A DNA stretch of 14,397 nt, from positions 1-14,397 of the forward strand of contig JAISBS010000066.1 of the NCBI GenBank assembly GCA_031266075.1. Reading direction: 5' to 3'. The position numbers were made by a program, and so were the translations under genes. The notes beneath the pieces are model-generated. The model had not been told where the DNA came from. It was given only the letters and a program-made list of their open reading frames with translations, and ran no database searches. The stretch is from Treponema sp. Its GTDB lineage: Bacteria; Spirochaetota; Spirochaetia; Treponematales; Breznakiellaceae. Shown here in pieces: positions 1-14,397 of this stretch (the stretch's first letter is position 1; the number at the start of each line of letters is the position of its first letter).

Positions 1-62
1 AAAATATTTTATCAGGATTTTATCTTTTTGTGTAGAGTTTCCAGAGGCTCCCTATACTTAAT

Positions 63-620
63 TTGGGGAGTCTTATTGACATATTTGACGGAAAGGGCGC
101 CAGTAACTTGGCCAAAGGCTCAAGACTTGGCCTCATAGAGTTGAATATTACCGGGGATGGTGTCAAATTCGATTTGGGGACCGGCGGTATTGATGTTGGC
201 GGCGGCATATATGACTTTGCGGCGAATGTAACCAAAGACGATTGGCAAGCGGCATGGAACTTGACGAAAGATTTAACCAGGCAGCTTCTGAAATCTGTTG
301 GGATAGAGAATGGAAAGGCGACGAGAAAACTACAGGAAACAGCAACAAATGTAGTTTTAAGTACAAATCCTAACGAGAAGGTTCGAGAACAGATGAATCC
401 GTTTACCCCGTATCCTGATGCGGATCCTTTTGCCGGTGTGTCTTCTCCTCCTGAAGCAGAAGATATTAAACCATGGCAAATGTCTTTTGCCGGGGGAACA
501 TATTTGCCGGGATTTGGCGTCCAGGCATTCGTGGATCAAAGCCTTTTGACCGCATCACTAAACCTGACCGGAATGGGATTTAAAATATTTTACTACCGCA
601 ATGGGAATCAACAGAAATGA
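63..620 (+). CDS. hypothetical protein (orphan ORF, possibly a gene remnant)
   Basis: 185-codon ORF in the six-frame track. The only possible start is TTG at 63, with an in-frame stop at 33-35 just upstream. The only SD-like GGGGAG (65-70) lies inside the ORF. It sits in the AT-richer first ~830 nt. No domain is recognisable by eye. Confidence 0.3.
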   Translation: MGSLIDIFDGKGASNLAKGSRLGLIELNITGDGVKFDLGTGGIDVGGGIYDFAANVTKDDWQAAWNLTKDLTRQLLKSVGIENGKATRKLQETATNVVLSTNPNEKVREQMNPFTPYPDADPFAGVSSPPEAEDIKPWQMSFAGGTYLPGFGVQAFVDQSLLTASLNLTGMGFKIFYYRNGNQQK

Positions 621-741
621 GGTAGAAAATTATAAAAGGCGGGCTTGGGCATATTATATTGCCGCCGTTCAGAGTACAAACGATATGCTGAAAGAGGAAT
701 ATTTTGAAAAGGCAAGAATTGACAGCAATAGGGTTCGGGAA

Positions 742-787
742 TTATTAGATTTGTTTAAAAACTGAAGTTTTTGAACAAATCTAATAA
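742..787. repeat. Palindromic intergenic repeat copy a: TTATTAGAT-TTGTTTAAAAAC-TGAAG-TTTTTGAACAA-ATCTAATAA (21-nt arms)
   Basis: Inverted repeat read directly. Copies share the same core at 5563-5598, 11449-11484 and 11558-11593. It lies between convergent ORF 63-620 (+) and the GlcG-like gene (-), so it could act as a bidirectional terminator hairpin. Confidence 0.7.
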
Positions 788-905
788 ACCCCACTGCGAA
801 TAAACCGCGCATGACCGGTCTTTTTGCATCCCCCACGTGAAGCGGGTTTTGAGGTTGTTGATTTGCGGGGAGGCGCCCCATGTCAGGACTCTCCCCCGGC
901 GCTTA

Positions 906-1322
906 TCAGGTATGTGTTGCGAAGGTATCAAGCGCCGCATGGGCGATCTCTTCGTCCTCCTCCACGCTGCCGCCGCTTACCCCGATGCCGCCCACGGTTT
1001 TGCCCTTCACCTGGAGCGGAAAGCCGCCGCCAAAGATGACCAGCTTGTCGTTGGTTATGTTGATGCCGAAGGCGCTGCCTCCCACCTGGGCGATTTTCCC
1101 AAATTCCGCGGTGGATTGGCGCAACGTTGCGGCGGTATAGGCCTTTTTCGGAGAAATTTCCAGGCTGGGAAGAATGGCGTCCCCAAAACGCTGGAGCAGT
1201 CTGAGATTGCCGTTTTCATCACAAACGGAAAACGTTACCCCCACCCCCAGAGACCGGGATTTCTTTTTTGCCGCCTGGGCCAGGGTTTCGCAAATTTCTT
1301 CGGTTAAAATAACATCACTCAT
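906..1322 (-). CDS. GlcG/HbpS-like protein (DUF336, haem-binding/degrading family)
   Basis: 138 aa. The C-terminal block GGGFPLQVKGKTVGGIGVSGGSVEEDEEIAHAAL matches the conserved GGxP...G.IGAIGVSG...D...A motif of E. coli GlcG-type proteins. GGAGG lies 11 nt upstream of the ATG (1320-1322, - strand). Confidence 0.75.
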   Translation of the reverse strand: MSDVILTEEICETLAQAAKKKSRSLGVGVTFSVCDENGNLRLLQRFGDAILPSLEISPKKAYTAATLRQSTAEFGKIAQVGGSAFGINITNDKLVIFGGGFPLQVKGKTVGGIGVSGGSVEEDEEIAHAALDTFATHT

Positions 1323-1344
1323 GGGTATCGATACCTCCAGTACG

Positions 1345-1353
1345 AGTATAGCA
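1345..1353 (-). promoter_or_regulatory. Candidate extended -10 (TGcTATACT) for the GlcG-like gene
   Basis: The - strand reads cgTGcTATACTcgta about 22 nt upstream of the ATG. There is no good -35. This is sequence inspection only. Confidence 0.3.
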
Positions 1354-1385
1354 CGAAGCTATATTTCTGCCTATGGAATTCGTGT

Positions 1386-1432
1386 CTGTCCACAAAGTGC
1401 GAACCTTCGGTTCGAGGTTACTTTGTGGACAG
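1386..1432. promoter_or_regulatory. Perfect 13-bp inverted repeat (CTGTCCACAAAGT / ACTTTGTGGACAG) with a nested inner hairpin (CGAACC-TT-CGGTTCG), upstream of the GlcG-like promoter
   Basis: Read directly; arms at 1386-1398 and 1420-1432. It is positioned about -50 to -95 relative to the candidate GlcG promoter. No convergent transcription is evident, so an operator or activator site is more likely than a terminator. Confidence 0.4.
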
Positions 1433-1536
1433 GCCGCGGACTTTAGTCCGATGCATTTGCTCCCGTTTTGTACCAAAACGGTACGCAGCCAGTCAAATGC
1501 TCCACCCTGGCCTTGGAGCCATGAAGCCGCGAGGCC

Positions 1537-1565
1537 TTGCACGAAACCGTTTGCCGTGTTATATT
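1537..1565 (+). promoter_or_regulatory. Sigma70-type promoter for ssrA: TTGCAC-N17-TATATT
   Basis: -35 TTGCAC at 1537-1542, a 17-nt spacer, and -10 TATATT at 1560-1565. This lies about 30 nt upstream of the mature tmRNA 5' end and is consistent with a precursor trimmed by RNase P. Confidence 0.5.
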
Positions 1566-1595
1566 ATAAACAATCCATTTCCCCTGAAAGGGTTT

Positions 1596-1968
1596 GGGGG
1601 TGCCCCGGTTTCGACTGATACGGTTCGGGGTACAGGCTGCAGGTGGAGTCAGACGTAAAGTCTGCAGGCGAAAGCCTGTGCCGATCTCCTGATTCGGCGA
1701 CAATTTAACTGCCAACAACGACAGTTACGATTACGCCTTAGCTGCGTAACCGCGTGGAACCTTTCCGCCGCCTTGAGGAAGGGCTTCCGCGTCGCAATCA
1801 AGGCTGGCCGATCTCCGGTTCCGGACGGGGTAAGGTGAGAAAATCCCGGACTACGGGCAGGCCGCGTGCCGTTTAGCCAAGCCGGCCCCGACAATCCGAT
1901 AAACGGCTAAACCTGTAGAAGCCTGTATTTCGCGTATCAGGACGCGGGTTCGACTCCCGCCACCTCCA
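1596..1968 (+). ncRNA. ssrA: tmRNA (SsrA), one-piece, ~373 nt; encoded tag peptide ANNDSYDYALAA
   Basis: The 5' GGGGGUG (1596-1602) pairs with the 3' CACCUCC (1961-1967), including the G3:U wobble that is the alanyl identity element, followed by discriminator A1968; CCA is not encoded. The T-arm GGACGCGGGTTCGACTCCCGCC matches the tmRNA/tRNA T-loop consensus. The tag reading frame gcc aac aac gac agt tac gat tac gcc tta gct gcg TAA (about 1712-1750) ends in the canonical ALAA-stop. Confidence 0.85.
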
Positions 1969-2033
1969 GGCTTGCCGCTTCGCGGCGCCGGACCTCCGGA
2001 AAGGCGCCCGGTTCGGGTTCGGCTCCTTGCCGC

Positions 2034-3104
2034 CTACGCATTTTGCCGGGCGATTTCCTGGAACTGGTCCTGGAGGGCGATCACCGCATCGGTAACGACC
2101 GGATCAAATTGGGTTCCCCTGCCTTCGGAGATGATCCGCACCGCCTCATCGTAGGAGAAGGCTTCCTTGTATACCCTGGCGCAGACCAGAGCGTCGTACA
2201 CATCGGAAGGGGAAGCGATCCGGGCGGAAAGGGGAATCGCCGTTCCCCCAAGGCCCCTGGGATAGCCTTTTCCGTCAAACCGCTCGTGGTGGCACCAGGC
2301 AATATCCCGGCAGTGCTTCAGATAAATGGAATCCTCGTCCTTTACCGCCTTCATCATTTCTTCGATGATATTTTTCCCCACCGTGGTGTGGGTTTTCATA
2401 ATTTCAAATTCTTCCGGGTCGAGCCTGCCGGGTTTAAGGAGGATCTTGTCGGGGATGCCGATTTTTCCCACATCGTGGAGGGCCATGGATTTTACGATAA
2501 TGTCCGGCTCCTGGGCCCGGAGTTCCTCCGCGTATACCGAACCGGATTTTATCAGATAATCGATCAGGGCCCGGCAGAAAAACTGGGTCCGCTTGACATG
2601 ACTTCCGGATTCAAGGTTCCGGTATTCGATAATGTTCGCCAGAGCCTGGAGGGTATTGTCCAGTGTAGAAGTTACCTCCGCGGTTTTTTCGGCCACCATC
2701 TCTTCCAGGCTGTCGCTGTAATTTTTTAATTCAATCTGGTTTTTCACCCGGAGTTGTACGATCTGCGGGAAAAAGGGCTTGCTGATAAAATCCACCGCTC
2801 CGGCGGAAAGGGCTTCGCTTTCGGAATCCGAAGTAGTGATGAAAATAACCGGTATCCGCTTGAGATTGGCATCGGCCTTCAAAATTTCCAGCAACTGGTA
2901 GCCGTTCATTTCGGGCATAATAATATCCAGCAGAATGATCTTGGGGGGAATCTCGGCCTGGGACAAAACTTCAAGGGCCTCTTTTCCGTTTTCCGCGGTA
3001 ATGATGTTGTAGTTTTCCTTGAGAATTTCCTCAAGAATCAGACGGTTTGTTTCAACGTCGTCAACTACCAGCACGGTTGGATTTTCTTTAGGCATTTTGC
3101 GCAA
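2034..3104 (-). CDS. Response regulator with N-terminal REC domain and C-terminal HD-GYP domain (c-di-GMP phosphodiesterase class, RpfG-like)
   Basis: 356 aa. The REC signature is VLVVDDVETNRL...ILLDIIMPEMNG...KxP. The HD-GYP signatures are HDVGKIGIPD and HHERFDGKGYPRGL. The alternative start MPKEN (ATG at 3093-3095) sits only 2 nt after the Hpt stop codon. Confidence 0.9.
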   Translation of the reverse strand: MRKMPKENPTVLVVDDVETNRLILEEILKENYNIITAENGKEALEVLSQAEIPPKIILLDIIMPEMNGYQLLEILKADANLKRIPVIFITTSDSESEALSAGAVDFISKPFFPQIVQLRVKNQIELKNYSDSLEEMVAEKTAEVTSTLDNTLQALANIIEYRNLESGSHVKRTQFFCRALIDYLIKSGSVYAEELRAQEPDIIVKSMALHDVGKIGIPDKILLKPGRLDPEEFEIMKTHTTVGKNIIEEMMKAVKDEDSIYLKHCRDIAWCHHERFDGKGYPRGLGGTAIPLSARIASPSDVYDALVCARVYKEAFSYDEAVRIISEGRGTQFDPVVTDAVIALQDQFQEIARQNA

Positions 3105-3432
3105 TCACCTTGTCAATTTCTTTTATGGTTTCGTCAAACGTATGTTTCACCGTTTCGATCTGTTCAGAATTTACCGTACGGGCCTTGATGTGGACCTCCA
3201 GTTCGAGGATCTGCCTGAAAAATTCGATCAGGGATAAATTCGCCGCCACGCCTTTTATCGTATGGGCCGAGGTCTGGGCTTTTTCATAATCGCCCGCATG
3301 AAGGAAGCCGGTCAGGTCATCCAGGCTGGCGCTGGTCCTGAATTTGGCAAGCAGCGTATAGTACAGCGCCGCGTTATTCATTACCCGCGCAACGCCTTCT
3401 TCAATATTAATAAACACCGGCTCGTCAGCCAT
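3088..3432 (-). CDS. Stand-alone histidine phosphotransfer (Hpt) domain protein
   Basis: 114 aa with the AHTIKGVAANLSL motif (phospho-His in the HxxKG context). It lies immediately upstream of, and overlapping or abutting, the REC-HD-GYP gene on the same strand. GGGGAG lies 7 nt upstream of the ATG. Confidence 0.7.
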   Translation of the reverse strand: MADEPVFINIEEGVARVMNNAALYYTLLAKFRTSASLDDLTGFLHAGDYEKAQTSAHTIKGVAANLSLIEFFRQILELEVHIKARTVNSEQIETVKHTFDETIKEIDKVIAQNA

Positions 3433-3572
3433 TCGCGAACTCCCCGCCCATCTGAAATGTCAGAAACGGACTCTTATAGTCTAATACCATGGGCGCTGGA
3501 GCGTCCATACCCCCCCGGCGGCTCCAGACTTGACCGCCAAAGGATTTGTACCACCAGAGGGGGCGGGATCTT

Positions 3573-4766
3573 CTAAAAGCGCAGCCGGGCTTTGACGGTG
3601 AGGATAAAGCGGCTTCCCCCGGAAGCATCCGGCGGGATGGGGCCCAGTTCGCCCCGGCTGCCGTTTCCGGAAAAGAGGTCCCGGTCCAGGGGGGCCTGGG
3701 CGGAGAGGTTCAGGGTAAAGCCCTGAAAGAGTTCGTGTTCCGCGCCGAGGAGCGGTACAAAGGAAATGTCGCTGAACGAGGAAAGACAGGCCAGGGTGAA
3801 GCGGGTGTAATCGCTGTATAGCCAGGTCAGGCCGGTGTAGAGAAAATGTTCGCCGGAGAATCCGGCCAGATTGCCGCTCCGTACCGATGTGGAGGAGGCG
3901 GCGCCGTTGTAGAGATATTCCATCTGGACATACCACTTGCCGTCCGAAAAGGAATAGTCAAAGCCGCTGTTAAAGGAAAGGCCCTGGATATCCGCGCCGT
4001 CTTCGGGGTTATGGGTGTAAAGCATATCCACGGTAAAACCCAGTTCAATATCCGCCTTGAGGGAGAAGCCGCAGCGGTGTATGCCCTGGAGGGAACCGGG
4101 CTTTGGCAATTCAAAGGCGTAGAGGGCCTGGATACTGGCCTTGTCCCAGTGCTGATCTCCGGAGAATCCCGCCAGGCCTCCGTCTCCTTCCAGGGCCAGC
4201 GGATCCCTGGGCGCGGAGCCGAAAAGCTGAAGTTTCAGGGAATCCAGCGGATAGGCCGTAAGGGTTCCGCCCAATACCGCCCGGGGCCGGGCGTCGGGGA
4301 TCAGGGGATTTTTGGGGTTGAGAAAATCCGAGGGTCCGAAAACCTGCCCGTAACCAAAGGCGATCCGCATAAGGCCGCCGTCAAGATCCAGGTAATCGCC
4401 CGTGAGCCTGAAGTAAAGCCGTTCCAGTTCCAGCCCTGCGGCGTAGTTTTCCCCGGCGCTAAAAGCGGAGGGCGCGGGCCCTGGAGACGCGGCCCCCGCT
4501 CCCAACACGGCTGCCGCGGGACCGCCCGCCGCGGCGGTCAAATTCAGGGCCCCGTAAAAAGAAACGCCGTCCCGGGGCTTCGCCTGCATTCGCAGATTGG
4601 CGTATTCTTCAAGGCCGTAAAAAAAATCCGGCATACTGCCCGCCCCAGCCCCCAGGGTAACTGTCGTGTCCAGAATCCCCAAAAACTCCAGCCCCCCGGC
4701 CCAAAGCGCCCTGCCCGCCGTCAGGACCGCGCACAAACCGGCCAACAAAAATCTTTTTCCGCCCAT
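3573..4766 (-). CDS. Predicted outer-membrane beta-barrel protein (signal peptide; C-terminal ...ARLRF beta-signal)
   Basis: 397 aa. The N-terminus MGGKRFLLAGLCAVLTAGRALWA reads as a signal peptide. The body is rich in Gly/aromatic strand-like segments. The last residue is Phe with an alternating hydrophobic pattern (LTVKARLRF), typical of a BAM-recognised terminal strand. It starts 5 nt after the LolA-like stop. Confidence 0.55.
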   Translation of the reverse strand: MGGKRFLLAGLCAVLTAGRALWAGGLEFLGILDTTVTLGAGAGSMPDFFYGLEEYANLRMQAKPRDGVSFYGALNLTAAAGGPAAAVLGAGAASPGPAPSAFSAGENYAAGLELERLYFRLTGDYLDLDGGLMRIAFGYGQVFGPSDFLNPKNPLIPDARPRAVLGGTLTAYPLDSLKLQLFGSAPRDPLALEGDGGLAGFSGDQHWDKASIQALYAFELPKPGSLQGIHRCGFSLKADIELGFTVDMLYTHNPEDGADIQGLSFNSGFDYSFSDGKWYVQMEYLYNGAASSTSVRSGNLAGFSGEHFLYTGLTWLYSDYTRFTLACLSSFSDISFVPLLGAEHELFQGFTLNLSAQAPLDRDLFSGNGSRGELGPIPPDASGGSRFILTVKARLRF

Positions 4767-4771
4767 GATAA

Positions 4772-5527
4772 CTACCGTTCCAGATTCCGCTGGCTGAATA
4801 CCGAATCGGGGATGGGGCGGTCCAGAATGACATTCCGCATTACCAGCGTGGTCTTGCTGTTTTTCCGCAGAAGGTCCCGGATCTCAATCTCCACCGGGAA
4901 GCGGCGGCCTCCGAAAACTTCCACCCTGACAAGATTGTACTCTTTGAGTTTCGCCCCCGAAAGAGCGAAAAGTTCATAGTGGAGGCAGTCCCCGGTTTCC
5001 TTGTCGATCCAGAGTTTTTGTTTCGGGTAACTTTCGGTCCGCTTTTTCGCGGTGAGGTCCAGGATCCAGCAGTCCCGGCTTGCGCCGTTCATGATCCAGT
5101 CCGCGGAACCGCCGATGGCCGGATCATAGCGGGCCGAGAGCGTTTCGTTTTCGATTGTGTCTTCGTAGGACATATCGGAACCCATCATGCTTTCTTTCAG
5201 CATATGTCCTGAGATCAGCATCACTTCCTCGGTATCAGGCGAATACACGTAGAGCCGCCCGCCTTTTTTCAGGTACTTGGTTCCCCGGTCTCCGGGATTA
5301 ATAAATTCAACAAAACTGTCGGAATTTCCCCTGCCCCAGAAGTTCATGGTTTTTACAAACCGCTTGTTCTGATACTCGATGATCATATCCCCTTCGTATT
5401 CGATGGTGGTATAGATCTCGTTATCATCCACCCGCCGCAGCAGTTCCGCCGCCGAGGGCGTCTGCCCATACACGAATGAGCCCGCCATCACCGTAAACAA
5501 AACCGTCCATACCAGTGCTTTCATCAT
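4772..5527 (-). CDS. Secreted LolA-like protein (outer-membrane lipoprotein-sorting/carrier-like; PF17131-type call is tentative)
   Basis: 251 aa with signal peptide MMKALVWTVLFTVMAGSFVYGQ and a soluble, acidic mature part. It is positioned between an FtsX/MacB-type permease and an OMP gene, where LolA-like genes typically sit. The family assignment is from recollection and is not verifiable without an HMM search. Confidence 0.5.
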   Translation of the reverse strand: MMKALVWTVLFTVMAGSFVYGQTPSAAELLRRVDDNEIYTTIEYEGDMIIEYQNKRFVKTMNFWGRGNSDSFVEFINPGDRGTKYLKKGGRLYVYSPDTEEVMLISGHMLKESMMGSDMSYEDTIENETLSARYDPAIGGSADWIMNGASRDCWILDLTAKKRTESYPKQKLWIDKETGDCLHYELFALSGAKLKEYNLVRVEVFGGRRFPVEIEIRDLLRKNSKTTLVMRNVILDRPIPDSVFSQRNLER

Positions 5528-5562
5528 AAACCTCCCGTGTTTTTTTAGTCCTTTAACTGGAC

Positions 5563-5598
5563 TTGTTCAAAAACTGAAGTTTTTAAACAACTCTATTA
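5563..5598. repeat. Palindromic intergenic repeat copy b: TTGTTCAAAAAC-TGAAG-TTTTTAAACAA-CTCTATTA
   Basis: Read directly. It lies in the 68-nt gap between permease 2 and the LolA-like gene, and its 3' end overlaps the permease-2 stop codon (TAA at 5596-5598). On the - strand RNA the arms pair perfectly, with one G:U. Confidence 0.7.
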
Positions 5599-6864
5599 TC
5601 TCCGCAGCGCTTCCACCGGCTCGACGAACGCGCTTTTGAGAGACGGAAACAAAGTGCAGATCGAAGTGATCAGCACGCCGAAAACAAAACCCTGAAGCAG
5701 GATCACCGGATCAAAGACAAGGGTTATGGTTCCCGCTATGGGGAATTCCTTCATGCCGCCGCCGGTGAAGATGTCCAGTTCCAGGGGGAAGAAAGAAAGA
5801 GCCAGGGTTACCATGCCCCCCGCCACGCAGCCTGCCAGAGAACCCAGGACGCTGAGGAACACCGCTTCAAAGAAAAAGACCCGGACGATCTCGGCCCGGC
5901 TCATTCCCAGGCTCCCCATCATGCCGATCTCCTTGATCCGCTCGTGGATGATCATCACCACGGTGTTGACAATAAGAAAGCTCGCCACAATAAGAAAGAC
6001 CAGGTAGACCACCGTAAAAATCATCATGCTCTGCCGCATCAGGATCACAAAATAATTATCCCGCCAGTCCCGGACTACGTTGTCTTTCCCCAGCAGGGTT
6101 TTGAATTGCGCGGTCAGGTTCCGGCTTTGGGAGGCGTCTTCGGCATAGATAAAAAGCTGCTGGGTTCCTTCTTCCAGCGCGAGGAGCCGCTGGAGCCGGG
6201 CAAAGTCAACGATGATTGCGTCTTCGTCATACTTGAGGTAATCGAACCGGAATATCCCGGTAATAACCGGGCTCCACATCTTGTCGGAGAACTGGGCCGA
6301 CACGGTTTTAAGGGGCAGGCGGTCGCCCACCCGGAGCCCGGCTTTTTCGGCCATCCTGACCCCGATGGCGCACTCGTTGGCCTCCGGTTCGGGGTAGCGG
6401 CCCGCCGCAAGACCTGAGTCCCGGCGGGTAAGGTTAAAGTTGTTCAGGGCCAGTTCCTCCCGGGCCTTGATGCCCCACAGAAACGCGTGTTTCACCGTGC
6501 TGTCCTGAAGGGTGGCGTAGGCGGTAATCCGGGGAAGAACAGCCTTTACCCCGCTGAAATTCAGCGCCCGGCGCTCCAGTTCCGCTACGGAAAGGCCCCC
6601 GGCAACGGGAAACCAGACGGGGTAATATTCTTTCTCCGCCTCGTAACGGGAGGAAACCACGCTCACATGGCCGGTGTCAAAAGTACAAACCACTTCTTCT
6701 ACGTTGTCCTTCATCCCCACCATCCAGGCCTGCATAAACACCGTAAAGAACACCGCGATAGCCGCCGCGCTGATGCAGAACAGCGTCCGCCGCCGGTTCC
6801 GCAAAATATTCCGGTACGCGATCTTGATGAGCGTCCCCGCCCCGCCAATTTTCATGCTGCTCAT
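5596..6864 (-). CDS. ABC transporter permease, FtsX/MacB/LolC-E type (4 TM plus periplasmic domain)
   Basis: 422 aa. N-terminal TM1 (RRTLFCISAAAIAVFFTVF), a periplasmic domain of about 200 aa, and a C-terminal 3-TM FtsX bundle (MMIFTVVYLVFLIVASFLIV ... ). A strong RBS AAGGAGG lies 5 nt upstream of the ATG at 6862-6864. Confidence 0.85.
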   Translation of the reverse strand: MSSMKIGGAGTLIKIAYRNILRNRRRTLFCISAAAIAVFFTVFMQAWMVGMKDNVEEVVCTFDTGHVSVVSSRYEAEKEYYPVWFPVAGGLSVAELERRALNFSGVKAVLPRITAYATLQDSTVKHAFLWGIKAREELALNNFNLTRRDSGLAAGRYPEPEANECAIGVRMAEKAGLRVGDRLPLKTVSAQFSDKMWSPVITGIFRFDYLKYDEDAIIVDFARLQRLLALEEGTQQLFIYAEDASQSRNLTAQFKTLLGKDNVVRDWRDNYFVILMRQSMMIFTVVYLVFLIVASFLIVNTVVMIIHERIKEIGMMGSLGMSRAEIVRVFFFEAVFLSVLGSLAGCVAGGMVTLALSFFPLELDIFTGGGMKEFPIAGTITLVFDPVILLQGFVFGVLITSICTLFPSLKSAFVEPVEALRR

Positions 6865-6874
6865 ATATACCTCC

Positions 6875-7042
6875 TTATTCGCCGTGGGGGTCTAATACCC
6901 TGCCCTTTAGGGCGGTCAGAATTGGTAACACCAACAAAAATGGTAGTAGACCCCCACAGTTAATAATTTCTTTACAGAACGAACCTCGTAAAATGATGCA
7001 ACGCCTACAAGATACCCCGTCCTTCAGGGCGGGGAGGTTCAT
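6875..7042 (-). CDS. Unannotated small ORF (57 aa), Cys-rich: MNLPALKDGVSCRRCIILRGSFCKEIINCGGLLPFLLVLPILTALKGRVLDPHGE
   Basis: Hand-translated from the - strand. Its ATG (7042-7040) overlaps the permease-1 TGA (7041-7039) in an ATGA arrangement. Its TAA (6877-6875) sits directly against the GGAGG RBS of permease 2. It has a CxxC-x7-C-x5-C pattern followed by a hydrophobic 16-aa stretch. It is below the 60-aa cutoff of the ORF track. Codon usage is AT-richer than the neighbouring genes. Confidence 0.3.
   Translation of the reverse strand: MNLPALKDGVSCRRCIILRGSFCKEIINCGGLLPFLLVLPILTALKGRVLDPHGE
7007..7034 (-). terminator. Terminator- or attenuator-like hairpin directly after the permease-1 stop: CCCCGCCC-UGAA-GGACGGGG followed by UAUCUUGU
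   Basis: On the - strand this is a 7/8-bp GC stem with a UGAA loop and then a moderately U-rich tail. It lies inside the operon and inside the candidate small ORF, so it is a partial terminator at most. Confidence 0.3.
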
Positions 7043-8805
7043 TCAAACCGCAGGCTTTCGGTGATCGGCATCTTGAGGGCGCGGCGGGTGGGGAAGAAGG
7101 CCATACAGGCCGCAAGCGTTGTGGCGGCGATCCCGGAGCCGATGATTACCGGAATGTTCCACGCGGAACGGAAGACGCCGGTAACCCGGTAGCCGATGTC
7201 TCCTCCGGCGGCATTGGTCATGGCACTAAAATCCAGGCCGTATTTAACCATGGGGATATTGATAAGGCAGCCTGCCGCAATGCCGATGAGGGAACCAAAG
7301 AAGCCCACCATGCCCGCTTCCATCATGTAGGTGCCGATCAACTGGCCGTCGGTCATGCCCATGGCCCGCATCATGCCGGTTTCCCGGGTTCGTTCCAGAA
7401 TGGCCAGCAGCATAGTGTTGGCGATCCCCATGAAGGACAGGATGAAGAGGATGATAACCATGATCTGATTGGAAACATTGTCCCCCTGAGAGGCCGCAAG
7501 GTAATCCCGCACATAGGCTTCCCAGGAAAAAATATCCAGTTCCTCCGGCAAGGCTGCCGGCAGGGAATATGCGGTTTTCGCCATGGTTGTTTCGGTGATG
7601 CCCGTTCCGGCCACAGCCGCTTTAATGGCCGCGGGACTCTCGGTCTTTCCGGGAACCTTTGCGTCATCGGCGTTTTTTATCCGTATGAGAAGTTCCGTCA
7701 CCCGGCCTTCCAGCATAAGTCCCGCTTCGTCCTGTAAAACATCCAGGGGAATCCAGGCGGTGTTGTTGTTGTTCCGGGGATTGGGGGAATTGACCACCCC
7801 GGCCACCACCGCGGAAACAAGCTGGTTCACGTGCCGTATGGCCCCGGCGTAATCTACCCGGACCATGGCGGTCAGCACCGCGGCCTGGAGCGCTTCGTCT
7901 TCGGAATAGAGATACCACGCCTGGGTTAGTTCATCAAACTCATAGGCGCGGTGGAAAAGCGCCCGCTCTTCCGCGTTTAAGGCCGGGGCCAGATCCACGT
8001 CAAATTTTTCCTTCCGTACCGATTCGGGGGCGGCCTTGATGTCGATGACCGTGGAGATTTGCACGTTCATCCGCCCCGTTTCCGCCAGCAGGTTCCAGTA
8101 GCGGTCCAGGTCCTGCGGGGGGATATTTTTTTTCAGGGTCTGGCGTTCCTCGCCGGGCCGGGAGGGAGCCGCCTCCGCCGGAGCGAAGAGGCCGCCGCTT
8201 TTTGCCGGCGCTTTTTCGTAGAGGCCCCGCACAAAGTCCCGTTCCTCCGGCGGCAGGCCGGGCAGAATGTCCCCGTCCAATTCATCCGCCGTGGGCCGCT
8301 GGGGAATCCCCACCTTGAGCTTGTCCGCCGTTACCGCCCCCAGCGCTATTTCGAAGGCGCCGCTTTGAATAAAGCGGCCCGACTCGATGTACCGGGGGTA
8401 ACGGAGGATCCGCGCCTCCGCCGCCGGGTCGCAGCCGATAAACTGCATGGGCGCGGAGGCCGCTTCCGTGTAGAGGGTCCCGGTAAACACAAAGCGCGGG
8501 GCGCTGTTATAGCCCGCTTCGTCCAGAGCCGCGGCGCACTGTTCCCAGCCGCCGAAATTTTCGTACATCGGAAGTTCGTCCTTTTTGGCGAAGTAGGTTT
8601 TTTTCTGGAGTTTCGCCGCGCCGATCTCGAAGTTGGCGATGTTCCGCAGGGAATCGATGTTTATCCCCGCAAGCCAGCCGTCCATAAAAACATAGAGCGC
8701 CACGCTGATACTTACCGCGGCGATGGTAAGAACCGTCTTTACCTTATGCCGCGCCAGGTTCCGCAGCGCCAGCCGTTTGAGTTCGATTACGCCTGCCATA
8801 GTCAT
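7039..8805 (-). CDS. ABC transporter permease, FtsX/MacB type with a greatly enlarged (~420 aa) periplasmic domain
   Basis: 588 aa. TM1 is at residues ~20-45 (VLTIAAVSISVALYVFM). The next TM segments begin only at ~residue 465 (IMVIILFILSFMGIANTMLLAIL). The C-terminal 3-TM FtsX bundle is followed by ...TESLRFE. Its start overlaps the ATPase stop as ATGA (8802-8805). Confidence 0.85.
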   Translation of the reverse strand: MTMAGVIELKRLALRNLARHKVKTVLTIAAVSISVALYVFMDGWLAGINIDSLRNIANFEIGAAKLQKKTYFAKKDELPMYENFGGWEQCAAALDEAGYNSAPRFVFTGTLYTEAASAPMQFIGCDPAAEARILRYPRYIESGRFIQSGAFEIALGAVTADKLKVGIPQRPTADELDGDILPGLPPEERDFVRGLYEKAPAKSGGLFAPAEAAPSRPGEERQTLKKNIPPQDLDRYWNLLAETGRMNVQISTVIDIKAAPESVRKEKFDVDLAPALNAEERALFHRAYEFDELTQAWYLYSEDEALQAAVLTAMVRVDYAGAIRHVNQLVSAVVAGVVNSPNPRNNNNTAWIPLDVLQDEAGLMLEGRVTELLIRIKNADDAKVPGKTESPAAIKAAVAGTGITETTMAKTAYSLPAALPEELDIFSWEAYVRDYLAASQGDNVSNQIMVIILFILSFMGIANTMLLAILERTRETGMMRAMGMTDGQLIGTYMMEAGMVGFFGSLIGIAAGCLINIPMVKYGLDFSAMTNAAGGDIGYRVTGVFRSAWNIPVIIGSGIAATTLAACMAFFPTRRALKMPITESLRFE

Positions 8806-9488
8806 TGTTTCACCTCGTCCGATTCGATTTGGCCGTCGCGGATGCGGATGATCCGGCGGGCAACGTCCATCACCATAAGGTCATGGGTGGAGAAGATGAA
8901 CGTGGTTCCTTCGCTTTGGTTGAGCCGCAGCATGAGTTCCAGAATTTCCCGGCCAATTTTGGAGTCCAGGTTCGCCGTGGGTTCATCGGCCAGAATCAGG
9001 GTGGGCCGTTTTATCAGGGCCCGCGCAATGGCCACCCGCTGCTGCTGGCCGCCGGACATTTCTTTGGGCCGCCGTTTTTCCATACCCTCAAGTCCCACCT
9101 GCGACAGAACCTGCCGGACCCGGTCGCGGGTTTCCCGCCTGTCCGTCCCCAGCAGAGTCAGCGGGAAGCCGATGTTTTCTTCTACTGACAAAACGGGAAT
9201 CAGGTTATATGCCTGAAAGATAAAGCCGATACTGTACCGCCGCAAAAGGGCCAGCTTTTTTTTGGAAAGATTGGCGATGTCGGTGCCGCCGACGCTTATG
9301 GAACCCCCGGTGAGGGTATCGAGGCAGCCCGCCAGATGAAGGAACGTTGACTTGCCGCTTCCCGAGGGCCCGGCAATGGCGGCAAAATCCCCGCCCCGGA
9401 ATTCCAGATTCACCCCCCGCAGAGCGTGAACCGTCTGCCCGTTTATCCCATAGTCCTTTACCAGATTTTCCGCCTTTACCACCGTCAT
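8802..9488 (-). CDS. ABC transporter ATP-binding protein, LolD/MacB-NBD type
   Basis: 228 aa. Walker A GPSGSGKST, signature LSGGQQQRVAIARAL, Walker B LILADEPTANLD, H-loop STHD. AGGAGG lies upstream of the ATG at 9486-9488. Confidence 0.95.
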   Translation of the reverse strand: MTVVKAENLVKDYGINGQTVHALRGVNLEFRGGDFAAIAGPSGSGKSTFLHLAGCLDTLTGGSISVGGTDIANLSKKKLALLRRYSIGFIFQAYNLIPVLSVEENIGFPLTLLGTDRRETRDRVRQVLSQVGLEGMEKRRPKEMSGGQQQRVAIARALIKRPTLILADEPTANLDSKIGREILELMLRLNQSEGTTFIFSTHDLMVMDVARRIIRIRDGQIESDEVKQ

Positions 9489-9508
9489 GGTATGCCTCCT
9501 GACCTTAT

Positions 9509-9566
9509 TTGTATTATTGAACTATTTATCTAGTACAATAGTAAATGAGCTAGTACAATATGTCAA
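9509..9566 (-). promoter_or_regulatory. Promoter TTGACA-N17-TACTAT of the ABC operon with embedded operator half-sites TAGTACAA (x2 direct) and TTGTATTA
   Basis: - strand: -35 TTGACA is plus 9561-9566 and -10 TACTAT is plus 9538-9543. The 16-mer ATCTAGTACAATAGTA (plus 9528-9543) is identical to the one at the GntR promoter (11265-11280). A second TAGTACAA at 9551-9558 lies in the spacer. Confidence 0.5.
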
Positions 9567-9598
9567 GTGGAAAAGGGGAAAATTTTGAATTCCGGGGT

Positions 9599-9644
9599 AA
9601 AAAAAGGGAAGCGCTGAAACCCGGTTGGGTTTTCAACGCTTCCC
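9599..9644 (-). terminator. Rho-independent terminator of the GntR-SPFH transcript
   Basis: On the - strand there is an 8-bp perfect stem GGGAAGCG...CGCUUCCC (9606-9613 / 9637-9644). It has an inner GAAACCC/GGGUUUC stem and is followed by UUUUUUU (plus A-run 9599-9605). It lies 30-80 nt downstream of the SPFH stop. Confidence 0.6.
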
Positions 9645-9675
9645 TTAATGAAAAACGGGGTTTCCGGCGGTTCCC

Positions 9676-10839
9676 CTAAGTCCCGCCTTTACCTTTTTTC
9701 TGCCGCAGTTCCGCCAGGGCTTGCAGGCCGAAGATGTCCTTCGCCTTGAGTTCCTCGGTGATGGAATTGGGTACCAGCATCATGGAGTTCCCCGCCTTGA
9801 GGCCCTCGTTCAAAATCGAAAGAATTTTGAGCTTCATGGCCGGTTCGTTTTTCGCGTAGATGGCTACCGCGGTTTCCAGCTTTTTGGCGATTTCGATCTC
9901 CGCGTCCGCCAGGAGGATCCGGCCTTTCTTTTCCCGTTCCGCCTGGGCGATCCGGGAGAGGGAATCCTGAAGGTCTTCGGGGATCTGAATGTCGGTGATT
10001 TCAATATGCTGGATGGTGATGCCCCATTCGGTGGTTTTCCGGTCCACTTCTTCCTGAATCTGCTTCTGGATGATTTCGCCATGCTCCAGAAAGGTGGACA
10101 GGTCGTGGCTGGACACGGAGTTCCGCAGGGCGGTTTTCGCGGAGAGGATCACCGCATCCTGGTAATTTTCCACTTCCAGTACCGCCTTCTCCGGATCCCA
10201 GACGAGCCAGAAGCAGAGGGCGTCCACGGTAACTGTTACTGAATCGCCGGTGAGGGTTTCCTGGGCCACAAAGTCCGTAACCCGGATGCGGAGATCCACG
10301 GTCTGCGCGACCCGGTCTATCAGGGGGATGAGGACAAAGATGCCGGGGCCCTTGACCCGGTGGAAGCGGCCAAAGCGGAGGACGATGGCCCGCTCCCATT
10401 CATCGGCTTTCTGCACCAGGGGGGCGATGAGGGCTGTGAGCGCGGCGAAGAGCAGGGCCGGGCCAAAATCGAAATCCCTTTGGGGGAACCAGATGAACCA
10501 GGCGGCCCCCGCCGTGCAGATCAGGGCGATGCTGATCTTAACCGCCGCGGCCCAGCGGGGGAACAGCGTCATGCAGAGGAGAGTCAGGGCGGGAAGGCCC
10601 AGGAGCAGCCCCAGTTCAGTTGCAGAAGGGAAGCTCCCGCCAAGGCTGAGGCCCGCCAGCACAAAGAGGACGGCGGCGGCGAGGATGCCCAGCCCCGCGG
10701 CGCTCAGGGTAAAGTCCCGTTTTTTTTCCGGCGGGGAAGGGCGGTTTTTGATGTGGGGCTTGTCCGAAAGGAAGCCTGTTTCGCGGCGCTTCAACTCGGG
10801 GCCGCCGGTTTGGTCCGGTTCGCCTTTTTTCCTAAACAT
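9676..10839 (-). CDS. SPFH/band-7 (stomatin/prohibitin-like) membrane protein with an N-terminal ~4-TM extension
   Basis: 387 aa. Residues ~45-145 contain four hydrophobic segments. The PHB core follows: EWERAIVLRFGRFHRVKGPGIFVLIPLIDRV...VDLRIRVTDFVAQETLTGDSVTVTVDALCFWLV, then a coiled-coil-like C-terminal tail. RBS AAGGAGAA is present. The ATG (10837-10839) overlaps the last codons and stop of the GntR gene by 8 nt. Confidence 0.85.
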   Translation of the reverse strand: MFRKKGEPDQTGGPELKRRETGFLSDKPHIKNRPSPPEKKRDFTLSAAGLGILAAAVLFVLAGLSLGGSFPSATELGLLLGLPALTLLCMTLFPRWAAAVKISIALICTAGAAWFIWFPQRDFDFGPALLFAALTALIAPLVQKADEWERAIVLRFGRFHRVKGPGIFVLIPLIDRVAQTVDLRIRVTDFVAQETLTGDSVTVTVDALCFWLVWDPEKAVLEVENYQDAVILSAKTALRNSVSSHDLSTFLEHGEIIQKQIQEEVDRKTTEWGITIQHIEITDIQIPEDLQDSLSRIAQAEREKKGRILLADAEIEIAKKLETAVAIYAKNEPAMKLKILSILNEGLKAGNSMMLVPNSITEELKAKDIFGLQALAELRQKKGKGGT

Positions 10840-11266
10840 CTTGCGATTCTCCTTTTTCGTAACGGTACCCGTGGATCAGTTCCGGAAGCTCCGCCTGATC
10901 CACTCCTAAATCCTTCATATCCTGTATAAAGCGGCCCAGCACTTCCCGAATTTTCCGGTTCAGCCCTTCCTCGGCGGAAGCCGCTTCTCCCAAAAGGGGC
11001 GCTTTGTCCGACACATAGGTGCCGCTCCCCACCTGGGTGGTCAGGATACCCCGGATTTCCAGTTCCCCATAGGCTTTGGCGATGGTATTGGAGTTGATCT
11101 TCAACTCCACCGCCAGGGAACGGATAGTGGGCAGCCGGTCGCCGGGCCGCATCCGCTCCGAAAGGATGGCATATTCAATCTGCTGAATGATCTGTCGGTA
11201 AATCGGCGCCCCGTTGGACGGGTTCAGGGTAAAACTGATGGCCGGTTCCGCATTTGTACTATTCAT
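10832..11266 (-). CDS. GntR-family transcriptional regulator, short C-terminal domain (YtrA-like subfamily)
   Basis: 144 aa. The winged HTH reads PIYRQIIQQIEYAILSERMRPGDRLPTIRSLAVELKINSNTIAKAYGELEIRGILTTQVGSGTYV. Only ~60 residues follow, with no FadR/HutC/MocR-size effector domain, which is the hallmark of YtrA-type regulators that control adjacent ABC exporter operons. Confidence 0.85.
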   Translation of the reverse strand: MNSTNAEPAISFTLNPSNGAPIYRQIIQQIEYAILSERMRPGDRLPTIRSLAVELKINSNTIAKAYGELEIRGILTTQVGSGTYVSDKAPLLGEAASAEEGLNRKIREVLGRFIQDMKDLGVDQAELPELIHGYRYEKGESQDV

Positions 11267-11303
11267 CTAGTACAATAGTAGATACGCTCGTACCATGTGT
11301 CAA
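11254..11303 (-). promoter_or_regulatory. GntR promoter TTGACA-N17-TACTAT (near-leaderless) plus inverted repeat TTGTACTA-N6-TAGTACAA centred on the GntR start codon
   Basis: - strand: -35 TTGACA is plus 11298-11303 and -10 TACTAT is plus 11275-11280, only 8 nt from the ATG (11264-11266). The palindrome arms are at 11254-11261 and 11268-11275. The 16-mer 11265-11280 is identical to 9528-9543. Confidence 0.5.
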
Positions 11304-11374
11304 GACGGTTTTGACCGGATCTCCAGGAGGACCGGCTGTAACCACCCGCCCTTCCGTTTTTTTCAATAATGGAC

Positions 11375-11406
11375 TTGTTCAATAACCCAGTTGGTTATTT
11401 CACAAG
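11375..11406. repeat. Degenerate palindrome TTGTTCAATAACC-cagtt-GGTTATTTCACAAG sharing the TTGTTCAA seed with the repeat family
   Basis: Read directly; the arms match 11/13. It lies in the divergent intergenic region between the GntR gene and the RND efflux operon. Confidence 0.35.
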
Positions 11407-11448
11407 TCTCGCAAAATGCTCCGCATTTTTGCTGTTTTTAAGAGGAAG

Positions 11449-11484
11449 TTGTTCAAAAACTGAAGTTTTTAAACAACTCTAATA
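11449..11484. repeat. Palindromic intergenic repeat copy c: TTGTTCAAAAAC-TGAAG-TTTTTAAACAA-CTCTAATA
   Basis: Read directly. Confidence 0.7.
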
Positions 11485-11557
11485 AGGAAATCAACAACTG
11501 CCTGAAACCGGGGTTTCCAGAAGTTCTCCTTTTTTTGTATGCTTGTTCCGGGGTTGC

Positions 11558-11593
11558 TGTTCCAAAAACTGAAGTTTTTAAACAACTCTAATC
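11558..11593. repeat. Palindromic intergenic repeat copy d (left arm degenerate: CTGTTCCAAAAAC): TGAAG-TTTTTAAACAA-CTCTAATC
   Basis: Read directly. It ends 19 nt before the GTG start of the TolC-like gene and is adjacent to the GGAGGG RBS at 11602-11607. Confidence 0.65.
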
Positions 11594-11612
11594 ATTTTTT
11601 CGGAGGGATTGG

Positions 11613-12965
11613 GTGGGGCGTGTTTTTGCCGGATGTTTTTTTCTTGCGGTAAGCCTGTCCCTGGCCTGGCCGGAGAATGACCCGCCGGGGGTTCTGTCCG
11701 GCGGCCCGCTGGTTCTTACACTGGACGAAGCGGTGCGGCGGGCGCTGGAGGAGAATCTGGATCTGAAAAAGCGGCTCATCGACCTTTCCGCCGCCGGATA
11801 CGCCGCGAAAAACCTTTGGGCGGAACTGTTCCCCTCCATCACCGCCGGAGCGGGGGCGAGTTACGGAACCGGGCTTTTTTCGGGGAACGGGTTTGAACTG
11901 GACAAAAGCGGCCTTGGCTATGATCTTTCGGCAGGGTTGAGCCTGAGCCTGAACGCGGGACTTCCCCAGACCATGAAGATCATCAAACTGGCGTACCAGT
12001 CCCGGCTGCTGGAATATGAGGATGCCCGGCGGCAGCTTGAAACGGTGATTGCCAAAAATTTTTACACCCTGCTGACGGACCGGGAGAACCTTGCCCATCT
12101 GGAAAAAACCCTTGAACTGGCGGAACGTCAGCTTGAACGGGACCGGATCGCCTTTAACAACGGCCTCAAGGGGGAGCTGGCCCTGCTTCAGAGCCGGCTG
12201 GGCGCGGAAACGGCGAAGTACCGGCTCAGCAATGCCCGGACCGCCTATACCGCCGCGCTGGGGGATTTTTTGGCCCTTTTGGGGATTCCCCAGGACAGGC
12301 CGGCGGTTCTGGATGGGGAGATCGACATCTACCCGGTGGACGCGGAGCCGGAGGCCTTGATCCGGGAATATCTTCCCAAACGGCCTGACATTCTGGGCTG
12401 GGGGCAGGCCATCGAGAGCCTTGAGTATACGGCGCGGCAAAACGCGCTGGAGGCCCGGGCCCCTTCGCTGACTTTGTCCACCCGGTGGAGCAGCCAGTTT
12501 GAACCCTTCGCCGACCGGGTGAACGGTTCCGTATCGGTTTCCATCCCCATTGATTCCTGGGTTCCCGGAACCCGAAGGGACCGGGCCCTGAAAACCGCGG
12601 CGGCGAATGTCGAAAAAGCCCGGCTGGATCTGAAAAACGCCGAAAACGAAGCGGCCTCCCGGATCCGGTCTTTGGCCGCGGGCCTGAAAAATTCCTGGGC
12701 CGGCATCGAGATTGCCCGGCTCAGTGTGGAGATTGCGGAACGAACCTATGAACTGCACGAAGAGGGTTTCCGGCTCGGTACGGTGGAGTCGCTGGCGCTG
12801 GAGGACACCCGGAACAGTCTGGCGGAAAAACGGCAGCAGCTTTTGCAGAGCGAATTGGCCTATCAAACTATGACGCTGGATTTGGCCGCCGCCCTCAATA
12901 TAGACTGGAAAATATTGGGGGATATAACAAACGCCCCGGAAGCCTCCGCGGGGAGTGAACGGTGA
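11613..12965 (+). CDS. Outer-membrane efflux protein, TolC/OEP family
   Basis: 450 aa with a GTG start, signal peptide MGRVFAGCFFLAVSLSLAWP, and an N-terminal LTLDEAVRRALEENLDLK motif. It has a two-repeat coiled-coil/beta architecture typical of OEP. The opposite-strand ORF (11592-12983) is Pro/Gly/Arg-rich and looks spurious. Confidence 0.85.
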   Translation: MGRVFAGCFFLAVSLSLAWPENDPPGVLSGGPLVLTLDEAVRRALEENLDLKKRLIDLSAAGYAAKNLWAELFPSITAGAGASYGTGLFSGNGFELDKSGLGYDLSAGLSLSLNAGLPQTMKIIKLAYQSRLLEYEDARRQLETVIAKNFYTLLTDRENLAHLEKTLELAERQLERDRIAFNNGLKGELALLQSRLGAETAKYRLSNARTAYTAALGDFLALLGIPQDRPAVLDGEIDIYPVDAEPEALIREYLPKRPDILGWGQAIESLEYTARQNALEARAPSLTLSTRWSSQFEPFADRVNGSVSVSIPIDSWVPGTRRDRALKTAAANVEKARLDLKNAENEAASRIRSLAAGLKNSWAGIEIARLSVEIAERTYELHEEGFRLGTVESLALEDTRNSLAEKRQQLLQSELAYQTMTLDLAAALNIDWKILGDITNAPEASAGSER

Positions 12966-13975
12966 AACATACAAAGACCTCAAAGAGAGTAACCATCGTT
13001 ATCAGCGGTTTGACGGGTATTTTTGTTTTGCTCATTGGCTGGACCGTAATTCAACGGCGCCCGCCCGCGACGCCGTCCGCCGCAGGGCCCGGCGCGGCGG
13101 CTCCAGCTTCGGCGGGCGGCGGCCCCGGCGCGACGGCTCCAACTCCGGCGGGCGGTGAGGCTGGGCGTGGCGGCGGGGCGGCCCGGAACGCCACCGCAGT
13201 GCGGGTAACGCCGGTAACGCTGGATACCATCGAGAATTCGGTAGTCATTAACGGAGACGTGCTGGCCCGGAACCAGGTTTCCATTTACCCCACCGTGGCG
13301 GGAAAACTGGCGGAAGCCCGGCGGGGAATCGGCGACCGGGTGAACCGGGGGGATGTGGTGGCCATGGTAGATCCTTCCCGGCCCGGAGAGTTTTATTCCC
13401 TGAGCCCCGTGGTTTCCACTATTTCCGGCACCGTACTGCAGGCCCCCTTCAGCGCCGGCGATACCCTGTCCACCGGATCGGCGGTCTATGTGGTGGGGGA
13501 CCTTTCGGAACTGGTCGTGGAGACCTTTGTGCCCGAGCGGTTCACGACCGCGGTGCGGCAGGGGCTGGCCGCCCAGGTGAGTTTTGAAGCCCTGCCGGGG
13601 GAAATTTTCCCCGCCGCGGTGGATGAGGTAAGCCCCGTGCTGGATCCCGCCAGCCGCACCATGAAGATCCGGCTCCGCTTTACCGGGTGGGCCGACCCCC
13701 GAATCCGGGCCGGAATGTTCGCCACGGTGAGCCTGGTAACCAACACCCGCTCCAGCGTACCGGTGATCCCCCGGGGCGCGGTGATCAACACCTACGGTTC
13801 CTGGATTGTCTTTACCGTTGACGATGAACAAACCGCCCGGCGGCGTTCCGTTACCCTGGGCCTTGAAAACGAAACTTTCATCGAAGTAAGCGGCGGCCTT
13901 GAAGAGGGGGAACTGGTGGTTACCGCGGGGCAGAATTTTTTAAGCGACCGGGATCCGGTCCGCATTATCGAATAG
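12962..13975 (+). CDS. Efflux RND periplasmic adaptor subunit (membrane fusion protein, HlyD/AcrA family)
   Basis: 337 aa with a GTG start overlapping the TolC stop (GTGA). There is an N-terminal TM anchor, a Pro/Ala/Gly-rich linker, then lipoyl/beta-barrel/MP-domain-like sequence (VTPVTLDTIENSVVINGDVLARNQVSIYPTVAGKLAE...). Confidence 0.85.
   Translation: MKHTKTSKRVTIVISGLTGIFVLLIGWTVIQRRPPATPSAAGPGAAAPASAGGGPGATAPTPAGGEAGRGGGAARNATAVRVTPVTLDTIENSVVINGDVLARNQVSIYPTVAGKLAEARRGIGDRVNRGDVVAMVDPSRPGEFYSLSPVVSTISGTVLQAPFSAGDTLSTGSAVYVVGDLSELVVETFVPERFTTAVRQGLAAQVSFEALPGEIFPAAVDEVSPVLDPASRTMKIRLRFTGWADPRIRAGMFATVSLVTNTRSSVPVIPRGAVINTYGSWIVFTVDDEQTARRRSVTLGLENETFIEVSGGLEEGELVVTAGQNFLSDRDPVRIIE
13088..13156 (+). 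repeat. Imperfect 36-bp tandem duplication encoding GPGAAAPASAGG / GPGATAPTPAGG in the adaptor-protein linker
   Basis: Two 33-nt units at 13088-13120 and 13124-13156 with 29/33 identity and an in-frame period of 36 nt. Confidence 0.7.
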
Positions 13976-13984
13976 GGGCCGGCC

Positions 13985-14397
13985 ATGAGTTTTGCCGGAT
14001 ATTCGGTCAAGCGGCCCGTTACCATCGTGGTTCTCTACGCGCTGGCCATGGGGGTGGCCCTTACCCTGGTGCCCAATATCGCCGTGGATCTCTACCCCTC
14101 CACCGCCCGCCCGGTACTTTCGGTCTTCACCCGCTTCCCCGGCGCGGGCCCCGCGGATGTGGAAAAAAACCTTACCGAGCCGCTGGAGCGGGCTCTTGCC
14201 TCCTCCCGGGGCCTGACGGAAATGACCAGCAATTCAAGTTTTGAACAGAGTTTCATCAATTTGAATTTCGCCTACGGCACCGACATGGACAAAGCCACGA
14301 CCGACGCCCAGACCCTCGTGAACCGCCTCGCGAACGCCCTCCCCGACGGCGCCGGTTCCCCGACGGTCAGGCGTTTTGACATGAGCGCGATGCCGAT
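13985..14397 (+). CDS. Efflux RND transporter permease subunit (AcrB/HAE1-like), 5' partial, runs off the window
   Basis: Hand-translated from ATG 13985: MSFAGYSVKRPVTIVVLYALAMGVALTLVPNIAVDLYPSTARPVLSVFTRFPGAGPADVEKNLTEPLERALASSRGLTEMTSNSSFEQSFINLNFAYGTDMDKATTDAQTLVNRL..., matching the conserved AcrB N-terminal TM1 and porter-domain start. It is missing from the ORF track because there is no stop codon in the window. Confidence 0.85.
   Translation, partial: MSFAGYSVKRPVTIVVLYALAMGVALTLVPNIAVDLYPSTARPVLSVFTRFPGAGPADVEKNLTEPLERALASSRGLTEMTSNSSFEQSFINLNFAYGTDMDKATTDAQTLVNRLANALPDGAGSPTVRRFDMSAMP

Follow-up and report, generated by a model that had tools for sequence, protein, structure and literature searches.

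Intergenic repeats of 100–160 bp that fold into stable hairpins are known in different groups of bacteria and include Correia/NEMIS in Neisseria, RUP in Streptococcus pneumoniae and ERIC/IRU in enterobacteria. These repeats occur in operons and promoter regions and can alter the fate of transcripts as a by-product. Correia and RUP elements, which are IS630-like, duplicate a TA target and fold end to end.

The Spirochaetes, including Leptospira, Sediminispirochaeta and Treponema, are rich in MITEs, with an average of 145 per genome according to a census published in 2024 (PMC11602168). Target duplications of the 5'-ANT-3' type match bacterial IS5 transposons, and the related TIRs usually begin with GG (PMC4482050).

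The window considered here is a stretch of 14,397 nucleotides from a contig of Treponema sp. (JAISBS010000066.1), and its closest relatives are termite-gut Treponema. It contains four copies (a–d) of a palindrome that, with high probability, is the right-terminal hairpin of a 108–110-bp MITE, which resides in intergenic DNA of termite-gut Treponema/Spirochaetaceae and is a candidate for IS5-type mobilisation.

Palindromes of the window and their gene context

A core of 16 nt, AAAAACTGAAGTTTTT, is matched exactly at positions 757, 5569, 11455 and 11564, and the repeat search of the window assigned these four copies to a single family (D1). The chance expectation for the core in the window, obtained with dinucleotide shuffles, is 0.01 against the 4 matches observed, and 8 core matches, the number with both strands counted, were reached in 0 of 200 shuffles. 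Direct reading confirmed the four palindromes at the coordinates proposed by the sequence-only reading, an earlier model-made note on this DNA, with the core exact in each. The single orientation of the TGAA centre, on the + strand at all four sites, was also seen correctly, as were the 21-nt arms of copy a, which are self-complementary and correspond to repeat I6 of the search.

Some details had to be amended. The tail of copy b, given as CTCTAATA, is actually CTCTATTA. A perfect hairpin with a G:U on the − strand had been ascribed to copy d, the left arm of which is degenerate (GCTGTTCCAAAAAC) and the + strand hairpin of which is no better than shuffles (z = −0.35). The statement that every copy consists of one GTTC half and one GTTT half is valid for copies a–c, but it is not a general trait and is peculiar to this contig. 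The argument about the strand of the hairpin, built on a G:U pair, cannot be generalised, since the mismatch is private to this contig and the pair in question (the C/T position) is Watson–Crick in 42 of 44 aligned full copies of other genomes, namely C:G in 21 and T:A in 21.

Genes were called by a codon-usage model trained on Pfam-supported genes, all of which were reproduced. The + strand carries an unknown gene (63–620) and the genes of an OEP (11613–12965) and a HlyD-type adaptor (12962–13975). On the − strand, there are genes of an HbpS-like protein (906–1322), a response regulator with an HD domain (2034–3104), Hpt (3088–3432), an unknown protein (3573–4766), a LolA-like protein (4772–5527), FtsX/MacB permeases 1 (5596–6864) and 2 (7039–8805), an ABC ATPase (8802–9488), SPFH (9676–10839) and GntR (10832–11266). 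tmRNA was located at 1596–1969 by cmscan and was the sole Rfam match in the whole window at E ≤ 1, with no family for the repeats. Exact-protein records for the LolA-like, GntR and OEP proteins of the window were sought and none were found. A plasmid origin of the window was rejected, the matches being limited to short ABC-ATPase stretches.

According to this gene call, copies a–d are intergenic, as had been supposed, and the contexts ascribed to them match the gene map: copy a is situated between convergent genes, copy b between cistrons, and copies c and d upstream of OEP, where they share the divergent GntR/OEP spacer. A scan for promoter and terminator consensus placed nothing in any of the four copies. 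The actual promoter/operator-like repeat of the window is D3, a different sequence.

Anatomy of the element

The palindrome of 36 bp had been taken as the repeated unit. In fact, it is one terminal hairpin (HP3) of an element of ~110 bp, and the conserved repeat reaches ~76 nt leftward of copy c, beyond the 36-bp unit. The full-length MITE occupies positions 11371–11480 of the + strand (110 nt, from GGACTTGTTC to AACAACTCT), and copy c is its last 32 nt plus flank. The target-site duplication is AAT on the left (11368–11370) and AAT on the right (11481–11483); the sequence AAT/GGAC...CTCT/AAT was read directly, and both triplets agree with the statistics of the family. In the CM search, model R1 matched element c over positions 1–109 of 109 (116.3 bits, E = 2e-28).

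Element c is composed of three hairpins, all given for the + strand. In HP1 (11372–11408), the left TIR, GACTTGTTCAATAACC, is paired with its inward inverted copy, GGTTATTTCACAAGTC. HP2 (11411–11439) is GCAAAATGC-TCC-GCATTTTTGC followed by TGTTTTT, is terminator-like and has one bulged T in this copy. HP3 (11447–11478) is AGTTGTTCAAAAAC-TGAA-GTTTTTAAACAACT, the 3' arm of which plus CTCT makes up the right TIR. As RNA, the element folds with −34.6 (+) and −40.0 (−) kcal/mol (z = −4.7 and −6.3, respectively). Copy c is an intact insertion in the promoter region of the OEP/HlyD efflux operon.

The 126 listed core matches were aligned with the core as an anchor, and most of them have a common left flank and a terminus at CTCT. 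The canonical element is 108–110 nt long, leaves no possibility for an ORF and is formed by HP1, GGACTTGTTCAATAACC-CGGT-TGGTTATTGAACAAGTC (the inward arm is also written GGTTATTGAACAAGTC), HP2, GCAAAATGC-TCC-GCATTTTGC then TGTTTTTAAGCGG, and HP3, which is the palindrome described above, then CTCT. Alignment A1, in which element c is the first row, comprises 44 copies and has a consensus of 109 nt with a mean column identity of 86%. The left end of this consensus, GGACTTGTTCAATAACC, agrees at 13 of 17 positions with the reverse-complemented right end, AGAGTTGTTyAAAAACT. The TIRs are imperfect, with agreement at 10 of 12 core positions including the common TTGTTyAA, and their consensus, nGAnTTGTTyAA, is paired in both HP1 and HP3 with an inward inverted copy of itself.

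In the structure of A1, 94.8% of the cells pair. Changes on both sides were found in 13 pairs against 5.3 ± 1.4 in shuffled data and 2–5 with the partners slid, although shuffle statistics overstate the significance, because copies within one genome are not phylogenetically independent. Helix 1 (HP1) has 16 pairs, 9 double-sided changes and 95% of its cells paired; HP2 corresponds to helices 2 and 3 and HP3 to helix 4. The 4-nt loop, read relative to the element, is TGAA in 79 copies and TTCA in 24 among the matches listed, and both orientations occur among otherwise identical copies within one MAG. Divergent variants found with the CM keep the three hairpins with quite different stems. For example, HP3 of locus L113, GAAAAUCAAAAGU-UGAA-ACUUUUGAUUUUC, has a divergent stem and retains the TGAA loop.

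The sequence of HP2 is unrelated to the ends of the element, and at least 8 different stems of 9–17 bp were found at this place. Folding better than that of shuffles (z < −2) was observed for 41 of 50 distinct middle segments, and a T-rich tail follows at least 60% of the MFE folds of these segments. Judging by these features, HP2 resembles an intrinsic terminator and was perhaps inherited from a parent IS. HP3 has 2–3 G:C pairs and lacks a trailing T-run. Being G:C-poor and giving no consensus match, it was rejected as an intrinsic terminator, and the elements have neither a sense nor a 3'-end preference.

Copy b (5559–5594, +) is a short form of 36 nt, GGACTTGTTCAA + AAACTGAAGTTTTTAAACAACTCT, with both termini kept. 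In sequence, it corresponds exactly to the 12 nt at the start of element c followed by the 24 nt at its end, and the same short form is present in loci L004 and L066. The starts of the HP1 and HP3 arms are 8-nt direct repeats, TTGTTCAA, and copy b, an internal-deletion derivative, is the product to be expected of a deletion between them. It is located between the FtsX stop and the LolA-like start (both genes on the − strand) and is flanked by ACT (5556–5558) and ATT (5595–5597). A flanking triplet shares nucleotides with the TAA stop (5596–5598) of FtsX, the gene upstream, and the FtsX reading frame is intact because the target of copy b overlapped the native stop codon (AGAT-AAT).

Copy a (742–787, without an assigned strand) is a solo HP3 with 21-nt arms, TTATTAGATTTGTTTAAAAAC-TGAA-GTTTTTGAACAAATCTAATAA. 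It folds with −23.9 kcal/mol (z = −9.5), gave an HP3-only match in the CM search and is nothing more than the form with a flipped loop, oriented the other way. Its palindrome extends across the flanking triplets (ATT...AAT), which are inverted, not direct, and the same was observed in loci L041 and L069. Copy d (11556–11589, +), 23 nt upstream of the OEP start, is a decayed solo right end, GCTGTTCCAAAAAC-TGAA-GTTTTTAAACAACTCT then AAT, with partial and weak CM scores of 21.2 and 15 bits. In copies a and d, only a right end is left, as a secondary remnant, and our interpretation of solo HP3s of the copy a type is that fold-back or template switching has made a right end symmetrical. The idea that solo palindromes are independent mini-MITEs was rejected: the inverted, not direct, flanks point to secondary palindromisations.

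Distribution, target duplications and empty sites

The comparison set consisted of fragmented MAGs and metagenome contigs. A scan for AAAAACTGAAGTTTTTNAAC with one genome per species revealed at least 111 loci, so the further copies anticipated from a genome-wide pattern search do exist. Among the matches listed, nearly all are from Treponema/Spirochaetaceae MAGs of higher-termite guts, and many of these MAGs are multi-copy. The CM search gave more than 100 matches of at least 60 bits. The repeat is not species-specific, as had been thought: at least 23 species-level MAGs of Treponema/Spirochaetaceae contain full copies, and so do termite-gut metagenomes. In loci picked by protein homology, not by the repeat, there are about 6 full copies in 479 kb. 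Many copies are situated at a distance of ~89 nt from a contig end (k = 119 assemblies), a position attributable to the fact that a repeat longer than the k-mer is expected to break the assembly.

No match to the full element was found in phage and plasmid records. Two matches to a 21-nt core in viral contigs were considered due to chance, the element being absent there by CM search. Core-only matches without arms or flanks in Robertmurraya, Paracoccaceae, Salinimicrobium, Flavobacteriaceae and Alcaligenaceae, as well as in two Bacteroidetes MAGs and one Clostridia MAG, were also ascribed to chance. Two Clostridia loci (L049 and L108) have the palindrome with short arms, and the rest of the element is missing.

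Among the matches listed, 0 of 114 copies lie wholly inside genes and 107 are intergenic, at a coding fraction of 0.77. Of the full copies, 14 are in divergent, 22 in tandem and 5 in convergent spacers, which is close to the background, and the left-neighbour gene is co-directional in 23 cases vs opposite in 34 (p = 0.18). Since both the orientation and the spacer distribution are unbiased, nothing suggests that the copies are positioned to act as terminators.

These data bear on the view that the hairpins have a function in mRNAs, whether in termination, stabilisation or processing, and that the host keeps the repeat for this role. The HP2 hairpin, variable and followed by a T-run in most subfamilies, is terminator-like, all hairpins show covariation, and copy b, lying between two cistrons, folds better on the − strand, which is the mRNA sense (−13.7 vs −9.3 kcal/mol). 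Moreover, the element is more similar across species (86% identity) than the flanking coding genes are (~74% nucleotide identity). However, a terminator-sense bias is lacking, gene 3' ends are not preferred and divergent promoter spacers are occupied as the background predicts. HP3, which is rich in A/T, does not match a simple terminator consensus, there is no promoter consensus in the elements and no Rfam family, the G:U asymmetry is private to the window contig, and the target duplication and empty sites described below show that the copies came by transposition. It is quite unlikely that such a function explains the repeat, and the absence of orientation bias speaks against the proposal of an RNA hairpin punctuating transcripts as its primary identity. 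An exapted role in transcripts, especially of HP2, is possible.

Among the matches listed, identical 3-nt flanks (before GGAC and after CTCT) were found in 51 of 62 copies, while permutation of the flanks gave a mean of 27.0 (sd 2.8) and a maximum of 37 in 5000. Flanks matching as the reverse complement occur in 2 of 62. The duplicated triplets are, as a rule, of the A-N-T type (ATT in 36 copies, AAT in 10, AGT in 3, ACT in 1 and ATC in 1). The first flank position is A in 59 of 62 left and 61 of 62 right flanks, and the third is T in 56 and 60, respectively, a composition that corresponds to the ANT target of the IS5 family. The triplet is not a subfamily feature, because it differs between near-identical copies within one MAG.

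Two empty sites were found, both by paralogous comparison. In Iy174_bin21, the filled locus L063 reads GAGTAC CAT[element]AAT AACCAAG vs GATTAC CAT AACCAAG in L015, and L026 is a further empty counterpart. In Cc175_bin63, the filled locus L001 reads CACGC ATT[element]ATT ATGTGGATACC vs CACGA ATT ATTCGGATACC in L073, with L101 as a further empty counterpart. In both comparisons, the insertion equals the element plus 3 nt. The duplication probably comprises 3 bp but may be one of 2 bp with a fixed terminal A, since only the middle base of the triplet is informative; the pair L063/L015 (CAT...AAT) fits a 2-bp duplication slightly better.

Comparison of orthologous regions, which had been suggested as a check, showed that relatives do not have copies b and c at these sites; the relatives compared have at most 80% amino acid identity, and the empty sites described above are paralogous ones elsewhere. 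Upstream of OEP in loci L192–L194 (72–80% amino acid identity), element c is absent and the flanking motifs are kept, namely TGTAACCA...TTCCGTTTTTTTCAAT[A/T]AT and TTTTTTTGTATG[A/C]TTGT...GGAGG. L193 has a copy of 119.6 bits elsewhere, though none upstream of OEP. The FtsX stop abuts the LolA-like RBS with no insert in ~20 of 80 relatives, e.g. AGAAGATAGGAGGTTTTTTATG, other FtsX–LolA junctions carry unrelated palindromic repeats, and HP3 was found at none of these junctions in the 80 relatives. The junction of copy c compared with L193 (CAATTATGGTATAAGGA) might be read as having no duplication, and this reading was rejected, because neither the family statistics nor the two empty sites are compatible with an insertion other than the element plus 3 nt.

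Thus, the element inserts at A-N-T with a 3-bp duplication, avoids coding sequence and has no preferred orientation to its neighbours. It is short and non-coding, with TIRs and a direct target duplication, and its dispersed intergenic copies show insertion polymorphism, which is what characterises a MITE. The sequence-only reading had also named a MITE-like element among its options, and this option is borne out by the TIRs, the 3-bp target duplication, the empty sites, the high copy number and the intergenic location.

Its other option was a REP-like repeat. REP/REPIN sequences are short palindromes located outside genes; a domesticated Y1 (RAYT) transposase recognises them in the form of single-stranded hairpins and spreads them. 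The short A/T-rich palindromes considered here are likewise strictly extragenic, numerous, present in both orientations and sometimes paired, with hairpins maintained by compensatory change and a conserved loop sequence. Nevertheless, a 3-bp duplication and empty sites were found here, whereas Y1 transposition produces no duplication, the GTAG-type head is missing from the A1 consensus, and what moves is an element of 110 bp with three hairpins and inverted ends rather than one palindrome of 20–40 nt. The occurrence of the loop in both orientations argues against its strand-specific recognition. A REP/REPIN-type origin is very improbable, and the label "REP-like" does not suit a repeat without a GTAG head and with a target duplication.

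A palindromic operator for a dimeric transcription factor controlling a regulon, with the 12-4-12 structure TTGTTyAAAAAC-N4-GTTTTTrAACAA, was also considered. The dyad is perfect, the divergent promoter region of GntR/OEP contains two copies, and TTGTTGTTTA-like motifs are found upstream of several LolA-like orthologues. On the other hand, copies are also situated between convergent genes and downstream of genes, next to functionally unrelated neighbours (ROK kinase, CarA, MnmE, MCP, ABC transporter), and the palindrome is nearly always inside the larger element with a target duplication. It is missing from orthologous promoters of close relatives, and D3, the operator-like repeat of the window itself, is a different sequence. 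A shared transcription-factor site had been proposed earlier; as the primary identity of the repeat, it disagrees with the near-background mixture of divergent, tandem and convergent spacers and with the lack of orientation bias, and is extremely improbable.

Proposed mobilisation and relation to known systems

The MITE would be mobilised in trans by an IS5-type DDE transposase recognising GG-initial ends. For the IS5-type derivation, we rely only on the target duplication and the initial bases. The left end, GGACTTGTTCAATAAC, also seems similar to the IS903 end, GGCTTTGTTGAATAAATCG. The TIR pairs 0.3–4 kb apart in loci L001–L111 yielded no autonomous element having these ends; the TIR-bounded segments encode ROK kinase, acyltransferase, CarA, MnmE and MCP. 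An IS3-type rve fragment in L085 was rejected as the partner transposase, since it merely abuts a MITE.

The hairpins may be kept because both arms represent a transposase-binding sequence, or by intra-palindrome template switching. The latter process, if it takes place during replication, would be the simplest account of both loop flipping and arm homogenisation, and its basis is the generally known quasi-palindrome mutagenesis. Should the insertions influence transcripts, for instance by placing a hairpin in the FtsX/LolA-like mRNA or by displacing a promoter upstream of OEP, this influence would be a by-product.

The covariation of HP1 and HP2 and the TGAA loop conserved in divergent variants exceed the needs of a passive MITE. 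Perhaps the three hairpins, including HP2, and the TGAA loop are selected as a structured nucleic acid, although we consider this unlikely. In such a case, they may serve as ssDNA hairpins in an unusual transposition that still yields a 3-bp duplication, or as a transcribed RNA module (terminator or insulator) used by the host or the element. If true, this would explain the covariation across subfamilies and the conservation above that of neighbouring genes.

Identification of the repeat as a MITE corrects an attractive but wrong reading of it as a regulatory palindrome or species-specific REP and adds a MITE family with a wide distribution in the uncultured Treponema, which predominate in the guts of higher termites. 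The element accounts for many assembly breaks at its sites and could serve as a marker for strain or lineage tracking. Furthermore, it points to insertions by which expression may have been rewired, namely those in the efflux-operon promoter and at the ABC/LolA-like cistron junction. In our opinion, the family is a reasonable model for the evolution of palindromic ends in bacterial MITEs.

No description of this MITE family was found in the literature. The termite-gut Treponema family is apparently undescribed and represents an ordinary kind of genomic parasite; current understanding is not challenged by this finding. Its self-palindromic termini, terminator-like centre, flipping loop and 86% cross-species identity are mildly unusual.

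Comparing the family with known systems, the following may be concluded. REP/BIME/REPIN sequences are, like this family, extragenic multi-copy palindromes with solo and clustered forms, but they have a GTAG head, a Y1 transposase and no target duplication, whereas in this family 3 bp are duplicated, empty sites occur and the ends are inverted. Correia/NEMIS, RUP and ERIC/IRU belong to other phyla and have no sequence similarity to the element; in Correia and RUP, TA is duplicated and the fold is end to end, in contrast to the ANT duplication and three local hairpins found here. With the IS5 family and its relatives in eukaryotes (PIF/Harbinger, Pangu and Tourist-type MITEs), the family shares the 3-bp A-N-T duplication and GG-initial TIRs (PMC4482050); no transposase gene with matching ends was recovered for it. 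Other bacterial MITEs are likewise small and non-coding, with TIRs, a short target duplication, ~90% intergenic location and many copies per genome (PMC11602168). In a typical MITE, the two ends pair together, whereas in this family each terminus is a local palindrome, with a terminator-like hairpin between them.

Repeats around the GntR/OEP spacer

A direct repeat of 51 nt (TTGnACTATTnATCTAGTACAATAGTAnAT...GTCAAG) is present at positions 9517-9567 and 11254-11304 of the window, with 84% identity between its copies; the ABC-transporter operon has one of them in its upstream region, and the GntR gene has the other. Both copies contain a match to a TTGACA-17-TACTAT promoter on the minus strand (9566-9538 and 11303-11275) and, within each, dyads like TAGTACAATAGTA. 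Judging by these sequence features, the repeat is probably a promoter/operator common to both sites and controlled by the GntR-family regulator.

Between copies c and d of the element, the intergenic MITE consisting of hairpins HP1, HP2 and HP3, a small second hairpin, AACTGCCTGAAACC-GG-GGTTTCCAGAAGTT, was found at 11497-11530. It has an HP1-like form and was scored by the covariance model as a partial element on the reverse strand, using HP3 of copy c (33.9 bits); a related stretch of 26 nt (81% identity) is located at 9652-9677. This hairpin may be the leftover of a further element copy in the opposite orientation.

At a relative's locus with an OEP orthologue (L192), only the half-site GGAGTTTGTTCAAAAAACAAAATCATCTTCCCGGAGGG occurs upstream of this gene, at about 1330-1360, where the window has copy d. 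Either the left arm predates the palindrome, or the right half was lost in the relative.

Spurious reading frames at the OEP and tmRNA genes

The entire OEP gene (450 aa) is spanned by an antisense "shadow" ORF of 463 aa (11592-12983, minus strand), and a gene call based on length was misled here because the shadow ORF is the longer one. Codon-usage scoring and Pfam support the plus-strand OEP gene. The short ORFs 1443-1718 and 1649-1894 are spurious, because they overlap a complete tmRNA gene at 1596-1969 on the plus strand. This gene matches Rfam RF00023 over model positions 1-374 of 374 with 140.3 bits (E = 1.5e-55) and is situated between the HbpS-like gene and the response-regulator gene.

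The element and other repeats in further genomes

Comparison of the roughly 130 nt that precede the LolA-like gene in L112-L191, orthologous to window 5528-5595, revealed that the FtsX/LolA-like junction in various termite-gut treponemes is a hotspot of other, unrelated palindromic and tandem repeats. These include the hairpins CACGGAGGCACAGAG...CTCTGTGCCTCCGTG and GGGGATCAGGG...CCCTGATCCCC and tandem repeats of AGGAATTAGGAAT, and in several relatives the motif TTAGTTGTTTATA stands immediately 5' of the RBS.

In L085 (2840-3722), an IS3-family transposase fragment with HTH_21 and partial rve domains is either directly adjoined or cut short at its 3' end by a full-length element (125 bits). This is probably a MITE inserted into a decaying IS, not the autonomous partner.

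Two short contigs are binned to non-spirochaete MAGs obtained from the same termite samples as the spirochaete carriers: L013 (labelled Proteiniphilum) has a canonical full-length element, and L103 (labelled Planctomycetaceae) a solo HP3 with the tail CTCTATTA. Mis-binning is the simplest explanation; horizontal transfer is possible.

As read from the flanks of filled and empty sites, the MITE target sequences at L001/L073/L101 and L015/L026/L063 belong to other dispersed repeat families within the respective MAGs, for example, ...GATGGAATACT..GGGnCCnCGAAnGAACGCTCnTGTTCACG... and ...CTAAAyTTGACCCACAAGTCAAGACCTGATTAC.... Therefore, several nested repeat families exist in these genomes.

Follow-up and report, generated by a model that had tools for sequence, protein, structure and literature searches.

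Gene organization of the locus

The window, the whole stretch of 14,397 nucleotides analysed here, comes from a termite-gut Treponema. It contains a repressor-controlled block comprising an inner-membrane ABC pump, a soluble LolA-like carrier, and a dedicated outer-membrane barrel of 18 strands. As shown in Table 1, the seven genes of the block, from gntR to the gene of the 397-aa barrel protein, all lie on the minus strand and span positions 3573-11266. The initial annotation had listed eight co-directional ORFs. Seven of them were found as genes at the positions given there, but the small ORF was not confirmed as a gene; the block thus consists of seven genes and an inserted repeat. The tight packing was reproduced: gntR and the SPFH gene overlap by 8 nt (10832-10839), the ATPase and permease 1 genes share an ATGA (8802-8805), and the barrel ORF starts 5 nt past the stop codon of the LolA-like gene.

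Table 1. Features of the block in the window.
Feature	Position	Strand	Remarks
gntR promoter-operator	11254..11304	-	-35 TTGACA 11303-11298; -10 TACTAT 11280-11275
YtrA-type GntR repressor (predicted), 144 aa	10832..11266	-	PF00392 E 4.6e-17
SPFH/Band 7 membrane protein, 387 aa	9676..10839	-	PF01145 E 7.5e-35
Intrinsic terminator 3' of SPFH gene	9604..9646	-	19-bp stem then U7; -31.1 kcal/mol, z -5.8
Second promoter-operator copy, upstream of the ABC-to-barrel genes	9517..9567	-	TTGACA-17-TACTAT
ABC ATPase, LolD/MacB/DevA/FtsE class, 228 aa	8802..9488	-	PF00005 E 1.6e-31
Type VII ABC permease 1, 588 aa	7039..8805	-	TM1 21-48; TM2-4 443-572
Inserted structured intergenic repeat	6865..7038	-	Holds 55-aa ORF 6875-7042
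Type VII ABC permease 2, 422 aa	5596..6864	-	FtsX E 1.8e-19; MacB_PCD E 1.2e-8
REP-like palindrome GTTGTTCAAAAACTGAAGTTTTTAAACAAC	5563..5595		Gap between permease 2 and LolA-like gene
LolA-like carrier, 251 aa	4772..5527	-	PF17131 LolA_like/TP_0789-like E 1.5e-43
Outer-membrane beta-barrel, 18-stranded (predicted), 397 aa (390 aa in NCBI annotation)	3573..4766	-	Signal peptide, C-terminal Phe

The small ORF had been described as a candidate ORF of 57 aa that fills the gap between the permeases. It encodes 55 aa and lies in the inserted repeat. This 174-nt spacer is strongly RNA-folded (-69 kcal/mol, z -4.4) and is missing from the permease 1/permease 2 junction of other loci; the ORF was rejected as a gene and is probably spurious and outside the system. 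In most relatives, the junction has a gap of typically 13-30 nt; some loci hold unrelated insertions there. Among the loci fetched, only L076 has a relative of the spacer: an intergenic copy at another place, which has the opposite orientation relative to the operon and a compensatory stem change. The REP-like palindrome has four copies in the window and probably plays no functional role.

Structural features of the pump, carrier, and barrel

The ATPase scored 213.9 bits against the LolD model TIGR02211, under the cut-off of 307.75, and shares 42-52% identity with its counterparts in the Vibrio, Ralstonia, Burkholderia, and Persicobacter cassettes described below. Among solved structures, both permeases are closest to LolF, LolC, and LolE; YtrF also matches both. 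Permease 1 has a periplasmic domain of about 394 aa, with a clade-specific folded insertion (residues 171-311 and 383-407). Permease 2 (TM1 25-51, TM2-4 271-409) has a periplasmic domain of about 219 aa and matches LolF (E 2.3e-13) and LolC (E 1.9e-12); it reached 115 bits against the lolCE model TIGR02212 (cut-off 362).

The 251-aa protein, previously called LolA-like from its sequence, belongs to the PF17131 family and matches the solved LolA-superfamily structures 3BUU (E 3e-8), 4Z48 (E 1.3e-7), and 9TP6 (P. gingivalis LolA3, E 3e-3). Its N-terminus is hydrophobic (residues 1-19). Among the relatives of this carrier family with a solved structure, LolA3 does not bind LolB (PMC13103446). The closest folds of the barrel are ordinary substrate porins; in sequence, it is related to none of the Pfam porin families. 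Its family is small, with 303 cluster representatives among 1.84 billion. Conservation in the barrel is highest in the motif GxxRIxFGYGQVxGPSDFLNPKNPL, found in the long loop that joins strands 5 and 6; this loop is the predicted extracellular loop L3. The window proteins fall below the Pfam thresholds for DUF1302 and DUF1329.

Promoter-operators and regulator

The GntR protein has a winged HTH at residues 23-85 and, C-terminal to it, a tail of about 59 aa. Its best full-length NCBIfam neighbours are the short regulators Rv1152 and PmtR, and its best PDB matches are YtrA-type proteins of 121-134 aa (4HAM, 3BY6, 4R1H, and 2DU9), in agreement with its earlier assignment as YtrA-like. To our knowledge, YtrA-type regulators have no obvious ligand-binding domain. 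The SPFH gene, which begins inside the end of gntR, encodes four N-terminal hydrophobic segments (residues 42-143, hydropathy scan).

The gntR promoter contains the operator box ATTGTACTAG at 11276-11267, inside the palindrome TTGTACTA-GATGAA-TAGTACAA. The gntR ATG sits within this operator, 8 nt past the -10, so the gntR mRNA is probably leaderless. The promoter-operator (a conserved stretch of ~50 nt) is kept at 86-96% identity in about 30 related loci. In the second copy, two ATTGTACTAG boxes lie 20 nt apart (9559-9550 and 9539-9530), and the embedded ATG is mutated to ATA. The identical 16-bp core noticed earlier in both promoters, ATCTAGTACAATAGTA, was located at 9527-9542 and 11264-11279, and is embedded in a 51-nt repeat with 84% identity. 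The two TTGACA-17-TACTAT elements are the only minus-strand sigma-70-like matches in 3000-11700. The operator word ATTGTACTAG occurs three times in the window (0.2 expected), a count reached in none of 200 shuffles. Having two promoters is a peculiarity of the window genome, most relatives having one; the second-copy arrangement was also found in loci L045 and L038.

The SPFH gene adjoins gntR in 25 of 29 loci. Both genes are absent from the other four; the operator was not found in two of these (L069 and L082) but is retained upstream of the ATPase gene in L024 and L076. GntR and SPFH are clade-specific additions, outside the universal core.

Conservation among relatives and in other phyla

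The in silico checks proposed in the initial annotation all came out in its favour: the 251-aa protein has LolA-superfamily matches, the 397-aa protein is a predicted barrel, and synteny of the block holds in nearly all relatives. In 66 of 68 genome loci, the LolA-like gene immediately precedes the barrel gene, and the set of ATPase, two permeases, and LolA-like protein is complete in 36/38 loci. This shared synteny indicates that the carrier and the barrel are partners. Where flanks were inspected, the flanking genes vary from locus to locus, so that the block itself is the conserved unit; the neighbouring TolC/MFP/AcrB operon (11613 to the window end) is not conserved beside it in these relatives. 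In some genomes, the system lacks the regulator or is broken by insertions.

The core of ATPase, two permeases, LolA-like protein, and barrel recurs in at least three other bacterial phyla. A homologous ATPase, two FtsX permeases, a PF17131 protein, and a barrel of ~380 aa were found together in Vibrio campbellii, Burkholderia thailandensis, Ralstonia, and two Persicobacter replicons. In Burkholderia and Ralstonia the two permeases form a single 832-aa fusion protein, an argument for a heterodimer. The barrels of these distant cassettes are homologous to the window barrel (hhalign probability 98%, E 2.6e-13); only those of Burkholderia and Ralstonia matched DUF1302, below threshold (21.2 bits vs a cut-off of 23.2). 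The carrier-barrel pair also stands beside MMPL/RND pumps in Haliovirga. Altogether, the pair is found in four phyla, next to either the same ABC core or MMPL pumps, and with varied gene orders and regulators.

The pair with an MMPL pump also occurs in Acinetobacter baumannii, where A1S_0116 is a START-MMPL-LolA_like fusion (PF17131 E 1.8e-45). The adjacent A1S_0117 (424 aa) matches the distant-barrel profile (probability 95.5%, E 1.5e-8), whereas the window barrel profile reached only E 0.017 against it; the likeness of A1S_0117 to the Treponema barrel is only transitive. The product of the A1S_0116 operon is acinetin 505, a lipopeptide that is secreted and appears in the culture supernatant (PMC5376624), and the a1s_0116 mutant shares a motility defect with the biosynthetic mutant a1s_0113 of the same operon (PMC7997844). 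For an RND analogue, AmeABCD, there is experimental support: it joins a DUF1302 barrel and a LolA-like DUF1329 protein to an HAE3 RND pump, and deleting it lowered monoterpene tolerance and raised Nile Red accumulation (PMC6394551).

Proposed mechanism and alternative explanations

The gene identities, predicted folds, synteny, and operator conservation suggest, with a probability of roughly 0.6, an accessory, inducible, repressor-controlled trans-envelope exporter in three layers for lipidic or hydrophobic cargo, distinct from the housekeeping Lol system. In the inner membrane, a type VII (MacB/LolCDE-like) ABC machine would combine one ATPase, presumably dimeric, with two distinct permeases of four helices each. 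In the periplasm, the PF17131 protein would take the cargo into its hydrophobic cavity and ferry it across. In the outer membrane, the porin/OprD/AlgE-like barrel would accept the cargo and either release it outward or insert it into the membrane; the invariant L3-loop motif is a likely specificity or docking element. These hand-offs and the outward direction are what we infer from the components. By analogy with the related cassettes, the cargo would most likely be a small molecule of lipidic or hydrophobic character and not bulk lipoproteins; examples would be a lipopeptide, a lipid, or a hydrophobic toxin from plants or wood. The SPFH protein might act as a scaffold. The GntR repressor would hold expression off via tandem ATTGTACTAG / TTGTACTA-N6-TAGTACAA operators, putatively overlapping the -35, the -10, and the transcription start. 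As the promoter-operator is duplicated in the window genome, the same repressor would control two units: a leaderless gntR-SPFH unit ending in a terminator, and the five transport genes. This regulation is supported by the two promoters, the operator in about 30 genomes, and the terminator between the units.

It is unlikely, though conceivable, that the block is a second, specialised Lol pathway, in which the ABC machine pulls some of the acylated lipoproteins, or a membrane lipid, out of the inner membrane, the LolA-like protein chaperones them, and the barrel stands in for the missing LolB as an outer-membrane acceptor or insertase. The carrier does fall within the LolA superfamily, and we know of no LolB in spirochaetes; a similar proposal exists for Borrelia BBJ23-29 (PMC13078400). 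However, every Lol equivalog cut-off was missed widely, the 18-strand porin-like barrel resembles no known lipoprotein insertase, and repressor control, together with regulator loss and insertions in some genomes, is a poor fit to an essential sorting pathway. Vibrio and Burkholderia carry a complete LolABCDE, and the same cassette is present there on secondary replicons. The missed cut-offs, the PF17131 (not canonical LolA) carrier, the conserved repressor operator before the operon, the location on secondary replicons, and the lack of LolB binding by LolA3 (PMC13103446) bear out the earlier view that this is not the housekeeping Lol machine. Relatives also occur in a lipopeptide biosynthesis operon (PMC5376624) and a monoterpene-tolerance locus (PMC6394551).

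Inward transport seems quite improbable. Here the barrel would admit a hydrophobic nutrient or outer-membrane lipid, the LolA-like protein would carry it inward, and the ABC complex would insert or extract it at the inner membrane, as in Mla or a fatty-ester scavenging route. Such a layout resembles Mla-type retrograde traffic, where MlaA-OmpC, MlaC, and MlaFEDB are the porin, soluble lipid carrier, and ABC complex; local repressors such as GntR and TetR also govern catabolic uptake loci. However, the window permeases have the fold of type VII ABC transporters, whose characterised members (MacB, LolCDE, FtsEX, and HrtBA) drive substrates out or extract them and are not known to import any. The Pseudomonas putida DUF1302/DUF1329 genes were needed for growth on fatty esters, and mutants were less fit on Tween 20 and butyl stearate (10.1101/2020.07.04.188060), a result that uptake could also explain. 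Against this, the ameABCD deletion increased dye accumulation and toxicity, indicating efflux (PMC6394551), and the Acinetobacter relative lies in an operon whose product appears outside the cell (PMC5376624). Very improbable is a MacB/YtrBCDEF-like antimicrobial-peptide or envelope-stress module confined to the inner membrane, with the LolA-like protein and the barrel, an ordinary nutrient porin, as unrelated neighbours. In Firmicutes, stress and peptide resistance are known functions of modules that pair a YtrA-type regulator with an FtsX-type ABC transporter, and the PmtR/Rv1152-like GntR, the YtrF matches, and the porin folds nearest the barrel are in line with this. Nevertheless, carrier and barrel genes adjoin in nearly all loci, a chance neighbourhood does not explain their recurrence with ABC or MMPL pumps in four phyla, and the barrel family is small and unrelated in sequence to Pfam porin families.

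Comparison with known systems

The proposed exporter shares with E. coli LolCDE-LolA-LolB a type VII ABC machine of one ATPase and two different four-helix permeases with MacB_PCD periplasmic domains, and a soluble LolA-superfamily carrier; neither has a membrane-fusion adaptor. It differs in its PF17131 carrier, its integral 18-strand barrel in place of the lipoprotein LolB, and its repressor-controlled, accessory nature, with Lol equivalog scores far under the cut-offs. MacAB-TolC has the type VII ABC fold and ATPase class in common, but the window cassette lacks a membrane-fusion adaptor and a TolC-type duct. In Bacillus subtilis ytrABCDEF, PmtR-pmtABCD, and Rv1152, a short YtrA-type GntR likewise heads an operon with an FtsX-type ABC and is autoregulated from palindromic operators (predicted in the window). 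These systems are monoderm, without a periplasmic carrier or outer-membrane component, and the SPFH partner is specific to the window's Treponema clade.

The AmeABCD and DUF1302/DUF1329/BNR/RND clusters of Proteobacteria (Castellaniella, Shewanella, and Pseudomonas) also combine a LolA-superfamily protein and a dedicated barrel with an inner-membrane exporter lacking TolC or MFP, and their substrates are implied to be hydrophobic (PMC6394551; 10.1101/072470). In the distant barrels, it is the conserved loop motif that gives the near-threshold DUF1302 match. However, the pump of these clusters is an HAE3 RND with a BNR propeller protein instead of an ABC, and the window proteins are much smaller than their DUF1302 barrels (~600 aa) and DUF1329 proteins (~450 aa). 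In A. baumannii A1S_0112-A1S_0119, a PF17131 domain at the end of A1S_0116 is followed by the barrel-like A1S_0117, and the product is a secreted acylated peptide (PMC5376624); there the LolA-like module is fused to a START-MMPL pump, whereas that of the window is a free protein beside an ABC, and the operon is biosynthetic (NRPS). Borrelia BBJ23-BBJ29 is likewise an accessory cluster of a spirochaete; it has a LolA-like periplasmic protein and an outer-membrane barrel of its own beside a MacB-like ABC, and has been proposed from structure prediction only to export a non-polar ligand (PMC13078400). The pump-carrier-barrel cassette described here is an uncharacterised system, common to the Treponema clade and at least three other phyla.

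Gene content and layout of the block

The source is a metagenome-assembled genome of a termite-gut Treponema, and the window spans the complete 14,397-bp contig. The genes of interest form a minus-strand block, which encodes a repressor, an SPFH protein, an ABC ATPase, two permeases, a LolA-like carrier, and a candidate outer-membrane barrel (NCBI entry, locus tag LBK27_04990). The initial annotation had proposed eight tightly packed genes. Seven of them stand, and the packing is exact: the GntR and SPFH genes overlap by 8 nt, the ATPase and permease 1 genes overlap as ATGA, and the last gene follows the LolA-like gene after 5 nt. Pfam matched GntR, Band 7, ABC_tran, FtsX and MacB_PCD (both permeases), and LolA_like (PF17131).

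Positions of the annotated features on the contig
Feature	Positions	Strand	Remarks
tmRNA gene	1596-1969	+	RF00023, 140 bits, E 1.5e-55; outside block
397-aa protein (barrel)	3573-4766	-	
LolA-like protein	4772-5527	-	251 aa
Permease 2	5596-6864	-	422 aa
Spacer with 55-aa ORF	6865-7038	-	174 nt
Permease 1	7039-8805	-	588 aa
ABC ATPase	8802-9488	-	
SPFH	9676-10839	-	
GntR	10832-11266	-	144 aa

The small ORF between the permease genes was rejected as an eighth gene. It is unconserved, lies inside a structured repeat, and has a copy elsewhere in opposite orientation. The fold of the spacer is long and stable (-69 kcal/mol, z -4.4), and Rfam has no match in it. At other loci, the junction of permease 1 and permease 2 is 13-30 nt long or contains unrelated insertions. 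Among the fetched loci, only L076 has a related sequence, an intergenic copy outside the operon and inverted relative to it; one stem of this copy shows a compensatory change, from TTGGT...ACCAA to TTGGC...GCCAA. The ORF core has one further copy only in the metagenome collection.

Two side observations were made here. The structured intergenic repeat of ~170 nt has rare copies on other termite-gut contigs (L076, 3531-3684 and 4748-4785; L091, 840-867). The permease junction is also an insertion hot spot, with a 228-aa ORF of unknown family at locus L022 (4182-4868) and ~0.9 kb of tandem repeats at locus L024 (7050-7940).

ABC transporter, carrier, and barrel

The type VII superfamily of ABC transporters includes MacB, LolCDE, and FtsEX. 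The ATPase of the block (ABC_tran, E 1.6e-31) is nearest to LolD, DevA, FtsE, and MacB, and lies under every equivalog cut-off in NCBIfam, including that of LolD (213.9 bits vs 307.75). Neither permease reached the lolCE equivalog (permease 2, 115.1 bits; permease 1, 40.2 bits; cut-off 362.45). Both contain FtsX (PF02687) and MacB_PCD, with the MacB-like periplasmic core domain and the overall fold of type VII permeases. Hydropathy analysis gave the four-helix layout in permease 1 (TM1 21-48, TM2-4 443-572) and in permease 2 (TM1 25-51, TM2-4 271-409). The LolD-like ATPase and the two unequal FtsX/MacB permeases are as originally proposed. The closest solved chains to permease 2 are LolF, LolC, and LolE. 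The extra length of permease 1 is modelled as a confidently folded, clade-specific insertion (residues 171-311 and 383-407), for which no separate structural match was found.

The carrier belongs to PF17131 (LolA_like, TP_0789-like; 149 bits vs a cut-off of 30, E 1.5e-43), and has no match to the canonical LolA family in Pfam. It also matches solved structures in the PDB (3BUU, E 3e-8; 4Z48, E 1.3e-7; 3BK5; 9TP6), and the LolA-like fold assigned to it is confirmed. Its hydrophobic segment covers residues 1-19 by hydropathy. A signal peptide without lipobox is predicted, and the N-terminus (MMKALVWTVLFTVMAGSFVYG followed by QT) has no cysteine, as expected for a soluble periplasmic protein. One solved relative, LolA3 of P. 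gingivalis (9TP6), does not bind LolB (PMC13103446). By analogy, this fits a carrier function outside the Lol pathway.

The 397-aa protein was expected to be a β-barrel, and its predicted structure agrees: eighteen antiparallel strands, porin-like, in which the periplasmic turns are short and the external loops long. A signal peptide and an aromatic residue at the C-terminus are also present. The attempt to place this barrel in a known sequence family failed, with empty searches in Pfam, NCBIfam, and PDB sequences. The protein and 42 homologues had no Pfam match at E values up to 10, and hence none to the 18-stranded porin-like families (OprD/Occ, AlgE, MOMP, maltoporin, and Wzi), and the family profile gave no match to PDB sequences. 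DUF1302 (PF06980) and DUF1329 (PF07044) have no Pfam match in the window proteins.

Repressor, SPFH protein, and operator

The GntR domain (PF00392, E 4.6e-17) covers residues 23-85. This N-terminal winged HTH is followed by a short C-terminal part (~50-60 aa) with no ligand-binding domain. In the PDB, the top hits of the repressor are proteins of 121-134 aa (4HAM, 3BY6, 4R1H, 3NEU, and 2DU9), aligned full-length; the best full-length relatives otherwise are Rv1152 and PmtR. These features support the claimed YtrA-like type. The putative palindromic operator at its own promoter and the adjoining ABC operon are also typical of YtrA regulators. The SPFH assignment was likewise upheld by a Band 7 domain (121 bits vs a cut-off of 23.6, E 7.5e-35). 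Four N-terminal hydrophobic segments in the hydropathy plot indicate membrane anchoring. The SPFH protein is clade-specific, and translational coupling links its gene to that of the repressor; it may serve as a scaffold for the pump or have a part in sensing.

The two promoter regions of the block carry a common 51-nt repeat (84% identity), which encloses the identical 16-bp core noticed in the initial annotation (9527-9542 and 11264-11279). Both read TTGACA-17-TACTAT, and they are the sole minus-strand promoter-like matches in 8.7 kb. The word ATTGTACTAG occurs 3 times in the window, vs 0.2 expected. A strong hairpin followed by U7 (-31.1 kcal/mol, z -5.8) lies between the SPFH gene and the second promoter. 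This hairpin, together with two promoters sharing one type of operator, means that the block consists of two transcription units in the window genome.

The promoter-operator of ~50 nt is kept at 86-96% identity in ~30 genomes, with the consensus cTTGACAtATTGTACTAGtnCAtttAtgATTGTACTAGATGAATAGTACAA. Within it, a pair of direct ATTGTACTAG boxes is spaced by 20 nt; these boxes, together with the palindromes TGTACTAGTACA and TTGTACTA-N6-TAGTACAA, extend over the -35, the -10, and the transcription start. In the window, both boxes are intact at the ABC promoter; the upstream box is degenerate at the gntR promoter. The gntR ATG (11264-11266) lies inside the second operator (11254-11281), only 8 nt past the -10 hexamer, so the gntR mRNA is probably leaderless. 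Codons 1-5 of gntR (MNSTN) are kept from genome to genome because the operator runs through them. This ATG has become ATA wherever the promoter element drives the ABC genes directly (the window and loci L045 and L038). At L024, a further arrangement was observed: gntR and the SPFH gene are deleted, and the promoter-operator with a five-codon gntR remnant (MNSTI-stop) stands directly ahead of the ATPase gene (4516-4586). The transport genes of L024 may be constitutive, unless a repressor copy is present elsewhere in that genome.

Conservation and genomic context

A genome scan with the barrel profile identified 80 loci, nearly all from termite-gut Treponema/Breznakiellaceae, including the cultured Breznakiella homolactica, Brucepastera parasyntrophica, and Treponema sp. 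TIM-1. The block was also found in T. primitia. The LolA-like gene is directly upstream of the barrel gene at 66 of the 68 loci with enough flank; the ATPase, both permeases, and the LolA-like gene are kept together at 36/38 loci, and GntR with SPFH at 25/29. The synteny expected among relatives is therefore present.

The flanking genes vary between loci. An Hpt protein and a response regulator with HD-GYP (cyclic-di-GMP phosphodiesterase type) are encoded downstream of the barrel gene (2034-3432, minus strand), with no obvious terminator between. They were excluded as parts of the system, since they adjoin it at only 12 of 64 loci. A divergent TolC/MFP/AcrB operon (OEP/HlyD/ACR_tran) lies upstream of the block. 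It was rejected as the outer-membrane route of the ABC pump, being missing from the flanks of L001, L003, and L092.

Some further features of the loci were recorded. A palindrome of ~30 nt, GTTGTTCAAAAACTGAAGTTTTTAAACAAC, REP-type in look, has four copies in the window (751-783, 5563-5595, 11449-11481, and 11563-11592). One copy is in the 68-nt gap between the permease 2 and LolA-like genes, and two are upstream of gntR; among the fetched loci, the palindrome is found in L031 only. An 84-kb contig (BNUT01000001.1) carries two copies of the block with its flanks (L007, 16513-37643 reversed; L008, 46669-67799). The duplicated stretch is inverted and measures at least 21 kb, and the genes of both copies agree in coordinates and identity. 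Either a chimera from assembly or amplification or a real duplication could explain this. Three loci with the barrel family (L056, L066, and L078) were binned in Fibrobacterota MAGs (Chitinispirillia, Chitinivibrionia, and Chitinispirillales). The first two have a Treponema-like LolA-like gene upstream (67-68% identity), whereas only the barrel is present at L078. The explanation is either mis-binning or horizontal transfer inside the termite gut.

Related cassettes beyond spirochaetes

A tblastn search of plasmids and secondary replicons with the carrier found PF17131 genes in several further lineages. In Persicobacter (Bacteroidota), one replicon encodes a TetR, a barrel-like protein, an ATPase, two FtsX permeases, and a LolA-like protein; another encodes a LolA-like protein, two permeases, an ATPase, and a barrel. 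The latter gene set also occurs on chromosome 2 of Vibrio campbellii. Burkholderia thailandensis and Ralstonia (on a plasmid) have a LolA-like protein, an ATPase, a barrel, and a single fused double permease of 832 aa, which is independent evidence that the two permeases form a heterodimer. The ATPases of these distant cassettes share 42-52% identity with the window ATPase. The profile of their barrels matches the Treponema barrel profile (probability 98%, E 2.6e-13) over 220 columns, including the most conserved barrel motif (DFLNPxNPL), in the predicted extracellular loop L3. Direct matches of the window barrel profile to the 378-aa protein of Persicobacter psychrovividus and to A1S_0117 of A. 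baumannii were not significant.

The carrier and barrel also adjoin pumps of another type. In Haliovirga (Fusobacteriota), the pair is next to an MMPL transporter. In A. baumannii, the C-terminus of A1S_0116, a START-MMPL protein, is a LolA_like domain (E 1.8e-45). The distant-barrel profile matches the product of the following gene, A1S_0117 (probability 95.5%, E 1.5e-8), and the link of A1S_0117 to the window barrel holds only via this profile. The A1S_0116/A1S_0117 operon makes a secreted lipopeptide, acinetin 505 (PMC5376624). Surface motility is lost in the a1s_0116 mutant, and likewise in a mutant of the biosynthetic gene a1s_0113 of the same operon (PMC7997844). A side observation concerns the A1S_0116 orthologue at locus L093 (4139-7789, 'RND transporter'), which joins a START/polyketide-cyclase lipid-binding domain at the N-terminus to an MMPL pump and the C-terminal LolA_like domain. 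This three-part architecture is apparently not noted in the consulted papers on the acinetin-505 operon.

The Burkholderia and Ralstonia barrels scored near but under the DUF1302 cut-off (21.2 bits vs 23.2), and two distant barrel-family representatives gave E values of 0.017 and 0.73. For DUF1329, the Persicobacter carrier is a weak match (E 0.0084), and the A. baumannii fusion is over the cut-off (37 bits vs 23.1). The near-threshold DUF1302 match points to the DUF1302/DUF1329/BNR/RND clusters of Proteobacteria. The genes of such clusters show co-fitness (10.1101/072470), and one of them, AmeABCD, has a part in tolerance to monoterpenes and in the efflux of dye (PMC6394551).

Proposed function and alternatives

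The reading with the most support is an accessory exporter that works in three steps. The gene identities, the predicted folds, the synteny, and the operator conservation are results of the analysis, and we infer the hand-offs, direction, and cargo. At the inner membrane, the type VII ABC transporter would draw a lipidic or hydrophobic molecule out on the periplasmic side; the soluble LolA-like protein would ferry it over the periplasm; and the dedicated barrel would pass it out of, or into, the outer membrane. The YtrA-type repressor would hold the system off until a signal arrives.

Three alternatives were considered. The block might be a specialised second Lol route, in which the barrel substitutes for LolB. 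However, the block is under repressor control and is dispensable in some genomes, and the cassette is present in bacteria with a full Lol system. The same proteins might instead serve an uptake or retrograde (Mla-like) route, but what is known of type VII transporters speaks against this, as do the AmeABCD and acinetin data. The alternative of a stress module confined to the inner membrane would make the porin an unrelated neighbour, whereas the linkage of the genes crosses phyla. The accessory exporter remains the best-supported explanation.

A wider reading extends the exporter; taken as a whole, it is tentative and somewhat unlikely. The carrier of PF17131/DUF1329 type and the porin-like barrel of ~380-420 aa would be an ancient portable pair, an 'outer leg' that plugs into type VII ABC or MMPL/RND pumps alike. 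A soluble shuttle with a dedicated porin-like exit or insertion pore would be a third architecture for the diderm envelope, distinct from TolC-adaptor tunnels and Lpt/Mla-type bridges. In LolB-less spirochaetes, the barrel could be the outer-membrane acceptor of lipidic cargo. More speculatively, the four-helix SPFH protein might be a membrane sensor that frees the domain-poor YtrA repressor upon cargo or membrane stress.

To our knowledge, Lol, Lpt, Mla, and the TolC pumps are the few machines for which it is understood how hydrophobic molecules get from the inner membrane past the periplasm and outer membrane, and we know of no LolB in spirochaetes. The cassette points to one more widespread solution: a LolA-like shuttle that delivers to its own porin-like barrel, driven by an ABC or MMPL/RND pump. 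This would give concrete, testable roles to a barrel family without a Pfam model, to the large PF17131 family of 'outer membrane lipoprotein-sorting proteins' now annotated under Lol, and to A1S_0117 in the motility/biofilm lipopeptide operon of Acinetobacter. The hypothesis is directly testable in the tractable Vibrio campbellii, Burkholderia thailandensis, and Ralstonia, which carry the cassette. For spirochaete biology, a candidate outer-membrane protein and envelope pathway are added in LolB-less organisms. In termite-gut symbionts, the cassette may bear on tolerance to wood-derived hydrophobic compounds.

Comparison with known systems

The block differs from the housekeeping Lol system, as had been claimed from the start. 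The equivalog scores of LolD, LolC, and LolE are not reached, and in place of canonical LolA and the LolB lipoprotein there are a PF17131 carrier and an adjoining integral barrel. The MacAB-TolC tripartite pump uses a membrane-fusion adaptor and a TolC duct, whereas the block has no HlyD/MFP or OEP gene. In the DUF1302/DUF1329 clusters, the pump is an HAE3 RND transporter, accompanied by a BNR propeller protein; the block, in contrast, has an ABC pump and no BNR protein. In T. pallidum, TP0786-TP0788 were ruled out as a homologous ABC transporter, as they encode parts of the Lpt machinery; TP0790 is an RND pump resembling AcrB (PMC8407342).

The closest published idea comes from a 2026 paper that applied structure prediction to Borrelia BBJ23-29 (PMC13078400). 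The BBJ cluster has a homodimeric permease (PMC13078400), a POTRA-less Omp85-type barrel, and TPR chaperones; the block has two different permeases, a barrel that is not Omp85-like, and no such chaperones. The carrier gave no tblastn match in Borrelia plasmids and has no detectable sequence similarity to the BBJ cluster carrier. Direct kinship of the two systems is therefore unsupported. A literature search found no paper on a cassette of an ABC transporter, a PF17131 carrier, and a porin-like barrel. [quoted passage not shown]

Follow-up and report, generated by a model that had tools for sequence, protein, structure and literature searches.

The β-barrel encoded beside the LolA-like gene in the window (the whole 14,397-nt stretch of DNA analysed here) is, on balance, probably the last, outer-membrane component of an inducible ABC/LolA-like system that exports hydrophobic cargo. 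Its family, among termite-gut spirochetes as among distant bacteria, is almost always accompanied in its cassette by a MacB-type ABC pump and usually also by a LolA-like carrier (Table 1). In the mechanism proposed for this cassette, whose five genes (for the ABC ATPase, the two MacB/LolCE-type permeases, the soluble LolA-like carrier, and the barrel) would form an export system spanning the envelope, a heterodimeric type VII ABC transporter would use ATP-driven mechanotransmission to pull hydrophobic or amphipathic cargo from the outer leaflet of the inner membrane or from the periplasm and would lodge it in the PF17131 carrier's cavity; this would traverse the periplasm and hand the cargo to the 18-stranded barrel, where loop L3 and the conserved polar strand residues would pass it through, or into, the outer membrane. 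The cassette would be under repressor control by a YtrA-like GntR protein, whose predicted operators lie at the promoter of its own gene and at that of the ABC gene; such control favors the inducible efflux of a toxic lipophile, or specialized amphiphile export, over housekeeping biogenesis. The direction of transport, the hand-off from carrier to barrel, and the nature of the cargo are what we infer in this scheme; export is supported by the characterized systems of the MacB superfamily, all of which are exporters, extractors, or mechanotransducers (PMC5985334).

Table 1. Features of the proposed export cassette and of its upstream region in the window.
Feature	Positions	Strand	Description
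Barrel gene	3573..4766	minus	397-aa outer-membrane β-barrel of an unnamed family; signal peptide, 18 predicted strands, C-terminal β-signal ...ARLRF
LolA-like periplasmic carrier	4772..5527	minus	251 aa; PF17131 ('TP_0789-like'), Pfam E 1.5e-43
Type VII ABC permease	5596..6864	minus	422 aa; MacB_PCD + FtsX (Pfam)
Second type VII ABC permease	7039..8805	minus	588 aa; Pfam FtsX 448-581, partial MacB_PCD 24-166
ABC ATPase (LolD/MacB/DevA-like)	8802..9488	minus	Pfam ABC_tran
Promoter-like site and operator before the ABC gene	9518..9566	minus	TTGACA-17-TACTAT (9566-9538), then palindromic TGTACTA-N6-TAGTTCA (9537-9518)
Terminator-like hairpin with T-run	9604..9646	minus	inverted repeat, 19-nt arms, 89% complementary
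SPFH/Band 7 membrane protein	9676..10839	minus	polytopic N-terminus; Pfam Band_7 E 7.5e-35
Short GntR-family regulator	10832..11266	minus	144 aa; Pfam GntR E 4.6e-17; YtrA-like by size
Promoter-like site and palindrome at the GntR gene	11255..11303	minus	promoter-like site (11303-11275) and perfect palindrome TGTACTA-N6-TAGTACA (11274-11255), overlapping the GntR start codon

The fold of the barrel, its signal peptide and β-signal, the anatomy of the operon, the operator, and the synteny across phyla are computational observations. With 687 homologues at E≤1e-3, the barrel ORF can be considered genuine and not a chance reading frame. In the sequence, 'cat' at 4764-4766 is the complement of its ATG and 'cta' at 4772-4774 that of the TAG of the LolA-like ORF, the gap between the two being exactly 5 nt (4767-4771), as the original prediction had described; the co-translation stoichiometry deduced there from this spacing was not sustained, since the 5-nt gap is peculiar to the window locus, the extrapolated gaps between carrier and barrel in relatives having a median of about 35 nt and extremes of -13 and +203 nt, with 4-nt overlaps of the two genes at several distant loci. 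The signal peptide that had been postulated is present: the N-terminus, MGGKRFLLAGLCAVLTAGRALWA followed by GG, combines a basic n-region (K4/R5), a hydrophobic core, and an A-x-A-like site, as expected of a Sec signal peptide, and an N-terminal hydrophobic run is found in 172 of the 187 full-length members of the family. The NCBI gene model starts 7 codons downstream (390 aa), a start that is disfavored because it would cost the protein its K4/R5 n-region. The barrel is not a lipoprotein, to judge by the lack of conservation of Cys12 in the family consensus, and a lipobox-like pattern occurs in just 9/187 members. At the other end, the terminal Phe of ...ARLRF to which attention had been drawn is a family trait, the final residue being F in 170 and Y in 5 of the 187 full-length members (175 in all); in the last residues, ...FILTVKARLRF, all six alternating positions are hydrophobic, at least five of the six are so in 182/187 members, and L395, R396, and F397 are each at least 90% conserved.

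The structural model (pLDDT 81, pTM 0.77) is a closed antiparallel barrel of 18 strands, and places the protein among the bacterial outer-membrane β-barrels, as a BAM substrate of the porin-like superfamily; the earlier claim of a β-barrel outer-membrane protein thus came through the structure prediction, and the contrary outcome, a fold other than a barrel, did not arise. The periplasmic turns of the model comprise only 2-4 residues, leaving the barrel without an obvious docking domain. Conservation in the family peaks in the inward loop L3, with the motif G-x-Q/R-x-x-F/W-G-x-G...P-x-D-F-x-N-P-x-N-P, and in charged residues of the strands, E113, E115, R134, and K237 among them, polar positions that presumably line the lumen. 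The window barrel matches no Pfam family at E≤0.01, nor any at E≤5, and no barrel match came from searches of Pfam, NCBIfam, and PDB, whether run with its sequence alone, with the family profile (A1), or with the broad profile (A4); even with the family profile no PDB chain is recovered at the sequence level; distant members of the family show only scattered sub-threshold matches to named porin families (Porin_O_P, OprD, Porin_4, Wzi, and DUF1302). The family is rare: in a set of 1.84 billion proteins it forms only 295 clusters at 50% identity. With a profile built from distant members (A2), a word-indexed search returned only 4 proteins. The structural neighbors of the model in the fold search included Occ/OprD, ChiP, maltoporin, OmpC, OmpK36, and the Rhodobacter porin, together with OmpC-MlaA structures among the Foldseek matches; the 18-stranded monomeric barrels C. 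jejuni MOMP, OprD/Occ, ChiP, AlgE, Wzi, and maltoporin are only 6-15% identical to the window barrel, and their Pfam families do not match it.

Other identities considered for the barrel were discarded. It does not correspond to LolB, lacking a conserved lipobox Cys and any LolB/LolA Pfam match, and being modeled as a closed 18-strand barrel and not as an open LolA/LolB half-barrel of about 200 aa. As an exit duct of the TolC/OMF type it would need features that are missing, since there is no OEP match and the all-β model, with its 2-4-residue turns, has no helical tunnel. Nor does it have the characters of the Omp85 type (16-strand, BamA/TamA-like, as in Borrelia BBJ25).

The association of the barrel with its neighbors is observed in close and in distant relatives. 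Of the 68 genome loci that could be evaluated, 66 have the LolA-like gene directly upstream of the barrel gene, although these 66 belong mostly to closely related termite-gut treponemes and hence are not independent observations, and the complete module (ABC ATPase, two FtsX/MacB permeases, LolA-like protein, and barrel) is found in 29/29 loci. All ten informative distant relatives (17-23% identity; on unrelated contigs, some of them Firmicutes-like) stand beside a MacB-type ABC transporter, with PF17131 immediately upstream of the barrel in seven; the order ABC-FtsX-FtsX-PF17131-barrel is kept in L081, L083, L085, L088, L089, L090, and the fragment L086, and in L082, L084, and L091 the barrel adjoins the same type of ABC genes in a different order, L091 having no PF17131 gene. 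These three sets of loci uphold the proposal that the barrel is a dedicated partner of the LolA-like and ABC genes and not a generic porin; the co-occurrence check suggested with it found the family mostly with ABC/LolA-like neighbors, and not mostly without them. That the protein is a generic diffusion porin placed at the end of the operon by happenstance is scarcely credible: the porin-like fold, the OmpC, OmpK36, and Rhodobacter porin matches, and two orphan paralogues without a cassette (L074 and L076) would fit, but the synteny persists at 17-23% identity despite differing regulators and flanks, the stop and start codons of carrier and barrel overlap at some loci, the family is rare, and conservation is concentrated in L3 and the putatively lumen-facing E113, E115, R134, and K237 and not in the scaffold alone.

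Regarding the inner-membrane components, the domain matches assign the transporter to the MacB/type VII ABC superfamily: the FtsX domains of the permeases score 70.4 and 61.8 bits, MacB_PCD scores 36 bits in the 422-aa protein and 26.6 bits, slightly below the cut-off of 27, in the 588-aa protein, and the ATPase reaches 110 bits with ABC_tran. The 588-aa permease has an enlarged periplasmic domain without Pfam match, and its gene is overlapped by the ATPase gene by 4 nt. The carrier, judged by its profile matches, is a member of the LolA superfamily (PF17131 LolA_like, 149 bits with a cut-off of 30, covering profile positions 1-184/184) and should be soluble, as its Sec signal peptide has no Cys; among PDB sequences it matches 3buu (E 3e-8), 4z48 (E 1e-7), 3bk5, and 9tp6, and database sources label it 'outer membrane lipoprotein-sorting protein'. 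Its AF2 model is poor (pLDDT 53, pTM 0.50), as computed from a shallow alignment of 22 sequences at 75-90% identity.

Upstream, the SPFH gene overlaps the GntR gene by 8 nt and is co-transcribed with it, each of the two being present in 21 of the 25 loci with enough upstream sequence, and the terminator-like hairpin stands between this gntR-SPFH unit and the unit running from the ABC gene to the barrel. The GntR promoter/operator region repeats the 51-nt block at 9517-9567 with 84% identity; for the promoter-like site and operator before the ABC gene, 0 matches are expected by chance. The exact palindrome is carried by 26 related loci, at the GntR start in most of them; in L020, L034, and L041 it directly precedes the ABC gene. 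Beside the distant cassettes, the place of the YtrA-like GntR of the window is taken by TetR, MarR/MmpR5, or HTH_34 regulators, and the SPFH and Hpt/response-regulator genes are absent there, the five-gene core being kept. Two neighboring gene pairs were discarded as members of the system: the Hpt and HD-GYP response-regulator genes (2034-3432), found 3′ of the barrel in 11/61 loci and in 0 distant cassettes, and the divergent TolC/HlyD pair (11613-13975; the gene at 11613-12965 carries the OEP match), for which one other locus (L040) has a TolC/HlyD match, located downstream and on the opposite strand.

The sequence affinities of the transporter may also suggest a function in envelope biogenesis, in which a Lol-like or lipid-trafficking cassette would deliver endogenous lipidated cargo and the barrel would be the acceptor or insertase (a LolB substitute, or a translocon for surface lipoproteins or glycolipids). 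The top NCBIfam matches of the permeases are lolCE/LolE/LolC and that of the ATPase is LolD, the carrier belongs in the LolA superfamily, the Borrelia burgdorferi BBJ23-BBJ29 analogue, itself a computational proposal, has been read likewise (PMC13078400), and the Mla route, represented here by the OmpC-MlaA structures recovered with Foldseek, shows that a porin can be the outer-membrane element of a lipid pathway that relies on an ABC transporter and a periplasmic carrier. Nevertheless, the scores are far under the equivalog cut-offs (TIGR02212 lolCE, 115.1 bits for the 422-aa and 40.2 for the 588-aa permease vs 362.45; TIGR02211 LolD, 213.9 vs 307.75), so that a canonical LolCDE identity was rejected for both permeases and the ATPase; the barrel family is rare and patchy, with two cassettes in one MAG (L045 and L071); local TetR, MarR, GntR, or HTH_34 regulators are atypical of housekeeping functions; the defining features of LolB are all missing from the barrel; and Borrelia retains a separate essential LolA (PMC11326224). 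This explanation therefore appears unlikely, as does a general role as LolB substitute in lipoprotein sorting, which had been one of the two options of the original prediction and is contradicted by the accessory distribution of the cassette, its efflux-type repressors, and the sub-cut-off LolCE/LolD scores; the other option, an export duct, seems the better of the two. A narrower version, in which PF17131 would be a dedicated LolA delivering some of the lipoproteins, or else a glycolipid, in LolB-less diderms, with the barrel as outer-membrane acceptor, insertase, or surface translocon, is quite improbable, and keeps its small place because the permeases and the ATPase have their best sequence affinities with LolC/E/D. 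In summary, of the earlier interpretation the barrel and the dedicated partnership stood, and the LolB substitute, the unusual character of the pairing, and the co-translation stoichiometry did not.

Transport in the opposite direction, with the barrel admitting a hydrophobic nutrient, the LolA-like protein carrying it inward, and the ABC transporter importing it, is very unlikely. Pseudomonas putida DUF1302/DUF1329 mutants are less fit on fatty esters and Tween 20 (10.1101/2020.07.04.188060), a C28 alkane induces TOL_3187/3188 (PMC6304351), and the structural neighbors Occ/OprD, ChiP, and maltoporin are uptake channels; against uptake, MacB_PCD/FtsX (type VII) subunits have four TM helices and no transmembrane path for a substrate, the superfamily being without a known importer (PMC5985334). 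At the loci examined, moreover, the cassette comprises no substrate-binding lipoprotein, and there are no conserved adjoining catabolic genes. Members of the superfamily of the FtsEX type act by mechanotransduction on a periplasmic partner, and the same could be imagined here without any transport, an FtsEX-like ABC complex driving a LolA/RseB-like partner that would sense or gate the barrel in an envelope-stress circuit. Such a circuit would be in line with the FtsEX precedent, with the weak MucB_RseB similarity of the carrier (E 1e-4 to 0.1), and with the SPFH protein and the downstream Hpt/HD-GYP pair of some loci, but it is very unlikely, given that the permeases match the FtsX cell-division models poorly (E 1e-5 to 1e-8, well under the cut-offs) and that the distant cassettes keep the five-gene core and not SPFH or Hpt/RR.

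The preferred reading, an exporter with a soluble carrier and a terminal barrel, has precedents in its principle, and the MacB-type ABC version is a variant on a known theme; the view that the pairing of carrier and barrel is unusual cannot be held, as it has already been described for DUF1302/DUF1329-RND systems (PMC6394551; 10.1101/072470), Borrelia BBJ23-29 (PMC13078400), and TOL_3187/3188 (PMC6304351). In the systems formed by DUF1302 (PF06980), DUF1329 (PF07044), BNR, and HAE3 RND proteins, such as AmeABCD of Castellaniella defragrans, Sama_1588-1591, and PP_0765/0766, a barrel gene likewise has as neighbors the genes for a periplasmic protein of the LolA superfamily and for a pump of the inner membrane. 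The genes of this type are cofit (10.1101/072470), AmeABCD confers monoterpene tolerance (PMC6394551), and the systems are tied to hydrophobic compounds, monoterpenes and fatty esters (PMC6394551; 10.1101/072470; 10.1101/2020.07.04.188060). Faint DUF1302 matches fall in the conserved L3 region of 2/22 distant barrels, and the carriers of L083 and L088 also exceed the DUF1329 cut-off as a secondary match (28.9 and 28.0 vs 23.1 bits). These systems differ from the window cassette in their RND engine and BNR/Ycf48-like protein, vs a MacB-type ABC transporter and no BNR/Ycf48-like protein; in the barrel, of about 540-600 aa vs 397 aa, the best DUF1302 score being 14.6 bits vs a threshold of 23.2; and in the DUF1329 carrier, of about 450 aa vs 250 aa for PF17131.

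With LolABCDE the cassette has in common the type VII ABC heterodimer with its ATPase and the soluble LolA-superfamily carrier, the direction in Lol being from inner to outer membrane; it differs in falling under the equivalog thresholds, in having PF17131 and not canonical LolA, in its accessory and repressor-controlled character, and in its outer-membrane partner, an integral 18-strand barrel vs a LolA-fold lipoprotein. MacAB-TolC shares the MacB-superfamily engine, a local repressor, and export across both membranes, but the window cassette has neither a membrane-fusion adaptor nor an OEP/TolC duct, these being replaced by a soluble shuttle and by an all-β barrel that has no periplasmic tunnel. 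A LolA-like module is also combined with an inner-membrane exporter in Thalassolituus oleivorans, where TOL_3187 (MMPL fused to a LolA-like domain) is co-induced with the downstream TOL_3188 (PMC6304351), porin-like by its description, and in T. pallidum, where TP0789, the namesake of PF17131 (family label 'PF17131:TP_0789-like'), is beside the RND protein TP0790, judging by the locus numbers. The annotation of TPANIC_0789 is that of an outer membrane lipoprotein-sorting protein (PMC10600179), and for TP0790 there is a model as an AcrB-like RND transporter (PMC8407342), the engines in both organisms being RND/MMPL, in contrast with the MacB-type ABC transporter of the window.

If the proposed mechanism is true, the cassette would represent a third architecture for moving hydrophobic molecules across the diderm envelope with a MacB-type engine, in which a LolA-like shuttle and a porin-like barrel supplant both the continuous MacA/TolC duct and the LolA/LolB relay; an unannotated outer-membrane protein family would gain a name and a testable role, and many annotations of PF17131 proteins as outer membrane lipoprotein-sorting proteins would probably be misleading. 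Since the same logic, with RND engines, is present in DUF1302/DUF1329 and TP0789/TP0790, the mechanism here would also inform poorly understood systems in Pseudomonas, hydrocarbon degraders, and pathogenic spirochetes. The conserved operator provides a handle on the inducer of the cassette, which is present in three cultured termite-gut spirochetes, Breznakiella homolactica RmG30, Brucepastera parasyntrophica RmG11, and Treponema sp. TIM-1.

The barrel gene, whose database copy is the hypothetical protein LBK27_04990 encoded on a MAG contig (14.4 kb) of a termite-gut Treponema, bears the targeting signals that had been claimed for it: the N-terminus, MGGKRFLLAGLCAVLTAGRALWA followed by GG, is of the Sec type, and the C-terminus, FILTVKARLRF, shows the alternating-hydrophobic pattern of BAM substrates and ends in Phe. 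Among full-length family members, an N-terminal hydrophobic run is present in 172/187, the terminal residue is F in 170 and Y in 5 of the 187, and the last 11 residues hold at least five of six alternating hydrophobics in 182/187. Cys12 is not conserved among the homologues (687 at E ≤ 1e-3), so the barrel is not a lipoprotein. The ATG is read as the complement of 4764-4766 and the TAG that ends the LolA-like gene before it, an ORF of 251 aa, as the complement of 4772-4774; the spacer between both genes is therefore exactly 5 nt, as originally proposed. A plus-strand ORF overlapping the barrel gene (3846..4979) was set aside as ignorable.

Genes and regulatory features of the cassette and its upstream region; genes are listed in transcription order
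Feature	Position	Strand	Remarks
GntR regulator, short	10832-11266	minus	144 aa
SPFH/Band 7 membrane protein	9676-10839	minus	8-nt overlap with GntR gene
ABC ATPase	8802-9488	minus	
FtsX/MacB_PCD permease	7039-8805	minus	588 aa; 4-nt overlap with ATPase gene
Second permease	5596-6864	minus	422 aa
PF17131 LolA_like protein (carrier)	4772-5527	minus	soluble; signal peptide without Cys
Barrel gene	3573..4766	minus	ORF, 397 aa
Palindrome TGTACTA-N6-TAGTACA	11255-11274		overlaps GntR start codon
Hairpin with T-run	9604-9646		after SPFH gene
Promoter-like site TTGACA-17-TACTAT	9566-9538		before ABC gene
Palindrome TGTACTA-N6-TAGTTCA	9518-9537		in block before ABC gene

No Pfam-A or NCBIfam model matches the barrel, and a PDB sequence search, family profiles included, found no matching chain. 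The AlphaFold2 model (48-sequence alignment; pLDDT 81.4, pTM 0.77) has 18 β-strands, with turns of 2–4 residues on one side and longer loops on the other, and thus supports the predicted outer-membrane β-barrel. Fold comparison of this model gave scores of 21.8 with C. jejuni MOMP, 21.4 with E. coli ChiP, 20.6 and 20.4 with OccAB3 and OccAB4, 20.3 with AlgE, about 20 with OpdQ, OccD2, and OccD3, 19.0 with maltoporin, 18.0 with Wzi, about 15 with 16-strand general porins, and 12–13 with Omp85 barrels, results with which Foldseek was in agreement. In porins, the third extracellular loop folds into the lumen; in this family it is the most conserved segment (residues 134–163, GGLMRIAFGYGQVFGPSDFLNPKNPLIPDARPR, the loop being numbered by strand order), and its motif is kept in relatives at about 20% identity. 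The invariant in-strand residues are often charged (E53, R59, E113, E115, R134, K237, D270, and E283), a pattern that points, in the alignment, to a putatively specific lumen and not to a pore for general diffusion. The family is small: when 1.84 billion representative proteins were searched with a profile, 295 clusters matched at E ≤ 1e-3 and 94 clusters at the stricter E ≤ 1e-30. Its distant members give only sub-threshold, scattered matches to Porin_O_P, DUF1302, and Wzi. Among the relatives listed, identity is 75–91% for the carrier vs. 54–82% for the barrel, a gap that fits surface-exposed, fast-evolving barrel loops and a tightly constrained carrier.

The best NCBIfam matches of the permeases and the ATPase are Lol proteins, but the permeases score 115 and 40 bits against a lolCE cut-off of 362, and the ATPase 214 bits against a LolD cut-off of 308; they are members of the MacB/type VII superfamily, not LolCDE. 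Proteins of the MacB superfamily, such as MacB, LolCDE, DevCA, and PvdT, have no transmembrane substrate path, and ATP-driven movements of their periplasmic domains expel or extract substrates on the periplasmic side (PMC5985334). A Lol-like or lipid-biogenesis role of the cassette is unlikely. The barrel is not a LolB, since both the lipobox and the LolA fold are missing. Of the two functions first proposed for it, a LolB substitute or an export duct, the latter is the more likely, with the barrel as an export terminus.

LolA-superfamily proteins form an open half-barrel shielding acyl or other hydrophobic groups, and this property, the MacB-type engine, and the anatomy of the locus lead to a proposal of export in four steps: the heterodimeric permease would extract a hydrophobic or amphipathic cargo and load it onto the PF17131 carrier, which would diffuse to the outer membrane, where the barrel would move the cargo through or into the membrane via the conserved L3 and lumen residues. 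Fold, targeting signals, operon/operator structure, and synteny are computed here, and we infer direction, hand-off, and cargo. Because the regulators adjoining the cassette belong to types that, as a rule, govern efflux pumps, we favor an inducible efflux system for a toxic lipophile or the export of a specialized amphiphile; PmtR, the GntR-type regulator of the Pmt ABC exporter in S. aureus, appears to set a precedent (PMC5080381). A wood extractive is a plausible but speculative candidate for the toxic lipophile in termite guts. An FtsEX-like signaling role of the cassette is possible but unsupported, and an uptake role conflicts with the transporter class; to our knowledge, the MacB superfamily includes no importer.

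With each species represented by one genome, a scan gave 111 loci; 80 of them were kept (termite-gut Treponema, Breznakiella, Brucepastera, and a few MAGs labeled Chitinispirillia), and their neighbor genes were scored by tblastn with the window proteins. The LolA-like gene is directly upstream of the barrel in 66 of the 68 loci whose upstream sequence extends for at least 900 nt, the complete module of ABC, two permeases, and LolA-like gene is present in all 29 loci where it reaches at least 6.6 kb, and GntR and SPFH genes are each found in 21/25. The two exceptions to the LolA-like linkage are orphan paralogues, one (L074) surrounded by TonB-receptor/FadL-like genes and the other (L076) located behind MntP and DUF1232 genes. 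Since the kept loci are phylogenetically close, relatives at 17–23% identity on unrelated contigs were examined too. The series ABC, FtsX, FtsX, PF17131, and barrel occurs in L081 (a MAG labeled Firmicutes; preceded by TetR), L083 (with MarR/MmpR5; adjoining CotJA/CotJB genes, so that the host is probably a sporulating diderm Firmicute), L088 (with an MmpR5-type HTH), L085 (carrier and barrel overlapping by 4 nt), and L089 and L090 (with membrane protein-HTH_34); L086 retains a PF17131 C-terminal fragment overlapping the barrel start, L091 reads barrel-membrane protein-HTH_34-ABC-FtsX-FtsX without a PF17131 gene, and in L082 and L084 the barrel is followed by the ABC ATPase and the contig end. 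The barrel is linked to this type of ABC transporter in 10/10 informative distant loci, with the carrier immediately upstream in 7/10, while the regulator and flanking genes change from one locus to the next; this constant linkage within changing surroundings argues for a functional module, not an inherited gene order. The barrel as a dedicated partner thus withstands the refutation test of the original proposal, in close and distant loci alike, and a generic porin is contradicted by the cross-phylum synteny.

Two diverged cassettes (L045 and L071) lie on different contigs of MAG Kf353_bin129, and on contig BNUT01000001.1 two feature-identical whole cassettes (L003 and L004) are oppositely oriented with about 30 kb between them, which reflects either a large inverted duplication or an artefact of assembly. 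In MAGs labeled Chitinispirillia/Chitinivibrionia (Fibrobacterota; L052, L062, and L074), the barrels are 46–48% identical to the treponeme protein, with treponeme-like carrier genes in L052 and L062 and treponeme-like permease genes also in L052, which suggests either that these genes were transferred horizontally within the termite gut or that the MAGs are mis-binned.

The closest functional counterpart is the system of a DUF1302 barrel, a DUF1329 LolA-like protein, a BNR protein, and an RND pump. Cofitness of its genes is seen in several Proteobacteria (10.1101/072470), and in its AmeABCD version the system provides tolerance to monoterpenes (PMC6394551). In two distant cassettes, DUF1329 is a secondary match of the carrier that exceeds the threshold, so the carrier side is homologous to that system, whereas the similarity on the barrel side is only faint. 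The Borrelia BBJ23-29 cluster, for which transport of a non-polar ligand to the outer membrane was proposed computationally, has the same ingredients but differs in its Omp85-type barrel (PMC13078400). PF17131 proteins are also found alongside RND/MMPL engines, as in P. gingivalis PG1175-81, strongly induced under iron limitation (PMC10434189), and Thalassolituus TOL_3187/3188, where a porin-like protein is co-induced (PMC6304351); TP0789 and the RND transporter TP0790 would be adjacent, judging from their consecutive locus numbers alone (PMC8407342, PMC10600179). Unlike TolC, the barrel has neither OEP repeats nor a helical tunnel; a genuine, divergent TolC/HlyD pair lies in the window at 11613-13975. 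The general idea of such export systems is known, although poorly characterized, and our literature search did not find the combination of a MacB-type ABC transporter, PF17131, and an unnamed 18-strand barrel family; the cassette represents an understudied, known kind of system that is new in its particular combination.

A 51-nt promoter/operator block preceding the ABC gene (9517-9567) is duplicated at the GntR gene (11254-11304) with 84% identity, both copies containing TTGACA-17-TACTAT. Neither palindrome is expected by chance, and the exact version is found again in 26 related loci, either where GntR starts or directly before the ABC gene. The palindrome is probably bound by the YtrA-like GntR, whose subfamily was assigned by size only. 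We read the region as two transcription units, gntR-SPFH and ABC through to barrel, both of which would be controlled by this autoregulated repressor. The SPFH/Band 7 protein, co-transcribed with GntR in 21/25 treponeme loci, has a polytopic N-terminal half; in L089, L090, and L091 there are instead, beside an HTH_34 regulator, polytopic membrane proteins of ~220 aa that are homologous to one another (E 3e-19 for L090-L091, 6e-18 for L089-L090, and only 0.02 for L089-L091), and the pairing of repressor and membrane protein may be a recurring sensing arrangement.

In the 588-aa permease, ~170–280 extra periplasmic residues match no Pfam family. The two permeases of the distant cassettes measure 411–424 aa each, and the extra region, a lineage-specific insertion, could serve as a carrier-docking or cargo-selecting domain. 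On the 3′ side of the barrel gene (2034-3432, minus strand), with no recognizable terminator between, lie genes for an Hpt protein and for a response regulator that has an HD-GYP domain of the c-di-GMP phosphodiesterase type, a pair found there in only 11/61 related loci. In the divergent region between the GntR and TolC/HlyD genes, a perfect 30-nt direct repeat, CAAAAACTGAAGTTTTTAAACAACTCTAAT, with an internal inverted repeat, occurs at 11454-11483 and 11563-11592 (109 nt apart), with a third, degenerate copy at 11437-11466, and may be a candidate operator of the TolC-side operon.

Follow-up and report, generated by a model that had tools for sequence, protein, structure and literature searches.

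The YtrA subfamily of GntR regulators is defined by a C-terminal domain of two helices (~50 residues), and its genes mostly lie in ABC transporter operons (PMC4494728). The YtrA regulators characterised so far act as repressors of two targets, the operon they belong to and a single other locus (PMC8060467, PMC6746942, PMC5080381), and their operators are typically 22-24 bp long with distal half-sites (PMC6746942). The signature of these operators is dyad symmetry over this length, with GT/AC pairs in distal position (PMC4494728, PMC6746942). Auxiliary half-sites have been described both for Sulfolobus YtrA and in a comparative study of GntR motifs (PMC6746942, PMC4494728). The 229 YtrA regulators listed in the comparative study include no Spirochaetes (PMC4494728).

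In Bacillus subtilis, the YtrA system (ytrGABCDEF, ywoBCD) also has a short GntR repressor encoded in an operon with an ABC transporter (PMC8060467, citing Salzberg 2011). An inverted-repeat operator is found before the YtrA operon and before one further operon, the arrangement proposed here too (PMC8060467), and reads AGTGTA-13bp-TACACT, compared with TTGTACTA-N6-TAGTACAA in the present locus. Unlike the B. subtilis system, the transporter here is MacB/LolCDE-like, is accompanied by LolA-like and SPFH proteins and belongs to a diderm spirochaete, and the second target would be the split-off half of the same ancestral operon. YtrA of Sulfolobus acidocaldarius (6SBS) has a very small regulon of its own operon and one membrane-protein locus, as is proposed here, and a semi-palindromic motif over the transcription start with extra half-sites flanking it (PMC6746942). 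This archaeal protein is a structural neighbour of the regulator model described below; it differs in its BRE/TATA promoter, its 14-bp core motif and the lack of an ABC transporter. PmtR of Staphylococcus aureus and MbrR of Streptococcus salivarius are YtrA-type repressors of their own regulator-ABC operon, again as proposed here (PMC5080381; bioRxiv 10.64898/2026.02.18.706565). The operator of MbrR is palindromic over 22 bp, G3/C20 being critical, and its geometry is that of the palindrome reported here (bioRxiv 10.64898/2026.02.18.706565). These two systems differ in belonging to Firmicutes and in serving peptide export or resistance; their induction involves PSM peptides or sequestration of the repressor by the transporter ATPase.

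The window, by which we mean the whole 14.4-kb stretch of DNA that was analysed, from a termite-gut Treponema sp. MAG, contains the following features, with P1 denoting the promoter of the gntR-SPFH unit and P2 that of the ABC unit:

3573-4766, minus strand: gene for a 397-aa secreted protein with a hydrophobic signal-like N-terminus and a C-terminal Phe, last gene of the P2 unit
4772-5527, minus strand: gene for a LolA-like protein, P2 unit, gene order as in relatives
5596-6864, minus strand: gene for a second FtsX/MacB-type permease, P2 unit, gene order as in relatives
7039-8805, minus strand: gene for an FtsX/MacB-type permease, P2 unit, gene order as in relatives
8802-9488, minus strand: ABC ATPase gene (LolD/MacB/DevA-like), with the ribosome-binding site GGAGG ahead of it at 9499-9495
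9509-9516, no strand: extra box beside the P2 palindrome, TTGTATTA, with one mismatch, window-specific and outside the conserved module
9517-9538, no strand: candidate P2 operator palindrome, TTGAACTA-TTTATC-TAGTACAA, with one arm mismatch and ATA where P1 has ATG
9538-9566, minus strand: promoter P2 of the ABC unit, with -35 box TTGACA at 9566-9561, 17-nt spacer and -10 box TACTAT at 9543-9538
9551-9558, no strand: upstream box in the P2 spacer, consensus, TAGTACAA on the plus strand
9597-9646, minus strand: intrinsic terminator after SPFH, with a ~19-bp stem (9604-9646) followed by U7 (9597-9603)
9676-10839, minus strand: SPFH/Band 7 membrane protein gene (PF01145), second in the P1 unit, found after gntR in nearly all relatives
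10832-11266, minus strand: ytrA-like GntR regulator gene (144 aa), from PF00392 and YtrA-type structure matches
11254-11275, no strand: candidate P1 operator palindrome, TTGTACTA-TTCATC-TAGTACAA, with perfect 8-bp arms, spanning the expected start (~11268) and the ATG at 11266-11264
11275-11303, minus strand: promoter P1 of gntR-SPFH, with -35 box TTGACA at 11303-11298, 17-nt spacer and -10 box TACTAT at 11280-11275
11288-11295, no strand: upstream box in the P1 spacer, decayed, TCGTACCA against the consensus TAGTACAA, placed from the block alignment and relatives

The order gntR-SPFH-ABC-FtsX-FtsX is found in the window and in most of ~170 related loci. Beyond the ATPase, the P2 unit spans 3573-8805 on the minus strand. 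Its last product, the 397-aa protein, has no Pfam or NCBIfam match and could be the outer-membrane beta-barrel partner of the MacB/LolA-like system. The two permease genes are 174 nt apart (6865-7038), and a 25-nt inverted repeat (6875-6899, 6942-6966) lies between them; this gap is probably another inserted element, because most relatives have ~10-80 nt or an overlap there. The SPFH protein has 387 aa in the window and 309-331 aa in relatives, the surplus of ~65 residues being a hydrophobic insertion at the N-terminus, which apparently adds a membrane segment. As the excess is N-terminal, it was rejected as a read-through artefact of the inserted spacer. Divergent from gntR (11613-13975, plus strand) are genes for a TolC-like outer-membrane efflux protein and an RND/MacA-type periplasmic adaptor, a neighbourhood that is absent among the 80 metagenomic relatives considered below.

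A complete tmRNA gene (Rfam RF00023, 140 bits, E = 1.5e-55) lies at 1596-1969 on the plus strand. The Rfam scan of the whole window gave this match and none in the promoter region, which rules out a riboswitch or other known RNA element at the promoters. The window also holds four copies of an intergenic hairpin repeat with the core TTGTTCAAAAACTGAAGTTTTTAAACAA (723-786, 5535-5598, 11421-11484 and 11530-11593), one of which, at 737-792, folds as a stem of 21 bp. The SPFH-ABC gaps of three relatives (L089, L119 and L160) contain related hairpins (GTTCAAAAAC...GTTTTTGAAC), and the stem of the terminator after SPFH (TTGAAAACCCAACCGGGTTTCA) resembles these hairpins. All this has the look of a small dispersed REP- or MITE-like family.

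The 144-aa regulator matches PF00392 over residues 23-85 (E = 4.6e-17), a GntR-type wHTH, with ~59 residues beyond it. The AF2 model, of only moderate confidence with a mean pLDDT of 67, has three helices and a beta hairpin over residues 22-85, followed by two C-terminal helices, residues 98-119 and 126-136. Among solved structures the best sequence matches, all full-length, are to the short GntR proteins (120-134 aa) 4HAM, 3BY6, 4R1H, 3NEU, 6SBS and 2DU9, and a Foldseek search with the model ranked the same YtrA-type structures first. With a GntR wHTH, a reduced two-helix C-terminal domain and linkage to ABC genes, the regulator is, by profile match and predicted fold, a YtrA-type GntR protein, as had been proposed from the DNA letters. 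Its scores lie below the curated NCBIfam cut-offs for PmtR (NF047563, 55.6 bits vs 200) and Rv1152 (NF053730, 62.7 vs 170), and judged by these scores it is thus not an orthologue of a named regulator.

An earlier note on this DNA had reported an identical 16-mer at the two promoters. Exact matching does find ATCTAGTACAATAGTA exactly twice in the window, at 9528-9543 and 11265-11280, with no further match at up to three mismatches anywhere in it, and a twofold occurrence was reached in 0 of 200 shuffles. The 16-mer is part of a 51-nt duplicated block (9517-9567 and 11254-11304) that is 84% identical between the copies. A consensus scan of 8700-11700 returned two sigma-70-like promoters and no more; the two lie on the minus strand and each reads TTGACA-17-TACTAT, in agreement with what the note had read, and at both the shared core covers the -10 box and the start site as it had stated. 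P1 and P2 have -35 and -10 hexamers within the 16-18 nt spacing expected for sigma-70, and the boxes are kept in relatives. Being near consensus with an optimal 17-nt spacer, both promoters should be strong unaided.

The main element in each block is a 22-bp palindrome, TTGTACTA-N6-TAGTACAA, with arms of 9 bp in the consensus of relatives. It begins at the final base of the -10 hexamer and overlies the expected transcription start. Exact TAGTACAA/TTGTACTA boxes occur in the 14.4 kb at 9531-9538, 9551-9558, 11254-11261 and 11268-11275 only, all inside the two blocks. The palindrome has G at position 3 and C at position 20, with the geometry of the MbrR operator, and a palindrome of the YtrA operator type (~22-24 bp, distal GT/AC pairs) is conserved at sequence level in 81 of 81 orthologous sites.

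An additional TTGTACTA box lies exactly 20 bp upstream of the palindrome, between the -35 and -10 boxes. In the ABC promoter this is the extra half-site at 9551-9558 that had been claimed before; it is an exact box and is conserved in relatives, in many of which the spacer box region forms a 12-bp palindrome, TGTACTAGTACA. No partner arm was found for the spacer box at 14-bp spacing, and we therefore regard it as an auxiliary half-site. The possibility that this box belongs to a second full palindrome of 22 bp was considered and rejected, as the needed arm would fall on the -10 region, where only 3 of 8 consensus bases match. The earlier note had also taken TTGTATTA at 9509-9516 for a degenerate inverted half. 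A box with one mismatch does exist there, but the aligned and conserved arm, and thus the true partner half-site, is TTGAACTA at 9517-9524; TTGTATTA has no counterpart in other second copies of the block.

The start codon of the regulator gene (ATG, 11266-11264) is the centre of the P1 palindrome, fixed 8 nt past the -10 box. It is preceded by the operator arm, with no Shine-Dalgarno sequence, and the canonical start site, the A at 11268, gives a leader of 0-2 nt. The gntR ORF runs from the palindrome ATG in 154 of 154 complete loci, and across gntR loci between 16 and 56 residues separate this start from the conserved PIY motif. Many loci, the window included, have no alternative start codon before the conserved domain. 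From an ATG within the palindrome and the missing Shine-Dalgarno sequence, we infer that the regulator mRNA is leaderless or near-leaderless. Leaderless repressor genes such as cI of phage lambda, transcribed from PRM, have the layout predicted here: they lack a ribosome-binding site, and within the operator region of the gene the start codon coincides with or adjoins the point where transcription begins. The lambda protein belongs to another family, and the leaderless status proposed here comes from sequence geometry. In another spirochaete, Borrelia burgdorferi, short and zero-length leaders have been documented (PMC5314773). A single orthologue (L078) has AGG for the operator ATG (~85-137, upstream of its gntR match). 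The substitution gives rise to a ribosome-binding site, GAGGA, 7 nt ahead of a downstream in-frame ATG, and this locus appears to be a leadered variant of the same gntR start.

Conservation of the promoter and palindrome, together called the module, was followed in 80 orthologous metagenomic loci (63-74% protein identity, mostly metagenome-assembled spirochaete genomes). The module stands ahead of the regulator gene in 80/80, with the consensus cTTGACAtATTGTACTAGtaCAttTAtaATTGTACTAGATGAATAGTACAAt. In the 81-site matrix, positions from the -35 box through the end of TAGTACAA reach 2 bits or nearly so, save a few spacer and -10 positions; the -35 box and a TAnnnT -10 box are invariant. Conservation drops sharply on both sides of the module, including the coding sequence right after the palindrome. 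Across the ~170 related Spirochaetota loci, the ~50-nt module is nearly invariant and found only before gntR or the ABC ATPase gene, the latter in 10 cases including the window. The ~0.97 Mb of related loci contain 173 sites with up to four mismatches from the 22-mer, all of them at a gntR start or before an ABC ATPase gene. The 7-mer core clusters nowhere but at module sites in 363 kb.

A wider scan covered 185,579 GTDB species genomes with the strict promoter-plus-box pattern TTGTACTAR-N11-TTGTACTAGAT, a pattern that leaves isolated palindromes outside. It gave 89 hits, with ~2 expected by chance. The full module is present in 87 of them, all outside the window and in Spirochaetota-type loci, followed by gntR in 76 and by ABC-FtsX-FtsX-LolA-like genes in 8, the remaining 3 being cut by contig ends; at these 87 sites no gene other than gntR or the ABC ATPase gene follows wherever the sequence is readable. 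Two hits without a promoter (L117 and L158) were rejected as modules and attributed to chance or other repeats. Records with the full module are spirochaete genomes, bar a few MAGs labelled otherwise, which are taken to be mis-binned; the isolates Treponema sp. TIM-1 (L094) and Brucepastera parasyntrophica RmG11 (L144) are among these records. Since only gntR or ABC genes follow the module, it is not a common genomic repeat, the case that the earlier note had named as speaking against its reading.

Part of this conservation is due to RNA polymerase, because both promoters are near consensus. Alternatively, an unlinked transcription factor other than the GntR protein could use the conserved block as its operator, or a special sigma factor could recognise it, and gntR would then be no more than a regulated gene. 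The motif is unvarying among regulator homologues down to 48% identity, which leaves no protein-DNA co-variation to compare. Against this, the module is tied to gntR or to the ABC genes of its usual operon in every sufficiently long locus. It is moreover a dyad of 22-24 bp whose GT/AC pairs are distal, as is characteristic of YtrA-type operators (PMC4494728, PMC6746942), and the -35 and -10 hexamers are of the common sigma-70 kind, 17 nt apart. We consider this explanation improbable.

The reading that we prefer is that the 144-aa YtrA protein represses its own gntR-SPFH unit at P1 and the ABC unit at P2 through the shared operator, and we hold this to be likely, given the observed anatomy of the blocks, their conservation and exclusive placement, the fold class of the regulator and the terminator. 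A dimer of the regulator would sit on the palindrome TTGTACTA-N6-TAGTACAA, directly downstream of the -10 box at two strong sigma-70 promoters, and the extra TTGTACTA box 20 bp upstream, between -35 and -10, would probably aid binding. Once bound, the regulator would block RNA polymerase, the classical steric arrangement of a repressor, keeping down its own gntR-SPFH unit at P1 and, in trans, the ABC-FtsX-FtsX-LolA-like-397aa unit at P2. The mRNA of the regulator would begin 0-2 nt before the AUG, with its start codon central in its own operator. By analogy with described systems, induction could come about through an envelope-active compound or through the transporter sequestering the repressor. 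Linkage and family precedent point to the regulator as the binder, and we infer repression, stoichiometry and the inducing signal as well; the comparative data speak strongly for a shared operator, and the autoregulation and co-regulation of the adjacent ABC genes suggested in the earlier note gain support from the conservation and exclusive placement of the module.

The conserved box between -35 and -10 would also suit an activator or dual regulator, for which it would act in a MerR-like manner. This seems very improbable, as an optimal 17-nt spacer and near-consensus hexamers make an activator unnecessary, the main palindrome overlies the start site, and the YtrA-type proteins characterised so far are repressors (PMC8060467, PMC5080381, PMC6746942).

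The SPFH stop and ABC start overlap or are at most 5 nt apart in 25 of the 26 metagenomic loci that hold both genes, and in most relatives gntR-SPFH-ABC-FtsX-FtsX-LolA-like-397aa forms one operon with one module. The SPFH-ABC gap of the window is 187 nt, with the terminator and the second module, and by comparison with the abutting or overlapping genes of 25/26 relatives these represent a derived split, one that several lineages show. The terminator hairpin (-39.4 kcal/mol, z = -4.3) has the stem and U7 of an intrinsic terminator; it was missed by a simple terminator scan, presumably because the hairpin is beyond the stem and loop limits of the scan. The rho-independent terminator described previously between SPFH and the ATPase is therefore real. 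The two transcription units proposed along with it hold for the window, where the terminator separates them, but this layout is the exception among relatives. The ancestral state would be a single autoregulated operon, divided at the SPFH/ABC junction in the lineage of the window by a second promoter-operator module and a terminator.

Second copies before the ABC gene are also present in nine other loci (L060, L090, L093, L128, L137, L138, L151, L156 and L161). As in the window, SPFH lies a few hundred bases upstream of the second copy in L090, L128, L151 and L156; in L137 its end is ~1.6 kb upstream, and in at least one genome (L082 and L093) the two units are on separate contigs. A clear terminator precedes the second copy in L128, again as in the window. 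The ATG of the palindrome has become ATA in 7 of the 10 second copies, including that of the window, while the arms are kept with at most one mismatch each. This indicates that the arms are conserved for a function at the DNA level and not for coding or translation. The ATA change removes a spurious start codon. Downstream of every second copy come a ribosome-binding site and the start codon of the ABC gene. In a neighbour-joining tree of the ABC proteins, a weak tree of a short protein, the split loci are mostly in the clade of the window, with two elsewhere. Their presence in more than one branch suggests that the split probably arose more than once.

That the second copy is a dispersed or mobile repeat, a chance match or an assembly duplication of no regulatory meaning is barely credible, even in a window that does hold an unrelated dispersed hairpin repeat family, given that each genome has one or two modules, placed solely at these two gene starts, that second copies precede the ABC gene in at least nine other loci from more than one branch of the ABC-protein tree, and that a ribosome-binding site and ABC start codon follow each.

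Some further features of the second copies can be noted. SPFH-ABC gaps of 100-180 nt in relatives show only weak resemblance to the module, in L112 and L127. The second copies of L093 and L128 keep the ATG, which opens a 14-codon frame whose TGA overlaps the ABC start (ATGA), an arrangement suggestive of a leaderless upstream ORF in translational coupling with the ABC gene. The window (9486-9529) has the same 41-nt distance and frame, with ATA for ATG. In the three split loci that belong to the clade of the window and have a visible gntR promoter (the window, L090 and L156), the spacer box has decayed or been lost at gntR and is intact in the ABC copy. In this small sample (n=3), loss of the box at the gntR promoter only may reflect differential tuning of the two units.

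A YtrA repressor acting on a palindrome at its own promoter and at that of its ABC genes is an ordinary, textbook circuit and will not surprise the specialist. It is well conserved in Spirochaetota, a phylum where it had not been described before. For an uncharacterised envelope transporter system, found in spirochaetes of the termite gut and the environment, the analysis provides a precise candidate operator together with a candidate regulon of two units. New compared with the earlier reading are the derived split, the ATG within the palindrome and TTGAACTA as the partner half-site. The series of fused and split operons, which all share one cassette, cleanly illustrates operon fission through duplication of a promoter, and together with the start codon embedded in the operator this natural series of splits through cassette copying is the most interesting aspect of the locus. 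For Treponematales as a whole, the evidence tilts modestly towards a leaderless YtrA-type autorepressor with its AUG in mid-operator, whose 50-nt cassette would have been copied repeatedly to the SPFH/ABC junction, giving two units co-regulated in trans, followed by decay of the upstream box of P1 in the clade of the window. If true, this decay would uncouple the dosage of the regulator from that of the transporter.
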